Assembly: GCA_023248545.1 (NCBI GenBank)
Contig: JAHFEF010000002.1
Location: 14,908 to 78,907, forward strand
From: Myxococcales bacterium
Lineage (GTDB): Bacteria; Myxococcota; UBA727; JABDBI01
DNA length: 64,000 bases
Direction: 5' to 3'
The position numbers were made by a program, and so were the translations under genes. This document shows, in pieces, positions 1-64,000 of the stretch (position 1 is the stretch's first letter; the number at the start of each line of letters is the position of its first letter). Below the pieces are notes generated by a model that did no database searches, was not told the DNA's origin, and was given only the letters and a program-made list of their open reading frames with translations.

Positions 1-622
1 CAAAGCCTTCGGCATAGGCCTGCATGAGGCCATACTCGATGCCATTGTGGATCATTTTGACATAGTGCCCAGAACCCACTGGGCCACAGTGCAAGTATCC
101 CAGCTCGCTCGGTGTTTTTTCGCCCTTTCGGCCTTTCGTGCGCTCGATATTGCCAGCACCAGGCGCCAAGGTCTTAAAAATGGGTTCGCAAGTTTTGAAA
201 GATTCTGGCTCAGCGCCGATCATCAGGCAATAACCGCGTTCTTTGCCCCATACGCCGCCACTGGTACCGGCGTCAATAAAGTGAATATTTTTGGCTTTGA
301 GAAGCTCAGCATGTCTGAGATCGTCTTTATAATAAGAATTACCGCCGTCGATGATTATATCACCGGCTTTGAGTTCTTTGGATAGAGCTGAGATTGTGTC
401 ATCGGTGGGTTTGCCAGCGGGAACCATGATCCAAACAACTCGAGGAGCCGAAAGCTGGGAGGCGAGCTCAGCCAAACTATGAGCGCCTTTGGCTCCTAGA
501 GACTCCAGCTTTTTGACGTTGTCGGCGTTTAAATCATAAGCAACACAAGTATGTCCACCCGCCATGAGGCGCTCGGCCATATTGGCGCCCATTTTCCCCA
601 ACCCAATCATTCCAATTTGCAT
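1..622 (-). CDS. 6-phosphogluconate dehydrogenase (decarboxylating), NAD-binding short form, N-terminal part. The CDS continues beyond the window start.
   Basis: My reverse-complement translation from the ATG at 622 gives MQIGMIGLGKMGANMAERLMAGGHTCVAYDLN...GGNSYYKDD...IDAGTSGGVWG...HYVKMIHNGIEYGLMQAYAEGF. This is the typical 6PGDH/Gnd-like Rossmann N-terminus with the GxGxMG motif. It is not in the ORF track because it is truncated. Confidence 0.8.
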   Translation of the reverse strand, partial: MQIGMIGLGKMGANMAERLMAGGHTCVAYDLNADNVKKLESLGAKGAHSLAELASQLSAPRVVWIMVPAGKPTDDTISALSKELKAGDIIIDGGNSYYKDDLRHAELLKAKNIHFIDAGTSGGVWGKERGYCLMIGAEPESFKTCEPIFKTLAPGAGNIERTKGRKGEKTPSELGYLHCGPVGSGHYVKMIHNGIEYGLMQAYAEGF

Positions 623-3117
623 AGAGTCTCCCAGGATATCGAAAGTATGCGTCGGCCTCTTTGTGTTAACACATTCAGGTCACCCAATGCTTGCGCGCGC
701 TTAACCATATTGAAAGTATAGGTTTTGCCTGGGATTGGAAGGTCTTTTTGGGGTTCGCTCACCACTTGCAAAAATACACCCGTATTAGGACCACCTTTGT
801 GCAACTGGCCAGTCGAATGCAAAAATCGTGGTCCAAAGCCCAGTGTAGTCGCGACTTTTTTGGAATCTCGTATTTTTATGCGTAGTTTTTGCAAGATTTG
901 CTGGGTTTCTGCGTTCATGGGCACAAAGGCTTGAAGGGCAAAATAGTCGCCGGGTTTAATTTGGGCGAGCAGGCTTTCTAGTGTTGGGGACTTGCCTGCC
1001 GGAGCTTTGGCGTAGGCAGGATTTTCCATTAATCGCCGTGCTTCTACTTTAGCCGCTTCGACGTCAGGTTGATCAAACGCGTTAATACCCAATATTTTTC
1101 CAGCCAAAGCCGTCGCGATTTCCCAACGGTAAAACTCAGCGCCGATGTGAATCAAATCTGGCACTTCGATTCTAATTACGGGATGTCCCGCGCGTTCTAA
1201 TTTTTCAACCGCTGTTTCTAAAGAGCTATCACCGGCCAGGTGCATGTACACAAAAGCGCGATCGGAGCCATACACGCCAGGAGTGCCGACGGGCTCACCG
1301 ACGATTGGAATTAACCCTTTGTTTTGTTTTCCGGTAGACTCTGCGAGAAGCTGTTCGATCCAGTCTCCTAGGTGTGCGAGTTTTTCTGGGGCGATCAGTG
1401 TGACTTTGTCACGGCCTTTCAGGGCCAGTTGCCCTAAAGACAGCCCCAAACGTGCACCTGGGTTTTCTCGAGGTTTTAAGCTTTCACAGGCCTCGCGCAT
1501 GGCGCATGCATGTTGCAAAAGCGTCTGGGTATCCACGCCCATGAGCTGTGCTGGCACTAGACCAAAATTAGACAGCGCCGAGTAACGCCCACCGATAGAT
1601 TTTAGGCCGTAATAAATCGCCCCAAACCCGCGTTGTTTTGCAATTGCTTCAAGCTGCGATCCTGGATCTGTGATCGCGATAAAATTTTTAGGATTTTTAG
1701 ATTTCTCAAAAAAATAATCCATAAAAATATTGGGTTCAAGTGTGCTTCCCGACTTGCTCGACACGATAAATAGTGTGTTTTTGAAATCAAGTTGTTTCTC
1801 TGTTGCTGCGATTTGTTCAGGATCGGTAGAATCGACGACATAGAATTTCGAAGCGTCTTTGAAAGGCCCTAGGGTTCTATTTAAGACGTCTGGGGCCAAA
1901 CTGGATCCGCCCATTCCGAGCAGCACCACGGCGCTGGTCGACTTGTCCACCGAAGCCTTGGCGTAGGTGGAGGTCACCACATCCAACCACCCCAACCAGG
2001 CATTGGTTTTTTCTTCTTCCCAGAGGTTTTCGATTTCGGTGATTTTGGGTGGGTGCTTGGCTTCGATCGCTGCGAGCATTTTGTCGAAAGGCTCTGAAAA
2101 CAGCTTGATGCCGTCACTTAAGAGTGAGGCCGTGACTTGCTTGAAAGAAACTCCAGCCTGCTTGAGCTCATCCATGGCTTTTGTGGCTTCCGATAAATCA
2201 GCTTCGAGCGTATTTTTAACCTCGCCATGATCTAAAAATGCTTGATAGGTTGCTGGCGGAATCGTATTGACTGTATTGGGACCGATTAACTGCTCGACGT
2301 AGAGCACATCGCGATAGGCTGGATTTTTGGTGCTGGTGCTGGCCCAGAGGAGACGCTGGGTTTGTGCTCCAGCCTTGGCAAGCTTGGCCCAGCGGGGGCT
2401 CGCATAGAGCTCTTGATGATACTTGTAAGTCAGCTTGGCATTGGCGATGGCGATTTTGCCGGCTACTTGTGGGGCCATTTTATCAACCATCGAATCAATG
2501 CGGCTCACAAAAAAGCTGGCCACGCTGGCGATATGGGCAATCTCAAGACCTTGTTTGACTCGAGTTTCAAGACCCTTGATAAAAGCTTCGGCTGCTTGCG
2601 CATATAGTTCTTGGGCAAACAATAAAGTGACGTTGATATTGATGCCGTCAGCAATTAGCTGCTCAATGACAGGGATACATTCGGGGGTGCCTGGAACTTT
2701 AATCATAATATTAGCGCGATTGACGCGGGCCCAGAGGCGTCTGGCTTCCGCGAGTGTTCCTGCTGCATCCAGCGCCAAATGCGGCGAGACTTCCAAACTC
2801 ACGTAACCATCTAAGCGTTTTGTTTTTTGATAAGTTTCTGCAAAGATATCAGCTGCGTCTTGGACGTCTCTAATTGCCAGAGCTTCGTATAAATCAACCG
2901 GTCTTAAAACCTGCTCTTGGTTAAGCTTACCGAGAAAATCATCATATTCGTTACCAGATGTGACAGCTTTTTCGAAAATCGCAGGATTGGATGTAACCCC
3001 ACGTAGACCTTCTTCGTCGACCATGCGTTTAAGCTCGCCCGACGTGATGAGGCTACGTTGAATAAAATCAAGCCAGACCGATTGGCCGGCTGCTGCCAAT
3101 TTTTGAAGAGAGTTCAT
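607..3117 (-). CDS. Bifunctional transaldolase / glucose-6-phosphate isomerase
   Basis: 836 aa. The N-terminal ~350 aa is transaldolase-like (SVWLDFIQR, TSNPAIF, IKVPGT). The C-terminal half is PGI-like (sugar isomerase, SKSGSTLE, GGRYS). It overlaps the gnd start by 16 nt, so this looks like a pentose-phosphate operon. Confidence 0.85.
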   Translation of the reverse strand: MNSLQKLAAAGQSVWLDFIQRSLITSGELKRMVDEEGLRGVTSNPAIFEKAVTSGNEYDDFLGKLNQEQVLRPVDLYEALAIRDVQDAADIFAETYQKTKRLDGYVSLEVSPHLALDAAGTLAEARRLWARVNRANIMIKVPGTPECIPVIEQLIADGININVTLLFAQELYAQAAEAFIKGLETRVKQGLEIAHIASVASFFVSRIDSMVDKMAPQVAGKIAIANAKLTYKYHQELYASPRWAKLAKAGAQTQRLLWASTSTKNPAYRDVLYVEQLIGPNTVNTIPPATYQAFLDHGEVKNTLEADLSEATKAMDELKQAGVSFKQVTASLLSDGIKLFSEPFDKMLAAIEAKHPPKITEIENLWEEEKTNAWLGWLDVVTSTYAKASVDKSTSAVVLLGMGGSSLAPDVLNRTLGPFKDASKFYVVDSTDPEQIAATEKQLDFKNTLFIVSSKSGSTLEPNIFMDYFFEKSKNPKNFIAITDPGSQLEAIAKQRGFGAIYYGLKSIGGRYSALSNFGLVPAQLMGVDTQTLLQHACAMREACESLKPRENPGARLGLSLGQLALKGRDKVTLIAPEKLAHLGDWIEQLLAESTGKQNKGLIPIVGEPVGTPGVYGSDRAFVYMHLAGDSSLETAVEKLERAGHPVIRIEVPDLIHIGAEFYRWEIATALAGKILGINAFDQPDVEAAKVEARRLMENPAYAKAPAGKSPTLESLLAQIKPGDYFALQAFVPMNAETQQILQKLRIKIRDSKKVATTLGFGPRFLHSTGQLHKGGPNTGVFLQVVSEPQKDLPIPGKTYTFNMVKRAQALGDLNVLTQRGRRILSISWETLCKLE

Positions 3118-3179
3118 CTCCCCAATATAGCTCGAACAGTGTCCCGCGCCAATATCTAGCTGTGCTGATATTAAATATT

Positions 3180-4304
3180 ATGACAAACGCCTATATTGCC
3201 GCCACTGGAATTGCTGTTCCGCCTGCTGTTCCCACGGAAAGATTTTTAGAAATCGATCAAAAATACCGAGCCAGACATGGCCAGAGCCGTGAAGTGCGGG
3301 ACATGATCAGGCAATTTGTTGAAAATGCACAAATCAAACAGCGGCATAGTGTCTGTTCTGGTTGGTTCCTGCCAGGAACTAATTCAGAGGGCTATGAAGA
3401 CATATTTACAGAGTATGACTACGATCCACCAGCGTACTTAAGGGCACGATATTGGCATGAGCAAGCTCCTAAAATGGCGATTCAAGCGGCTCAAAATATG
3501 CTGGCTCATTGGTCTGGGAGTGTGGCTGATATTACACATGTTGTGACGACATCTACTTCAGGTTGGGCTGAGCCAGGGATTGCTGTTGAATTGATTGAAG
3601 CACTCGGTTTGTCAGAAGACACGCGTAAGATCGAAATTAATATCAATGGCTGTTTTTGTGGCGCGAGCTGTCTTAGAACTGCGCGCGATATTATTCGAGG
3701 AGGCGAAGCTAAAAATGTCTTAGTGGTTGCAACAGAGCTTGCTTCTATACAGTATAATATGCTCGAAACTGATGTCTCACAGTTGATATCGAGCTCTTTG
3801 TTTGCCGACGGTGCGGCAGCAGCAATCGTCTCGGCTGAAAATTCAAAGGGGGCGTGGGCTTTTGATAAAGCTGGCATGTCATTGGTGCCAGGCAGCAAGC
3901 ACATGCTCAAATTAAACCCGGATTTTGAAAAAGAAGCGACGGCTGTTAAGATGTTTCTACACCAGGGTGTTTCTAAAGCACTGGCTGGCTATTTTCAGTC
4001 AGGACGAGGTCGTGGCTTGTTGGATGATATTCTAAAAGACGCGCCCAGTTACCCAGCATTGGCAGTTCACCCCGGTGGGCCGAATATCTTAGACGGCATG
4101 AATGGTGTTTTGTTAGAACGCGGTTGGCCAAAAAATTGCTTAGACGCGTCGTATGCGACGCTGCATGAAACAGGTAATTTGGGCTCAGCAGCCGTATTAT
4201 TTGTTTTAGATCGCTTGATGCGCGAGACAGAAAATAGGAAAATGGCCTATTTTGCGTTTGGTCCCGGCGTCACAGTGGAGTGGGGAAGTTTGAGCAGCGT
4301 TTGA
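3180..4304 (+). CDS. Type III polyketide synthase (chalcone/stilbene synthase family)
   Basis: All three catalytic-triad contexts are present: Cys in NGCFCGASCLRTA, His in AVHPGGPNILDG, Asn in HETGNLGSAAVLFVLD. The ORF-track start at 3162 is a GTG; the first ATG is at 3180 (MTNAYIAATGIAVP). The gene is divergent from tal-pgi. Confidence 0.85.
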   Translation: MTNAYIAATGIAVPPAVPTERFLEIDQKYRARHGQSREVRDMIRQFVENAQIKQRHSVCSGWFLPGTNSEGYEDIFTEYDYDPPAYLRARYWHEQAPKMAIQAAQNMLAHWSGSVADITHVVTTSTSGWAEPGIAVELIEALGLSEDTRKIEININGCFCGASCLRTARDIIRGGEAKNVLVVATELASIQYNMLETDVSQLISSSLFADGAAAAIVSAENSKGAWAFDKAGMSLVPGSKHMLKLNPDFEKEATAVKMFLHQGVSKALAGYFQSGRGRGLLDDILKDAPSYPALAVHPGGPNILDGMNGVLLERGWPKNCLDASYATLHETGNLGSAAVLFVLDRLMRETENRKMAYFAFGPGVTVEWGSLSSV

Positions 4305-4320
4305 TGATTAAAGAGAGGAT

Positions 4321-7300
4321 ATGAAACTCTCTGCTGATCATATATTGGCCCCCCTGTTTGAACTGGCTCAATCTGACCCGAATCGGGTGGTTTTTACGTT
4401 TGTAGATGATCAGGGCCAAGATGTTGAAGTCAGAACAGCATCACAGATGGCTGACCGTGCTCAAAGTTTGGCATATTATTTGCTCGACGGTTGTGGGCTC
4501 AAGCCAGGCGATGCGGTGCTATTGGTGTATCCGCCTAGTCTTGAGTTCATCGACGCATTTGCGGCCTGTATGTTGGCAGGATTGGTGGCTGCCCCGGTCT
4601 ATCCCCCAAATTTGGCACGACCTGAAAGTGATCTTGCCAGACTGGAGTTGGTGGCCAAGGCTTCAAACGCCAAGGCTATGTTGACGAACCGAGCCTATCG
4701 CTGGGGCGTTCGGTTAAGCTTCAAAGGCCGATGGCCTTCTCTTCCTTGGATTGTCACCCACCTGCGCCAAGGTTTTGATGGGCAAGCGAAGGGGGAAATT
4801 GAAAATCCAATAGCGCTTCTCCAATTTACTTCAGGCTCGACGTCAACTCCAAAAGGCGTTCGCATCACACATGCCAATTTGAGGCACCAGCTTTCACTCT
4901 ATCGAGAACAAGTTTCTGTCGACGAAAGCATTCGTGGCGTCATGTGGGTGCCGCAGTACCATGATTTAGGTCTTATCTGTGGAATTACGGCGGGTTTACA
5001 TGCCCAAGGGTCCTACTGGATCCTCTCGCCGTTTTCTTTTTTAAAAAAGCCAGCCGTCTGGTTTGACGTAATTAATAGAGTTCGAGCCACACACACAGCG
5101 TCGCCCAATTTTGGTTTCGAGTTGGTCACGCGCAAGACAACGCTCAAACAACGAGCCTCGTGGGACTTAAGTTGTCTCAGGCTGATATTGAGTGCCGCCG
5201 AGCCAATTGTTCCCCGTACAATGGATGCTTTTTTTAAAGCCTTCGAAGTATCGAAATTATCTCCTCAAGCTTTTTATCCGGGTTATGGTTTGGCAGAGCA
5301 TGCTGTAGGTGTGACGTTTGGCGGGCAGCAGCGCTTTAAGTTGAATCGTCAAAAGATGTTAGAAAACCAACAGGTTGTTTTTGATGACAACGGTCTAGAA
5401 ATTACCGGTTGTGGTAAGCCTTATGGGGATATTAAAGTCCGCATTGTCTCATCCGAGGGCAAACAGGCATTGCCCGAGGATCAAATCGGCGAGATTTGGG
5501 TGCAGTCTGCCAGTGTCGCCGACGGTTACGAAGGCAATCCAGAAGCCACACAAGAAGTATTCAAAAACGTATTGAGCAACGAGCCCGGGTTTTGGCTGAA
5601 AACAGGCGATTTAGGTTTTCTGCACGGGGGCGAATTATTTATCACGGGTCGCCAGAAAGACCTGGTGATTATTCGAGGCCGCAATATTCACCCTGAAGAT
5701 ATTGAAGAATCTCTACGCTATGCACATCCAGCGATTCGACCCGGCGGCTTAGCGGCGTTTGCAGTGATGGGCGAAGCCACTGAAGAACTAGCAGTTTTAA
5801 TCGAAATCGACGACGCGAAGCACGATCAAGCACCTGAAGCACTTCAGGCAGCTAAACACAAATTAGGTGAAACTTGGGGCTTGCAGGCTCGACTGATTGC
5901 TGTGCCAACCAAGACCGTCAAAAAAACAACGAGTGGCAAAATCCAACGCTCGGCCAACCAAAAAGCGTTTTTAGCAAACCAGATCAAAGAACTCGGTATT
6001 TTAGAGCCACAGGAGCAGGCTAGGCCAATTAATTTCGACGAGCCCTTGTTTGAGCAAATATCAGAAATACCCGTCGAAGAACGTGTTGATTGGTTGATAG
6101 CCGGTATGCAAGCGATTGTTTTAGGCAAGCTATCGAATGAGGTGACACAGGTTGGCCCGGATGATTTTTTGCCGAACACAGGATTAGATTCTCTGGCCAG
6201 CGCCGAGTTATTACAGCTTTTAGAAGAAAAAACAGGCCAAACACTGCCCAGCACCTTGTTTATCGAATATCCCACATTGCGCAAAGCAGCGATGCGCGTG
6301 TTGAGCATTATCGGAGTCGAACACACTGGAGAATTGGCAGTTCCTGATCTTGAACAGCCATTGGTCTATCGACCACCGATTCGCTCCATGCTTCCTGGGA
6401 AAACGCGGATTGGGATCGTGGGTGGCGGCGTCGCTGGGTTGGTGTCTGCCTATGAATTGGCAAAGCTTGGCTACAAGCAAATCACGTTGTTCGAATCCGA
6501 AGCCAACTGTGGCGGCAAAGTTTTGACGGAATATCGTGATCAGGAAGCCATCGAGTTGGGGCAGAATTTTTTTGTGGACTCATTTTCGACGGTGATTGGC
6601 CTGGCCAATGAATTGGAATTGCCATTAAATCCTGCCGACAATACATTCCAACAGTGGACGCCGGATGTTGGTTACGAAGAGGGCCCCGCCCGAAAGCCGT
6701 CGCGCATTTGGATGCGTAACCTTGCCAAGGCTGGGCGTGTTGAATTAAATCCTCGATTGGGTTTGCCCGTGTTGCTGGAGGGTCGCGAAGAGCCATTTTC
6801 AAGTTTCATCAAGCGTCATCATTTAAGTGTCCACCCGATGTTCTATTTTGATTGGAATGCCATGGGGTATGGCTTTGATCTCGAAATGCCGGCTTGTTAT
6901 GTTCTCGCTTATCTTCAACACGTAGGAAGCAGCAGCAACGTTTGTTATTTGCCGAACGGAAATCAACAACTTTGGACAACATTGGCTGAGCGTTTGGAAA
7001 AAACTTGGGGTGTTCAAATTCGACGTGGCCACAAGGTGAGCAGCATTCATCCGACTGAAACGGGTGTTTTGATCGACCAGGAGCATTATGACGAGGTAAT
7101 TTCGGCGGTTCCGCCGGATTTATTGGCCTCATTGCTGCCCCAAGAAGATCCGCTGCAACCCCTATTGGAGCAGTTTGAATACATGGGTTATTCGATTCAT
7201 GCCATCAAAGCGAAGGGTTTATTTGAAAAGGGTGCTGTATTGTTTCCGGAATGGGCGAAGCAACAGGGACCACTGGTAACGATGCAAGCATGTGTTAAGC

Positions 7301-7626
7301 GGCAAGGTTGGTATCTCATGGGTCAATTCGCTTCGGGGCATTCCAAGCAGTTGGATAATATGCCGGAGTCTGATTTGCGTGGCGAGATACAGCATGGCAT
7401 AACGCTGATGGGCGGTCATATCACCGAATGGGGGCCTCATAGAACTTGGAAGTACTTCCCGCATGTTCGAAAAAATCCTGTGTCTGTTTTGCAACAAGCA
7501 GAGAGATTGCAGGGTTCAAGACACGTGTGGACGACGGGGTCTTGGATGGCGTTCGAGACAACCGAACACACAGCCAGACATGCAGGGCATTTGGTTCGAA
7601 CGTGTTTTGACCCGGCTGATTTTTAA
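4321..7626 (+). CDS. Tri-domain protein: fatty acyl-AMP ligase (FAAL), acyl carrier domain, and FAD-dependent amine-oxidase/desaturase-like oxidoreductase
   Basis: Residues ~1-560 carry adenylation motifs (QFTSGSTSTPKGVRITHANL, YGLAEH, GDLGF, GRQKDLVIIRGRN) and a FAAL-type insertion. The phosphopantetheine site GLDSLAS has its Ser codon at 6190-6192. The C-terminal ~400 aa starts with the Rossmann motif IGIVGGGVAGLVSAYELAKLG...ESEANCGGK, typical of the amine-oxidase / protoporphyrinogen-oxidase / CrtI superfamily. An SD (agagagga) lies 8 nt before the ATG, 16 nt after the PKS stop. Confidence 0.8.
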   Translation: MKLSADHILAPLFELAQSDPNRVVFTFVDDQGQDVEVRTASQMADRAQSLAYYLLDGCGLKPGDAVLLVYPPSLEFIDAFAACMLAGLVAAPVYPPNLARPESDLARLELVAKASNAKAMLTNRAYRWGVRLSFKGRWPSLPWIVTHLRQGFDGQAKGEIENPIALLQFTSGSTSTPKGVRITHANLRHQLSLYREQVSVDESIRGVMWVPQYHDLGLICGITAGLHAQGSYWILSPFSFLKKPAVWFDVINRVRATHTASPNFGFELVTRKTTLKQRASWDLSCLRLILSAAEPIVPRTMDAFFKAFEVSKLSPQAFYPGYGLAEHAVGVTFGGQQRFKLNRQKMLENQQVVFDDNGLEITGCGKPYGDIKVRIVSSEGKQALPEDQIGEIWVQSASVADGYEGNPEATQEVFKNVLSNEPGFWLKTGDLGFLHGGELFITGRQKDLVIIRGRNIHPEDIEESLRYAHPAIRPGGLAAFAVMGEATEELAVLIEIDDAKHDQAPEALQAAKHKLGETWGLQARLIAVPTKTVKKTTSGKIQRSANQKAFLANQIKELGILEPQEQARPINFDEPLFEQISEIPVEERVDWLIAGMQAIVLGKLSNEVTQVGPDDFLPNTGLDSLASAELLQLLEEKTGQTLPSTLFIEYPTLRKAAMRVLSIIGVEHTGELAVPDLEQPLVYRPPIRSMLPGKTRIGIVGGGVAGLVSAYELAKLGYKQITLFESEANCGGKVLTEYRDQEAIELGQNFFVDSFSTVIGLANELELPLNPADNTFQQWTPDVGYEEGPARKPSRIWMRNLAKAGRVELNPRLGLPVLLEGREEPFSSFIKRHHLSVHPMFYFDWNAMGYGFDLEMPACYVLAYLQHVGSSSNVCYLPNGNQQLWTTLAERLEKTWGVQIRRGHKVSSIHPTETGVLIDQEHYDEVISAVPPDLLASLLPQEDPLQPLLEQFEYMGYSIHAIKAKGLFEKGAVLFPEWAKQQGPLVTMQACVKRQGWYLMGQFASGHSKQLDNMPESDLRGEIQHGITLMGGHITEWGPHRTWKYFPHVRKNPVSVLQQAERLQGSRHVWTTGSWMAFETTEHTARHAGHLVRTCFDPADF

Positions 7627-8729
7627 ACGTTAAACTTAAAATGCATGACGTCACCATCACGGACGACGTAGTCTTTGCCTTCCAGTTTAATTGCGCCGGC
7701 TGACCGACAGCCGGATTCGCCTTGGTATTTGACGAAGTCTTCCCACCAAATCACATCGGCTTTGATAAAGCCTCGTTCAAAATCCGTGTGAATGACACCG
7801 GCTGCCTGCGGAGCTTTCATGCCGGCATGAATGGTCCAAGCGCGGACTTCTTTGACGCCTGCGGTCAAATAAGTCTGCAGCTTTAAGAGTTTAAAAGCGG
7901 CTTTAATAATCCGATCCAGGCCCGACACTTCGAGGCCGAGTTCTTTCAAGAAATCAGAGCGCTCTTCTGGTTTAAGATGCGAGAGTTCTTCTTCGATTTT
8001 GGCGCACACGACCACCACTTGGTCCTGTCTTTGAGTTGCGAGATCCAAAAGTGTTTTCAAATGCGCGTTTTTGTTAGGGTCAAATCCGTCTTCGTTCACA
8101 TTGGCCACAAACAGTGTCGGTTTTGCTGAGATCAAATGCATATCTCTGAACGTATTTCGGAGATCTTCGTCTTCTTGGTTGTAACTAAAACTTCGGGCGG
8201 GTTGGCCGTTGTTTAAGTGAGTTAACAAAGCGTCACAGAGTGTCTCGGCTTTCTTCGCGGCAGCATTTTGACCACGAGCAGCTTTACGGGCTCTGTCTAA
8301 AGCTTTAGTGCAAGAGTCTAGATCAGCCAGAATCAACTCGGTTTCGATGGTTTGAACATCTCGAACTGGGTCAATATGGTTGTCCACGTGGATAATATTT
8401 TCGTCTTCAAAGCATCTGACGACGTGACAAATAGCGTCTGTATCACGAATGTGGCTCAGAAACTTATTGCCAAGGCCCTCGCCTTGGCTGGCGCCTTTGA
8501 CCAGGCCTGCAATGTCGACGAAAGTCATAGAGGCGGGCAATATACGTTCTGGACGAACCACACTGGCCAGTGCCTGTAACCGATGGTCGGGTACATCTAC
8601 GACGCCGACATTGGGTTCAATCGTACAAAACGGATAATTGGCCGACTCAGCCTGGGCTGAGGTCAGACAGTTAAACAGGGTGCTTTTGCCCACATTGGGC
8701 AAGCCAACAATACCGCAAGAAAGTGCCAT
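7623..8729 (-). CDS. ychF: Ribosome-binding ATPase YchF (Obg-family GTPase)
   Basis: [21 protein letters not shown]-loop, TGS domain at the C-terminus, 368 aa. Confidence 0.9.
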
Positions 8730-8789
8730 ATGGGCCAGAAGGCTAGTACGGACGTTTCAAACTAGCAAGGATAGTGACAGCTGGCCTGA

Positions 8790-10850
8790 CTAAAATAGGG
8801 AAGAATTGGCCAGTTCTCTAGCCGGCTCAATCAAGTCAGCATGCTTAACCAAATCACAGTGATGAAAGATTGGCAGCCCCGATTGACGGGTGCCCAAGAA
8901 ATCACCCGGGCCTCGAATTTTCAAATCTTCAGCCGCAATTTCAAAACCATTTTGGCTCTTCTCCATAATACTCAAACGCCTGTAAGTTTCTTCGCTGGGG
9001 AAAAGCTGGTCGGTGAGTAAATAGCAAGCGCTTTTTTTGCTGCCTCGACCTACTCGGCCTCTGAGCTGGTGCAGCTGAGATAATCCAAAACGCTCTGGAT
9101 GGACAATAATCATGCAGGTTGCATTGGGTACGTCGACGCCGACTTCAATCACAGTCGTTGAAACCAATATTTGGGCTTGACCCGAAGAAAACCGCTGCAT
9201 GGTCGCGTCTTTTTCTGCCGCCGGCATGCGCCCATGAATCAGACCGACGGTCAAAGATCCAAAACGTGCTTCCAATTGGGCAAACGCCTGTTGGGCATCC
9301 AGCAAATCTATTTTTTCGGATTCTTCAACCAATGGGTAAATAATATAGGCCTGATCTTGGTTGCGCAGGCATTTTTCTGCCAACATCATGACGTTCAAGG
9401 TCGGGTCACCTTGCAAAATATGCGTTGAAATCGGGGTTCGGCCAGGAGGCAACTCGTCCAAGACAGAGAGCGCAAAATCACCATAGGCTGTCAGCGCTAA
9501 GCTTCTAGGAATCGGAGTCGCTGTCATGGCCAACACATGTGGCACTTCAAGGCCGCGTTTGCCCTTATTGCGCAGCTCTGTGCGCTGGTTTACGCCAAAA
9601 CGGTGTTGCTCATCGATAATACATAGGCCGAGTTTGTGAAATTCGACGTCGTCCGAGATCAACGCATGCGTGCCCAAAATTATTTTAATTTCGCCGGATT
9701 GTAGCCGTGCCAATACATCACGGCGTTCTTTGGTGCCTAAGCTGCCTTGGAGCCGGCCCACTAATTGGCTTCCAAATAATTTCACAAATAGTTGATAATG
9801 CTGCTCTGCTAAGATCTCCGTTGGGGCCATCAAAGCTGTTTGATAACCCGCTTCGCTCAGATGACAAGCAACCGAGGCAGCTACTGCAGTTTTACCCGCA
9901 CCGACGTCGCCTTGCAGGAGCCTTAGCATGGGGTAAGGCTTGTTTAAATCGCCAATAATTTCGTTGATGACTCGAACTTGTGCTTGTGTTGGCGTAAACG
10001 GCAGTATTTTTTTAAATAACGCATCCGCAGGTATTCTAGGGGCTACCGGAGCTTGGGATTGCTGTTGAGTCTTGCGGTGCTTCTGGAGACGCAATTGGAG
10101 CTGATAGAGTTCTTCGAAAGCCATGCGTCTAAATGCCGGGTGTTTGTCTAAGTCTGTGATGACGTCGTCAGGCCGATGAATCGCTTCGTAGCTCTCTAAT
10201 AAAGGCAGCAAATTAAGCTGCTGAAGTATCTCTGTTGGAAATGGCTCTTGGGGGGCGCTTTTATGAATATGGCTGAGCGCCGACTCGATGCCCTTGCTTA
10301 AGTCGGCCGGGCCTAAATTTTTAAGCTCGGTGTAAATCGGCCAAACGCCGTGAAAATCAGCAGATTTATCACCCAGAGCTACTTTGGGGTGCGCCATTTG
10401 CAACATGGCATTAAAGGACGTGACCAATCCCATCACCGTAATTTGTGTCTGAGGGGGTAGATTCATCAGATAGCTCACAGGCCTCAGCTGAAAAAATACG
10501 AGCTTCAAATAGCCAGAGCCATCTTTGAACATGATTTCAAGACGTTGGCTTTTAGGGGGCCCAACGGTTTGTAAACGCATGATCGTCCCAACGACCAAGC
10601 CGTTCATACCAGGCTTTAACTCTGAAATAGGACGCTTTTCTCGAAGTTGATACGCTCTGGGCAAAATCCCCAGCAGGTCTTTGATGGTGTGAACGCCTAA
10701 GCTTTTAAAAGCTTTTTCGCGCGCAGGTCCGATGCCTGTTAACTTGCCAATCGGGTCTTCATAGGGATTGCTCACGGGGCCAGCCAAAACCGAAATGCGA
10801 TGACCACCATGATGGCCAGTGTCACCAAGCCAACAGCCACGGGGATCCAA
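8790..10850 (-). CDS. recG: ATP-dependent DNA helicase RecG
   Basis: 686 aa. Wedge and helix-hairpin-helix N-terminus (LTGIGPAREKAFKSLG), Walker A GDVGAGKT, DEQH box, helicase motifs QLRGRVGRG. Confidence 0.9.
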   Translation of the reverse strand: MDPRGCWLGDTGHHGGHRISVLAGPVSNPYEDPIGKLTGIGPAREKAFKSLGVHTIKDLLGILPRAYQLREKRPISELKPGMNGLVVGTIMRLQTVGPPKSQRLEIMFKDGSGYLKLVFFQLRPVSYLMNLPPQTQITVMGLVTSFNAMLQMAHPKVALGDKSADFHGVWPIYTELKNLGPADLSKGIESALSHIHKSAPQEPFPTEILQQLNLLPLLESYEAIHRPDDVITDLDKHPAFRRMAFEELYQLQLRLQKHRKTQQQSQAPVAPRIPADALFKKILPFTPTQAQVRVINEIIGDLNKPYPMLRLLQGDVGAGKTAVAASVACHLSEAGYQTALMAPTEILAEQHYQLFVKLFGSQLVGRLQGSLGTKERRDVLARLQSGEIKIILGTHALISDDVEFHKLGLCIIDEQHRFGVNQRTELRNKGKRGLEVPHVLAMTATPIPRSLALTAYGDFALSVLDELPPGRTPISTHILQGDPTLNVMMLAEKCLRNQDQAYIIYPLVEESEKIDLLDAQQAFAQLEARFGSLTVGLIHGRMPAAEKDATMQRFSSGQAQILVSTTVIEVGVDVPNATCMIIVHPERFGLSQLHQLRGRVGRGSKKSACYLLTDQLFPSEETYRRLSIMEKSQNGFEIAAEDLKIRGPGDFLGTRQSGLPIFHHCDLVKHADLIEPARELANSSLF

Positions 10851-10960
10851 CTTTTGATATCATGTGTTTTAGCCACGTGCTCAGAAGTAGGCAAGACCTC
10901 GGCTTCTTTCTGGATGTCTTCCGTTTTAAATTCAGCCGTGACTTCTTCAGTTTGATCCAT
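10772..10960 (-). CDS. Hypothetical small membrane protein (62 aa, single TM helix); uncertain
   Basis: ORF-track ORF between greA and recG with a hydrophobic C-terminal helix (WIPVAVGLVTLAIMVVIAFRF). It overlaps the annotated recG start by 78 nt, so either it or the recG start is mis-called. Confidence 0.25.
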   Translation of the reverse strand: MDQTEEVTAEFKTEDIQKEAEVLPTSEHVAKTHDIKSWIPVAVGLVTLAIMVVIAFRFWLAP

Positions 10961-10968
10961 GAAACTAA

Positions 10969-11436
10969 CTATATCGAAATTTCAACGATTTCACACTCTT
11001 TGACACCTTTTGGAGTTCTGATTTCCAACTGGTCACCCACAGACTTGCCTACCAGTGCGCGTGCGAGAGGAGAGCTAATGCTGATTTTTGATTTTTTGAG
11101 ATCAGCTTCATCTTCGCCCACCAGTGTCCAAGTTTGTTTTTCACCCGAGTCAGCATCTAAGATGGTTACGGTCACCCCAAAGATAACTTTAGAACCATCA
11201 AATTGGCTTTGATCGATCACCTGTGCCCCAGCAATTTTGACTTCCAGTTCACGAATTCGGCCCTCAAGCATGGACTGTTTTTCACGCGCGGCGTCATATT
11301 CAGCATTTTCAGACAGATCACCATGGGCTCTGGCTTCGGCGATATCCTGAATCACTTTAGGGCGAACTTCGGCTTTTAAATAACGCAGTTCTTCTTGCAG
11401 GGCAGTGTAGCCATTTTGGGTCATTGGGTATTTCAT
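10969..11436 (-). CDS. greA: Transcription elongation factor GreA
   Basis: 155 aa. N-terminal coiled coil (GYTALQEELRYLK...AEARAHGDLSENAEYDAAREKQ) and FKBP-like C-terminal domain. Confidence 0.9.
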   Translation of the reverse strand: MKYPMTQNGYTALQEELRYLKAEVRPKVIQDIAEARAHGDLSENAEYDAAREKQSMLEGRIRELEVKIAGAQVIDQSQFDGSKVIFGVTVTILDADSGEKQTWTLVGEDEADLKKSKISISSPLARALVGKSVGDQLEIRTPKGVKECEIVEISI

Positions 11437-12449
11437 AGTTGTGCTCGAATAAAAGAACCTACTTCTTGGGTTGTTTTTTGTCCACCCAGATCAGGGGTGC
11501 AGATGTTGCGCTCGATGGCTTGTTTAACTGCCTCTCGGAGTTTTTTCGCGGGTTCAAAGAGCTTTAAGAAGTCGAGTAACATGGCAGCACTTAAAAACGC
11601 AGCCATTGGGTTCGCTTTATTTTGGCCGGCAATATCCGGCGCTGAGCCATGTACGGGCTCAAACAGGCCAATCCTGCCAGGGTGAATATTCGCACTGGCC
11701 GCAAGTCCTAAGCCGCCGGTGATTCCAGCCCCTAAGTCGGTCAAAATATCGCCAAATAAATTCGAAGTCACGACGATCTCAAATTGCTCTGGGGCCCTGA
11801 CAAACTCCATGGCCATGGTATCGATATAAAGCTGTTTGGCTTTGATTTTCGGATATTTTGGCGCGATCTCGTTGAAAACACGTTGCCAGAGGGCGCCACC
11901 AAATTTGATCGCATTGGATTTGTGGCCAAGCGTGACTGATTTTTGAGCACACTCAAATGCCTGTGTGATGATTCGGGCCACACCTGCATAAGTGTGCCGG
12001 CTCTCGTCAATCGTTGTTTCTTGGGGTGTGTTCTTGTTCGAAGCGCTGCCGTGACCCCCATAGATATCTTGCGTATTTTCTCGAAAAATGATGAAATTAA
12101 TATCGTCGCAGGTTTTATTTTTGAGGCAAGTTAATTTGTTGTTTAAGAGCTGAATCGGCCTCATATTGGCATACAAGTCAAGACCTGTTCGTAAACCAAG
12201 CAAGATCTCGCGGCCGTGGGCCATGTCGGGGATTCTCGGATCTCCCAAAGCTCCAAAATAGATCGCGTCAAAATCAGACAAATTTTTGAGCGCGTCTGGG
12301 GGCAATCCTATGCCTTCGGAAAGCCACTTGTTTGCACCCCAACCAAAGTGGGTGAGTTCGAAACCGAGTTGTTCCAATACAGGAGCCCCTTCGGCAATCA
12401 CTTCGGGCCCGATGCCATCTCCGGGAATAACCGCAATTTTTTTAGACAT
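11433..12449 (-). CDS. Isocitrate/isopropylmalate dehydrogenase-family enzyme (3-isopropylmalate or tartrate dehydrogenase-like)
   Basis: 338 aa: KIAVIPGDGIGPEV, NLFGDILTDLGAGITGGLG, typical ICDH/IPMDH fold signatures. Confidence 0.75.
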   Translation of the reverse strand: MSKKIAVIPGDGIGPEVIAEGAPVLEQLGFELTHFGWGANKWLSEGIGLPPDALKNLSDFDAIYFGALGDPRIPDMAHGREILLGLRTGLDLYANMRPIQLLNNKLTCLKNKTCDDINFIIFRENTQDIYGGHGSASNKNTPQETTIDESRHTYAGVARIITQAFECAQKSVTLGHKSNAIKFGGALWQRVFNEIAPKYPKIKAKQLYIDTMAMEFVRAPEQFEIVVTSNLFGDILTDLGAGITGGLGLAASANIHPGRIGLFEPVHGSAPDIAGQNKANPMAAFLSAAMLLDFLKLFEPAKKLREAVKQAIERNICTPDLGGQKTTQEVGSFIRAQL

Positions 12450-12690
12450 TTTGTCGCAGTCTCTGCATCATGGCTTCATGTTGGGCGTCTAATAGTTTGT
12501 CAACCCGGACTTCTTCATCTCCAGGGCGCTTTTTGACGCTGATTAAGTGTCCGTAGTAAGCCATACACTCTTCGAAGACATCTGGTGCCCCCAAGGGGGC
12601 CAAAATGGAGGTAATAATACTTGCCGGCGAAACAGGCTGAGCAGGGGGTGGTGCACCACGTATCATACCCGTACTTAGTCTTGGACCCAC
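12442..12690 (-). CDS. Hypothetical protein (82 aa)
   Basis: ORF only. It overlaps the dehydrogenase start by 8 nt. No recognisable motif. Confidence 0.3.
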   Translation of the reverse strand: MGPRLSTGMIRGAPPPAQPVSPASIITSILAPLGAPDVFEECMAYYGHLISVKKRPGDEEVRVDKLLDAQHEAMMQRLRQNV

Positions 12691-12761
12691 TTTTTTGGCT
12701 GATATTCGCGATGGGTGGCCACTATGAATAAACCCATTTTTAGACTATTTATCTCAGTCTC

Positions 12762-14450
12762 ATGGGCCTGATTCAAGTTTTAAATGAAATTACTGCCAAT
12801 CAAATTGCGGCTGGCGAAGTCGTTGAGCGTCCGGCTTCTGTGGTCAAAGAACTCATTGAAAATGCCCTCGACGCCGGTGCTATCCAAATCGATGTTCAAA
12901 TTGAGGAAGGCGGTATCCGTCGGTTGATTATCACGGATAACGGCGTGGGAATGGCTCCAGACGACGCCGTCTTGTGCTTTTCACGCTATGCCACCAGCAA
13001 GATTAAAAGTGTCAACGATCTGGGCTCTCTCATATCTTTTGGATTTCGGGGCGAAGCATTGGCGTCGATTGCATCGGTCAGCAAAGTTACACTCACCACC
13101 CGGCAGGCTTCTTCTCAATTAGCCACGCAGGTTGTCATACAGGGCGGAAAAATCTTAAATATTGGCGAATCGGGCGGCCCTGTTGGGACAAGAATCGAGA
13201 TCGAATCGCTGTTTTTTAACACCCCGGCCAGGCTCAAGTTCTTAAAAAGCACCCGATCTGAAAGTGCTGCGATCGAGAGCGTTGTTCGCGAAGCGGCGCT
13301 GTCTAAGCCAGAAACAGGTTTTCGATTTCAAACAGACGGCGTTTTAAAATTGGAAGCACGCCAGGCACTTTCGCAGGACCGACGCCTCGAAAGATCAATT
13401 AGTTGCTTGGGTGAAGACTGCCGAGACTATTTGTTCCCCGTTGAAACAAAAACAGATTTTTTGAAACTTTCTGGCTATATCGTCGCGCCGTTGGTGACGC
13501 GCAAGGACAGCCTGGGGATCTATCTCTATGTGAACAACCGATATGTGCGCGATAAACAGTTGGTGCAAGCCATTAAAGTCGCCTATCGAACACTCTTAGA
13601 AATCGGCAGGCATCCGGTTTGTGCGCTGAATCTTGAGTTAAACCCTGAAGAAGTCGATATCAACGTTCACCCCCAGAAGCTTGAAGTTCGTTTTTCAGAC
13701 CCATCGCGAGTTCAAAGCCATGTGATTAGATTGCTCAGTGATTTTTTGGCGACGACACCTTGGTTAAAACATGAAGCGCCAGAAAGAACTTATGTTTTAA
13801 GGGAACCTGTGGCGGCGTTTGAAATACCCTTGTCTGCGCCCCCAATTCACAACCTCGGCGGCGCCGAGCGTTATGTTGACCTGAGAATTATTGGACAAGT
13901 TGACAACACTTTTTTGCTGTTAGAAGGCCAGAAGTCTATGATCGTGTTGGACCAGCATGCAGCCCATGAGCGTGTTGTGTTTGAAAAAGTCCAAGCCCGA
14001 GTGAAAGAAAGCGCTGCTCCTTCTCAAAGTTTACTTTTTCCAGTGACGATCACGCTTTCCCCGACAGATATGAACACCCTGTCGGAGAAAAAAGATTTGT
14101 TTCTGCCATTTGGGTTCGAGATAGAGCCTTTTGGAGATAATCAGGCGATCGTCAAAGCCGCACCGCCCGGCCTTAAAACCGAGTTTGTTGCCCAAATCAT
14201 TAAAGACACACTGTCTGATCTGGGAAAAACAGACCGCCCCGATAGTTTAAACTCCTTCTCCGATCATATTTGTGCTCAAATCGCGTGCCATACTTCGGTC
14301 AGAGCGGGCCAAAAATTGGATCACAGCGAAATCAGAGCGCTGTTGGAGCAGCTGGATGTTATCGACTATGCCGCACACTGTCCGCATGGACGTCCTGTGG
14401 TTCGTTCGATTCCTTTTGGTGAGATGGGTCAATGGTTTCACAGAACATAG
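12762..14450 (+). CDS. mutL: DNA mismatch repair protein MutL
   Basis: 562 aa. GHKL ATPase N-terminus (IAAGEVVERPASVVKELIENALDAGA, DNGVGM, GFRGEAL). The mutL-miaA synteny is conserved. Confidence 0.9.
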   Translation: MGLIQVLNEITANQIAAGEVVERPASVVKELIENALDAGAIQIDVQIEEGGIRRLIITDNGVGMAPDDAVLCFSRYATSKIKSVNDLGSLISFGFRGEALASIASVSKVTLTTRQASSQLATQVVIQGGKILNIGESGGPVGTRIEIESLFFNTPARLKFLKSTRSESAAIESVVREAALSKPETGFRFQTDGVLKLEARQALSQDRRLERSISCLGEDCRDYLFPVETKTDFLKLSGYIVAPLVTRKDSLGIYLYVNNRYVRDKQLVQAIKVAYRTLLEIGRHPVCALNLELNPEEVDINVHPQKLEVRFSDPSRVQSHVIRLLSDFLATTPWLKHEAPERTYVLREPVAAFEIPLSAPPIHNLGGAERYVDLRIIGQVDNTFLLLEGQKSMIVLDQHAAHERVVFEKVQARVKESAAPSQSLLFPVTITLSPTDMNTLSEKKDLFLPFGFEIEPFGDNQAIVKAAPPGLKTEFVAQIIKDTLSDLGKTDRPDSLNSFSDHICAQIACHTSVRAGQKLDHSEIRALLEQLDVIDYAAHCPHGRPVVRSIPFGEMGQWFHRT

Positions 14451-15286
14451 TTGTTATTGCCGGTCCAACGGCGTCAGGTAAAAGCGCTCTGGCCATGCAG
14501 ATGGCGCAGGAGCTGGGCGGTGAGATTATTTGCGCCGACAGCCGGCAAATCTATCAACGCATGTCAATCGGTACGGCTTGTCCGAGCCCCGAAGAGTATG
14601 CATGTGTTCCCCATCATGGCTTCGAGCAATTAGACCCGCGCGAAAATTACAGTGCTGGACAATTTATCAAAGATGCCGATGCTTATGTGCAAGAAATCCA
14701 AGCGCGCAACAAAACGCCTATTTTAGTGGGTGGGACTGGCTTGTACTTGCGAGCCTGGCGCTTTGGGTTGGACGATGTGTTGCCCGCGGACCCTCAGATT
14801 CGTGAAAAACTCGAACAAGCATCGCTCGAAGAGCTTTATCAAAAACTGCAGGCGCTGGACCCGGTGAGTGCAGAATATATCAAACCTAACGATTCTGTGC
14901 GGATTAAACGTGCTTTGGAGATCTATGGAGTTACTGGCCAACCAGCCAGCAAGCTGCGTCAAACCAATTGGAATCAAGCTCCTCGGGTGCATGCACGCTG
15001 GATTTTGCTCTGCCGCGACAAAAAAGAGCTCGATTTGAGACTTCAAGCTCGGGTGGCAGAGATGTTCGATCGGGGCTTACTCGAAGAAGCACTTGCACTC
15101 CGAGAATATCTTGGCACAAATGACCCGTTTGAGCGCCTCAAGACGCCGGGTTATCTGGAAGCGTTGCAATTGGCTGATGGTTTGATCTCGAAAGAGCAGG
15201 CACTCGAACTTACTTTTAGGCGCCATCGACAGTATGCAAAGCGCCAAGTGACGTGGTTTCAGAAAGAATCCTGGTGGAACAGTTGA
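14432..15286 (+). CDS. miaA: tRNA dimethylallyltransferase MiaA
   Basis: 284 aa. P-loop IAGPTASGKSALA; DSRQIYQRMSIGTA. Overlaps the mutL stop. Confidence 0.9.
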   Translation: MVSQNIVVIAGPTASGKSALAMQMAQELGGEIICADSRQIYQRMSIGTACPSPEEYACVPHHGFEQLDPRENYSAGQFIKDADAYVQEIQARNKTPILVGGTGLYLRAWRFGLDDVLPADPQIREKLEQASLEELYQKLQALDPVSAEYIKPNDSVRIKRALEIYGVTGQPASKLRQTNWNQAPRVHARWILLCRDKKELDLRLQARVAEMFDRGLLEEALALREYLGTNDPFERLKTPGYLEALQLADGLISKEQALELTFRRHRQYAKRQVTWFQKESWWNS

Positions 15287-15318
15287 CAGGATTTGAGGTC
15301 TGAAGCGACAATGCGAAA

Positions 15319-15798
15319 ATGCTTCGACTCTTTATTTTAGCGGTTCTTTTTTGCAACCTTGGGCTTGCCTCCATAATCTGCGAAAATTGCACGAATACGT
15401 GCAATAACAGCAGTTTGCTCCCCGTAACGATCGCAGGCAACCCTAGAGAGACCTTTTGTCGTCAACACACGGGTTCCTGTCAGGCCTGTGTCGACAATAT
15501 GCAACTTCCAAAGACATCGAGTTGCCTCATGGAGGAGTCTCTCTGTCTCTATGTGGATTCACCCAGTGCTGTACCTGATTGTGCTCGCTGTGAAACCAAC
15601 TGCCTTATGGATTCACGAGTTCCGGACACCATCATTCCTCCATCTAATCCGACGCATGTCATCCCCAAGGCCAGTTATTGTCACTTGACTGCAAACCAAT
15701 GCCAGGACTGCACAACACTTCCTGCGGGTGACAAAGAACGATTTAATTGCAACCGAGTGATCGCCACCTGCTTGTATGTTGCCCACGGGCCCACTTGA
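15319..15798 (+). CDS. Secreted cysteine-rich hypothetical protein
   Basis: 159 aa. N-terminal signal peptide (MLRLFILAVLFCNLGLASI) and about 20 Cys in CxxC / CxxxC spacing. Confidence 0.5.
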   Translation: MLRLFILAVLFCNLGLASIICENCTNTCNNSSLLPVTIAGNPRETFCRQHTGSCQACVDNMQLPKTSSCLMEESLCLYVDSPSAVPDCARCETNCLMDSRVPDTIIPPSNPTHVIPKASYCHLTANQCQDCTTLPAGDKERFNCNRVIATCLYVAHGPT

Positions 15799-15838
15799 CA
15801 AAAACAGCCTAATCGATGATGGGAGGCTCACCGGTTTC

Positions 15839-15913
15839 TGGGGCGTAGACAAGCGGTAAGTCATTGGTTTTTGATACCAACATGCGAAGGTTCGAATCCT
15901 TCCGCCCCAACCA
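15839..15913 (+). tRNA. tRNA-Gln (anticodon UUG)
   Basis: Folded by hand. Acceptor stem TGGGGCG/CGCCCCA, D-stem GAC/GTC with loop AAGCGGTAAG, anticodon stem TTGGT/ACCAA with loop TTTTGAT (anticodon TTG), T-stem GAAGG/CCTTC with loop TTCGAAT, discriminator A, encoded CCA. It resembles E. coli tRNA-Gln, including the UGGGG 5' end. Confidence 0.85.
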
Positions 15914-16858
15914 ATGAAGGACCCCATCCGTATTTTTGCTGGCAGTTCGAATCCATTACTAGCGGAACGCATTGCCGCCTATCTGAAAACATCGTTGGGG
16001 GCTCGAAAGATTACCAACTTTTCGGATGGTGAAACTTTTGTCAACATCGAAGAGAGTGTGCGTGGGCACCACGTTTATATCCTGCAATCTGTATCCCCCC
16101 CGGTGAACGATAACCTGGTTGAAATGCTGATCATGATCGATGCATTGAAACGGGCATCAGCGTCAGAAATCACGGTTGTCGTTCCATACTATGGTTATGC
16201 GCGTCAAGATAGAAAAGCCGGTCCCAGGGAGCCCATCACGGCCAAGTTAATCGCTGATTTGTTGGAGGCTGCGGGAGCCACGCGTTTGATTTCGTTAGAT
16301 TTGCATGCCGCACAAATTCAAGGCTTCTTTGACGTCCCCGTCGATAATCTTTACGCCACGCCAATTTTTTTGGAAGACATTAAAACTAAGTTTAAATCAA
16401 AAGACATCGTGATAGTTTCTCCGGATGCAGGCGGTGTTGAGCGGGCACGGGCTTATGCCAAATGCTTGCACACAGGTTTGGCGATTATCGATAAACGGCG
16501 CCCGAAGCCCAATATCGCTGAGGTCATGAATATCATCGGAGATGTCTCTGGCAAAACAGCGATTATTATCGATGACATGATCGATACCGGTGGAACGCTG
16601 TGCAAAGCGGCTGAAGCGATTATGAAAGCCGGTGCAACAGGCGTCTGGGCCTATGCAACGCACGCTGTGTTTTCGGGCGAGGCTGTGAGCCGCATGGACG
16701 CTTCGGCCCTAAACGAAGTCGTTGTTACAGACAGTATTCCCCTGCGAGCAGGCTCAGAGAGTTCTTCTAAGATTCGTGTGCTTTCTTGCGCACCGTTGGT
16801 GGGGGAAGCCATGAGCCGAGTGTACACAGGAACGAGCGTATCAAGCTTGTTTTTGTAA
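15914..16858 (+). CDS. prs: Ribose-phosphate pyrophosphokinase (PRPP synthetase)
   Basis: 314 aa. MKDPIRIFAGSSNP, PYYGYARQDRK, DLHA, PRPP-binding loop IIDDMIDTGGT. The ATG starts 1 nt after the tRNA CCA end. Confidence 0.9.
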   Translation: MKDPIRIFAGSSNPLLAERIAAYLKTSLGARKITNFSDGETFVNIEESVRGHHVYILQSVSPPVNDNLVEMLIMIDALKRASASEITVVVPYYGYARQDRKAGPREPITAKLIADLLEAAGATRLISLDLHAAQIQGFFDVPVDNLYATPIFLEDIKTKFKSKDIVIVSPDAGGVERARAYAKCLHTGLAIIDKRRPKPNIAEVMNIIGDVSGKTAIIIDDMIDTGGTLCKAAEAIMKAGATGVWAYATHAVFSGEAVSRMDASALNEVVVTDSIPLRAGSESSSKIRVLSCAPLVGEAMSRVYTGTSVSSLFL

Positions 16859-16867
16859 GGCTGGAAC

Positions 16868-17281
16868 TTAGACCTGCTCGACCCCACAAGCCTTAGCGGC
16901 CTTCAAAAGCTTTTCATCTAATGTCGCTATAGGCGCTGACTCAGATAACGCCAAGTGTAGATACAGGGCATCGTAGCTGCTCAAATCAAACTGACGTCCC
17001 AGTGAAAATACAGAACCAAAGATTTGTTCGCGCTCTACTGAATACGTCTGAATTTGAAACTGCTTCAGAAAATTCAAAAACTCGATGGCTTCTGCAACGC
17101 TGATTCGCGACCGACGAATCTGCACCAACATCACATTTGCGATCTCGGTTTCCCAGATGGAGGGTACAATCGGCTGCCACTTCTCCATATCGTCCAACAG
17201 TCGCTTGGACTCTAAAGTAGCCTGCGCTGAAAGCAGCCAAGCGGCCGTCATGGAGCAATCTAAAACTAATTTTTGTCTCAT
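16868..17281 (-). CDS. PIN-domain ribonuclease toxin (VapC-like)
   Basis: 137 aa. Begins LVLDCSMTAAWLL (PIN Asp1) and has conserved acidic residues. Its start overlaps by 4 nt the stop of the upstream antitoxin ORF (17278..17535). Confidence 0.7.
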   Translation of the reverse strand: MRQKLVLDCSMTAAWLLSAQATLESKRLLDDMEKWQPIVPSIWETEIANVMLVQIRRSRISVAEAIEFLNFLKQFQIQTYSVEREQIFGSVFSLGRQFDLSSYDALYLHLALSESAPIATLDEKLLKAAKACGVEQV

Positions 17282-17535
17282 TCGCGACCCCAGTTAATCA
17301 TGTCCTTTACAGACATATCATCTGGTTTTTGGGCCCGAGCTGCGATGCGCTTTTGAAGGGCTTTAATACCCAAAATCGCGTCTTTGATGTTTGAACCTGG
17401 TTTCGACAGGTTAGGAGGTACCAAGCGCGCTACCTCTTGCCCATGGCGCGTAATGGCTATGGTCTCACCTAACAAGACCTGTTCAACCATTTGAGAAAAA
17501 TGGGTCTTTGCCTCAAAAACACCAGCATTTTTCAT
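17278..17535 (-). CDS. Phd/YefM-family antitoxin
   Basis: 85 aa. MKNAGVFEAKTHFSQMVEQVLLGETIAITRHGQEVARLVP is the typical Phd/YefM N-terminus. Translationally coupled to the PIN gene. Confidence 0.7.
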   Translation of the reverse strand: MKNAGVFEAKTHFSQMVEQVLLGETIAITRHGQEVARLVPPNLSKPGSNIKDAILGIKALQKRIAARAQKPDDMSVKDMINWGRE

Positions 17536-17646
17536 ATAGGCCTCCTTTTCTAACCTGATCTGGTTATAAGTCTAACCTGTTTTGACTAAATTAGCAAATT
17601 GGCTATTGCATAGATAGGTTGCTGATGAAACACTCCGACCCTAAGT

Positions 17647-19146
17647 ATGACTCCCCGCTCAGTAGCCATTATCGATTTCGGGTCGCAAACGACGCAGTTA
17701 ATCGCGAGGCGATGTCGAGAGCTTAAAGTATACTCGCAGATTTATCCGTGTCATATTTCTGCCAAATCCCTCGAAAATCACGCGGCGATTATTTTGTCTG
17801 GTGGACCCGCCAGCGTAAACAGCGATTTTTCGCCCAGCTTACCCGAAGGGCTCTTGGAACTAGGTAAGCCGATTTTAGGCATTTGTTATGGCCTGCAAGC
17901 CCTGAGCAAAGCTCTGGGCGGCCAGGTCAGTGCCTGCAGCCACCGGGAATTTGGCTCCGCTTCCATTCAACTCAACACAACTTCGAAGCTGTTTGACAGC
18001 CTGGATAGTCAACTGGAAGTTTGGATGAGCCATGGAGACCAAGTCACCCGGCTCCCCGAAGGTTTTACCTGCCTCGCCTCCACGCCTACCTGCCCCCATG
18101 CGGCAGTTGTCCACGAATCTAAGCTGATTTATGGCGTGCAATTTCACCCTGAAGTCACACACACAAAATTGGGCACCCAGATTATTTCGAATTTCTTATT
18201 CAAGATTGCTCAGCTAGAACCCAGCTATCAATTGGCTGATTTTCTTGAAACCGAGATCGCTCGAATCAAACAAGAAGTTGGCGATGCCCAAGTGATCATG
18301 GCACTCTCTGGTGGTGTGGACTCGTCTGTTACAGCCAAATTGATCCAAGACGCTATCGGAGAACAGCTGGTTTCTATCTATGTCAACCATGGCTTGCATA
18401 GACTCGGAGAAATCGAAGAAATCAGCAGCCTTAAGTTAAATATTGTCGACGCACAAAATCGCTTTTTTGAAAACCTAATCGGCGTCACAGATCCTGAACA
18501 AAAACGCAAAATTATCGGTCGGACTTTTATCGAAGTTTTCGAAGAAGAGGCTCAAAAATACCCCAATGCCAAATTTTTAGGCCAAGGAACTCTTTACCCC
18601 GATGTCATCGAGTCGCAGTCAGCTTTTGGGGGCCCGAGTGATATTATCAAAAGCCATCATAATGTCGGCGGCTTGCCAGAGCGCATGAACCTGAAGCTTT
18701 TAGAACCGCTGAGAACACTGTTCAAAGACGAAGTGCGTGAACTCGGCAAATTATTGGGACTTCCAGAAAAATGGGTCCAGCGTCAACCGTTTCCAGGGCC
18801 TGGCTTGGCAATTAGAATCCTAGGCGAAGTGAGACCTGAACGCTGCAAGCTATTGGCTCAGGCTGATTTAATCGTCCGCCAAGAGATTAGTGGCAACTAT
18901 TGGCAATATTTTGCCGTGTTATTGCCCGTCAAAAGCGTGGGCGTCATGGGCGACGCCAGAAGCTATGGCGAGACGATTTGTGTACGTTGCATTGAAAGCG
19001 AAGATGGGATGTCCGCAGATTGGGCCTACTTGCCCAGAGAAGTGCTGGCCAAAATTTCAAATCGGATCATGAATGAAGTTTCTGGCATTACCCGGGTAGT
19101 TTATGATATTAGCTCCAAACCGCCCTCAACGATAGAATGGGAATGA
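17647..19146 (+). CDS. guaA: GMP synthase (glutamine-hydrolysing)
   Basis: 499 aa. GATase1 domain (GICYGLQ), ATP pyrophosphatase SGGVDSSV, C-terminal dimerisation domain. Confidence 0.9.
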   Translation: MTPRSVAIIDFGSQTTQLIARRCRELKVYSQIYPCHISAKSLENHAAIILSGGPASVNSDFSPSLPEGLLELGKPILGICYGLQALSKALGGQVSACSHREFGSASIQLNTTSKLFDSLDSQLEVWMSHGDQVTRLPEGFTCLASTPTCPHAAVVHESKLIYGVQFHPEVTHTKLGTQIISNFLFKIAQLEPSYQLADFLETEIARIKQEVGDAQVIMALSGGVDSSVTAKLIQDAIGEQLVSIYVNHGLHRLGEIEEISSLKLNIVDAQNRFFENLIGVTDPEQKRKIIGRTFIEVFEEEAQKYPNAKFLGQGTLYPDVIESQSAFGGPSDIIKSHHNVGGLPERMNLKLLEPLRTLFKDEVRELGKLLGLPEKWVQRQPFPGPGLAIRILGEVRPERCKLLAQADLIVRQEISGNYWQYFAVLLPVKSVGVMGDARSYGETICVRCIESEDGMSADWAYLPREVLAKISNRIMNEVSGITRVVYDISSKPPSTIEWE

Positions 19147-19147
19147 C

Positions 19148-19702
19148 ATGAACGCCAGAAATAAATACACCCCGCCTGAACGCCTGGTCTGGATCGACCT
19201 CGAGATGACTGGGTTGGATGAAAAGACTTGTGTGATTTTGCAAGCCGCCATGATTATCACCGATGGTAACCTGAATGAGATCGCCAGCATCGATGCAACG
19301 GTATGGCAGCCCGAATCGGCTTTGCTCAATATGGTGCCCATTGTGAAAGACATGCACACCAAGAATGGCCTCTTGAAAAAAGTTCGCTCTTCCGAGTTGT
19401 CCTTGGATGAAGTGGAACAACAGTTCATGAAGATTTTAAGCGAGCACGTGACCTATCAAAAAGGCTACCTGGCCGGCAATTCGATCTACATGGATCGCCA
19501 GTTTTTGAGCGCCCATATGCCCAGCATTGATAGCTATTTAAACTATCGGCAGCTCGATGTTTCTTCGATTAAGATTCTGGCCCAAGAATGGTACAAGCTG
19601 AAAGCCCCCAAAAAGCCCAGCACGCACACTGCCCTGGAAGATATTAAGCAGAGCATCGAAGAACTTAAATTTTTTAGGGATCACTGTTTCAAACCTTTGT
19701 GA
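19148..19702 (+). CDS. orn: Oligoribonuclease
   Basis: 184 aa. DEDDh exonuclease motifs (LVWIDLEMTGLD, YLAGNSIYMDRQFL, HTALEDI). Confidence 0.85.
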   Translation: MNARNKYTPPERLVWIDLEMTGLDEKTCVILQAAMIITDGNLNEIASIDATVWQPESALLNMVPIVKDMHTKNGLLKKVRSSELSLDEVEQQFMKILSEHVTYQKGYLAGNSIYMDRQFLSAHMPSIDSYLNYRQLDVSSIKILAQEWYKLKAPKKPSTHTALEDIKQSIEELKFFRDHCFKPL

Positions 19703-20334
19703 ATGAGTTCGTATTAATCATACAAATCGCGCTAGTCGTTGGCACGTCGGTGCTTGCTGCGCGCGTGAGCAAAGAAGCGCTGTTTATTTTGATCAGCTTG
19801 CAGGCGGTTACGGCAAACTTGTTGGTGCTCAAGCAAGTCTATTTGTTTGGTCTTCACGTGACCTGCTCAGACGCCTTTGCGATTGGCAGTATTTTAAGCT
19901 TAAACTTGCTTCAGGAACGCTTTGGCCGAGAAGAATCTCAGCGTGCGACGTGGCTGTGTTTTGGGAGCATGCTGTTTTTTGCGCTCAGTACCCAGATACA
20001 CTTGCTGTATACTCCGAGCGCAGCTGACACCATGCATGGGCATTATGCAAAGTTACTCAGTCCAGCGCCCAGATTGTTTTTGGCTTCTATCGCGTCTTTT
20101 TTTCTCGTTCAGCAATTTGATGTCAGATTCTATGCTTTCTTAAAACGGCGATTATCCAGTTGGCGCTGGGGAACGCGCAGCACGATTTCGCTGCTGGCCT
20201 CGCAATTTTTGGATACGTTTTTATTCAGCACGCTGGGTCTTTGGGGCTTGGTGGACTCTCTTCCCCAGATATTTATATTTAGCTATGCTATGAAAATATT
20301 GATTATTTTTGTGATTTGGATTCTGGCTAGATGA
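19699..20334 (+). CDS. Queuosine-precursor transporter (YhhQ/QueT family, DUF165)
   Basis: 211 aa polytopic membrane protein. Family resemblance plus position immediately upstream of tgt, overlapping it by 4 nt. Confidence 0.7.
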   Translation: MNEFVLIIQIALVVGTSVLAARVSKEALFILISLQAVTANLLVLKQVYLFGLHVTCSDAFAIGSILSLNLLQERFGREESQRATWLCFGSMLFFALSTQIHLLYTPSAADTMHGHYAKLLSPAPRLFLASIASFFLVQQFDVRFYAFLKRRLSSWRWGTRSTISLLASQFLDTFLFSTLGLWGLVDSLPQIFIFSYAMKILIIFVIWILAR

Positions 20335-21455
20335 AGTTTGAAATTTTATATCAGTCTAAGAAGTCTCGCGCACGCGTGGGCCGCATTCATACGCCTCATG
20401 GTGTGATCGATACCCCTAATTTCGTCGCTGTTGGAACCAACGGTTCTATCAAGGGCTTAGACAGTCTGGTGGTAGAAAATTTGGGCATTCAGCTGATGTT
20501 TTGCAACACATATCACCTGTTGCTTCAACCAGGTTCGAAGCTCATACAACAAGCCGGTGGTCTGCACCGGTTTATGAACCGAACGGCACCCATTATTACA
20601 GACTCCGGTGGGTTTCAGGTGTTTAGTTTGGCTTACGGTGGCGTTGCCAGCGAACTTAAAAGCCAAGGTACTAAAAAAACAGACGCCAGTGTGGTCAAAA
20701 TCACCGAAGATGGCGTTTGGTTTAAGTCTTATAGAAATGGCGACAAGATTTTCTTAACGCCCGAAAGTTCGATTCAGGCTCAAAAAGAGCTGGGCGCGGA
20801 TATCATGATTAGCTTTGACGAGCTGCCGCCGTATCATACAGACCAGCAGTCGCTTGAAAAATCGCTCGAACGCACGCACCGATGGGAAAAGCGTTCTCTC
20901 GATGCCCATTTAGCAAATCCCAATCATCAAGCTTTATATGCCGTGATTCACGGCGGTGTAGATATTAACTTACGCAAAAAGAGCTGCGAATATTTGAGCA
21001 GCCTGCCTTTTGATGGTTTTGGAATCGGTGGCAGCTTGGGCAAAAATAAGCCCGAAATGATCAACATGCTGACGCAGGTCATGCCCTCTGTGCCCACAGA
21101 GCGCCCGAATCACTTGCTGGGAATTGGAGACCTGCCATCTATTGCTGAGTGTATTCCATTGGGGCTGGATACTTTTGATAGTTCATACCCAACCAAAGCG
21201 GCCCGGCACGGGACCATTTTAACGCCGGATAACCAGCACTATAACGTGACGCGAACGAGATTTGCACTGCATCAAAGACCCTTGGTGGATGACTGCACCT
21301 GCTATACCTGTCAAAACTACACGGCTTCTTATTTGCAGCATCTGTTTCGAGCCCACGAAACAACAGCCATGAACTTAGCAAGCATACACAACTTGCATGT
21401 CATGGTGACCGTCATGGCTGAGTATAGGCGCAAAATTGCAGATGGCGAGATTTAA
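20331..21455 (+). CDS. tgt: Queuine tRNA-ribosyltransferase
   Basis: 374 aa: TPNFVAVGTNGSIKG, DSGGFQV, Zn site CTCYTC...H. Confidence 0.9.
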   Translation: MKFEILYQSKKSRARVGRIHTPHGVIDTPNFVAVGTNGSIKGLDSLVVENLGIQLMFCNTYHLLLQPGSKLIQQAGGLHRFMNRTAPIITDSGGFQVFSLAYGGVASELKSQGTKKTDASVVKITEDGVWFKSYRNGDKIFLTPESSIQAQKELGADIMISFDELPPYHTDQQSLEKSLERTHRWEKRSLDAHLANPNHQALYAVIHGGVDINLRKKSCEYLSSLPFDGFGIGGSLGKNKPEMINMLTQVMPSVPTERPNHLLGIGDLPSIAECIPLGLDTFDSSYPTKAARHGTILTPDNQHYNVTRTRFALHQRPLVDDCTCYTCQNYTASYLQHLFRAHETTAMNLASIHNLHVMVTVMAEYRRKIADGEI

Positions 21456-21496
21456 AAGCTGTGCTAGCTTAGTCGCCTTAATAAGGAGATTTCCCG

Positions 21497-22096
21497 ATGT
21501 TCAGCTTGATTCAAAAACCAGCCCCAGATTTCTCGGCCGATACGGTCATGGCCAATGGTGAGTTTACCAAACTTAGTTTGTCTAGCTTCAAAGACAAAAA
21601 ATATGTCTGTTTGTTCTTCTATCCCCTTGATTTTACGTTTGTTTGTCCTTCTGAAATACTCTCTTTCTCACATAAAGCCAAAGAATTCGAAGACCGAAAT
21701 ACGCAGATTTTGGGCGTCTCTGTAGACTCGAAGTTTAGCCACTTTGCGTGGAGACAAACGGCGGTTGATCAAGGCGGTATTGGGGCCATTAATTTCCCAT
21801 TGGTTTCTGATCTGACAAAAGAAATTTCGCGTGACTATGGCGTATTGGTCGACGATGCTGTCGCTTTGCGTGGTACATTCTTGATTGATAAATCGGGTGT
21901 TGTCAGACATGCGACGCTCAACGATTTGCCGTTGGGCCGAAATGTCGATGAAACCCTCAGAATGATTGATGCCCTGCAGCACACCGAGCAATATGGCGAA
22001 GTTTGCCCAGCGGGTTGGAAAAAAGGTCAGACCGCCATGAAACCGACGGCTGCGGGCGTTGCGTCTTACCTGAAGGAAAACGCGGCACGGTTGTAG
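21497..22096 (+). CDS. 2-Cys peroxiredoxin (AhpC/Tsa family)
   Basis: 199 aa. FYPLDFTFVCPSEI peroxidatic Cys and resolving Cys in EVCPAGW. Strong SD (aaggag) upstream. Confidence 0.9.
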   Translation: MFSLIQKPAPDFSADTVMANGEFTKLSLSSFKDKKYVCLFFYPLDFTFVCPSEILSFSHKAKEFEDRNTQILGVSVDSKFSHFAWRQTAVDQGGIGAINFPLVSDLTKEISRDYGVLVDDAVALRGTFLIDKSGVVRHATLNDLPLGRNVDETLRMIDALQHTEQYGEVCPAGWKKGQTAMKPTAAGVASYLKENAARL

Positions 22097-22135
22097 GTAA
22101 CCCTGGATTGACATGTGGCAATAAAGCAATAAAAT

Positions 22136-23341
22136 ATGCGAACTTCTATGAGATTAGTAATTTGCATATTTTTTGCTCTCTTGATCGCTTGCGGGCCCCA
22201 ACCTAGCCGCGAGCCTCAAAAAATCAGCTACAAGATTACTCCTCAAAACAATAGTTTTTTGGTTGAGATGAGTCACGACGGTATGGGAACTATCACCCTC
22301 CCGCCAGACTCAAAAGCCTCCGTGAATTACCGGCTATTAACCGGAACCAAAGACTACCCGATTCGCTATGAAGTGACCCCAAAATCCCTAGAACCTAGAG
22401 CTCAAGATACGGTTCTCACAGAAGACTTCTTTCAGGTCGTCGGGCACGGTTTTTTGGCCTGTTTAGGCAATAATTTAAACGAAAAAAAATCCGTCCAAAT
22501 TATTTGGAATGCCCCTATGCGCTGGAAGTTTGCCAACTCTTTTCATGCCGATCAAACCGAACAGAATTTCGAAGCCAAATGTTCAGATTTGCGCAAAGCT
22601 CTGTATGTTGGGGGATATGATTTGCCGATTCGGAAAACTTGGTTTGGAGTGGCGTGGGTACTGAAAGGCAAGTTCGATAACCTAAGGCCCACCCAAATCG
22701 AAGCTGCCCTGACCCATAACCTGCTCCGCGTGCGTAAGTTTTGGAATGCCCAACCAATCCCGGAGTACTATTTTGTCTCTATCCGTGTCATCAACAGCGA
22801 GTCACTCGGCGGCACAGCTCACTTTCAGTCTTTTCAGCTCAATCTGCCATCCAAACAAGAAAGTGATTTGAGACTCGACTATTTGATCACCCATGAGTAC
22901 TTTCATCATTGGAACGGGCTCAAAATAAATCTGGTGCCCTCTTCGGATACGGTCGATCTCGATGTCTGGTGGTTTGTAGAAGGCTTCACGGATTATTATG
23001 CCTATAAACTCAGTGAGCTGGAGCCTGTTGAAAATAAAGATTTTAAAAATGTCAAGTTAGAAGAGCTCAAACGAAACTATCGTCACAACCACACCTACCC
23101 TGGTATTCCCTATGTTCAGGGTCGACACATCGCCAATAAGTTCGAAGATCAGATTAGTCGCTACTCATCAGGCAAAGAGCTCAAACATGTCATGCACGAG
23201 ATTATTCAGCGTTCTCAAGACCCAAATTTCTATCTGACACGTGAAAATATTTTGAAAGTTCTGTGCGAAGGCCAATACATGTCTTGTGCCGGAGCGCATG
23301 CCATTCTCAAAGACTACGTTGAGCAGGGCATCTCACTCTAG
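22136..23341 (+). CDS. Zinc metallopeptidase lipoprotein (HExxH; M61/M1-like)
   Basis: 401 aa. Lipoprotein signal with lipobox LLIAC. The motif THEYFHHWNG resembles the M61 glycyl aminopeptidase HEFFHxWN motif. Confidence 0.55.
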   Translation: MRTSMRLVICIFFALLIACGPQPSREPQKISYKITPQNNSFLVEMSHDGMGTITLPPDSKASVNYRLLTGTKDYPIRYEVTPKSLEPRAQDTVLTEDFFQVVGHGFLACLGNNLNEKKSVQIIWNAPMRWKFANSFHADQTEQNFEAKCSDLRKALYVGGYDLPIRKTWFGVAWVLKGKFDNLRPTQIEAALTHNLLRVRKFWNAQPIPEYYFVSIRVINSESLGGTAHFQSFQLNLPSKQESDLRLDYLITHEYFHHWNGLKINLVPSSDTVDLDVWWFVEGFTDYYAYKLSELEPVENKDFKNVKLEELKRNYRHNHTYPGIPYVQGRHIANKFEDQISRYSSGKELKHVMHEIIQRSQDPNFYLTRENILKVLCEGQYMSCAGAHAILKDYVEQGISL

Positions 23342-24865
23342 TTTCATGGTGAGCTCTTCGGATTCTTTCTCAGTTAACAAACTGGACTCCAACGAATCTC
23401 GATAAGAGACACGAGCAATTTGTTTGAGCTGTCTTTGAATCGCTGCCAGTCTCAAAGCGGCGGCCTGTTGAAAATCTGGATCTTCTTGTCTTTCTTCCAA
23501 GCGTTTTAAGATTTCAACACGTTCGGCTTGTAAACTGGCAATCAAAGCTTTGGCTGCTGGTAAATCTTGTGAAGACAGTTTCGAAACGGCCTCGAGTTGG
23601 GCTTTGATGGCTTTGAGCCTGGCCAGGCTCTTATTCAAAAAAGACACGGCTTCGGTTCGAACAGGCACCAAGTTAAGCCAACGCAATAAAATCCCAATGG
23701 TCGAACCCTGAAATACGACAGACAGCACCACCACCCCAAAAGTCATGGCAATCAAAGTGTCTTTGAACGCAATCGAATCTGGCAAAGAGAGCACCAGCAC
23801 CATGGAGAGTGCACCCCGTAAACCTGCCCACCACACCATCGTCGCATTTTTGGCTCCCAGGGGCTGGCCCATGCGACGTAAAATAGGCAACGAGCCATAC
23901 ACGGACACCGCACGCGAGGCCTGTACGGCGATATAAGCGATCGCAATGACAGATGCATTATTTAATAAGAGGGGCACGGAGACTTCCAAGCCCATCATTA
24001 AAAACACAATGCTGCTGATAAAAAACGACACATACTCCCAAAAGCTGGTCACAGCGATTCGAGTATTCGGGTTAAAGCCTCTCTTGGATCCAAAATTACC
24101 CACAAATAAACCGGCCATCACCGTCGCTAGGACACCTGACATATGAATTCTTTCGGCAATCAAATAAGACCCATAGGCCGTCACCGTCGTGATCGCGATG
24201 GCAATTAAATGATCTTCTGCCAGAGAAATCACAAATCCAGCAAATAGTCCTAAAATCGACCCAATTAATAACCCACCCATCGAGTAGCTGATTAATTGCA
24301 CCAAGCTGTCCGACCAATCAAAGTGCCCAACACTCAAAGCCACCAAAACGGCATGATAAAAAACGATGGCTGTCCCATCGTTGAATAGGCTCTCGCCTTC
24401 AATCAAGAGGGACAGCCGCCGCTCGACACCCAATTGTCTCAATAAGCTAATAACAGAGACCGGATCGGTCGCAGCAATGATCGTTCCAAATAGCAAAAAA
24501 TGCAAAAAGCCAACATGCTGGGATAAACCCAATGTTTTAAAACTGACTTGCAGAACCAGAGCTGTAATCACGGCGGCAATTAACACACCCGGCAAAGCCA
24601 AAGTTGCGATCGTGGGTGAATACTGCCGGAGTTCATGCGCGGGGAAGTGAATCGCCGCTTCAAAGAGCAAAGCGGGCAAAAAAATTGTTAACAATAAGCC
24701 TGGCGTTAGTTTCAAATTGGGCACCACATGCAAAGCATTAATGCCAATACCCACCAACACGAGCGATACTGTGTAAGGCACTTTAATGCGTGCGGCGACA
24801 ATGCCCACAATCGTCGCGACGATCATGAGCGAAACAAGGGCCTGGATGGTTTCTAATTCAGTCAT
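23333..24865 (-). CDS. Na+(K+)/H+ antiporter, CPA1 family (NhaP-type), with C-terminal cytoplasmic domain
   Basis: 510 aa; about 11 TM helices followed by a coiled-coil tail. Confidence 0.8.
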   Translation of the reverse strand: MTELETIQALVSLMIVATIVGIVAARIKVPYTVSLVLVGIGINALHVVPNLKLTPGLLLTIFLPALLFEAAIHFPAHELRQYSPTIATLALPGVLIAAVITALVLQVSFKTLGLSQHVGFLHFLLFGTIIAATDPVSVISLLRQLGVERRLSLLIEGESLFNDGTAIVFYHAVLVALSVGHFDWSDSLVQLISYSMGGLLIGSILGLFAGFVISLAEDHLIAIAITTVTAYGSYLIAERIHMSGVLATVMAGLFVGNFGSKRGFNPNTRIAVTSFWEYVSFFISSIVFLMMGLEVSVPLLLNNASVIAIAYIAVQASRAVSVYGSLPILRRMGQPLGAKNATMVWWAGLRGALSMVLVLSLPDSIAFKDTLIAMTFGVVVLSVVFQGSTIGILLRWLNLVPVRTEAVSFLNKSLARLKAIKAQLEAVSKLSSQDLPAAKALIASLQAERVEILKRLEERQEDPDFQQAAALRLAAIQRQLKQIARVSYRDSLESSLLTEKESEELTMKLE

Positions 24866-26463
24866 AATAACACCGGGAAACTTTTTTCATAATATTTCAA
24901 AAATGCTTTTTCTGAGTCCGTTAACTGCTTCTCGTCAATGAGTCGAGCATCTAAAGGACAAAATGATAGTGGGACGATTTTGAGATAGCCAGGGTAATCC
25001 GGGTCAGCCACAGCTGTGACCAAATTTTCGATCCGGACGCCCCCAAAACCTTCGATATAGATCCCTGGCTCGATGGAGAATATTTGCGATTCTTCAATCG
25101 GGGCAGTTCCAGCGGTCGAAATACGTGGCGGATCTTCGTGGACATTGACACCCACCCCATGACCAGTTCCATGGTTATAGTTGTAGCCCAAACGCCAAAT
25201 GGGATCTCGGACAATCGCATCGAGCTGAACCCCTGTGGTTCCTTTTGGAAATCGGGCGCTCATCCCTGCAATGGAGCCTTTTAAGACGGCCGTAAAGATT
25301 TTTTTCTGGAAATCACTGGCTTTTTGGGTAGGGCCACCGAGCAAAAACGTCCGTGTTAAGTCCGTGGCATAGCCGCCTTCATAATAGGCTCCTGAGTCGA
25401 GTAAAAACAGATCGCCGGCTTTAAGGGGTTCTTTGGTTTCGGGAGTTCCATGGTGAATCTGCGCGCCATTTTTGCCGCCACCACAAATGGGCTTAAACGA
25501 CAAACCGGTTACACCCGATTTTTTGTATTCTTCCCGGACTTTCTCATCGACCGAGCTTTCGGTAATGGGGGTTTTTTGGTTGATTTGATCACACACCCAG
25601 GCTTGTACGGTTGCAACCACTCGGTCAGCCCGTGCAATTGCGCTGCGCATATGATTCAGCTCGGACGGGTTCTTGATCGATTTCATGTGCTGAAACGGAC
25701 TTTTCACGAATATAATTTCAGCACCAGCATGTTCTAATTCTCGTCGAACGGCTTCGGGCGTGAGCATGGGGTCTAACCCCACTCGGGAGGCTTTTTTAAT
25801 AAACATCGGGCCGCTCAGCAGCTCCAAGCGATCCGGATAAGCCAAGGCACGGGCCGAAAAAACAGCCTGATAGGGGAATTCACTGCTGCGTTGATTGGTT
25901 AACCAAGCGATCTCGTCTAACGGCACAACCAAAAACGCATCTAGCTTGTTGTCTTCGAAAAATTGGGCGGCTCGCTTGAGGCGTCCGACCGTGCTATCCC
26001 CCGTGATGCTCTCGGAAACTTCCCAGGTTTTTGGCTTGCCCACCGTAGCCTTGGCGTAGGCGGGCCCGAACACTGGCAATTCACCCAAATCAAATTTTTT
26101 GAGCTTTTCGAACAAGTTAACCGAGATGCGATCGCTTTCAACGCCGATTTTCAGTTTGCCCCAGGTTTCCAGCTCGGCCATCCAACCGCTTTCAATCGAT
26201 TGCCCAAGCGGCAACACGCGGACTTCAAAATCCGGCGCCTCGGCTTTGGCCTGGATGGCATATCGGCCATCGACAAACAAAATCGCTTTATCTTGGGTGA
26301 CAAGCACATCGCCTACAGAACCTGTAAAACCGGTCAAATAGGCGCGGCGGCTTTGTTCAGTGGGCACATATTCGTTTAAAAAACAGTCTGTTGAGCGTAC
26401 CAACGCGCCCTGCAGCTGATTATCCCGAAGCAATTTGCGAAAGTCAGTAAGGCGCTGGTTCAT
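24862..26463 (-). CDS. Xaa-Pro aminopeptidase (M24B) with N-terminal creatinase-like domain
   Basis: 533 aa. Metal ligands D...D...HGTGHGVG...E...E in the pita-bread fold. Confidence 0.85.
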   Translation of the reverse strand: MNQRLTDFRKLLRDNQLQGALVRSTDCFLNEYVPTEQSRRAYLTGFTGSVGDVLVTQDKAILFVDGRYAIQAKAEAPDFEVRVLPLGQSIESGWMAELETWGKLKIGVESDRISVNLFEKLKKFDLGELPVFGPAYAKATVGKPKTWEVSESITGDSTVGRLKRAAQFFEDNKLDAFLVVPLDEIAWLTNQRSSEFPYQAVFSARALAYPDRLELLSGPMFIKKASRVGLDPMLTPEAVRRELEHAGAEIIFVKSPFQHMKSIKNPSELNHMRSAIARADRVVATVQAWVCDQINQKTPITESSVDEKVREEYKKSGVTGLSFKPICGGGKNGAQIHHGTPETKEPLKAGDLFLLDSGAYYEGGYATDLTRTFLLGGPTQKASDFQKKIFTAVLKGSIAGMSARFPKGTTGVQLDAIVRDPIWRLGYNYNHGTGHGVGVNVHEDPPRISTAGTAPIEESQIFSIEPGIYIEGFGGVRIENLVTAVADPDYPGYLKIVPLSFCPLDARLIDEKQLTDSEKAFLKYYEKSFPVLL

Positions 26464-26515
26464 AGGAGGGGTTTATAACCCACTTTGCACCCTCAAGCAA
26501 TTTCTGTAAGTTTGA

Positions 26516-26782
26516 TTGTCTATGAGATTGATTTGGATAATTTTGATCCTGAGCCTGACAGCTTGCAGTCCGTGCAAAAAACTGGCTGAAAAAATTTGTG
26601 ACTGTGAAAAAAGCCAGTCTGCCAGAAATGCCTGCAAGAAGGGCCTTGATCTACGGGGTCAGCATAAAGCATTCTCAAAAGCCGAGGACAATGCACGGTG
26701 CCAAGCGGTTTTGGATAGTTCTGATTGCACGTGCGATGCGCTGGCTGCCAATCAATATGAAAAATGTGGGTTTACCCGATAA
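26516..26782 (+). CDS. Small Cys-rich lipoprotein
   Basis: 88 aa. Lipobox LTAC, 10 Cys. Confidence 0.45.
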   Translation: MSMRLIWIILILSLTACSPCKKLAEKICDCEKSQSARNACKKGLDLRGQHKAFSKAEDNARCQAVLDSSDCTCDALAANQYEKCGFTR

Positions 26783-27534
26783 TGGCACGATTTAAATTAA
26801 GAAACGCTTTGTTTATTTTACCGAATGCTTTTACAGTCTCGTCGATTTTTTGTGGCATGTATGCGATCTTGCACGGTCTAACAGGCAATACGCCCGAAAG
26901 CTTGTATGAATCTGCGATTGCTGTATTTTTCGCTGGATTTTTTGATACGTTTGATGGCCGTGTTGCCCGAATCACCAGGACGCAAAGTGAATTCGGTGTC
27001 CAGCTAGATTCACTCGCCGATGTGATCAGTTTTGGAGCAGCTCCAGCATTATTGGTCTACAAATGGGCTTTGCTGCCGCTGGGGCCTATTGGATTTCTAG
27101 GCGCTTTTTTCTACGCAGCCTGCGGGGCGATTCGGTTAGCACGATTTAATGTCTTGGCGGCCAGAGACAAAGGCACTGGAGAATATTTTACTGGGCTTCC
27201 AATTCCGCTGGCAGCGTCTGTGTTGATTGCCTCGTTGGTTGCGCACTTGAAACTATTTGATGGCCTGGCCGTCAAGCATCCGACGTGGATTTTAACACTC
27301 ATGATCATCATGGGATTGCTGATGGTCAGTACGATTCCCTATTGGACGTTTAAGAATTCAAAACCCAATCGCCAGACAGCCATTTTGGCATTTGCTCTGA
27401 TCTTGGGAGCTTGGTGGTTTAGGTTGCATTACCCAATCAGCTTAGGGTTGGTTTGTCTCTTAGGAATTTATATTCTCGCGGGGCTGGCAAGATTCCTGGC
27501 AATTCGATTATACTGGCGACCTAAGGAGCGTTAA
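26764..27534 (+). CDS. pssA: CDP-diacylglycerol--serine O-phosphatidyltransferase (CDP-alcohol phosphatidyltransferase family)
   Basis: 256 aa. DGRVARITRTQSEFGVQLDSLADVISFGAAPA matches the D-G-x2-A-R...G...D-x3-D signature. Polytopic. Confidence 0.8.
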   Translation: MWVYPIMARFKLRNALFILPNAFTVSSIFCGMYAILHGLTGNTPESLYESAIAVFFAGFFDTFDGRVARITRTQSEFGVQLDSLADVISFGAAPALLVYKWALLPLGPIGFLGAFFYAACGAIRLARFNVLAARDKGTGEYFTGLPIPLAASVLIASLVAHLKLFDGLAVKHPTWILTLMIIMGLLMVSTIPYWTFKNSKPNRQTAILAFALILGAWWFRLHYPISLGLVCLLGIYILAGLARFLAIRLYWRPKER

Positions 27535-27537
27535 CCG

Positions 27538-27792
27538 ATGCAAAATATGAAATCCTGTCGCTGTCCACATCACTCAATGACCGCAATTTTTCTGGTTCTT
27601 CTGGCCCTTACGATCTTTCTAGGTAATGCCGGGGTGATCGCTGAACATACAGCCAGTATGATCTGGCCTGTATTCTTGGGGCTGATTGGTCTTCAAAAAG
27701 TCTTTGGGCGCCGTTGCAAGTGCTGCGCGGGTGAAGGCTGCCAATGTGGTTGCTGTACAGGCAGTGAATCTCAGTCTGGCAAATGCTGCTGA
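27538..27792 (+). CDS. Small membrane protein with Cys-rich C-terminus (possible metal-binding)
   Basis: 84 aa, two TM helices, then RRCKCCAGEGCQCGCCTGSESQSGKCC. Lies 4 nt after pssA. Confidence 0.45.
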   Translation: MQNMKSCRCPHHSMTAIFLVLLALTIFLGNAGVIAEHTASMIWPVFLGLIGLQKVFGRRCKCCAGEGCQCGCCTGSESQSGKCC

Positions 27793-28628
27793 TGTCTCAG
27801 TTTATTGCGTTTGAACGCAATAAATGGTCTCAGTGCATAGTACAGAAAAAATAAGCCATCTGGCAAAGCCAAAGCCTGAAAGTCTTGAAGTCTTGGGACA
27901 AAGAGGCTGAACAGGACTTTGGCTTTGTTTTTAAATTTTTTGCGCAGAGCTAATTTGTGCCACCAATCCGACCATCGCCAAACGTAGGAACCCGTACGAC
28001 CCGTCTTTATTTGTAGCCCTTCTCTTAATGTCCCAGCTAAATCCCACTGATCAGCTTCTTTCCTAATCAAATTCCAATCAAGCTCATATTTTGCTAATAA
28101 TTTTTGAATATCGAGTGCCCATTGGGGTCTCGACCAACCCGACTCACAGCCATGCGTGCATAAATAAAGCAAATTATATTCTGGGCTCAGATGTTTAATC
28201 TGAACACCTAAAAGCTCAGTGGTCTGCAAACTAATATCAAACACAGAAAAGCACTCCCAGTCTTGAAACAGGCGCCAGTGCAGCTCTAAACAAATTTGTT
28301 TTTTGGGGTGCCAATAAACAAAATCTTTGCTCCAGTGAATATGTGCTTGAAGTTGCCGAGGTGTTAAGAACGACCGTTGATAGCCTTGTTGTTGCAGAAT
28401 ATGATCGGCCTCGAAAATATTTTTAGGCTTTATGACCAGGTCAATATCTTTTGATTTCCGAGCACCCAAATCGCCATAGAGCTCGAGTGCTAACAGAGGA
28501 CCCTTAATAGCAACAGACTCTATTTTTGCGTGCGCCAACAGTGAAACTATAGAAACCAGTTCAGCGCATTGGCCTAGTGCCTGCTTAGGATTGAAGTAAC
28601 CCAATATCGCCGCCGCTGCTAATAGCAT
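27771..28628 (-). CDS. Pol-beta-superfamily nucleotidyltransferase of the 'uncharacterised nucleotidyltransferase' type that accompanies PqqD-family proteins
   Basis: 285 aa. IKGPLLALELYGDLGARKSKDIDLVIKPKN matches the hG[GS]...DhD NTase motif. The true start is uncertain: the annotated ATG lies 76 nt inside the upstream small ORF. Confidence 0.7.
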   Translation of the reverse strand: MLLAAAAILGYFNPKQALGQCAELVSIVSLLAHAKIESVAIKGPLLALELYGDLGARKSKDIDLVIKPKNIFEADHILQQQGYQRSFLTPRQLQAHIHWSKDFVYWHPKKQICLELHWRLFQDWECFSVFDISLQTTELLGVQIKHLSPEYNLLYLCTHGCESGWSRPQWALDIQKLLAKYELDWNLIRKEADQWDLAGTLREGLQIKTGRTGSYVWRWSDWWHKLALRKKFKNKAKVLFSLFVPRLQDFQALALPDGLFFLYYALRPFIAFKRNKLRHQQHLPD

Positions 28629-28704
28629 TTTCGGTGTCTAAATTGACATCGGCAATCTGAGTGATCTCAGGTTTTGTCCAGATCTTTTTCGCTTCCTCAG
28701 CCAT
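28585..28704 (-). CDS. Candidate RiPP-like precursor peptide, 39 aa, with a PqqA-like leader. It is not in the ORF track.
   Basis: Hand translation of the minus strand gives ATG(28704-28702) MAEEAKKIWTKPEITQIADVNLDTENAISSGGDIGLLQS then TAA(28587-28585). The ATG is 10 nt after the stop of the PqqD-family gene. Confidence 0.4.
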   Translation of the reverse strand: MAEEAKKIWTKPEITQIADVNLDTENAISSGGDIGLLQS

Positions 28705-28714
28705 GTCTGGCAGT

Positions 28715-29005
28715 CTAGCTCAGAGGCTGGACAACTTGCAACAAATTCTGAGTCAATAACTGATTCAGAAATTCTAAAACTTCCTGCTCACACTGTTTTT
28801 TCGAGACTTCGAACTCTCGTCCGAGCTTGTCGCATAGCTGAGTGATCTCTGTGGGTTGCTCCAGGAGCTCCCAAATTCTTCGACCAACCGAGTTGACACC
28901 GTAATACTTGCCAGTTTGTATGCTGAGCATGACCAAGTCTTCGTCTAAGCAGCTGCTGATCAGATTTTTATTTCTCGCCACGGTGTCATTGAGTTGAAGC
29001 TTCAT
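28715..29005 (-). CDS. PqqD-family protein (RiPP recognition element / peptide chaperone)
   Basis: 96 aa. LVMLSIQTGKYYGVNSVGRRIWELLEQPTEITQLCDKL...EVLEFLNQLLTQNLL matches the PqqD winged-helix consensus (yy.LN..g..IW.ll.g..t..ei...l). Confidence 0.8.
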   Translation of the reverse strand: MKLQLNDTVARNKNLISSCLDEDLVMLSIQTGKYYGVNSVGRRIWELLEQPTEITQLCDKLGREFEVSKKQCEQEVLEFLNQLLTQNLLQVVQPLS

Positions 29006-29012
29006 GGTTTAT

Positions 29013-30827
29013 TTATAGGCGGCAAACCCGTTTTAAGCGACAGTCTGAACAAGAAGTTTGAATATCGGCCGGTACATGGCCCTGTAACACCGGTTCTAAC
29101 AAAGCTTGCAACGCTTGATCTAACTCGGGCAAGCGATCGGTCATGTCGATCAAGGGTCCTGGGGCGCCGTCTCGAATAGATATGGGGTAGCCAAGAAGTT
29201 GTTTGTGTGACCCTAACGCTCTCAAATAAATAGGTATCTGAAAATGCGTTTTCAAGATTTCTTTCGAAGCAAAGCGCATTCGAAGAGCACTCAAGGCGGA
29301 TAATTTATAATCAACGACGATTTGAGCCTCTGGGTTTGTATCAACTCGATCGATCACGCCGCCAATGTGAATTTTGTCCGTGCCGACCAAAAGCTCAAAC
29401 GACTCTGGTCGGTGTTCAAAAAATACGGGCTTAGCGTTCGCAATGGGCGGATTTTTTTCCAAATTAGATACCAGTCGCCGAAGCGCTTCACGAAGCCAAA
29501 GCAGATTGGCTCGCCATACACCTGGATGCGTGTCTTTGGGATCTGCCTGTGCAAGCGTGAGCTGAATCTCTTGGCCATCACGATAATATTTTTCGAGTGC
29601 CTCGTGTGCCACCTGACCCAGGACACGCATATCGATGTCGTGTCTTGCCGGGGGACTCAGATCGATTTTCAACAGCTTTTCAACAAATGCCCGAAAGCGA
29701 CACTGCGCAAAAGCTTCTATTCGGGTGGCGCTCAGTGGCTTTTCCGGATTTAAACCCAATAGATCGCCAAATTGTTTTCGAAAACGAATGGGATCCAACC
29801 TCACCCCTAACCCCTCTCCACCCAGTGGAGAGGGGAATTTTTGGGAACGTTTAGCAGCCTGAAAAACTTGCTCCAGCTTATTAAGCGGTCTGTTTAACTG
29901 AGTAATTCCCTCGTTTTCGCTGAGCCAATCAAGTTTCGCTAATTCGCTCATGGTCTGCGCCTGACCACTTTGATCCAACGCCGAGCTGGTCAAAACTAAA
30001 AACTTGGCCGCGCTACAAGCCCCCAAAAACCACATGGGCTCAAGTGCTTGCTTGGCTGGGAACAAACTGGGTTCTAGCAGGTCTTCTTCGAAGCGCCGTA
30101 AAACTTGATGACCCATGAGACAATTAATCTCAAAGCAGTCAGAATCTCGCAGTGGCCAATCTGGTTCGCGTGAAAGTGTCAGACGCCCATGTGCACAGTC
30201 GGCAATCACCACCCCATCCAATTGCTTGCCCAGCAAATCGGGTAGCGCCAAAACTGGCGTGTCCAACTCATGTGCACGCAGGGCATCTCGAAATATCAAT
30301 GCTCTTTTATCCAGCACACGCATTGCGACGGCAATATTTTTATCCCGACCGTAGCCAGCCACAACTTGGGCCACAAAACGTGCTTCTTGCACCAAGTCCG
30401 GCGCTTCATAACGCACCAGGCGCTCTGGTTTTACGAACGGCTTAAAGATAATTTCCAAGTTTTTTAAGTCATGATGCTGTTCGATTCGATGGGCCAAATA
30501 GGTAATGGGCAAACTCAATCCGTGGCCTGATGAATCTACTGGAAACTCAAAACGAATTTTGACACCCAACTCCGCCAGTCTAAACAAATAGGCCAGTTCG
30601 AGTTCGCTCAAATCTACCCGATTTGAAATCACCAGGTGATCAAAGTCAGGCTTTTGGGTGAGTGCCTGATAGGATCGTAAAAAATCTAAACTTTGATCCG
30701 GCTGGTGCTCAAGCGCTTGGAGCGGGGTTAGAATTTCACGCAAACGGGGCGAAAGCCCCGGCTTGGCCAATATTTCGCTCGGAGAACTTAAGCCATGAAT
30801 CAGCGCCCGAAAGAGTTTTAGCGTCAC
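29013..30827 (-). CDS. PD-(D/E)XK nuclease-family protein with an AddB/Cas4-type iron-sulfur nuclease domain and no helicase motifs
   Basis: 604 aa. The C-terminal ~230 aa carry SATRIEAFAQCRFRAFVEKLL (compare SxSxLExxxxCPxxyF), GGVIDRVD, IVVDYKLS (E/DxK) and a terminal CSDCRLKRVC (C-x2-C-x5-C). This is the 4-Cys 'iron staple' of AddB-type nucleases. The stop is 7 nt before the pqqD-like ATG. Confidence 0.65.
   Translation of the reverse strand: MTLKLFRALIHGLSSPSEILAKPGLSPRLREILTPLQALEHQPDQSLDFLRSYQALTQKPDFDHLVISNRVDLSELELAYLFRLAELGVKIRFEFPVDSSGHGLSLPITYLAHRIEQHHDLKNLEIIFKPFVKPERLVRYEAPDLVQEARFVAQVVAGYGRDKNIAVAMRVLDKRALIFRDALRAHELDTPVLALPDLLGKQLDGVVIADCAHGRLTLSREPDWPLRDSDCFEINCLMGHQVLRRFEEDLLEPSLFPAKQALEPMWFLGACSAAKFLVLTSSALDQSGQAQTMSELAKLDWLSENEGITQLNRPLNKLEQVFQAAKRSQKFPSPLGGEGLGVRLDPIRFRKQFGDLLGLNPEKPLSATRIEAFAQCRFRAFVEKLLKIDLSPPARHDIDMRVLGQVAHEALEKYYRDGQEIQLTLAQADPKDTHPGVWRANLLWLREALRRLVSNLEKNPPIANAKPVFFEHRPESFELLVGTDKIHIGGVIDRVDTNPEAQIVVDYKLSALSALRMRFASKEILKTHFQIPIYLRALGSHKQLLGYPISIRDGAPGPLIDMTDRLPELDQALQALLEPVLQGHVPADIQTSCSDCRLKRVCRL
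29797..29836 (-). repeat. Palindromic element, copy A (about 40 bp; 10-11 bp stem CCCCTCTCCAC/GTGGAGAGGGG), inserted in-frame in the nuclease-like CDS
   Basis: Plus strand: aacctcacccctaacccctctccacccagtggagagggga. Its reverse complement is ~85-90% identical to copy B at 51482-51520. In the nuclease-like protein it encodes FPSPLGGEGLGVRLD. Confidence 0.6.
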
Positions 30828-31558
30828 TTCTTCTTTTTCTTAAGCTGTTCTCTGGCCTTGAGAGCAAAAGAACTCTTGGGATGCTTTTTGATAACTTCTT
30901 CGTAAAAAACCGAAGCATCTTTTGGAAATTTAAGTGCTTCTAAAGATACGCCGACTTTATAGAGTGCCTCTGGGACCTTACTGAAACCCTGAAAACGTGT
31001 CAGCAAGTCTTGGTAGGATAGGACGGCTTTTTTATACTCGCCGAGCTCATAATAAGAATCCCCACGCCAAAATAATATTTGAGCCGTGAATTGCTTGTCA
31101 TCTGCAAACTTGCTTAAAAACGTTTCGCTGCCAGCAATTGCGCGCTCATATTGCTTGTCTTCATAGGCTGTCTTGATCGCAGCAACTTGATCCGTCTTGT
31201 TGAGATTTTTGGGCGCCGCAGCAGGTTCTTCGGTAGCGGGCGCTGGGACAGGTTCTACAGGCTTCGCGGTTTGAATTTCTTGGAGCTGGGTTTTGAGCTG
31301 CTCGACTTCGGTGAGAAGCTTCTCTTTTTCGAGGTTCGTATCAGCACTCTGTTTAAATACAGCGCCTTCTAGTTTTTGGAGGCGGTTCTCGGACAACAAT
31401 TGCCGATCACCCACGTCGCGTTGGGTATCAGCAAGCTGTGATCTGAGCTTGCTGATATCCATTTGCATTTGATCGCCCTCGGCGCGGGGCACAAAGCAGG
31501 CAGTGAGGCTACTCGATAGTAATATCAGTACGCCTGTTTTTAGCCCAAGCTTGTTCAT
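30824..31558 (-). CDS. ybgF: Tol-Pal system protein YbgF/CpoB (coiled coil + TPR lipoprotein)
   Basis: Start placed at MNKLGLKTGVLILLSSSLTAC (lipobox). The ORF-track start at 31669 would overlap pal by 160 nt. Long coiled coil followed by TPR-like C-terminus (YYELGEYKKAVLSYQDLL). Its stop overlaps the start of the nuclease-like gene (ATGA). Confidence 0.65.
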   Translation of the reverse strand: MNKLGLKTGVLILLSSSLTACFVPRAEGDQMQMDISKLRSQLADTQRDVGDRQLLSENRLQKLEGAVFKQSADTNLEKEKLLTEVEQLKTQLQEIQTAKPVEPVPAPATEEPAAAPKNLNKTDQVAAIKTAYEDKQYERAIAGSETFLSKFADDKQFTAQILFWRGDSYYELGEYKKAVLSYQDLLTRFQGFSKVPEALYKVGVSLEALKFPKDASVFYEEVIKKHPKSSFALKAREQLKKKKK

Positions 31559-32084
31559 TGTGTTCAGGGTCAACGGGTTTTTCTTTTCCATAAGAGACAA
31601 CATGCATCCTAGAATCACTAATTCCAGAGTTTTGCAAGTATTGTGACACAGCCTTGGCTCGTTTTTCACCTAAAGCCAGATTATATTCTACCGTTCCGCG
31701 TTCATCCGTGTTGCCGGCAACCATAATTTGGGTGTTCGCATTGGTACGCAAGCAGGCAGCCATATCCGTCAGCAAGTCTCGATCGCCCGCTTTGATATCA
31801 TACATATTGAAATCAAAATGGACAGTTCCAGTTTGGCTACAGGCTGAACCAGCTTGAACTGGTGTTGACTTCTCTGTTTGCGAAGCCTGAGAGCTTTCAG
31901 CACAACGATTATCTGTGCAGATTTTGCCCTCCTTACAGTCTTTGTTGGTGCCGCACTCCTGGCACTTGCCAAATACGCAAACAGCGTCTTCGCAATCACC
32001 ATCTTTTTTGCATGTCACGTCTTTTGAAGAGTGACACGCAGTTAATAACATGAGGGTTACCACCCCAATTGATCCGATTTTCAT
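31509..32084 (-). CDS. pal: Peptidoglycan-associated lipoprotein Pal (OmpA-like) with a Cys-rich N-terminal module
   Basis: 191 aa. Lipobox LLTAC; OmpA-like C-domain (VHFDFNMYDI...IMVAGNTDERGT.EYNLALGEKRAKAV...NRR). Eleven Cys sit between the lipobox and the OmpA domain. Confidence 0.8.
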   Translation of the reverse strand: MKIGSIGVVTLMLLTACHSSKDVTCKKDGDCEDAVCVFGKCQECGTNKDCKEGKICTDNRCAESSQASQTEKSTPVQAGSACSQTGTVHFDFNMYDIKAGDRDLLTDMAACLRTNANTQIMVAGNTDERGTVEYNLALGEKRAKAVSQYLQNSGISDSRMHVVSYGKEKPVDPEHNEQAWAKNRRTDITIE

Positions 32085-32096
32085 TTTTTTCTCCTT

Positions 32097-33011
32097 CTAA
32101 ATTAGAACCGGCAAACACCGACTCAAGATTTCAAATTTCGCTGGCAACTCCCCTGCGTCTTCACCATCCGCTTCAATATAAACAGGTTCTTTTGACAAAG
32201 ATTCCACCAAAGCCACACGACCTCGCATTTTATAAACCTGCGGCAAATCCAAATGCTTTCCACGATAAACGCTCATGCCGTGCCTCAAAAAAAAGCCCAG
32301 GCCCATTTTCGAAACAGCGATCTTATCAAAACGACCGTCGTCGAACCTCGCTCCAGGAGCGATCTGCATGCCCCCACCAAAATACTGTCCATTGGCGAAA
32401 GCCAACAGCGAACAATCTGGGTGTAATATATTCTTGCCATCTAAATTAGCGCGAATTTGTGTGGGCTTGTAAGACCAAATGGCTTTGACGGTTTGTAAAT
32501 AATACGACCAGGAGGCTCGCGTGCGCCTTTCTTGCTCACGCATGTTCTTGGCGATCACCGCAGAGATGCCACAGCTCGCGACGTTTAAAAAATAGCGTTT
32601 TTGTGTTTTAGAAACCACCAGTCCCAAATCTATGTGTTTGACCTGAGAATTCAGCAATCTGCGCACTTGGCCTTTGTTGTCTTCGGGCCAACCAAAGCTC
32701 TTGGCTGTGTCATTGCCAGAGCCACTGGGCAGAATCCCCAGAGGCGTTTTCGAGTTTTCCCCCAACGCATTCACGACTTCGTTGAGTGTGCCATCGCCAC
32801 CCATCACCAATATAACAGATGCACCCTGGGATACTTGGTCTCGGGTAATTTGAGTGGCATGGCCAATATGCTCGGTCTTTAAAACCCGTAGGTTTGGCCA
32901 ATTCGCTTCTAATTCAGGCAAAATTGCATTAAGACTAGCCATAGCCTTGCCCTGATTGGAGTGCGGATTGACAATCAAGCTGGCGTTTTTGAAAAGATTA
33001 TTGACAGACAC
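32097..33011 (-). CDS. Diacylglycerol-kinase-family lipid kinase (YegS/DagK catalytic domain)
   Basis: 304 aa: VILVMGGDGTLNEVVNAL, GILPSGSGND. Confidence 0.8.
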   Translation of the reverse strand: MSVNNLFKNASLIVNPHSNQGKAMASLNAILPELEANWPNLRVLKTEHIGHATQITRDQVSQGASVILVMGGDGTLNEVVNALGENSKTPLGILPSGSGNDTAKSFGWPEDNKGQVRRLLNSQVKHIDLGLVVSKTQKRYFLNVASCGISAVIAKNMREQERRTRASWSYYLQTVKAIWSYKPTQIRANLDGKNILHPDCSLLAFANGQYFGGGMQIAPGARFDDGRFDKIAVSKMGLGFFLRHGMSVYRGKHLDLPQVYKMRGRVALVESLSKEPVYIEADGEDAGELPAKFEILSRCLPVLI

Positions 33012-33013
33012 AC

Positions 33014-33697
33014 ATGAGCCTTACCCCAATTTCAATCTTAGACCAAGGCAAACATCACCTGGTGGTCTACAAACCGAGTAACATGGTTGTCGTGGCAGGT
33101 CGAGGTGCTCCGAGACCCACCCTGTTAGATGTTCTACAGGAACGTTTTGGCAAAAATATTAAACCAGTTCATAGGCTCGATCGCGTCACAACCGGTTGCT
33201 GCATTTTGGCGACGAGCACCTATGGCCAGCAGGCACTCAGCGATGCTTTTAGAAAGCACTTGGTTGATAAGCGTTATTGGGCCGTGATCGAAGGCGTTCC
33301 GAATTGGAAGCAAATTAACATCGACGCCAGGCTCAAAAGAATTGACACGCCCAACAACAAAAAAAGCTTGGCACACCAAATTATCGCTGATGAAGGACAA
33401 AGGGCCTTGACACGTGTACGTGTGCTGGCGTCGCAGAATAATCTAACACTGGTTGAAGCAAACCCAGAGACGGGTCGAATGCACCAAATCAGAGCTCATT
33501 TAAGCCATCTAGGGTTTCCGATTGTGGGGGATGCGCAATATGGTGCCAAGACAGCTTATTATCCCTACGCGATCGCTCTGCACGCTTATAAAATCACGTT
33601 TCCAGCCCCTGAAGGTGGCCGACGGACGGTTACAGCGGAGCCTGAACCGCGCTTTGCTGCCCTTGTCAAACATGATTTCTTCAGGCAACTCTCCTAG
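33014..33697 (+). CDS. RluA-family pseudouridine synthase
   Basis: 227 aa: HRLDRVTTGCCILATS catalytic Asp motif, HQIRAHL. Confidence 0.85.
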   Translation: MSLTPISILDQGKHHLVVYKPSNMVVVAGRGAPRPTLLDVLQERFGKNIKPVHRLDRVTTGCCILATSTYGQQALSDAFRKHLVDKRYWAVIEGVPNWKQINIDARLKRIDTPNNKKSLAHQIIADEGQRALTRVRVLASQNNLTLVEANPETGRMHQIRAHLSHLGFPIVGDAQYGAKTAYYPYAIALHAYKITFPAPEGGRRTVTAEPEPRFAALVKHDFFRQLS

Positions 33698-33702
33698 CGC
33701 AT

Positions 33703-35280
33703 ATGAATCCAGAATCACCTGATTTGAAACGCCTATTTTTGGCGGTCTTCCTGATGACAGCCTTATTGATGGCCTATAATGCTTTTTTCGGGCCAAAACC
33801 CGGCGCAAAAGTTGTCCCAAAGCCCGAGGCTGTCCCGGCAGTACCTGTAGCCCCAAAACCAATTACGGCCCCAAAAATCGAAGTAGCCAATACGCCGTTG
33901 ATAACACGCGAGTTAGCCAAGACTGTTTCAGAATCTGTCGCTGTTCGAGGCGGCTACAAAGCCTTATTCAGCAACGAAGGGGCTCGGCTTCAGGACTGGG
34001 ATCTTCAAGGATATCAAGAAAGCCTAGATCTGACCCCAGAGTTTATTGCCCAGTCTCGAGACGGAAACTTAACTTTGTCTGACAAGACACGCTATGAGCT
34101 TGTCAGCGCAGACTTGAACTCGATCGTGTTTCAGAAAATTACGCCTGAAAATATCCGAGTGACGCGCCGATACAGCTTGACCGACAAACCGTTTGTGGTT
34201 CGGCATGAAGTTGAGTTCACGAATCAAGGCACCCGCCCACAAGTGCTTTCTATCGATATGGTCATGCGAACGCTTGAATCGCACAAACACAACGAAGACC
34301 AATTGGCAGCCGCCTGGCACGTGAATGACAAACACAAGCGTTTTGCCCTCAAAGACTTGGAAGAAAAGCCTGAAACGGCACCGAACGGACCCAAATACGT
34401 CAGTTTTGATCGCCGCTATTTTCTCATGACTTTGGCTCCGGAAAATAATTCTCAGATAGAGAGTGCCAAAGCAGAATTTTTTAAGGCCAATCAACAAAAA
34501 GGTCTGACGCTCAAACTACAAGCAAAAACGATGCAATTAGAGCCAGGTGCTTCGCAAACACTGGGTTTTTCGTCATATTTAGGACCCAAGCAGCTCGAGC
34601 TGTTACAAACTGCTGGCCATGGCATCGAAGAGAATATTGACTATGGCTGGTTCGGGGTTTTAAGCAGGCCGTTGTTGTGGCTCTTGGTTTATATTTACAA
34701 CTGGGTCCATAATTTCGGGATTGCGATTATTTTGCTGACCGTCTTGATTAAGCTTCTGACTTTTCCGTTGACTCAAAAATCTTTTGCTTCGCAGCAGGAG
34801 ATGAAAAAAATACAGCCTGAACTTAAAGAACTTCAGAAAAAATATAGCCACGACAAGGCTGCACTCGGTCAAAAGCAAATGGAGTTTTACAAAGAAAAAG
34901 GCATTAACCCCATGGCTGGGTGCTTGCCCATGCTCATTCAAATGCCCGTTTGGTTCGCCTTGTATCAAATGCTCGGCAACTCGGTTGAGCTTTATGAACA
35001 GCCTTTTTATGGGTGGATCACTGATCTCACACGTCCTGACCCGTATTATGTATTCCCCGTCGTGATGGGGCTAAGTATGTTGGTGAGTCAATGGGTGATT
35101 CCGCCAGCCATTGATGATTCTCAGCCACAGATGAAATACGTTTTGTGGTTCATGCCCTTGTTCTTGACGTTTATTATGCTAAACTTGCCTGCGGGCCTGT
35201 CTCTCTATATGTTGGTGAATAATCTGCTGACCATTGCACAGCAGGTATACGTGAGACAGCTGTCGGAGTCCAAAGCATGA
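33703..35280 (+). CDS. yidC: Membrane protein insertase YidC
   Basis: 525 aa. Large periplasmic P1 domain, then 5 TM helices (GIAIILLTVLIKLLTFPL, NPMAGCLPMLIQMPVWFALY). Confidence 0.9.
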   Translation: MNPESPDLKRLFLAVFLMTALLMAYNAFFGPKPGAKVVPKPEAVPAVPVAPKPITAPKIEVANTPLITRELAKTVSESVAVRGGYKALFSNEGARLQDWDLQGYQESLDLTPEFIAQSRDGNLTLSDKTRYELVSADLNSIVFQKITPENIRVTRRYSLTDKPFVVRHEVEFTNQGTRPQVLSIDMVMRTLESHKHNEDQLAAAWHVNDKHKRFALKDLEEKPETAPNGPKYVSFDRRYFLMTLAPENNSQIESAKAEFFKANQQKGLTLKLQAKTMQLEPGASQTLGFSSYLGPKQLELLQTAGHGIEENIDYGWFGVLSRPLLWLLVYIYNWVHNFGIAIILLTVLIKLLTFPLTQKSFASQQEMKKIQPELKELQKKYSHDKAALGQKQMEFYKEKGINPMAGCLPMLIQMPVWFALYQMLGNSVELYEQPFYGWITDLTRPDPYYVFPVVMGLSMLVSQWVIPPAIDDSQPQMKYVLWFMPLFLTFIMLNLPAGLSLYMLVNNLLTIAQQVYVRQLSESKA

Positions 35281-35939
35281 GAGAATTTCAGGGTATTAAT
35301 CCAGGTGATTCGATCGGTAATCGCCGTTCGAACAGAGAAGTAAGAATCCCCAGCGATGATGTTGGGAATCATCTGGAAGTTTTTCGAACCAACGAAAATA
35401 CGCCTGATAATCTGGGCAATTCGATCGACATTGCCCCGACACACCAGTTAAGTGGCATTACGCATCGCAAAAAAAGCGACGCAGCGCCGCTGGTCCGCAT
35501 GGGACGGTATTTGGTCGGGGGTGTGAACCCGGCTGTTGCAGGTCTTGCTCACTTGATTCCGGAACCTCCTGCACCCGAAAATCCGGCTTCGCAGTCGGCT
35601 CAGCCGGGTAACCCTGGGAGCGGTGCCGATAAGCGCCTGCGCCGGTTATTCGAATTCGATGACGATGATCGGATAGAATATGTTTTAGCTAGCACGCCTG
35701 AAGAAAAACGCGCTCAGGCCGAGCTGGCTGTGAAAACTATTTTTGAGGCTGGTGAGCTTCCCCTTGAGATCACGGCGACTTTAGGACCATCAGAGACCAG
35801 GCCCAGCGTGTCTGTCTTGGTCAATCACCCGGTTTTCAAAACAGGCGAGCTGCCCCTGGCGGCGTTGAATTTTTTGGTAAACAAGATTGTCAATCGCCTG
35901 CCAAGCGATCGAATTCGGCTGGCTGTGCGTGGAGTCTAG
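35277..35939 (+). CDS. Jag/KhpB-like RNA-binding protein (KH-like segment; R3H region apparently missing); uncertain
   Basis: ATGA overlap with the yidC stop, the canonical yidC-jag synteny. The C-terminal FKTGELPLAALNFLVNKIV resembles the KhpB KH-domain core (IGRRGETLDALQYLVN). The ORF ends before an R3H domain. Confidence 0.35.
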   Translation: MREFQGINPGDSIGNRRSNREVRIPSDDVGNHLEVFRTNENTPDNLGNSIDIAPTHQLSGITHRKKSDAAPLVRMGRYLVGGVNPAVAGLAHLIPEPPAPENPASQSAQPGNPGSGADKRLRRLFEFDDDDRIEYVLASTPEEKRAQAELAVKTIFEAGELPLEITATLGPSETRPSVSVLVNHPVFKTGELPLAALNFLVNKIVNRLPSDRIRLAVRGV

Positions 35940-35945
35940 ATTATT

Positions 35946-36794
35946 TTAGGGAGCAGATTTCTTGTTTTGGGATATTTCTCTGAAAATTTCCTCTTTCAAC
36001 GCTAACTTTTTTCGAGCCTCGTATTCTTCACGCTGAATTGCTTTTCTGCTAGCCGCTTCTTCAGATTTCTGAATTTCCTGAAACTCCGATCCCTCTGTCG
36101 TTTCGACTTCCTTTCGTAGACCCGGTTCCTCACGCGAAAGAGCTTCAACCTGTTTGTTTAACAGCAGAATAAGAGCCTCTCTATGACTTACACCACCATC
36201 GAGACGGAAGAGCGTTCGAAGTGTATTTTGCGCTTGGACCACTTTGCCCTCACCGATGAGTCCACCCTTGTCAAGCATTTCAGCAAGCTGGGTGATGGGT
36301 GCCACAAAGTCCCTCGAAGCATGTTCCGTCTTTGAATCTGTAAAGTATTGAGTCAGCTCTTGTAAGTAATTTTTGGCTGTGCTGGGACCACGAAACCATC
36401 TATGATTCTGGGTTGGCATGGGAATGTTAGACTCAACTGCCTCTCCAATCAACTTTTGCCTCTCTGCAATTGCTTTAAAATCACCACGCCCATCTCTGAT
36501 GCCCTGTGCTGCGCCGCGTAAAAATCCAGCGATCTCAGGAGCAACGGTAACAGTAGCTACCGCCGGGTGCATTGTCATCAAGGCCACAGCGCTTCCTCCA
36601 ACAGTGGTTGCTGCCTGAAGCAGGCGCCCCGTCCTACTGCCTTTGACGTACTTATCCCTTTCCGTGTCAGCTCGCTTGGGGCCCTCTACAACGGCTTTAG
36701 CCACATTCTGAGCGCCAACCAAGGCATCCGGAGTTCCTTTCATATAGGGTAGTATATCACTGGCCTGCCTAAAACTGCAATTCGCACTTTCCAT
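35946..36794 (-). CDS. Hypothetical protein (282 aa)
   Basis: Long ORF with coding-like composition and no recognised motif. Confidence 0.4.
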   Translation of the reverse strand: MESANCSFRQASDILPYMKGTPDALVGAQNVAKAVVEGPKRADTERDKYVKGSRTGRLLQAATTVGGSAVALMTMHPAVATVTVAPEIAGFLRGAAQGIRDGRGDFKAIAERQKLIGEAVESNIPMPTQNHRWFRGPSTAKNYLQELTQYFTDSKTEHASRDFVAPITQLAEMLDKGGLIGEGKVVQAQNTLRTLFRLDGGVSHREALILLLNKQVEALSREEPGLRKEVETTEGSEFQEIQKSEEAASRKAIQREEYEARKKLALKEEIFREISQNKKSAP

Positions 36795-37029
36795 GCCTGC
36801 AAACCGCCTTCTTGGCCTGACAGCTTTTGTCTTTGCTTAGAACTTGCGGGCACATACGATCCCTGCAATTTGGCTCGGGCGTATTTTTCGGCACGGCTTT
36901 GAGCTTGCCGCCTTGCGTGCATTTGCAGCAATTAACGGGCCTTAAGATGCACTCGGTGTCTTTTAAACACTCGGGCTGAGCTGCTAGACTGAGTTGGGCA
37001 TAAAAAAAGAGCCATGCGATTTTAAACAT
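36769..37029 (-). CDS. Secreted Cys-rich hypothetical protein; start uncertain
   Basis: MFKIAWLFFYAQLSLAAQPE is signal-peptide-like, followed by 12 Cys. The ATG (37029-37027) lies inside the 5' arm of a terminator-like hairpin. The alternative GTG start at 37101 overlaps the upstream gene. Confidence 0.35.
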   Translation of the reverse strand: MFKIAWLFFYAQLSLAAQPECLKDTECILRPVNCCKCTQGGKLKAVPKNTPEPNCRDRMCPQVLSKDKSCQAKKAVCRHGKCELQF

Positions 37030-37035
37030 GGCTCT
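37002..37035 (-). terminator. Intrinsic terminator-like hairpin downstream of the 37067..37738 gene
   Basis: Minus strand: AGAGCCATG(37035-37027), loop tttaaaatcg, CATGGCTCT(37016-37008), then a U-run (37007-37002, A-run on plus). Perfect 9 bp stem. Lies 31 nt after the stop at 37067. Confidence 0.5.
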
Positions 37036-37066
37036 AGATCTAATCTTAATGGCTACTGCGATGCAA

Positions 37067-37738
37067 TCAGAAAGAACCAGGTGAAGTGGGGAGATTAGCA
37101 CGTGGCAATTGGAGATCCTGTGCAGCTCGGTTCCACCTTCGGATAGTTGCTAGGTTTTCCTGAAGCAGGCGAGGTAACTCTCTAAGGAGAACTGTCAAAT
37201 CCAGTCGGCGAAAGTCGTGTGCGAACAGAGTGCGCAGAGCCAAAACTTCTTCAGCGCTGATTACATTCCTATTTTCGCGCATATTTTGAACTCCTTCCAG
37301 AAACCGGGCGACTAAGGCGTTAGCGGCTCGTTCTGCGAAGACGGCCGGGTCTTCAACTTCCACGGTCGCATTTTCGGTGCCTGTTGAGGTTTGGCTAGAC
37401 GCCGGTGTCGGACGCGGTGTGCTGGGACCACTTTCGTTTGGAACTGGGCTCAGATTTGGCGACTGATCTATCGGCAATCGTGCTATCTCTGCTTGGAGCC
37501 GCGCCAATTCTGCGACTGGCACACCCTCATTTCGCGCAAAGTGCTGCCGTTCCAACTGGCGAGTTTGGTCGCTCACACCGCTTGTGTCGGCCGATGCAAG
37601 GAGCATGGCTTCGTCGGCAGGGGCAGCTACTGTAGGGACATCGCTCACAGCGGCGGATGTATTGGTGCTTGGTTCGTCATCCTCAGCAGAAATAGATTGA
37701 AAACTTACCAGCAAAGCAATTAAAATTAATTTTCTCAT
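37067..37738 (-). CDS. Secreted hypothetical protein (223 aa, low-complexity Pro/Ser/Thr-rich middle)
   Basis: Signal peptide MRKLILIALLVSFQSISA, followed by a terminator hairpin. Confidence 0.5.
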   Translation of the reverse strand: MRKLILIALLVSFQSISAEDDEPSTNTSAAVSDVPTVAAPADEAMLLASADTSGVSDQTRQLERQHFARNEGVPVAELARLQAEIARLPIDQSPNLSPVPNESGPSTPRPTPASSQTSTGTENATVEVEDPAVFAERAANALVARFLEGVQNMRENRNVISAEEVLALRTLFAHDFRRLDLTVLLRELPRLLQENLATIRRWNRAAQDLQLPRANLPTSPGSF

Positions 37739-37856
37739 AATATTTTTTAAGACTGTTAAATTTGCATCCTAAAATTAATTTCAAAAACAATCAAATTAAT
37801 TGTTTTTATTGGATTAACTGGTTGATTTTTGAAGCAAAACCCCTTAGAGCGCCCCT

Positions 37857-39260
37857 ATGGAAATCAGAGTTCGTATTGGTCCATCTCCTACGGGTGACCC
37901 ACATGTGGGCACCGGTTATGTGTCATTGTTTAACTACGCTTTCGCCAAACAACAGGGCGGCAAGTTTATTTTACGCATCGAAGACACCGACCAAAAGCGT
38001 TCTAGCCTTGAAAGCGAACAGGCTATTTTAAACTCGCTCAAATGGCTCGGGATCAACTGGGATGAAGGGCCAGATATCGGCGGCCCCTGTGGGCCCTACA
38101 GGCAGAGCGAACGCCTGGATATTTACAAGAAGCACATAGACATGCTGTTGGCCAGCGGCCATGCCTACTGGTGTACTTGTACAGCCGAACGCCTGGCTGA
38201 AGTGAGAAAGCGCCAACTGGCCCTCAAACAACCCACGGGCTACGATGGCCACTGTCGGGAGCTCAATCATACTTCAGGGGTTATACGGCTCAAAACACCC
38301 AGAGAAGGCCAGACGGTGTTTCACGATGCCCTGCGCGGTGAAATCAAGATCGAAAACTCTGAAGTAGATGACCAAGTTTTATTCAAAAGCGATGGCTTTC
38401 CAACGTATCATCTAGCCAATGTCGTCGATGACCACCTGATGCGCATCACACATGTAATTCGCGGCGAAGAGTGGATTAGCTCAACGCCTAAGCATGTGCT
38501 TTTATATCGCTTTTTTGGCTGGAAGCCCCCTGAGTTTGCGCATTTGCCTCTGCTTCGAAACGCCGATAAAAGCAAGGTCTCAAAGCGTAAGAACCCGGTT
38601 TCATTGGATTATTTTCGAGAAGCCGGCTATTTGCCCGATGCACTCTTGAACTTTCTAGGCCTCATGGCATTTTCTTTTGAAGATGGCACCGAAGTTTTTT
38701 CGCTTCAAGATTTTGTGAAAAATTTCAAGTTGGAGCGCGTGTCTTTGGGCGGCCCAGTATTTGACTTGAAAAAGCTACTGTGGCTGAACGGGCGTTATTT
38801 GCGTGAAAAACGCACCGATTCCCAAGTGGTCAGTTATTTACAAGACCAGCTCTTTTCGACCGAATACATGAGCCGAATTATTCCCCTGGTCAAAGAACGC
38901 GTTGAAAAGTCTGAAGACTTTATCGAATATGCAGATTTCTTTTTCAAAGGCAGCGTCCTGGTTGACCCAGAAAACTATTTGATTAAAGGCATCGACGATA
39001 AGAAAAAGCTTATAGAACTTTATGAGCTTTTGATCGAAAGACTCGAAAATCTAAGGCCTTTTGATGTTCCAAATCTAGAAACTGCTTTAAGAACTTTTTG
39101 CGAAGAACAGCAAATCAAGAGCAAAGACCTGTTTATGCCCGTACGCATGATGGCTACCGGTAAAAAAGCCACACCGCCCTTGTTTGATACCCTGGCTGTG
39201 CTAGGACGTGAACGCTGCAGAACCCGATTTAGAGCTGCTTTAGGAGAACTCAAAAAATGA
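37857..39260 (+). CDS. gltX: Glutamyl-tRNA synthetase
   Basis: 467 aa. HIGH region ([11 protein letters not shown]), KMSKS (KVSKRK), anticodon-binding C-terminal domain. Confidence 0.9.
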
Positions 39261-39673
39261 TACAAAGAACCTTTTCGATAATTAAACCCGACGGTGTTAA
39301 GCGTAACTTGATTGGCAAAATTATTGCGCGATTTGAACAAGAAGGCCTTCGGGTGGTCGCCGCCCAAATGAAGCGCTTGAGCCTTCATGAAGCTCAGGGC
39401 TTTTATGCCGTTCATAAAGACAGGCCGTTTTTTGGCGAATTGGTCGAGTCCATGACCTCAGGGCCTGTTCTATTAATGGTTTTGGAAGGCGAAAATGCGA
39501 TTTTAAAAAACCGTGAGATCATGGGAGCCACTAACCCAGCGCAGGCAGCTGAAAATACGATTAGAAAGCTCTATGCCCTGTCGATTGGCGAAAATACAGT
39601 TCATGGCTCGGATGCCCCTGAAACAGCGGCCTTTGAAATCGCCTGGTTTTTTGCTCAGAGTCAGGTTAAATGA
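39257..39673 (+). CDS. ndk: Nucleoside diphosphate kinase
   Basis: 138 aa. [17 protein letters not shown] with the active-site His. Confidence 0.9.
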
Positions 39674-39686
39674 TATAATATGGTAA

Positions 39687-40178
39687 ATGAGTCGGAAGCT
39701 TGTATTATTATCTTTTCTTGTTTCATTGATCGCGTTAGCGATGGCTGATGTGTTGCCACAAGGGTCTCAAACGGAGGCCCAGTTTCTGCAACATGGTCAG
39801 AAATTGACCCAGCAATATGACTATGCAGCTGCTTTGAAAATTTTGAATTTAGGCTTGACGCAGTACCCTAAGAGTGCAGTTTTGATTGCTGAGTTTAAGA
39901 AAGATTCGGAACTCTATATTCTTCACGAGATTTCCCAGGGTTATCAGAGTATTGACAAAAACATACATGATGTAAGTGCCTATATTCGGGTTTCGAACGC
40001 TTGGTTTTTGGCCAACGAAACGTTCAAGGCGTTTGAAGTATTGCTGGATGGTACTGCTGAGAATCAGACGTCAGCATCCCTGTGGGTGGCAATCGGGAAC
40101 TTAGAAGAGCTTTCGGGCAGGCCTGCTGAGGCCCATGCGGCCTTTGAAGAAGCTAAACGGTATGAATCTGTTAACTGA
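39687..40178 (+). CDS. Secreted TPR-like hypothetical protein
   Basis: 163 aa. Signal peptide, then helical repeats. Confidence 0.4.
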   Translation: MSRKLVLLSFLVSLIALAMADVLPQGSQTEAQFLQHGQKLTQQYDYAAALKILNLGLTQYPKSAVLIAEFKKDSELYILHEISQGYQSIDKNIHDVSAYIRVSNAWFLANETFKAFEVLLDGTAENQTSASLWVAIGNLEELSGRPAEAHAAFEEAKRYESVN

Positions 40179-40683
40179 CCCTTGGCTGCACCTGGTCTTA
40201 GACCGCCCCCGAATTATCGCCAATATTGCTTCTATTGTTCGACTCTGTGCCGGTACAGAAGTTACGTTGCATATTTGTGGGCCCTTGGTGTTTGAACAAA
40301 ACGACAAAACCAAATGGCGTGCCGGATTAGATTATTTTGAAGGCGCCCGTGTACACTTTCACCAAAGCCTAGAACGTTGTTTGAAGCTGCTCAGCAAAGA
40401 GCCGTGGCTGATTGAAGTCGGCGGTTCTAAAACGCCTTGGGAGGCCCGTATTCAGCTGGGGAACGTATTGATCTTAGGCCCCGAGACAGCCAGCATCGAA
40501 GAGTCCGTGCGCAAGCAATACCCAGAACGCATTTTAACTTTGCCTCAACCGGGTCCCGTTAGGTCTTTGAATCTGGCTCAGTGTGCGGCGGTGAGTGTTT
40601 TTGAAGCGATGCGTCAAACTGCTTGGCCAGCGAGCAAAAGATTTCAGGTTGCACCAGGCCCCACTCGTGATAGCCGCCACTAA
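40162..40683 (+). CDS. trmL: tRNA (cytidine/uridine-2'-O)-methyltransferase TrmL (SpoU family)
   Basis: LHLVLDRPRIIANIASIVRLCAGTEVTLHICGPLVFE and LILGPETASI match the TrmL consensus. Start moved from the ORF-track 40135 to MNLLTD at 40162. Confidence 0.75.
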   Translation: MNLLTDPWLHLVLDRPRIIANIASIVRLCAGTEVTLHICGPLVFEQNDKTKWRAGLDYFEGARVHFHQSLERCLKLLSKEPWLIEVGGSKTPWEARIQLGNVLILGPETASIEESVRKQYPERILTLPQPGPVRSLNLAQCAAVSVFEAMRQTAWPASKRFQVAPGPTRDSRH

Positions 40684-41341
40684 TGGTCGCTACTTTGGCT
40701 TTGGGTATGAGAGCCGCCATTTCATAGGCAAATTGAATCGGTAGCATTTTGTCGCAATCGCCCCAAGCCAACAAAACCGGTGCCCGGATTTTGGGCAATA
40801 ACGGTCTAATATCATGTTTAACAGGTACAGAAACAGACCGTGTGAGGCTTTTGAAATGCTTTGCGCCATTCACGACAAACGCTTGCCAAATATGCCTGTC
40901 AAATCCCTGCGCCCAAAGTTCTTGCAGTCGGTTGATCGCTGAAGGCTGGCCATCCCGCATGGGGATGCCCGCGCTGTTCATGAGCGCCACACTGCTGACT
41001 TTGTCTGGAAATAAAGCGGCTGTTGCCAGCGCAATGCCCCCACCCATAGATTGGCCCACCAAGTGAACTTTAGGGAGTTTGAGCGCTTCCAAAAAATCGC
41101 TCACAAATTGAGCATAGGCTTCGTAGCCCCAGAAATAGGGTTCGCTCGATTGGCCAAACCCAGGTAGGTCGATGGCTATCACTGGATAATCTGCTGAGAG
41201 CGCTACTAAAAGTTTTTCGAAGGCTTCGATCCGAAGGCCCCAGCCGTGTAAAAAAAGACGTGTTTGTGAGGGATCCTTATCTTGCCTTAAGTAGACATAA
41301 GCAATTTCAAGGTTTCTAATCTTCAGCTGACTTTTCAACAA
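40559..41341 (-). CDS. Alpha/beta-fold hydrolase
   Basis: 260 aa. Nucleophile elbow GQSMGGG, HGWG oxyanion-hole region, C-terminal His in GGYHEWG. Confidence 0.75.
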   Translation of the reverse strand: MLKSQLKIRNLEIAYVYLRQDKDPSQTRLFLHGWGLRIEAFEKLLVALSADYPVIAIDLPGFGQSSEPYFWGYEAYAQFVSDFLEALKLPKVHLVGQSMGGGIALATAALFPDKVSSVALMNSAGIPMRDGQPSAINRLQELWAQGFDRHIWQAFVVNGAKHFKSLTRSVSVPVKHDIRPLLPKIRAPVLLAWGDCDKMLPIQFAYEMAALIPKAKVATISGGYHEWGLVQPEIFCSLAKQFDASLQKHSPPHTEPDSKT

Positions 41342-42122
41342 AAATGGCTCCGTCTTCTAAACGATAAGCGCTTAAGGCTTCCCCCCACACACAACCTGAA
41401 TCAAGAGCGATGCAGTTTGCAAAAGCTCTTAAACCCAACGCAGACCAATGTCCAAACAAAATCGTGTGGCTCAAAGACCGCCGGTCTTTGATCGAATACC
41501 AGGGTTTGAAACCTTTTGGCGCATTTTCTGGCTTGCCCGTATAACCATAGCGCAATTGGTTTGCGCTCACGCACATTCGCATGTGCACAAACGCGTGCAA
41601 CGCGAGGGCATTTCGCTCGAAGCTTCTGAGCTGATCACTCCATCGATCTTCTTGGTGTGCGTAGGTGTAGGCTAAGAAATCTGTGATCTCATGGCTTCGT
41701 AAGATTTTCTGGATCGCCCGAGCTTCTTTTTGGGCTTTTGGAACTGTCCAACTTGGAACGAGGCCAGCATGAACAAGAACGTGTTTTTTTTCGACATGCA
41801 TGAGTGGCCAATGTCGGATCCAATGAACCAAATCTTGTCGGTCTTTGGCTTTTAAAATGGGATCCAGGTACCGAGTATCTTCACGGTGTAAAACACCCAG
41901 GTCTAGGGCGAGCAGAAAAATTTCGTGGTTGCCTAGAACGCAAATTGCCCGATCGCCTAGGCCTCGTACATAACGCAAAACTTCGAGTGATTTTGGGCCC
42001 CGGTTAATCAAATCGCCGGCGATCCACAGACGGTCCTTGCTGGGATCGAACTCACACCGTGTAAGGAGGCGCCTGAAAGTTTTATAGCAGCCTTGGATAT
42101 CGCCAATGGCGTAAGTGGACAT
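41316..42122 (-). CDS. apaH: Bis(5'-nucleosyl)-tetraphosphatase, symmetrical (ApaH)
   Basis: 268 aa. MSTYAIGDIQGCY...GDLINRGP...GNHE metallophosphatase motifs. Confidence 0.85.
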   Translation of the reverse strand: MSTYAIGDIQGCYKTFRRLLTRCEFDPSKDRLWIAGDLINRGPKSLEVLRYVRGLGDRAICVLGNHEIFLLALDLGVLHREDTRYLDPILKAKDRQDLVHWIRHWPLMHVEKKHVLVHAGLVPSWTVPKAQKEARAIQKILRSHEITDFLAYTYAHQEDRWSDQLRSFERNALALHAFVHMRMCVSANQLRYGYTGKPENAPKGFKPWYSIKDRRSLSHTILFGHWSALGLRAFANCIALDSGCVWGEALSAYRLEDGAIFVEKSAED

Positions 42123-42161
42123 GAATAACCTCCTGGCACATTAGCCAAAAATACCTGAAAG

Positions 42162-43574
42162 ATGCTACCACAAGACAGCATGAAATTCTCGTCGTCATCT
42201 AAAAATCCTGAAGCTGAAAAACTGGATCTCGTGATTTATGGAGTCTTTGACAGCGACCAGATAGATAAAAAAGCCGCCTCAGAAGGCTTCAAAGCCAAAG
42301 CTGGGCAGATTTATTACGACCATTCAAAAGCCCTGCTTGGCCTCGGTGAGAAAGCCAAAGCCACGCCAGATATTTATCGCAAAGCGGGCGCTTTAGCCTA
42401 TAAGCTTGCCCAAGACAAACAGGCGGCCAAAGTGGGTCTAGAGCTACCCGCCAACGCTTCTATGAAAGCTGCTTGCGAAGGCGCAGCCATCGCGCCGTAC
42501 AAGTTTGACAAATATGTGACGGAGAAAACAGAGCTTTACGTCAAAGAGTTTGTGCTGTTTACTCAGGATAAAAGTGCCTCCAAAGACATCGCTGAGGCTC
42601 AAATCATTGCGAAGGCCGTGAAGCTTGCTCGGGACTTGATTAACGAAGGTCCCACGGTCATGAACCCCGAAGAGATGGCCAACGTTGCCCAAAGGCAGGC
42701 CAAAGCAACCCGTCTTGAAGTGAAAGTTCTCGATGAGAAAGCATTGACTCAAGAAAAATTTGGCTTGTTGCTGGCTGTGGGACGGGGCTCGGCAGACTAT
42801 GCGCCACCACGTGTGATTAAGCTCACTTATAGGCCAGCCAAAAAAGCCAAGAAGCACATCGCTCTCGTGGGTAAAGGCGTGACTTTTGACTCGGGAGGCC
42901 TCGATATTAAACCATCAGACGGCATGCTGCACATGAAGACCGATATGTCCGGTGCCGCCGCAGTCATGGGCGTGATGCAAGCGATTGCGCAATTAAAGCC
43001 AGATATTGCTGTGACTGGTTATATGGCTTGTGTCGAAAATGGCGTTGACTCTAAGTCCTATCACCCCGGGGATATTTTGATTTCCCGGAAAGGCTTGAGC
43101 GTCGAGATCAACAACACCGACGCTGAAGGTCGCTTGGTTTTAGCAGACACGCTGAATTATGCCCAAGAAAAAGACAAGCCAGATATTATCATAGACATCG
43201 CAACGTTGACAGGCGCCTGTGCAATTGCACTGGGACCCAACATGGCTGCTGTGTTTTCTAACGAAGACGGCTTGAGTGACAAGATTCTCGGGGCATCTCG
43301 ATATACAGGCGAGCAATTTTGGAGAATGCCACTCTCTGACGATCTGTTTGACCAACTCAAGACACCGATTGCAGATATGAAAAACACGGGTGAACGCTAT
43401 GGAGGGTCTATAACGGCCGCTTTGTTCTTGCAAAAATTTATTGAGCCAAAGACTGCTTGGGCGCATTTGGACATAGCCGGGCCCGCTAGAAACGACAAAG
43501 AGCAGGCTTATGTCAGTGCCGGAGGCACTGGTTTTGCAGTCCGGACGCTGATTGAACTGCTCATGGGCTATTGA
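42162..43574 (+). CDS. pepA: Leucyl aminopeptidase (M17)
   Basis: 470 aa: VGKGVTFDSGG, NTDAEGRL, MKTDMSGAAAV. Confidence 0.85.
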   Translation: MLPQDSMKFSSSSKNPEAEKLDLVIYGVFDSDQIDKKAASEGFKAKAGQIYYDHSKALLGLGEKAKATPDIYRKAGALAYKLAQDKQAAKVGLELPANASMKAACEGAAIAPYKFDKYVTEKTELYVKEFVLFTQDKSASKDIAEAQIIAKAVKLARDLINEGPTVMNPEEMANVAQRQAKATRLEVKVLDEKALTQEKFGLLLAVGRGSADYAPPRVIKLTYRPAKKAKKHIALVGKGVTFDSGGLDIKPSDGMLHMKTDMSGAAAVMGVMQAIAQLKPDIAVTGYMACVENGVDSKSYHPGDILISRKGLSVEINNTDAEGRLVLADTLNYAQEKDKPDIIIDIATLTGACAIALGPNMAAVFSNEDGLSDKILGASRYTGEQFWRMPLSDDLFDQLKTPIADMKNTGERYGGSITAALFLQKFIEPKTAWAHLDIAGPARNDKEQAYVSAGGTGFAVRTLIELLMGY

Positions 43575-43608
43575 CGCATGCGTCTAAAATGGCCATACAG
43601 ACGCATCC
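43573..43608 (+). promoter_or_regulatory. Rho leader with overlapping palindromes (possible regulatory structure)
   Basis: Perfect 12 bp palindrome GACGCATGCGTC (43573-43584). Alternative 8 bp inverted repeat ATGCGTCT(43578-85)/AGACGCAT(43599-606) ending 3 nt before the rho ATG. Confidence 0.3.
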
Positions 43609-44973
43609 ATGAGCGAAATCAAACGTAAGTCTCGCCCCCATCATAACAATAATAACAGACCCGAAAGACAGCAAGAGCGCTCGGTTCCTGTTGTGCTGCC
43701 TGATATTAACCCCGATGTGGAGCCTATGAATCTTTCCGAACTAAAACATGCCAAAATCGAAGACCTGCAAGCCAGGGCGACTCAAATCGGCGTTGATTTT
43801 GATGCTTTGTTGCGAAAACAAGACATGGTGTTTGCGCTGCTCAAGTGGCAGGCCAGTAACAATGGCGCTATTTTCGGTGAGGGAACGCTTGAGACTTTTC
43901 CGGAAGGCTATGGGTTTTTGCGTGAGCCGGTTTACAACTATGAGCCGTCTGCCGATGATATTTATGTCGCGCCGTCGCAGATTCGGGCTTATGGGTTGAG
44001 GACCGGTGATACTGTGCGAGGCCAAATTAGGCCGCCCACAGAGAAAGAACGTTATTATTCGCTGCTAAAATTAGATACAATTAATGGCATCACCCATTCC
44101 GAACATCGCAACAAAATTTCTTTTGATAATTTGACGCCGCTGTACCCCAATCAGCGATTTAAGCTTGAAAGCCTGCCGACCAATTATTCGACTCGAATTA
44201 TTGATCTATTTTGCCCCATCGGTAAGGGCCAGCGAGCATTGATTGTCTCGCCCCCAAGAGCCGGCAAGACTGTTTTAATGCAAGATATTGCCAATGCGAT
44301 TACGGCCAATCACCCAGAAGTGACTTTGTTGGTTTTGTTAATCGACGAGCGCCCCGAAGAAGTGACCGATATGCGTCGGCACATTAAAGGTGAAGTGATC
44401 GCGTCGACATTTGATGAGCCACCTCAGCGACACGTGCAAGTGGCAGAGATGACCATCGAAAAAGCCAAGCGTCTGGTGGAGATGAAAAAAGACGTGGTGA
44501 TTTTGCTCGATAATATTACGCGTTTGGGTCGGGCGTATAACACGCTGGTACCGCCCAGCGGCAAGATTTTATCGGGTGGCGTGGACTCGAACGCACTGCA
44601 TAAACCCAAGCGTTTCTTTGGGGCTGCCCGTAACATCGAAGAAGGCGGTTCTCTGACAATTATCAGTACGGCACTGATAGACACAGGCAGCCGTATGGAC
44701 GAAGTGATTTTCGAAGAATTTAAAGGCACCGGTAACTCGGAAATTGTCTTGGATCGAAAGCTCATGGAAAAGCGTATCTTCCCCTGTATGGACATCAACA
44801 AGTCTGGAACTCGAAAAGAAGAGCATTTGCTGGACAAAGACGTCTTGAATCGTGTCTGGGTGCTCCGCCAGTTATTACACCCCCTCAATGTAATTGACTC
44901 CATGGAGTTTCTGTTAAGCCGCATGAAAGGCTCTAAGACCAACGCCGAGTTTATTGCGTCGATGAGTAACTGA
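43609..44973 (+). CDS. rho: Transcription termination factor Rho
   Basis: 454 aa. N-terminal extension rich in N/R, OB-fold RNA-binding domain, Walker [19 protein letters not shown]- and R-loops. Confidence 0.9.
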
Positions 44974-45737
44974 TGCTGCGCTTGCCACCTGCCAAGATCG
45001 CTGTTGTTCTAGGTTCCGGGTTGGGCAATTTTGCCGACGCTTTGAGCCACACACAAGTTTTGCCCTATTCGAAGATCTCTGACTTTCCTGTGTCGACCGT
45101 CGAAGGACATACGGGACAGTTTGTGCATGGATTTGTTGGCAAGACGCCTGTTTTGCTCATGCAAGGACGTGTGCACCGCTATGAGGGCTACACGGCGCAG
45201 CAAGTAATTTCTCCTATTAGAATGCTTAAGACTTGGGGGATTGAAAAGCTGATTCTCACCAATGCAGCCGGCGGAATTAATCACCAGTTTGAAGTAGGCG
45301 ATTTGATGTTGATCACAGATCACTTGAATTTGACCGGCGATAATCCGTTGGTGGGGCCAAATGATCCTAGATTGGGGACACGTTTTCCGGATATGTCAGA
45401 TGCCTATTCTAGAAGATTGCGCGATTTAGCCAAGTCGATGCAGCCTGATTTACGAGAAGGCGTTTATGCGGGGATGTTAGGGCCATGTTATGAAACCCCA
45501 GCCGAGATTCGCATGCTTCAAATTCTAGGTGCTGATGCTGTGGGCATGAGTACGGTTTTTGAGACCATTGCTGCGACGCATTTGAGCATAGAAACCATGG
45601 GCATCTCTTGTATTTGCAATAAAGCTGCAGGATTTTCTGGGGTGAAGTTGACGCACGAAGAAGTGACGGCTGCGGGCAAAGCGGCTTCGAAAAAGTTTAC
45701 GGATCTATTGATTCGCTTGATTCCAGAATTGCTTTAG
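44973..45737 (+). CDS. Purine nucleoside phosphorylase (PNP/MTAP family I)
   Basis: 254 aa: VVLGSGLG, EGHTGQFVHG, NAAGG, MSTVFE. Confidence 0.8.
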   Translation: MLRLPPAKIAVVLGSGLGNFADALSHTQVLPYSKISDFPVSTVEGHTGQFVHGFVGKTPVLLMQGRVHRYEGYTAQQVISPIRMLKTWGIEKLILTNAAGGINHQFEVGDLMLITDHLNLTGDNPLVGPNDPRLGTRFPDMSDAYSRRLRDLAKSMQPDLREGVYAGMLGPCYETPAEIRMLQILGADAVGMSTVFETIAATHLSIETMGISCICNKAAGFSGVKLTHEEVTAAGKAASKKFTDLLIRLIPELL

Positions 45738-45754
45738 ACGTAAGCTGGCCAGCG

Positions 45755-46504
45755 ATGGCCCACTGGAAAAAAAGACTGTACGAAATCGTATTTGAGTCCG
45801 ATACGCCCGCAGGTAGAGCATTTGATATTATCTTGCTTTGGGCTGTTATTATCAGCGTGACGGCGGTGTGCTTAGAAAGCGTTTCTGGAATTAAAGAGCA
45901 ATATGGTACTGTATTGCGAGGCCTGGAATGGTTGTTCACGCTGGCATTTACGCTGGAATATTGCGTTCGGTTGGTCAGCGCAAAAAATCGGCTCAGTTAT
46001 GCATTCAGTTTCTATGGATTGGTTGACTTGATTGCGACATTGCCGACGTATTTCAGCATTCTGTTTCCGGGAGCTCAATCTTTCTTGGTTATTCGAGTTT
46101 TGAGGCTGCTTCGAGTATTTAGAATCTTAAAGCTCGGCAATTATATGGTCGAAGCGAATTATCTGGGTATGGCTCTTGTTGCGAGCAAGCGTAAGATTGG
46201 CGTATTTTTGCTCAGTGTCATGACGATTATATTGGTGGCCGGGACGCTCATGTATTTAATCGAAGGACCTGAAAACGGTTTTACCAGTATCCCTCGTGGA
46301 ATTTATTGGGCCATCGTGACCATTACGACAGTGGGTTATGGGGATATTTCGCCCCATACGGTATTTGGACAAATTCTGGCGTCCTGCTTGATGTTGGTGG
46401 GTTACACGATCATTGCTGTACCGACGGGGATTGTCTCAGCTGAAATGATGAACAATGGCAATCATGATACGCGGTTTTGTAAAAATTGTGGGTCAAGAGT
46501 TTGA
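45755..46504 (+). CDS. Voltage-gated potassium channel (6TM, KvAP-like)
   Basis: 249 aa. S4 helix with Arg every third residue (RVLRLLRVFRILKLG). Selectivity filter TTVGYGD. Confidence 0.8.
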   Translation: MAHWKKRLYEIVFESDTPAGRAFDIILLWAVIISVTAVCLESVSGIKEQYGTVLRGLEWLFTLAFTLEYCVRLVSAKNRLSYAFSFYGLVDLIATLPTYFSILFPGAQSFLVIRVLRLLRVFRILKLGNYMVEANYLGMALVASKRKIGVFLLSVMTIILVAGTLMYLIEGPENGFTSIPRGIYWAIVTITTVGYGDISPHTVFGQILASCLMLVGYTIIAVPTGIVSAEMMNNGNHDTRFCKNCGSRV

Positions 46505-46559
46505 GCTGAGTAGGCCCCTTGCAACCTGAAAATAATTATTCTATCTGGAGGGAACGCTT

Positions 46560-47654
46560 ATGAGATGTATAAATCTGTTTTCTATTTTAGCTTGTATGAT
46601 TGGTTTCGCCACATTTTCAACGGGAGCATCAGCTACGGTTGAGGTGGAAGGTTTTATCGAAGGTACATTGGTAAAGACACCAGAGGGCTATTCAAAGATT
46701 GAGACCCTGTTAGTTGGTGATCTTGTTATGAGTTGTGATTTTGAAGGAAGTTGTGTAGAGCGTCAGGTTCTTAAGACCTCTAAGAAAGAAGCATCTAGGT
46801 ATCTCGAAATTGAAGTAGATGGCCAAAAAATTGGTGTTGGCTATAGCCACAAGCTTTTTTCCTGTGATACTGATTTCTGGACAAATGCCACAAACATCAA
46901 GAATTCGTCGTCCCTAATGAATGCTCTACACAGGAATGTTTCTGTAAGTAACGTCGGTGTGATTCGTGAAACAGTGACTCTTTATAATCTTTCTATTGAG
47001 CAGTTCCAAAACTATTTTGTCAGCATGGCTGATGTATTGGTTCATAACTATGCTGCTCAAGAGCTTGATGCGATGTTGGATGCAATGTCTCCTAGAGATA
47101 GGGCGCAGATTCTTATCATGGAATCCGCGAAAAGATATGGTCTCCACAGCCCCCCACAGCTTTCCTATATCTTGGCGACAGCAGAACATGAAACCATGAA
47201 CTTCAAAACCATGAAGGAAATAGGTGGTTCGAAGATGCCATATGCCCCATATTATGGGCGAGGTTATGTGCAGCTCACTCATAAATTCAATTATGAAAAA
47301 TTCTCAAAGCTATTCGGAGAGGATATTGTAAGCAATCCAGACCGTGCGATGGACCCGAGATATGCGTCTGATGTCATTGTTTTTGGAATGATGATGGGGG
47401 TTTTTACCGGAGAATTAAAAAAGGATGGTAAAAACTGGAGTGGGAAAAAGCTTATCGATTATATCGTTGGAAATGGTGATGGAACAGGCAAGGCTGATTT
47501 TGTTAATGCACGCAGGATTATTAACAGTCTAGACAGGGCTGAGCATATTGCCGGGCTTGCCAAGAAATGGCTGCAATATTTCAAGAATACGAGAGGCACT
47601 CCAAATGGGGACATCAAATTTTTGCAATGGATGCCTTGGCATAACGAGTTGTAG
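46560..47654 (+). CDS. Secreted Hint-domain protein fused to a glycoside-hydrolase-family-19 (lysozyme/chitinase-like) domain; candidate polymorphic-toxin-type peptidoglycan hydrolase
   Basis: Signal peptide MRCINLFSILACMIGFATFSTGASA. The Hint N-block GFIEGTLVKTPEGYSKIETLLVGDLV resembles the intein A block but lacks Cys1. The C-block ends LVHN-Y. The C-terminal domain has GH19 signatures: ATAEHET and YYGRGYVQLTHKFNY (compare YYGRGPIQLSWNYNY). SD ggaggg. Confidence 0.6.
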   Translation: MRCINLFSILACMIGFATFSTGASATVEVEGFIEGTLVKTPEGYSKIETLLVGDLVMSCDFEGSCVERQVLKTSKKEASRYLEIEVDGQKIGVGYSHKLFSCDTDFWTNATNIKNSSSLMNALHRNVSVSNVGVIRETVTLYNLSIEQFQNYFVSMADVLVHNYAAQELDAMLDAMSPRDRAQILIMESAKRYGLHSPPQLSYILATAEHETMNFKTMKEIGGSKMPYAPYYGRGYVQLTHKFNYEKFSKLFGEDIVSNPDRAMDPRYASDVIVFGMMMGVFTGELKKDGKNWSGKKLIDYIVGNGDGTGKADFVNARRIINSLDRAEHIAGLAKKWLQYFKNTRGTPNGDIKFLQWMPWHNEL

Positions 47655-47655
47655 T

Positions 47656-48318
47656 ATGTTTCAAATAAGGTTACTGAGGGGTATAGGTTTCGTGGCCTTA
47701 CTATCGGGGCAACTTTTGGCTGGAAAGATTGAAAATAATATTGGCCGTGATTTCCGCGGATTTTCCGTTTTTGAAAAGGTAGCTGGGGATTTGAATGGTG
47801 ATGGGGTTGTTGATTACGTTGCAACTCTTTGGAAGAACCATCTTCGCACGGCTCCTGTGGTTGTCTACTTTGGAAATGGAAAAGGGGATTTTATTCTTCA
47901 GACAAAGGCCCCTGTCGCTAATTGTTTTTGGTGTGGCGGGATGAAAGGTACTCCTAATGAGCCAATAGGCAGGTTGAGTATCAATAATAAGGGCATTTTA
48001 GTAATGACGTTTAAGGGTGGCTCAAGAGAAGTCTGGACAGATGTGCTCAAATGGCGGTTTGATAAAAAACAAAAAGAGTTTTTCCTCATAGGAGAGACCT
48101 ATACGAGCGTCGATAATTTTGGGGAAGAACCAACGGAGCGGACTGATATCAACTATTCAACTGGAAAAATGGAAAAAAATATTGGTAAAAAAGGAAAGAT
48201 TTGTCAATTTTCATTACCTCTAAAAATGATATTGAGAACATTTGACTTTGAAAACCAGCATGTGGGTGATCTGTTTTTACTCACAAAAAAATGCCTGGTT
48301 GATATTCCTACACGTTAA
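47656..48318 (+). CDS. Secreted hypothetical protein; candidate immunity partner
   Basis: Start re-placed at MFQIRLLRGIGFVALLSGQLLAG (signal peptide), 2 nt after the upstream stop. The ORF-track start at 47548 would overlap the upstream gene by 107 nt. Contains a DLNGDGVVDY FG-GAP-like motif. Same AT-rich composition as the upstream gene. Confidence 0.45.
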   Translation: MFQIRLLRGIGFVALLSGQLLAGKIENNIGRDFRGFSVFEKVAGDLNGDGVVDYVATLWKNHLRTAPVVVYFGNGKGDFILQTKAPVANCFWCGGMKGTPNEPIGRLSINNKGILVMTFKGGSREVWTDVLKWRFDKKQKEFFLIGETYTSVDNFGEEPTERTDINYSTGKMEKNIGKKGKICQFSLPLKMILRTFDFENQHVGDLFLLTKKCLVDIPTR

Positions 48319-48405
48319 CCAAATTCCGTCGATTCTCTTTTCGTAATGTGCTAGCTTGCGCGTCATGATTATTCATGCGAGGCGTATTTACTCGGGAGCC
48401 GGTTC

Positions 48406-51102
48406 ATGAAAAAGACGCTTTTTCTTATTCTTTTAACACTAGGTGGTTTCAGCATGGCACAGACCCTTAAGCCGATTCGGCAAACCGAAGGCATCAGCGA
48501 ATATCAAGAGCCCAACGGCTTGTCGGTTTTGCTGTTCCCAGACCCTTCGCAATCAACGGTGACGGTGAATATTACTTATAAAGTGGGGTCCAGACACGAG
48601 GGCCGAGGTGAAACTGGGATGGCGCACCTGCTCGAGCACATGTTGTTTAAAGGCACTCCCAAGTTCCCCGATGCCAAAGGTATTCTGCAAGACAAGGGCG
48701 CATTTTTTAATGCAACCACGTGGTTTGACCGGACTAATTATTTTGAAACCATGCCGGCCAGCGATGAGAACCTCAAATTTGGCCTGCAATTTGAAGCGGA
48801 TCGCATGATCAACGCCTGGGTGCGCAAACAAGATCTAGATTCTGAAATGACGGTCGTACGAAACGAGTTTGAGATTGGCGAAAACGACCCGATCAATGTT
48901 TTGCATGATCAAATGCTTTCAGCGTCTTTTAGGTGGCATAATTATGGCAAGAGTACGATAGGCAATCGCAGTGACATCGAGCGCGTGCCGGTTGAAAACT
49001 TAAAAACTTTCTATCAAAAATATTATCAGCCAGACAATGCTGTTTTGATTATTGCTGGCAAATTTGACAGCACCAAAGCGTTGACATGGGTGAACGAGTA
49101 TTTTGGAAAAATTCCGAAGCCAACACGCGTTTTAGATAAAACTTACACGGAAGAACCAGCACAAGATGGCTCGCGTTTGGTGAAGCTCATGCGCACCGGT
49201 GAGGTGGCGGCTGCGGGCGTCTCTTATCATGTTCCAGCGGGTTCAAATTCAGACTTTGCAGCGATTAGAGTTTTAACTGAAGTGTTAGCGCAAGAACCCG
49301 GTGGTTACTTGTATGACCAACTGGTCAAGACCGGCAAAGCCTCAGAGATGTTTGGCATGGTGTACCAACTGGCTGAACCAGGGGCTTTGATGGTTTTTGC
49401 CAAGCCGGTGAAGCAAGACCAAGTCTATGTTCTGAAAGATGAGTTGATTGGCGATGTCGAAAATAAACAATCCGAAGCAATTAACCAAGAGGCGTTTGAC
49501 CGAGCAAAAGTCAGGTTGCTGAAGAATTATAAACTCGCAGCGGCTGACAGTAAAAAACTGGCTCTGGGTTTGAGTGAGTCTATCGCCCAGGGTGATTACA
49601 GACTTTATTTCTGGGGTCGTGACCAAGTTAAAAAAGTAACTCTGGACGATGTCAAACGTGTTGCAAAGAAATATTTGATCGAAAGCAATCGAACGGCTGG
49701 CGTGTTCGTGCCAACAGAAAAGCCAGTTCGGGCTGAGATCCCCAAGACACCCAATGTAGAAGCGATGCTCGAAAAGTACGTTGGAACTGAAGATTTGGCT
49801 CAAGGGGATAGCTTTGAAGCGACGCCAGAAAATATTGATAAGAGCACACAGCGTTTGACGCTCGACAATAACGTCAAAGCTGCTTTGCTGCCTAAGAAAA
49901 CCCGTGGCGATGTGGTGAAAGCGAGTTTTATCTTGCGCTACGGGACCGAACAGGCACTGACTGGCCACTTAGAAGCCTTGGCGCTTTTGCCGCAGTTGAT
50001 GATGCGTGGAACAGAGAAGAAAAATTTCCAGCAGATACAGGACCAATTGGATGCGCTCCAGTCAACTCTTAGAATGGGCGGTGCACCTGGTAAAACAGTG
50101 ATCGACGTGACCAGCGACAAAGATAATATTGTCAGAGTGATTGCACTGTTGGGCGAGATTCTCAAAACGCCTGCTTTGAGCGAAGCAGAGTTTGAGATCG
50201 TTCGCAAAAAAGAATTGGCCGAATTGGAAGAGTCGCTCTTAGATCCTAAGACGCTAGGCTTTAACGAGCTCGAGCGTCTCCAGAATCCTTGGCCTAAGAC
50301 GAGCATTCACTATGTGCCGACGATCGAAGAACGCATTGAGCATATCAAAGCGCTCAAACTGGCTGATATCAAAAAGCTATACCAAGAGTTCTATGGTGCC
50401 AATCACCTAGAGCTCGCTGTCGTGGGTTCTTTTGATGTCGAAGCTGTTAAAGCTGAGCTGAACAAGCATTTTGGTGCCTGGAAATCCGGCCAGCCATTTG
50501 CTCGAGTGACGAAGCCTTACAAGCCAGTGACGGCGGAAATGAAAGTACTTAAAACACCCGACAAGCAAATGGCGTTGTTGGCTTTGGGGACCAACCTGCC
50601 TGTTCAGGATACGACGGAAGATTATCCGGCTATGCGCATCGGAGCTTATGTGTTGGGTGAAGGTATGAAGTCTCGTATTTGGCATCGACTGCGGGAACAC
50701 GGTGGTCTTTCGTATGGGGCGGGTTCTTGGTTGGAGGCGAGCAAGCATGAACCCAATGCGACGCTTGGTATGTATGCGATGGCTGCTTCGGACAACGCCG
50801 ATAAAGCCTTAAAAGCGTTGCAGGAAGAATATAAAAAGTGGGCCCAGAAGGGAATTACAGATGACGAACTCAAAGAAAGTAAAATGAGTTTTAAGTCGAC
50901 GCTGGATAACTTGTTAGCAAATGACTCGTATGTTGTTTCGACGCTGAGTTCAAATCTTGAATTGGACCGAACGTTTGATTTTCAAGCCAAGCTACTCAAA
51001 AATATTGAGAAGCTGTCGGTTCAAGATGTTCAAGCGGCATTGAATCAGTATGTTGCTCCGGCGCAGTTGGCGGAAGTGAAAGCGGGAGATTTCAAAAACT
51101 GA
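48406..51102 (+). CDS. M16-family zinc peptidase (pitrilysin/insulinase-like; two M16 halves fused)
   Basis: 898 aa. Signal peptide; inverted zinc motif HLLEHMLFKGT (HxxEH). Confidence 0.85.
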   Translation: MKKTLFLILLTLGGFSMAQTLKPIRQTEGISEYQEPNGLSVLLFPDPSQSTVTVNITYKVGSRHEGRGETGMAHLLEHMLFKGTPKFPDAKGILQDKGAFFNATTWFDRTNYFETMPASDENLKFGLQFEADRMINAWVRKQDLDSEMTVVRNEFEIGENDPINVLHDQMLSASFRWHNYGKSTIGNRSDIERVPVENLKTFYQKYYQPDNAVLIIAGKFDSTKALTWVNEYFGKIPKPTRVLDKTYTEEPAQDGSRLVKLMRTGEVAAAGVSYHVPAGSNSDFAAIRVLTEVLAQEPGGYLYDQLVKTGKASEMFGMVYQLAEPGALMVFAKPVKQDQVYVLKDELIGDVENKQSEAINQEAFDRAKVRLLKNYKLAAADSKKLALGLSESIAQGDYRLYFWGRDQVKKVTLDDVKRVAKKYLIESNRTAGVFVPTEKPVRAEIPKTPNVEAMLEKYVGTEDLAQGDSFEATPENIDKSTQRLTLDNNVKAALLPKKTRGDVVKASFILRYGTEQALTGHLEALALLPQLMMRGTEKKNFQQIQDQLDALQSTLRMGGAPGKTVIDVTSDKDNIVRVIALLGEILKTPALSEAEFEIVRKKELAELEESLLDPKTLGFNELERLQNPWPKTSIHYVPTIEERIEHIKALKLADIKKLYQEFYGANHLELAVVGSFDVEAVKAELNKHFGAWKSGQPFARVTKPYKPVTAEMKVLKTPDKQMALLALGTNLPVQDTTEDYPAMRIGAYVLGEGMKSRIWHRLREHGGLSYGAGSWLEASKHEPNATLGMYAMAASDNADKALKALQEEYKKWAQKGITDDELKESKMSFKSTLDNLLANDSYVVSTLSSNLELDRTFDFQAKLLKNIEKLSVQDVQAALNQYVAPAQLAEVKAGDFKN

Positions 51103-51128
51103 AGACCTCGCTTAAGGCAGCGTTTGGA

Positions 51129-51725
51129 TTGATTCTCATCCTGGCGTTATTAAAACCGCTGGGTCATGATATCGCTTTTATCGTGGCTTTTGTGTATCAG
51201 CTGTATGTTCCATTATGGCTAGGCTACACAGTTCGATTACAACCGGATGCTTTGAAAGCGGATTTAATTCGAGTCGCCTGGATTTCTGTCGTGACGTTCT
51301 CTGGCTACGCTTTTGCTTATTATTGGTTTCAGCATTTTTGGGCGGCGCATCAGGGCTATCAAGTTTACTTTCATCCGGTGTTTTCTTGGAGTTTGCTTTG
51401 GGGCTTTGTGGTCAATCTGGCTATTATCGCCTTTCCTGAAGAAGTATTTTATCGAGGCTATCTCCAGAGCCGCCTTTTAAGTCCCTCTCCACAGGGTGGA
51501 GAGGGATTTAGGGTGAGGTTTGTGATTCTGTTTGTTAGCTTTCTCTTTGCCCTGGGCCACTTTGTGGGCGAGTACGACCCAGTTCGCCTGCTCCCCTTCT
51601 TTCCTGGTTTAGTTTTCTCGTGGCTTGTTTATCGCTCGGGCTCTATCGCAGGCGCGACACTTTATCATGCCCTTTGCAATAGTTTCTCGGAGTGGTTAGC
51701 GTCCAGTTATCACTGGAGCCACTGA
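51129..51725 (+). CDS. CPBP-family intramembrane metalloprotease (CAAX protease/Abi)
   Basis: 198 aa. EEVFYRGYL (motif 1), FALGH (motif 2), HALCN (motif 3). TTG start as called in the track. Contains the in-frame palindromic element (SPSPQGGEGFRVR). Confidence 0.7.
   Translation: MILILALLKPLGHDIAFIVAFVYQLYVPLWLGYTVRLQPDALKADLIRVAWISVVTFSGYAFAYYWFQHFWAAHQGYQVYFHPVFSWSLLWGFVVNLAIIAFPEEVFYRGYLQSRLLSPSPQGGEGFRVRFVILFVSFLFALGHFVGEYDPVRLLPFFPGLVFSWLVYRSGSIAGATLYHALCNSFSEWLASSYHWSH
51482..51520 (+). repeat. Palindromic element, copy B, inserted in-frame in the CPBP protease CDS
   Basis: tccctctccacagggtggagagggatttagggtgaggtt: stem CCCTCTCCAC/GTGGAGAGGG, 3 nt loop, then tail TTTAGGGTGAGGTT. Encodes SPSPQGGEGFRVR between CPBP motifs 1 and 2. 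Confidence 0.6.
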
Positions 51726-52510
51726 TGAAAAGTATTCGTATTCGAGATCTACAAGAAAAAAAAGCCAAGTCTGAGCCAATTACGATGCTGACTTGTTACG
51801 ACGCGATGTTCGCCAAAATATTAGATAGCTCGGGCGTCGATATTTTGTTGATTGGCGATACGCTGGGCATGGTGGTTCAAGGCCAAGAAACAACGTTGGG
51901 AGTCACACTCGAGGACATCGCGTATCATACGCGCATGGTGGCTCGGGGTGCCCAAAGAGCTCATATTGTCGCCGACATGCCGTTTATGACTTATCAGCAC
52001 GATATCAAAGAGGCGATGCAAAATGCTGCAAAGTTATTGGTGGCCGGTGCTCATTCGGTCAAACTCGAAGGGGGTACCCCTATGGCTTCGACGGTGAAAG
52101 CACTGACAGAAGTAGGTGTTCCCGTCATGGGTCATGTGGGTTTGACGCCGCAGAGTGTACATGCTTTGTCGGGTTATCGCACGCAGGGTAAAACCGACGA
52201 ATCGAGAAAGCGCATTCTTGAAGATGCGATGGCTCTCGAGGCTGCTGGTGCTTACGCAGTGGTTCTTGAGTGTGTTCCGGAGTCGCTCGCTCAGGAAATC
52301 ACACGAATGCTTCAGATACCGACAATTGGAATCGGCGCCGGGCCTGCGTGCGATGGCCAGGTTTTGGTAATTTATGATTTGCTGGGCTTTAATCCTGAAT
52401 TTAAACCAAAATATTTGAAGACCTATTTGAACGGCGCTGCGCTTATACAGCAAGCTTGTGAAAAATATGTGACAGAAGTGAGACAAAGGGTGTTTCCGCC
52501 CATGGAATAA
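51725..52510 (+). CDS. panB: 3-methyl-2-oxobutanoate hydroxymethyltransferase
   Basis: PITMLTCYDAMFA, DILLIGDTLGMV, HVGLTPQ. ATG at 51725 overlaps the upstream TGA by 1 nt. The ORF-track start at 51692 is an upstream alternative. Confidence 0.9.
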   Translation: MKSIRIRDLQEKKAKSEPITMLTCYDAMFAKILDSSGVDILLIGDTLGMVVQGQETTLGVTLEDIAYHTRMVARGAQRAHIVADMPFMTYQHDIKEAMQNAAKLLVAGAHSVKLEGGTPMASTVKALTEVGVPVMGHVGLTPQSVHALSGYRTQGKTDESRKRILEDAMALEAAGAYAVVLECVPESLAQEITRMLQIPTIGIGAGPACDGQVLVIYDLLGFNPEFKPKYLKTYLNGAALIQQACEKYVTEVRQRVFPPME

Positions 52511-52579
52511 TCTGGCATAATCTGAGCTCTTTGCGCGCCCATCATCCTGTTGTTATATACCGCGGACGGTGGCGGAAAC

Positions 52580-53872
52580 ATGAAAGCACTCTTCTTTCTT
52601 TTGGGCTTAGCTCTTATGCCCTCTTGCAGGTCAGAATCTGTGGCTTCTACAGCCCAGAACGGCAATTTAACGATTCTTGACAGCAATCATCGTTCGATGA
52701 AAACGCTTAAAATCCCTTCTAGGCTGATTCAGGTTGGGGTAAGCCTGAGCTCAGAAATTCCATATGTCTCCATAGAATCTGGGCCATCAGCTACTGCACT
52801 GACGCTGTATTGGCAAAACCCGCTCAAAAATCAGCCAGGATTTCTTGTTCGATTTTGCGCGGATCCCCAAAATTGCTCTACTGATTACCAATTGATTGAT
52901 TCAGCTGCATTGGATGCAATGACCGGAACTCTGGAGCTGAACATCCAATTTTCAACCGAGGTGGTTGATTCCACGGGCGTATTACAAGTGATACCCATCT
53001 ATCTATATAGTTCAGAAGCCGAATTCATCCTGGTTGGGAATCTGGCTGAAATCGTATTACACTCCTCAGCAACTGGAGTTAAGGTGAGCTCAGGTGAAGC
53101 GAGCTACGCTGCATCTTTTTTTGAGACAGCTCACACCATAGAAACTTCAACCCTCTTTGCTAAAGCGGCCAATGTGGACTCTGGGATGGCGTTTCTTACA
53201 GGTGTCAACACTGTTACCACTTCTCCCAACGGAGCTTTAACAGCGGCCATTACCACTCCTGATATCTGGTATAAAGACTCCGATGGGGATGGTTATACAA
53301 CGCAAGATATCATTATATCTACTCTCCAGCCAAACGGGTATGTCATTACAAAAAATTTGGCAGATTGTCGTGATGATGATGCCAGTATTTATCCTGGGAA
53401 TGGCTGCGGGAATGGAACCTTTCAGACAAAAATAGATTCTACGCCTGAATACGCAATCACGCTAACTTCAAAATCTATTTTCGTAGGAGATTTCAATAAC
53501 GATGGGAAGCTCGATTTTGCAGCCACCAATTACGATGCCAATACAATGTCTATATGGCTAGGAAATGGCGATGGAACTTTTGGTATAAAAACTGACTACA
53601 ATACGGGCGCAGGTCCATGGGACATTATCGGTTCGGACTTTAATAGCGATGGCAAGCAGGATCTAGCAGTCACGAACTATCATGCGAATACAGTGTCTGT
53701 ATGGCTAGGAAACGGTGATGGAACTTTTGGAACAAGAACCGACTACGATACTGGCGTTGGGCCCTATTCGCTGCTTGTGCGTGATTTCAATAAGGATTCC
53801 AAATATGACCTAGGCATCGTTAATTCAAACAATGACACTGGTGCCACCGTTTCTATGTTGCTAGGAAATTAA
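52580..53872 (+). CDS. Secreted protein (possible lipoprotein) with three tandem FG-GAP/VCBS-type repeats
   Basis: MKALFFLLGLALMPSC signal. C-terminal repeats FVGDFNNDGKLDFAAT...WLGNGDGTFG, repeated three times. Confidence 0.6.
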   Translation: MKALFFLLGLALMPSCRSESVASTAQNGNLTILDSNHRSMKTLKIPSRLIQVGVSLSSEIPYVSIESGPSATALTLYWQNPLKNQPGFLVRFCADPQNCSTDYQLIDSAALDAMTGTLELNIQFSTEVVDSTGVLQVIPIYLYSSEAEFILVGNLAEIVLHSSATGVKVSSGEASYAASFFETAHTIETSTLFAKAANVDSGMAFLTGVNTVTTSPNGALTAAITTPDIWYKDSDGDGYTTQDIIISTLQPNGYVITKNLADCRDDDASIYPGNGCGNGTFQTKIDSTPEYAITLTSKSIFVGDFNNDGKLDFAATNYDANTMSIWLGNGDGTFGIKTDYNTGAGPWDIIGSDFNSDGKQDLAVTNYHANTVSVWLGNGDGTFGTRTDYDTGVGPYSLLVRDFNKDSKYDLGIVNSNNDTGATVSMLLGN

Positions 53873-53892
53873 GGCCCGCCTGGCTGTTTAGA

Positions 53893-55128
53893 TTATCGAA
53901 TATAGTTCACCGCTGCGCTGCTAAATCCAGAGACCAAGCTACAGGCTTTTCCGGCGACTGCCTCGGCCTTAATTTTTCGAGTATCTGTCATTTGAACCAA
54001 CATGCAGCCCTGAATTGTGGACTCTTTTTGTAAAGAAATAGGTGTTGAAAAAGTCATATTATCCCAAGTTGAGCCATCTGCTTTTGCACCGTGAAACTTA
54101 ACCAAATCATATTTCACCAAACCCGTATCGACGGTCACTGTAGCAGGGTCGGGAGTACTGTTTTGGCTTGTAAACTGCGAAGCACCACCGGACCAATTTC
54201 CAATCGAAAGCACAAACCCTGTCGGATCCAAAAAATATGGTGCAAAAACCAAATGTGTCGTCCAATAGTCTGATTTTCCAGTGCCACTATAACCTGTCGT
54301 AGATCCATCTGCATTGGCCATAAACCAGGTTCCAATTAATTTACCATCGACGTCATAATCGATCTTGCCACTGCGTGGATCGGCCACACGAATATACTTG
54401 GCCAGAGCCTGTGCTTTGATGTCGTCACTGTAATAGTTGAGCGGATCAGCTGTATAGATTTTCCAACCTTCGCTGCTATAGTGTTCGGGAACAATAAACC
54501 CAGAGAGCACATTATCTGTGTCCCAAACAGCAAAATCAAGTGTCTGTCCGCCGATATAACCAATCACCTGACCGGCTTTCACCGCAAAGTTGTGATTGCT
54601 GGCATCATACCCAGCCTGTACATCTGGTGCCATGCTGGTTATCAAATCATAATAATAAAATAGTCGGCAACTGCTACTGAATATCAGTCGATGATCTGTA
54701 ATGGTCACAGCTTGATTGGGGCCTTGTCCCAGGTGTGTTCGCGTTTGAATATCCACCAACTGACCATCAGCCATCGCATAGACTGGATACGTGTCTGGCT
54801 TAGAATTAAAAACCATCGGCGAGAAATACTGATGATCCACCGGCGTCACGTGCCCATCCACCATTAATCCATACGGCAAAATAAACGCAAAATCCTGGGG
54901 ATTCATGGGCAAATGTGTAAATTTCGGCTTAGCAGTCCCTGTGCAAGCTCTATGGCTCAGTGTTTGGCCTGCTTGGTCTGCAACTTCAGGAGATTGTGTA
55001 CCAGAAGAAATTGTACCTGAAGATACTGCAACAGAAGATTGTGGACCATAGCTTTGGTTTCCACCCGATGTGCTACAGGCGGTCACGAACAGCCATAATA
55101 TTGAAAACCAGCTGAGTTGTTTATACAT
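53893..55128 (-). CDS. Hypothetical lipoprotein (411 aa)
   Basis: Signal plus lipobox VTAC, Ser/Gly-rich linker, no recognised catalytic motif. Confidence 0.45.
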   Translation of the reverse strand: MYKQLSWFSILWLFVTACSTSGGNQSYGPQSSVAVSSGTISSGTQSPEVADQAGQTLSHRACTGTAKPKFTHLPMNPQDFAFILPYGLMVDGHVTPVDHQYFSPMVFNSKPDTYPVYAMADGQLVDIQTRTHLGQGPNQAVTITDHRLIFSSSCRLFYYYDLITSMAPDVQAGYDASNHNFAVKAGQVIGYIGGQTLDFAVWDTDNVLSGFIVPEHYSSEGWKIYTADPLNYYSDDIKAQALAKYIRVADPRSGKIDYDVDGKLIGTWFMANADGSTTGYSGTGKSDYWTTHLVFAPYFLDPTGFVLSIGNWSGGASQFTSQNSTPDPATVTVDTGLVKYDLVKFHGAKADGSTWDNMTFSTPISLQKESTIQGCMLVQMTDTRKIKAEAVAGKACSLVSGFSSAAVNYIR

Positions 55129-55169
55129 GCACTGATTCTACATACGTTCTAAAGCGAATGCACGTTCGT

Positions 55170-55811
55170 TTAAGAAAACGATGCTTCTGTCTTTGCCTTC
55201 ACGTCATCCAAACTGACTCCTGGCATGAGTTCAAGCAATTTGAGCCCTTTGCCACGCTGAACTTCAAACACGCAAAGCTCTGTGACAATCAAATCGATGC
55301 AGGCCTTGCCTGTCAGAGGCAGCGTGCACTCACGCAAGATTTTAGGCTCGCCATTTTTACTCGTATGCTCCATGGCGACGATAATTCGAGGTGTACCCGC
55401 CACAAGATCCATGGCCCCACCCATGCCTTTGACTAATTTGCCCGGAATCATCCAGTTCGCAATATCGCCCTTTTCAGACACCTGCATGGCACCCAAAACC
55501 GTCAGGTCAATATGTCCGCCGCGAATCATCGCAAAAGAATCTGCCGACGAAAAATAAGAAGCGCCCGGGACTTCTGTCACCGTCTGTTTTCCAGCGTTGA
55601 CCAAATCAGGATCCACTTGGTCTTCATAGGGGAATGGACCCATGCCTAATAAACCGTTTTCACTTTGAAAAATAACTTCGATGCCCTCGGGGACATAATT
55701 GGCTACGAGTGTCGGCATGCCAATGCCCAAATTCACCACGTAGCCGTCTTTCAGTTCACGGGCAATGCGTTTAGCGATTTCGTACCGTGCGTTGTTCGAT
55801 CCATTTGTCAT
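55170..55811 (-). CDS. 3-oxoacid CoA-transferase subunit B
   Basis: 213 aa: [27 protein letters not shown] catalytic Glu region. Confidence 0.85.
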
Positions 55812-56466
55812 AATGCTGGCCTTTGATAATGCGTTGGATATAAACGCCCGGAATGTGAATTTGATCCGGTTCTAATTCGCCGAGGTTCACTAATTCTTCG
55901 ACTTCAACAATCGTGATTTTGGCCGCGGCGCACATGACAGAGTTAAAATTTTGGGCCGTTTTTCGAAAAATCAAATTGCCAAACGGATCAGCCTTGTAAG
56001 CTTTAACAATCGCAACATCGGCTTTAAGCGCTTGTTCAAGCACATACTCTCGGCCATCAAACACACGAATCTCTTTGCCCCGAGCGACTTCAGTGCCAAC
56101 CCCAGTAGGGGTGTAAAATGCGGGGATGCCCGCGCCACCAGCCCGAATACGTTCAGCTAAGGTTCCCTGAGGCACCAGCTCGACGTCGAGTTCGTGATTT
56201 AAGAGCTGACGCTCGAACTCAGCGTTTTCGCCGACGTAGCTGGCTGTGATTTTCCGAATTTGTTTATTCTTCAGCAGGATGCCTAAACCTAAATCTGTGG
56301 TGCCGCAATTATTGCTAATCAAGCTTATTTCACGAGTGCCCTTCGCAGCCACGGCCTTGATTAAATTTTCTGGGTTGCCACACAGACCAAATCCGCCGGC
56401 CATTAGAACACAGCCGTCCTTTAAGTCAAAAATAGCTTCTTCGGCCGATTTAAAAACCTTGTTCAC
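55771..56466 (-). CDS. 3-oxoacid CoA-transferase subunit A
   Basis: 231 aa: [20 protein letters not shown]. Confidence 0.85.
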
Positions 56467-57602
56467 CCGAACAACTCACGCGTAATAATCACTCGCTGAA
56501 TCTGGCTTGTGCCCTCGTAAATCTGCAAGATTTTGGCATCTCGCATCAGTTTTTCAACGGGATACTCTTTGTTAAAGCCATTGCCACCAAATACCTGTAC
56601 AGCGTCTGTTGCCACACGCATGGCCATATCGGCACAAAAGCGCTTCGCGTGCGCAGCTTGCAGCGTATTGCTTTGGCCTTTGTCGAGTCGGCTGGCGGCG
56701 TTCCAAGCTAAAAACCGGCCTGCTTCGATGTCCGTCGCCATGTCAGCGATCATAAACCCTATGCCTTGATGGTGCCACAAAGGCTTCCCAAAGCTTTTAC
56801 GTTCTCGGGCATATCTGATTGCGTGTTCCATGGCGGCGCGTGCCAAACCAACACCCGCAGCGCCCACCAAAGGCCGAGTATGATCAAAGGCTTTCATGGC
56901 AATCACAAAGCCGTCGCCTTCACGACCCAGCAAATTCTCAGCAGGCACTTCGACTTCTTCAAAAGTAACCGACCGGGTATCAGAAGCACATTGACCCATA
57001 TTGTGCTCTTTTTTACCCACACTCACACCGGGCAAATCTCTGGGTACTACAAACGCACTCATGCCTTTGTGGGCAGCGTTTTTGTCGGTTTTGGCCAAAA
57101 CAAAATACCAACGCGCATGGCCCGCGCCAGTGATCCACATTTTTTGACCGTTCAAAACATATTTGTCGCCTTTTTTGACGGCTGTCGCTTGGATCGCTGC
57201 GACGTCAGAGCCGGCATTGGCTTCTGTGACGGCATACGCACAAATATGATGCTCTTTGGAAAATGGGGAAAGCCACTTTTTCTTTTGGGCGTCGCTCCCG
57301 GCAATAATCACGGGCATTTGGCCCAGCGAGTTGGCTGTGATGGCTGTGGTAATGCCCATGCAGCCCCAGCTGAGTTCCTCTTCGATCAAACAACCATCGA
57401 GAGCACCCAGCCCGAGGCCACCGCAATCCGGCGGGATATGCACACTCAGCAGGCCCAGATCGAAAGCTTTTTTTAAGATATCCAAAGGCCATTCGCCAGT
57501 TTCGTCATAATGGCTGGCTTTGGGCCTGATTTCTTTTTCGGCAAAATCATGTGCCAGAGATTTTAGCTGTTTCTGCTCGTCACTCAGATCGAAGTTAATC
57601 AT
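56463..57602 (-). CDS. Acyl-CoA dehydrogenase
   Basis: Start placed at MINFDLSDEQKQL. Typical ACAD three-domain layout, catalytic Glu in YEGTSQIQ. Confidence 0.85.
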   Translation of the reverse strand: MINFDLSDEQKQLKSLAHDFAEKEIRPKASHYDETGEWPLDILKKAFDLGLLSVHIPPDCGGLGLGALDGCLIEEELSWGCMGITTAITANSLGQMPVIIAGSDAQKKKWLSPFSKEHHICAYAVTEANAGSDVAAIQATAVKKGDKYVLNGQKMWITGAGHARWYFVLAKTDKNAAHKGMSAFVVPRDLPGVSVGKKEHNMGQCASDTRSVTFEEVEVPAENLLGREGDGFVIAMKAFDHTRPLVGAAGVGLARAAMEHAIRYARERKSFGKPLWHHQGIGFMIADMATDIEAGRFLAWNAASRLDKGQSNTLQAAHAKRFCADMAMRVATDAVQVFGGNGFNKEYPVEKLMRDAKILQIYEGTSQIQRVIITRELFG

Positions 57603-57609
57603 GAGCCCT

Positions 57610-57972
57610 TTAATAACTCTTCTTCGGCACCAATACAACACCTGACTCAAAACCCGCTAAAATTGGGCGTAGAGTGGCACCCACAGTTGCCAGTGGAACA
57701 ACCAATTGTCTTTTCATGGGGGTTTGACACCGATCTTCCACGCCTGTGATATCGACCACATTGGCATCACAAATATTCACAAGCCCATTATTTTCGGTTC
57801 GTGCAAGAGCGCAATTAACTAAATGTAATTCAAAACGGTGTTCGAAACAGCCGCCTTGATATTGAATCTGGATCTCGAGCTGGTCTGCAGGTTGATTATA
57901 AGCAGCGTGCGTCACTTGTAACGCAAAAGCAAAACTACTTGTCAGCAATAAAAACATCACAAGCGCTTTCAT
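57610..57972 (-). CDS. Secreted hypothetical protein (120 aa)
   Basis: Signal peptide MKALVMFLLLTSSFAFA; 4 Cys. Confidence 0.4.
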   Translation of the reverse strand: MKALVMFLLLTSSFAFALQVTHAAYNQPADQLEIQIQYQGGCFEHRFELHLVNCALARTENNGLVNICDANVVDITGVEDRCQTPMKRQLVVPLATVGATLRPILAGFESGVVLVPKKSY

Positions 57973-58061
57973 GATTGACCTCTCTAGAGGTATTTCGGCA
58001 TCTCCTTGCCAAAAGTTGCGGGATGTGTTGTTTATTTCGCGACAAGACAGGAACCAGGTTC

Positions 58062-59549
58062 ATGACTGACTTTTCACACGACGTAATTATCATCGGCGGC
58101 GGTATCAATGGCGTTGGCATCGCCCGAGACTGCGCCCTGCGCGGCATCAAGACACTGTTAATTGAAAAGCATGATTTTGCCAAGGGAGCCTCTGGCAATA
58201 ACACGGGCATGATCCATGGAGGGATTCGATACCTGCGCTACGACGTTGGAACGACGAAATCTAGTTGCACAGACTCGGGTTATATTCAAAAAATTGCCGG
58301 GCATTTATTGCACCGAGTCCCCTTTTTGTTTCCGGTCATGAAAAGTGATTTTGGCGGACAATTTTTGCTGGAAGGCGCCGAGATTTTTTTCGAAGCCTAT
58401 GATCGATTTCAACCGCTCAAAAACGGAAAATCACATACACGGCTCACGCGTGAAGAGGCACTCGCACTGGAGCCAGGTTTATCACCGCATATTATTGGCG
58501 CTGTCACCCTCGATGAGTGGGCGATAGACTCCTATCGACTCACGGTCGAAAATGCCGTCGATGCGAAATTGGCTGGCGCAAAAGTGCGCAATTACTGTGA
58601 ATTCACGCGCTTTATTCAAGATTCCAAGCAACGCATCCGAGAAATTGAGTTTTATGATCACATTCACAAACGCCACGAACAACACGAAGCCAAGTGGATT
58701 ATTAATGCGACAGGTGCCTGGGGAGCGTCGATTTCAACCCAGACTCAAACACCCTACAAACTCAGGCCGGGCAAAGGCGTTCACGTGGTCTACCCACACA
58801 GAATTTCTAACTACGGCCTAATTATGAAAGCAATAGATGGCCGCCAGATGTTCTTCTTGCCTCACGGCCACACGACCTGGATAGGAACTACCGACGATGA
58901 CTATTACGGCGACTTGGATTCGCCACCAATTTTAGAGGATGAAATCGCTTATATTATTGAATCTGCTCGTTCAGTTTTTCCGTCGATCGACCCATATACA
59001 CCCGATCACAGCTACGTCGGCATTAGGCCCACACTCTACGAGTGGGGCAAAAATGAAGACGCCCTCACCCGAGAACACCTGATTGTTGATCACGACAACG
59101 GCCTATTCTCCGTGACCGGAGGCAAATTAGCTTCGTATCGAGAACTTTCTGAAGAAGTCACTGATCTGCTGGCTGAAAAACTAGGTATTCGAGCCCCGTG
59201 TGAAACCCATTCCCGATTATTGCCCGGATTTCACCCCGATCCTGCCACCGAAGAAGTCTGCTTGTGTGAGCATATCAGCAAAGAACAACTCACTTACAGC
59301 ATTCAGCACGAGATCGTCAGCCGGTTGAGTGACCTCCGGGGCCGATGCCACTTGGCCAAGGGCGCCTGTGGGGGCGCTCACTGTCTTTGGCGAGCCTCGC
59401 AGATCTTCGCTGAAGAAAAAAATTTGGATCCCAAGCAACAACTTGAAGAACTCAAGCATCTGCAAGATACTTGCACAAAAGAACGCGAGCCCGTCTTGAC
59501 CGGAGCCAATTTGGCACGTGAAGAATTGAGGCGGTTTTTAGGTCTCTGA
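58062..59549 (+). CDS. FAD-dependent glycerol-3-phosphate dehydrogenase (GlpA/GlpD family) with C-terminal BFD-like Cys cluster
   Basis: [17 protein letters not shown] dinucleotide fold. C-terminal [11 protein letters not shown]...[13 protein letters not shown]. Start moved to MTDFSHD. Confidence 0.8.
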
Positions 59550-62099
59550 GGACCCCGTCTCTTCTCCACCTTCTTCACTCTCGGCAATGCGAGTCACAGC
59601 AATCACACGCTCCGAACTGTTTCGATCCACAGAAATTAATCGGACACCTTTGGTATTGCGACCAATCTCCGAAACATCCGAGGCTTTCATACGAATCAGC
59701 GTGCCTGCATCCGTGATAATCATCATGTTATCTTGCTCGCTGACTTGAATCGCTCCGCAAACGCGGCCATTGCGCTCATCGCACTTGATCGTAATCAGCC
59801 CAATGCCACCGCGGGTTTGCTTGCGATATTCAGCAATATCTGTACGCTTGCCATAGCCAAACTCCGTCACCGTGAGAATACTGGCCTTGTCGCCCAAGAC
59901 CTCCATGCTGACCACTTCGTCGCCAGCTCGAAGCGAAATTCCACGAACACCCGTTGCTTGACGTCCCATCGGCCGAACATCGGATTCCTCGAACCGAATG
60001 GCCATACCATCTTTGGTCGATAGGATTAGATCATGTTCGCCTTCAGTGATCTTGACGCTCACCAACTCGTCATCGTCTTCGATACCGCAGGCAATGAGGC
60101 CGGTGGAGCGGGGACTTGAGTAGGCAACTAAATCTGTCTTCTTGATTTTTCCCCGTTTTGTGGCCGTCACCACAAAGCATTTTTCTTCTTCGGTAGGGAA
60201 GTTTCGAACGGGCAAAATCGCCCGGACTTTTTCGTTTTCGGCCAGTTGGATCAGATTCACAATCGGGCGTCCCTTCGATTGCGGCCCGGCCATGGGAAGC
60301 TCATGCACTTTGACCCAAAATACGCGACCTAGGTTTGTAAACGCAAGCAAGTAAGCATGCGTGGACGCTGCAAACGCGTCTTCAATAAAATCTTCTTCCT
60401 TGGCTGCAACGGCCTGTTTGCCTTTGCCTCCACGTCTTTGAGAACGATAGTTTGAAAGCGGCGCCCGTTTGATATACCCATGGTGCGAAATGGTCACCAG
60501 CATGTCTTCTTCGGGAATCAAATCTTCGTCGGTCATCTCACCAACCCCCGCGATAATTACACTCCTTCGGGGATTCGAAAACTGCGTTCGGACTTCGATC
60601 AACTCGTTTTTGATAACCTGCATCAGGACTTTCAAATCGGCCAAAATTTCTTGCAGCCGAACAATCGTGTTAAGCAGTTCTTGACCTTCGATGAGCAATT
60701 TTTCGCGTTCGAGGCCCACCAACCGAGATAAACGCATTTCCAAAATGGCCGCAGCCTGCGTGTCATCCAATTGCGCAAAACCCTGCTTGAGCCAAATACC
60801 AATTTGTTCGGTGGGGGACGAGGCAAACAGAGCAATTTGATGGGCACTGCCAAATTTTTCTTGGCACAGCCGTGCTTTGGCTTCTTCTGTGTTGCTCGAG
60901 CTTCGAATGATCTCAATCACTCGATCGATGGCATCCAATGCCACCAAAAGAGAGGCTACGATGTGGAAACGCTTTTGGGCTTCGACTAACTCAAAACGGC
61001 TTCTGCGTGTGACGACTTCCCGTCTAAACGCGATGAACTCTTCCAACACTTCGCGTAGGCCCATCGTTTTGGGCTGGCCATGGACAATTGCCAGCATGTT
61101 GACGGGGTACGAGCTCTGGAGCGGCGTCAGTGTATAAAGCTGATTTAATATCACTTCGCCCATGGCATCGCGGCGTAGATCAATCGCAATGCGCATACCA
61201 TCTCGGTCGGACTCATCTCGAATGTCTGTAATGCCATCGATGCGCTTTTCGCGAACCAACTCAGCCACCCGTTCAAGCAGTCTGGCTTTGTTCACTTGGA
61301 AGGGAATCTCATCGATAATAATCTGCTGGCGCTTGGCTTTCTCGTTGAACTCGACAACGGCTTTGCCGCGCATAATAATCGATCCGCGGCCCGTTTCGAT
61401 CGCTGACCTAGAACCCGCCGTGCCACAAATAAAGCCACCCGTTGGAAAATCGGGGCCTGGCACCATATGAAACAATGCGGCCTTATCGACCACGGGACCA
61501 TTTTCATATTTTTCGGCAATAATCGCCAAACAGGCCGTGACAATTTCACTCAGATTATGCGGTGGGCATCGGGTTGCCATGGCAACGGCAATCCCCTCAG
61601 ACCCGTTGACCAACAAATTAGGAATCCGAGAAGGCAGGACCAGGGGCTCTTCAACCGTGCCGTCGAAATTCGGAATAAAATCGACCGTATTCTTTTCAAT
61701 ATCACGCAAGAGCTCTTCGGCAATCTTCGCCAAACGCGCTTCTGTATAACGATACGCAGCGGCCGGGTCTCCGTCGACGCTGCCAAAATTACCCTGACCA
61801 TCGATTAACAACTCGCGCATGTTCCAGGGCTGGGCCATACGAACCAATGCTTCATAGACGGGCATATCGCCGTGGGGATGATATTTCTTAAGAACTTCCC
61901 CCACCACACCGGCGCACTTGCTGAATTTTCTAGAAGAAAGCAGGCCTTCAGAAAACATCGCGTACAAAATTCGGCGGTGAACTGGCTTCAAACCGTCTCG
62001 TACATCAGGCAGCGCGCGCCCGATAATCACACTCATCGAATAATCACGGAAAGACGTACGCAGTTCTTCTGCAATACTGACGGAAACGATATCTGACAT
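59538..62099 (-). CDS. gyrA: DNA gyrase subunit A
   Basis: 853 aa. Active-site Tyr region, GyrA box QRRGGKG, beta-pinwheel C-terminal repeats. Confidence 0.9.
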
Positions 62100-62116
62100 A
62101 GGCGATTAAGCTACCA

Positions 62117-62536
62117 TCAAATCCCGCTGACCACCAGCCTATAACTTCCAGAAATTGGCTTCGCCTGTGGGTGCCAAAATACCCAGATTGTGACGTCCTG
62201 GGTGTCATTGAGGCCAGACGTACCCACCAGCTCATAATAGGTTTTGTCGCAGTTGCGCTCGCTTTGGAAAGGCCGCATGAGCACACACAACTGCAAACCT
62301 GGCGGAGCGGACTCCAAACGGATCCTGGCATGAAACGAATCTTCCCAGACAATATCGTGAGCACAAGACTTATCTTCGATTCGAATTTGATACGTGTGAA
62401 TCGTATCTAAATTTTGTGGCAACAACGCCGCGTGTTCCAGTGAGTTGGGATAGCTTGAGCACTTGTCCCCAATTATGCCCAAGTTGGTAGGCAACGCACT
62501 CATCGCCGCCCCGGCAATCATCAGAAGAAGATCCAT
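62117..62536 (-). CDS. Secreted hypothetical protein (139 aa)
   Basis: N-terminal signal-like segment MDLLLMIAGAAMSALPTNLG; 6 Cys. Confidence 0.35.
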   Translation of the reverse strand: MDLLLMIAGAAMSALPTNLGIIGDKCSSYPNSLEHAALLPQNLDTIHTYQIRIEDKSCAHDIVWEDSFHARIRLESAPPGLQLCVLMRPFQSERNCDKTYYELVGTSGLNDTQDVTIWVFWHPQAKPISGSYRLVVSGI

Positions 62537-62574
62537 CAGCCTATATAGTCACAGCTCACCCGTTTTGTTCGATT

Positions 62575-63717
62575 CTACACAGACATCATGATCACAGTGA
62601 CCAACAACGTCGCGAACACGGGCGTCTTAACAAACCGAAAGCCAAAAAGCTTATGAGCAATATTGACGATGGAGAGCACAATCAGCGCAGGGTAACAGGC
62701 AACAATCACTGGTACGATGAGACTCATCAACGTCGAAAACCCAAGATTGGCCATGGCCCCACTGGCAATCGTCGTCATGATTAAACAAGACAAGTAGCTC
62801 ATCTGGCCTCTAAAAATGCTTTTTTGCAAATACTCGGCGAACACGGTGGTCAGCGCCAGCGCTGTCACCAAGCAAGAAACTGCCACGGTCGCATTGGTCA
62901 GCATGCCACCATGAGGGCCTAAAATATAAGGCGCCAAAGCATTGAGCAATTCATAGCGATTGATATCCGCGACGCTCGGACCATGAAACGCAGCGACCAA
63001 ACAAAAGCCTGCATAAACAATGCCTAACAAAACAGCACCCACGCAACCTGCTTTCAAACCTTCGATCGCAAGCTGTTGATAGGTCGCATGTTCGCCAAGA
63101 CCCTTCTTGAGGCTGCTCAAGATCAAGCCAGCAAAAAAGATCGTTGCCAGCAGATCCATGGTCCCATAGCCTTCAACGACGCCTTTCAACAAAGCATCGC
63201 TCGGAGTCATGTCTATGTACGCTGGGGTACCGTGAACCCAAAAGATACCCACGATAATAATGCTCAGCAAAAGCGTGAGCTTCAGCGGCCCTAAGAATTT
63301 GCCAATCAAGTCCACCACCGAATTTTTTCGCAGGGCAAACAAAAACACAATCATAGCAGCCATGATACTGAAATAAAACAGTGAGAAATCGGGGAAATAC
63401 CATTTGGTGGCTGCATAGGCCGTATTCATGCATCGAGGAATCGCTCCGAAGGGCCCAATCAAAATCATGCAAACGGCCGCCACGATTGCCCCGGGAACGG
63501 CTCCGACACGACCCAAAAACTTTCGATAATCCCCATCATAAAGAACGGTAGAGACGAGACCCAAAAGGGGCACTAAAACAGCGGTTAAACAAAAGCCTGT
63601 CACAGCCCAACCCACCGTACTGCCAGCTTCTCTGCCCAAGGCCAAAGGAAACACCACGTTGCCTGCTCCAAACAACATGGCAAACATCGCGATACCGGCT
63701 GATATTGTTCTAGACAT
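62575..63717 (-). CDS. brnQ: Branched-chain amino acid transport system II carrier (LIVCS/BrnQ)
   Basis: 380 aa, 12 TM. N-terminus MSRTISAGIAMFAMLFGAGNVVFP is the typical BrnQ start. Confidence 0.85.
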   Translation of the reverse strand: MSRTISAGIAMFAMLFGAGNVVFPLALGREAGSTVGWAVTGFCLTAVLVPLLGLVSTVLYDGDYRKFLGRVGAVPGAIVAAVCMILIGPFGAIPRCMNTAYAATKWYFPDFSLFYFSIMAAMIVFLFALRKNSVVDLIGKFLGPLKLTLLLSIIIVGIFWVHGTPAYIDMTPSDALLKGVVEGYGTMDLLATIFFAGLILSSLKKGLGEHATYQQLAIEGLKAGCVGAVLLGIVYAGFCLVAAFHGPSVADINRYELLNALAPYILGPHGGMLTNATVAVSCLVTALALTTVFAEYLQKSIFRGQMSYLSCLIMTTIASGAMANLGFSTLMSLIVPVIVACYPALIVLSIVNIAHKLFGFRFVKTPVFATLLVTVIMMSV

Positions 63718-63741
63718 AGACCGTGTTGCGTAGCACGTAGA

Positions 63742-64000
63742 TCAACTCAACGCAACCAGCCCCGGTAATTCTAATCCCTGAATATATTCCAGACTGGCCC
63801 CACCTCCGGTAGAAATATGCGAAATTTTGTCGGCCACGCCTGCTTTGTGCAAAGCCGCAATCGAATCTCCGCCTCCGACCACACTGAAAGCCTCACTCTC
63901 AGCAATAGCCTTAGCAATCCCAAAAGTCCCTTTGAAACCCGCCTCCCATTCGAACAGGCCCAGCGGTCCATTCCAAAAGACAGTTTTGGCAAAATGAATC
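63742..64000 (-). CDS. pgk: Phosphoglycerate kinase, C-terminal fragment (gene continues beyond window end)
   Basis: My minus-strand translation gives ...[83 protein letters not shown], the Pgk C-terminal consensus. Confidence 0.75.

Follow-up and report, generated by a model that had tools for sequence, protein, structure and literature searches.

A 39-nt intrastrand-triplex-type repeat in frame within a CPBP protease gene, and a candidate partnership of its family with DUF559 genes

The protease gene and its insert

The window (the whole stretch of DNA analyzed here, 64 kb in length) carries an intact gene for a CPBP/Rce1-like intramembrane glutamic endopeptidase, with a putative TTG start codon at 51129, in the gene order M50-M16-CPBP-panB. 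A 39-nt repeat, which we call copy B, lies in frame within this gene, and a second copy of the repeat, copy A, lies in an unrelated gene 21 kb away (Table 1). The protease ORF matches Pfam PF02517 with an E value of 2.4e-17 and 63 bits (cutoff, 22), and it has the EExxxR, FxxxH, and HxxxN/D motifs on successive helices that, together with this domain, characterize CPBP/Rce1-like proteins; residues E104, E105, R109, F140, H144, H180, and N184 are invariant in an alignment of 44 homologues. An AlphaFold2 model of the protein (mean pLDDT of 94) has helices at residues 87 to 116, 125 to 148, and 174 to 193. The best match to this model in a Foldseek search of the PDB was the CPBP-like protein SpdC (6u0o_A), but this match was not significant (E value of ~1, TM score of 0.51), and the identity of the protein is therefore based on the Pfam domain and the catalytic motifs.

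Table 1. Positions of the features discussed, in window coordinates unless another locus is named
Feature	Position	Strand	Basis or remark
Host gene, CPBP / Rce1-like intramembrane glutamic endopeptidase, 198 aa, intact	51129..51725	+	Pfam PF02517, 51 homologues
CPBP motif 1, EEVFYR (E104, E105, R109)	51438..51455	+	invariant columns, alignments A1 and A2
CPBP motif 2, FALGH (F140, H144)	51546..51560	+	invariant columns, alignments A1 and A2
CPBP motif 3, HALCN (H180, N184)	51666..51680	+	invariant columns, alignments A1 and A2
Copy B, 39-nt intrastrand-triplex-type repeat	51482..51520	+	direct read, triads, profile and triplex finder, missing in orthologues
Copy B pyrimidine arm	51482-51492	+	
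Copy B first loop, 3 nt	51493-51495	+	
Copy B purine arm	51496-51506	+	
Copy B second loop, 3 nt	51507-51509	+	
Copy B mirror purine arm	51510-51520	+	
TAAG, lengthens copy B hairpin to 15 bp, pairs with 51507-51510	51478..51481	+	DNA and RNA folds
Copy A, second 39-nt repeat copy	29797..29835	-	in frame in ORF 29013-30827 (-)
DUF559 gene bracketed by triplex motifs within ~170 nt	L226, 12594-14004		
DUF559 gene bracketed by triplex motifs within ~170 nt	L242, 1378-1947		
DUF559 gene bracketed by triplex motifs within ~170 nt	L175, 1330-1977		
DUF559 gene bracketed by triplex motifs within ~170 nt	L187, 8708-9218		
DUF559 gene bracketed by triplex motifs within ~170 nt	L244, 1182-1688		
DUF559 genes bracketed by triplex motifs within ~170 nt	L293, L295, L297, L299, L301, around 1300-2050		
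ycjD and BoxC TM#9 within ~170 nt	L275, E. coli NC_000913.3 1351205-1351760		

Copy B reads TCCCTCTCCAC-AGG-GTGGAGAGGGA-TTT-AGGGTGAGGTT, an 11-bp hairpin with a 3-nt loop followed by a purine tail, and its codons (51480 to 51518, in the frame of the host ORF) translate to SPSPQGGEGFRVR (S-P-S-P-Q-G-G-E-G-F-R-V-R). An initial sequence-only reading had described this segment as a palindrome plus tail in frame within the CPBP gene, and rereading of the sequence and codons agrees with that description; the tail is no mere appendage, however, since it mirrors the purine arm and yields nine canonical purine-motif triads (T-A.A, C-G.G six times, T-A.T, and T-A.A). Folding extends the hairpin by a further 4 bp, pairing 51478-51492 with 51496-51510, and in the DNA alignment with empty sites the TTA codon at 51477-51479 is additional relative to the relatives L002 and L003, so that it may be part of the inserted DNA. 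Copy B is not a chance match: dinucleotide shuffles gave an expectation of ~0 matches both for the 25-nt palindrome and for the tail pattern GGAGAGGG-N5-GGGTGAGG, the stability of its hairpin is far beyond that of shuffled controls (z of -4.8 as RNA and -5.9 as DNA), and the family profile and a sequence-agnostic triplex-motif finder each recovered exactly two sites in the 64-kb window, namely, copies A and B. No Rfam family matched at either copy at the gathering threshold or at a permissive E value, apart from chance matches to miRNA models; the only Rfam match at the gathering threshold in the window is a tRNA gene at 15839-15910.

The insert falls between the EExxxR and FxxxH motifs, bracketed by E104-E105-x3-R109 and F140-x3-H144 as the sequence-only reading had placed it, and that reading's prediction of a position tolerant of insertions is supported by several lines of evidence. 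The length of the loop between motifs 1 and 2 differs between homologues in our alignments, with one orthologue (L006) having a 6-residue additional stretch of its own at the position of copy B. The insert is hydrophilic, and the hydrophobic segments predicted with and without it, a comparison the same reading had proposed, are identical. In the AlphaFold2 model, residues 117 to 124 (LSPSPQGG) form a loop and residues 125 to 132 an N-terminal extension of the following helix, with the lowest confidence (83) at residues 121 to 130. Copy B appears harmless, residing in a surface loop of a protease that is probably still functional. By the positive-inside rule, the loop at residues 117 to 124 would face the cytoplasm. 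Its persistence would be favored by a length that is a multiple of three, by a frame in use that is devoid of stop codons, by arms that would supply a hydrophilic SPSPQGG linker followed by EGFRVRFV, modeled as part of the next helix, and by a loop whose length already differs among homologues. Tolerance is also largely a matter of the genetic code, a contribution that the first reading had overlooked: three frames are open in copy B and four in copy A, and because the C-rich and G-rich arms encode Pro, Ser, and Gly in all open frames, each encodes a Pro/Ser/Gly/Thr-rich peptide. For the CPBP gene the outcome is reassuring and ordinary, that of a small selfish repeat within a tolerant loop of an intact protease gene, and annotators should not take peptides of the SPSPQGGEG type for native motifs.

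Gain of copy B and the context of copy A

The copy B segment is missing from all 12 CPBP orthologues with 51 to 82% identity and from all 43 aligned homologues except one 99%-identical sequence (P0001, on L001), which comes from an independent ENA assembly. Relative to the orthologues the window gene has a net gain of 14 codons, and gene order is the same as in the window in the orthologue loci for which DNA was retrieved (L002, L003, and L006). Copy A is present in the same ENA sample (L274), and the recovery of both copies in an independent assembly makes an assembly artifact unlikely. The sequence-only reading had proposed a selfish-element insertion rather than a native motif, and had named a homologous segment carried broadly by orthologues as the observation that would count against it; the 12 syntenic orthologues without the segment favor its proposal, to which the identity of the repeat family, described below, can now be added. 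We infer that copy B was gained by insertion, as opposed to having been lost independently 12 or more times. Its arrival in the CPBP gene would be recent, having taken place in the source MAG's lineage, at a point between the helix that bears EExxxR and the one that bears FxxxH. Our main reading (probability of roughly 0.85) is that copy B represents a single, solitary 39-nt repeat of the BoxC/PIT/TM family, gained recently by the MAG lineage at this interhelix loop.

The nearest empty site is only ~80% identical, and an alignment at this divergence is too coarse to define the exact boundaries of the insertion or a target-site duplication; terminal inverted repeats were not seen in it. The CPBP gene of the close relative L002 has an empty site, and a two-tailed palindromic copy is instead located between M16 and CPBP, where the window has none. 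This 53-nt form (L002 2190-2250) consists of a tail, a hairpin, and a second tail, such that a triplex motif can be read on each strand, and it has been taken by the gene caller into an N-terminal extension of the CPBP protein (NLTPNPSPPSGEGFKVRS in P0002).

Copy A resides in a hypervariable linker of a PD-(D/E)XK nuclease-family ORF and encodes PSPLGGEGLGVR; with respect to its host gene, it has the orientation and frame of copy B. It also forms nine canonical triads and is identical to copy B at 34 of 39 positions, three of the five differences representing a single triad swap. A linker of similar length is present in the orthologues, for which reason copy A looks like a linker replacement rather than a clean insertion. 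At all 39 positions it matches a copy carried by another, unrelated gene in a Myxococcaceae MAG (L121), where the same frame is used. Selection is one conceivable reading of the frame that copies A, B, and L121 have in common; we set it aside, as the events are too few and only 3 to 4 of the 6 frames are open; coding copies in other lineages are read in other frames. Separately, two orthologues of the copy A host (P0061 and P0062 in alignment A3) carry a different in-frame repeat at three to four separate loops, with PAKAGIQNRSPDSVDASLRWHDNMG-type peptides and WRRPASLDPGLRQGDMEMG, and this repeat seems to represent a further palindromic family that has inserted into coding DNA.

A register variant of the BoxC/PIT/TM_ECO family

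Copies A and B belong to the BoxC/PIT/TM_ECO intrastrand triplex family (Bergler 1992; Hoyne & Maher 2000; Holder et al. 2015, PMC4666352) as a register variant. Hoyne and Maher came upon BoxC of E. coli anew and described it as the PIT element (Hoyne & Maher 2000), and Holder et al. (PMC4666352), who named it TM_ECO, reported 3,610 copies in 262 proteobacterial genomes and a contrast between E. coli, which carries the motif, and Salmonella, which lacks it. In that study the motif formed a stable triplex as single-stranded DNA in vitro (CD/NMR), whereas no triplex was found in duplex DNA or in vivo; promoter or terminator activity was absent, all 23 copies in E. coli MG1655 were intergenic, and no mobility gene was found, while an association with local genome variability and instability in E. 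coli was noted and replication-stall mechanisms were discussed. Both window copies have the anatomy of this family (a pyrimidine arm, a loop, a purine arm, a loop of ~3 nt, and a mirror arm supporting at least 8 to 9 triads), and their count of nine purine-motif triads equals that of E. coli TM#1. The sequences are nearly identical, with CCCTCTCCC-N3-GGGAGAGGG-TTA/CCG-GGGTGAGGG in E. coli and CCCCTCTCC(AC)-N3-(GT)GGAGAGGGG-TTA-GGGGTGAGG in the window, so that the core and the TTA loop of E. coli type A are common to the window variant. Two loop types, single as well as palindromic paired forms, and presence/absence polymorphism among relatives are further shared features. The repeat is also dispersed: it occurs twice in 64 kb and, in identical form, in another MAG, and orthologous sites are empty.

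The window copies differ from the published family in several respects. A one-G shift in register (CCCCTCTCC-AC) explains why the published TM_ECO pattern (CCCTCNCCC-N3-6-GGGNGAGGG-N3-GGGNGAGGG) has no match in the 64-kb window, while the same pattern recovers E. coli TM#9; an exact-sequence literature search for the window variant likewise gave no matches. The host MAG is labeled Myxococcota by its depositors and is not a proteobacterium. In contrast to the E. coli copies, which are reported to be always intergenic, both window copies are in frame within intact ORFs with Pfam domains. Triplex formation has been measured on the E. coli motif, whereas the window variant is known by its sequence geometry and computed hairpin energies. 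We also considered a G-quadruplex or telomere-like reading of GGGGTTAGGGG, which is disfavored by a loop that varies freely (CTG, CCG, TTG, and TTT) while the mirror arms are retained, and Shine-Dalgarno-like and rut-site readings, which were unsupported.

The motif family is distributed across many phyla at GC contents of 33 to 73%. An exact pattern recovered 50 stretches in viral contigs of 33 to 72% GC, and a relaxed pattern recovered, among the matches listed for GTDB genomes, Chloroflexota, Cyanobacteria, Planctomycetota, Bacteroidota, CPR groups, Thermoanaerobaculia, Armatimonadota, Elusimicrobia, Alphaproteobacteria, Desulfobulbaceae, Myxococcaceae, and others; 97 metagenome stretches belong to the CCAC-NNN-GTGG subfamily of the window copies. 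We counted covariation in 131 distinct copies, at flanking positions left unconstrained by the search pattern. The stem pair and the third strand covary, being C-G.G or T-A.A and almost never mixed: position 1 was C-G.G in 92 copies and T-A.A in 31, with the stem and third-strand base in disagreement in only 2, and position 10 was C-G.G in 88 copies and T-A.T in 26, counts that are not independent events because repeat copies share descent. Loci below 55% GC had the two position-1 states 25 and 26 times with no mixed cases. Variants with a different core also keep the geometry (CCTTCTCC/GGAGAAGG/GGATGAGG in L295 and CCTCCCCC/GGGGGAGG/GGAGGGGG in L297). The occurrence of the motif far outside the Proteobacteria, with covariation that preserves the triads, argues for selection on the three-stranded geometry itself and lends indirect support to triplex formation by the family.

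Coding copies are not confined to the window. In low-GC loci, 15 of 76 copies lie deep within an open frame, with 60 or more codons on either side, and in-frame copies occur inside or between Pfam-verified domains of GatB, a C39-ABC transporter (nucleotide-binding domain), a RecQ-like helicase, NTP_transferase, and Metallophos proteins. That a sizeable minority of copies is in frame within real proteins goes beyond the published picture. A precedent for such behavior comes from Rickettsia, where Ogata et al. in 2000 reportedly described Rickettsia palindromic elements (RPE) as selfish DNA in frame in protein-coding genes; these are said to be ~100 to 150 bp long, confined to Rickettsia, and devoid of mirror-repeat or triplex geometry. 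Like RPE, copy B is a palindromic repeat in frame in a functional gene, at a surface-exposed position with the reading frame kept, and missing in orthologues. The resemblance is one of behavior only, as the window element is 39 nt in length and belongs to a family spanning many phyla, and its sequence is not shared with the longer RPE.

Two further arrangements of the motif were seen. In several low-GC contigs (L195, L225, L231, and L255) and many Ga0070741 contigs (L179, L192, L200, L208, L209, and others) the 39-nt motif sits within a longer conserved unit, with flanks TCTCTGTCTTTACTCC...TCTCCGAGAG in one and CGACCGGTCCAGACTC...TAAACTACCG in another, and the differing units point to a lineage-specific extended element around a common core. 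A tandem array of three triplex motifs, spaced 45 nt apart, occupies the end of a Caldilineales contig (L086 38-162).

Three other accounts of copy B can be weighed against a recent gain of a BoxC/PIT/TM repeat. The segment might be native, ancestral in the CPBP loop and lost in other lineages; the variable length of this loop and the separate 6-residue stretch of L006 are compatible with such a history, but it is extremely improbable given that the segment is absent from the 12 close orthologues and from all the aligned homologues bar the 99%-identical one, and given that its DNA largely matches a repeat in an unrelated gene that is itself identical to one in another MAG. Somewhat less remote, though still unlikely, is retention of the repeat for its usefulness, either as an mRNA hairpin that pauses translation during membrane insertion of the preceding helix or as a local recombination or mutation hotspot. 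The mRNA hairpin is indeed strong (-31 kcal/mol over 66 nt, z of -4.8), the motif has been linked to local genomic instability in E. coli (Holder et al., PMC4666352), and the three lineage-related coding copies use the same frame. Against usefulness, the orthologues work without the segment, copies occur in unrelated proteins at no shared position or function, frame sharing by three copies is weak evidence when only 3 to 4 of the 6 frames are open, and a citing paper's account of work from Maher's group relates that no promoter, terminator, or polymerase effect was seen in vivo. An ordinary REP moved by a RAYT (IS200/IS605-type Y1) transposase, or an IS-derived MITE, would likewise be a short, dispersed, imperfect palindrome, and the two-tailed form in L002 fits that description. 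We nevertheless consider this very unlikely: most REPs carry a GTAG or CGTC head tetranucleotide, as one account of them has it (PMC3733652), and neither tetranucleotide adjoins the hairpin foot of copy A or B; the conserved mirror repeat would be unexplained by protein dimers or hairpin recognition; and neither Rfam matches nor, with empty sites only ~80% identical, terminal inverted repeats or a target-site duplication were seen.

DUF559 genes and the spread of the repeat

Copy B itself is of moderate interest, and the association of its family with DUF559 genes is the part worth following. Among ~217 motif-selected loci we identified 6 DUF559 ORFs, all 6 with a motif within ~100 nt and at least 4 with motifs on both sides; around DUF559 genes the motifs are often found on both sides and in opposite orientation, and in two of the in-frame cases (L205 and L226) a DUF559 domain adjoins the motifs. 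The E. coli gene ycjD is a DUF559 gene located beside fabI (envM), the site of the first BoxC description. On the downstream side, 168 nt separate ycjD from BoxC TM#9, and a motif-like arm supplies the codons for the C terminus of YcjD (RRSPSP*). Other E. coli phylogroups have the eefRABCD operon rather than ycjD between fabI and sapF (PMC12817139). The bracketing of DUF559 genes by the motif, including ycjD beside the first-described BoxC, goes beyond the published picture, and a literature search recovered no paper linking DUF559 or ycjD to triplex-motif repeats. The 64-kb window itself contains no DUF559 gene.

A DUF559 profile search recovered 7,984 homologues, and motif-derived C-terminal peptides were present in 46 of the best 120 of these, compared with none of 67 controls. 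Five homologues chosen for lack of such a peptide were all flanked by motifs at the DNA level. Because a sequence-specific repeat profile missed variants flanking DUF559 genes, we used a finder based on geometry only, which gave 17 matches in 5.5 kb adjoining DUF559 genes, compared with 3 in 35.9 kb from other parts of these loci, a local enrichment of ~37-fold; 225 kb of shuffled sequence gave none. The link may hold for only one subfamily of DUF559, as the profile was seeded mostly from motif-selected loci. In two families from viral contigs (L277-L290) the flanking repeats are related and noncanonical, and in one viral-contig DUF559 family they have a long second loop and were missed by the finder; in two further contigs (L291 and L292), which end within the DUF559 match and expose only the upstream flank, the 3 kb on that side are free of the motif. 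For many of the DUF559 homologues listed, the longest contig measures only 0.5 to 3 kb, which would fit genes flanked by assembly-breaking repeats, although the collection consists mostly of short contigs.

The flanking of DUF559 genes by motifs suggests a partnership similar to that of REP and RAYT. As in REP/RAYT systems (REPIN), many solitary short structured repeats coexist with a small gene of nuclease type that has copies of the repeat on its flanks. The likeness is one of gene arrangement, and the systems differ in that DUF559 has a Vsr-like PD-(D/E)XK fold whereas RAYT is an HUH Y1 transposase, and in that the triplex motif has a mirror repeat as its conserved feature and no GTAG/CGTC guide tetranucleotide. 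The family may thus have spread by the action in trans of a DUF559 nuclease on a structured single strand, which we regard as the leading candidate mechanism while rating it a little short of even odds. DUF559 genes are bracketed by the motifs much as RAYT genes are by REPs, and solitary motifs would be recognized through their triplex or hairpin structure on single-stranded DNA. Held just as tentatively, BoxC/PIT/triplex repeats would be nonautonomous partners of DUF559 genes; the motif-DUF559-motif cassette would be a mobile or selfish unit in many bacterial phyla, with solitary in-frame copies as its miniature derivatives. The bracketing of DUF559 genes provides a concrete candidate enzyme for a repeat family known for ~30 years whose spread has been unexplained.

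Alternatively, no dedicated enzyme would be involved, and the motif would spread through gene conversion, template switching, or replication slippage where a hairpin or triplex has stalled a fork; the DUF559 cassette would then be targeting existing motifs or be regulated by them; we consider this possible, if less probable. Mechanisms involving replication stalling were considered by Holder et al. (PMC4666352), and numbers are in its favor, as most copies are far from DUF559 genes (only the 6 ORFs among the ~217 motif-selected loci), and E. coli has a single ycjD and 23 motifs, with motif counts of 1 to 29 among strains. It accounts less readily for DUF559 genes that are typically flanked on both sides, often in opposite orientation, like an element with its ends; for whole motif-DUF559-motif cassettes in frame inside other genes (L226 and L205); and for motif sequences that vary by lineage while the triplex geometry beside DUF559 is kept (L295 and L297).

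In L226, an ORF for an Eco57I/MmeI-type DNA methyltransferase (11557-14715) contains an in-frame DUF559 domain flanked by motif-encoded linker arrays (TSPLAPLHEVERG... and SPSPQVERGPGGEV...), with another motif pair downstream, and the whole motif-DUF559 cassette appears to have been inserted in frame in the host gene. A repeat of a different kind is found elsewhere in the window, where an FG-GAP/VCBS-type ORF (52550-53872) contains two tandem copies of a 128-nt unit with 79% identity and 147-nt spacing (53489-53763), which look like ordinary protein-repeat units.
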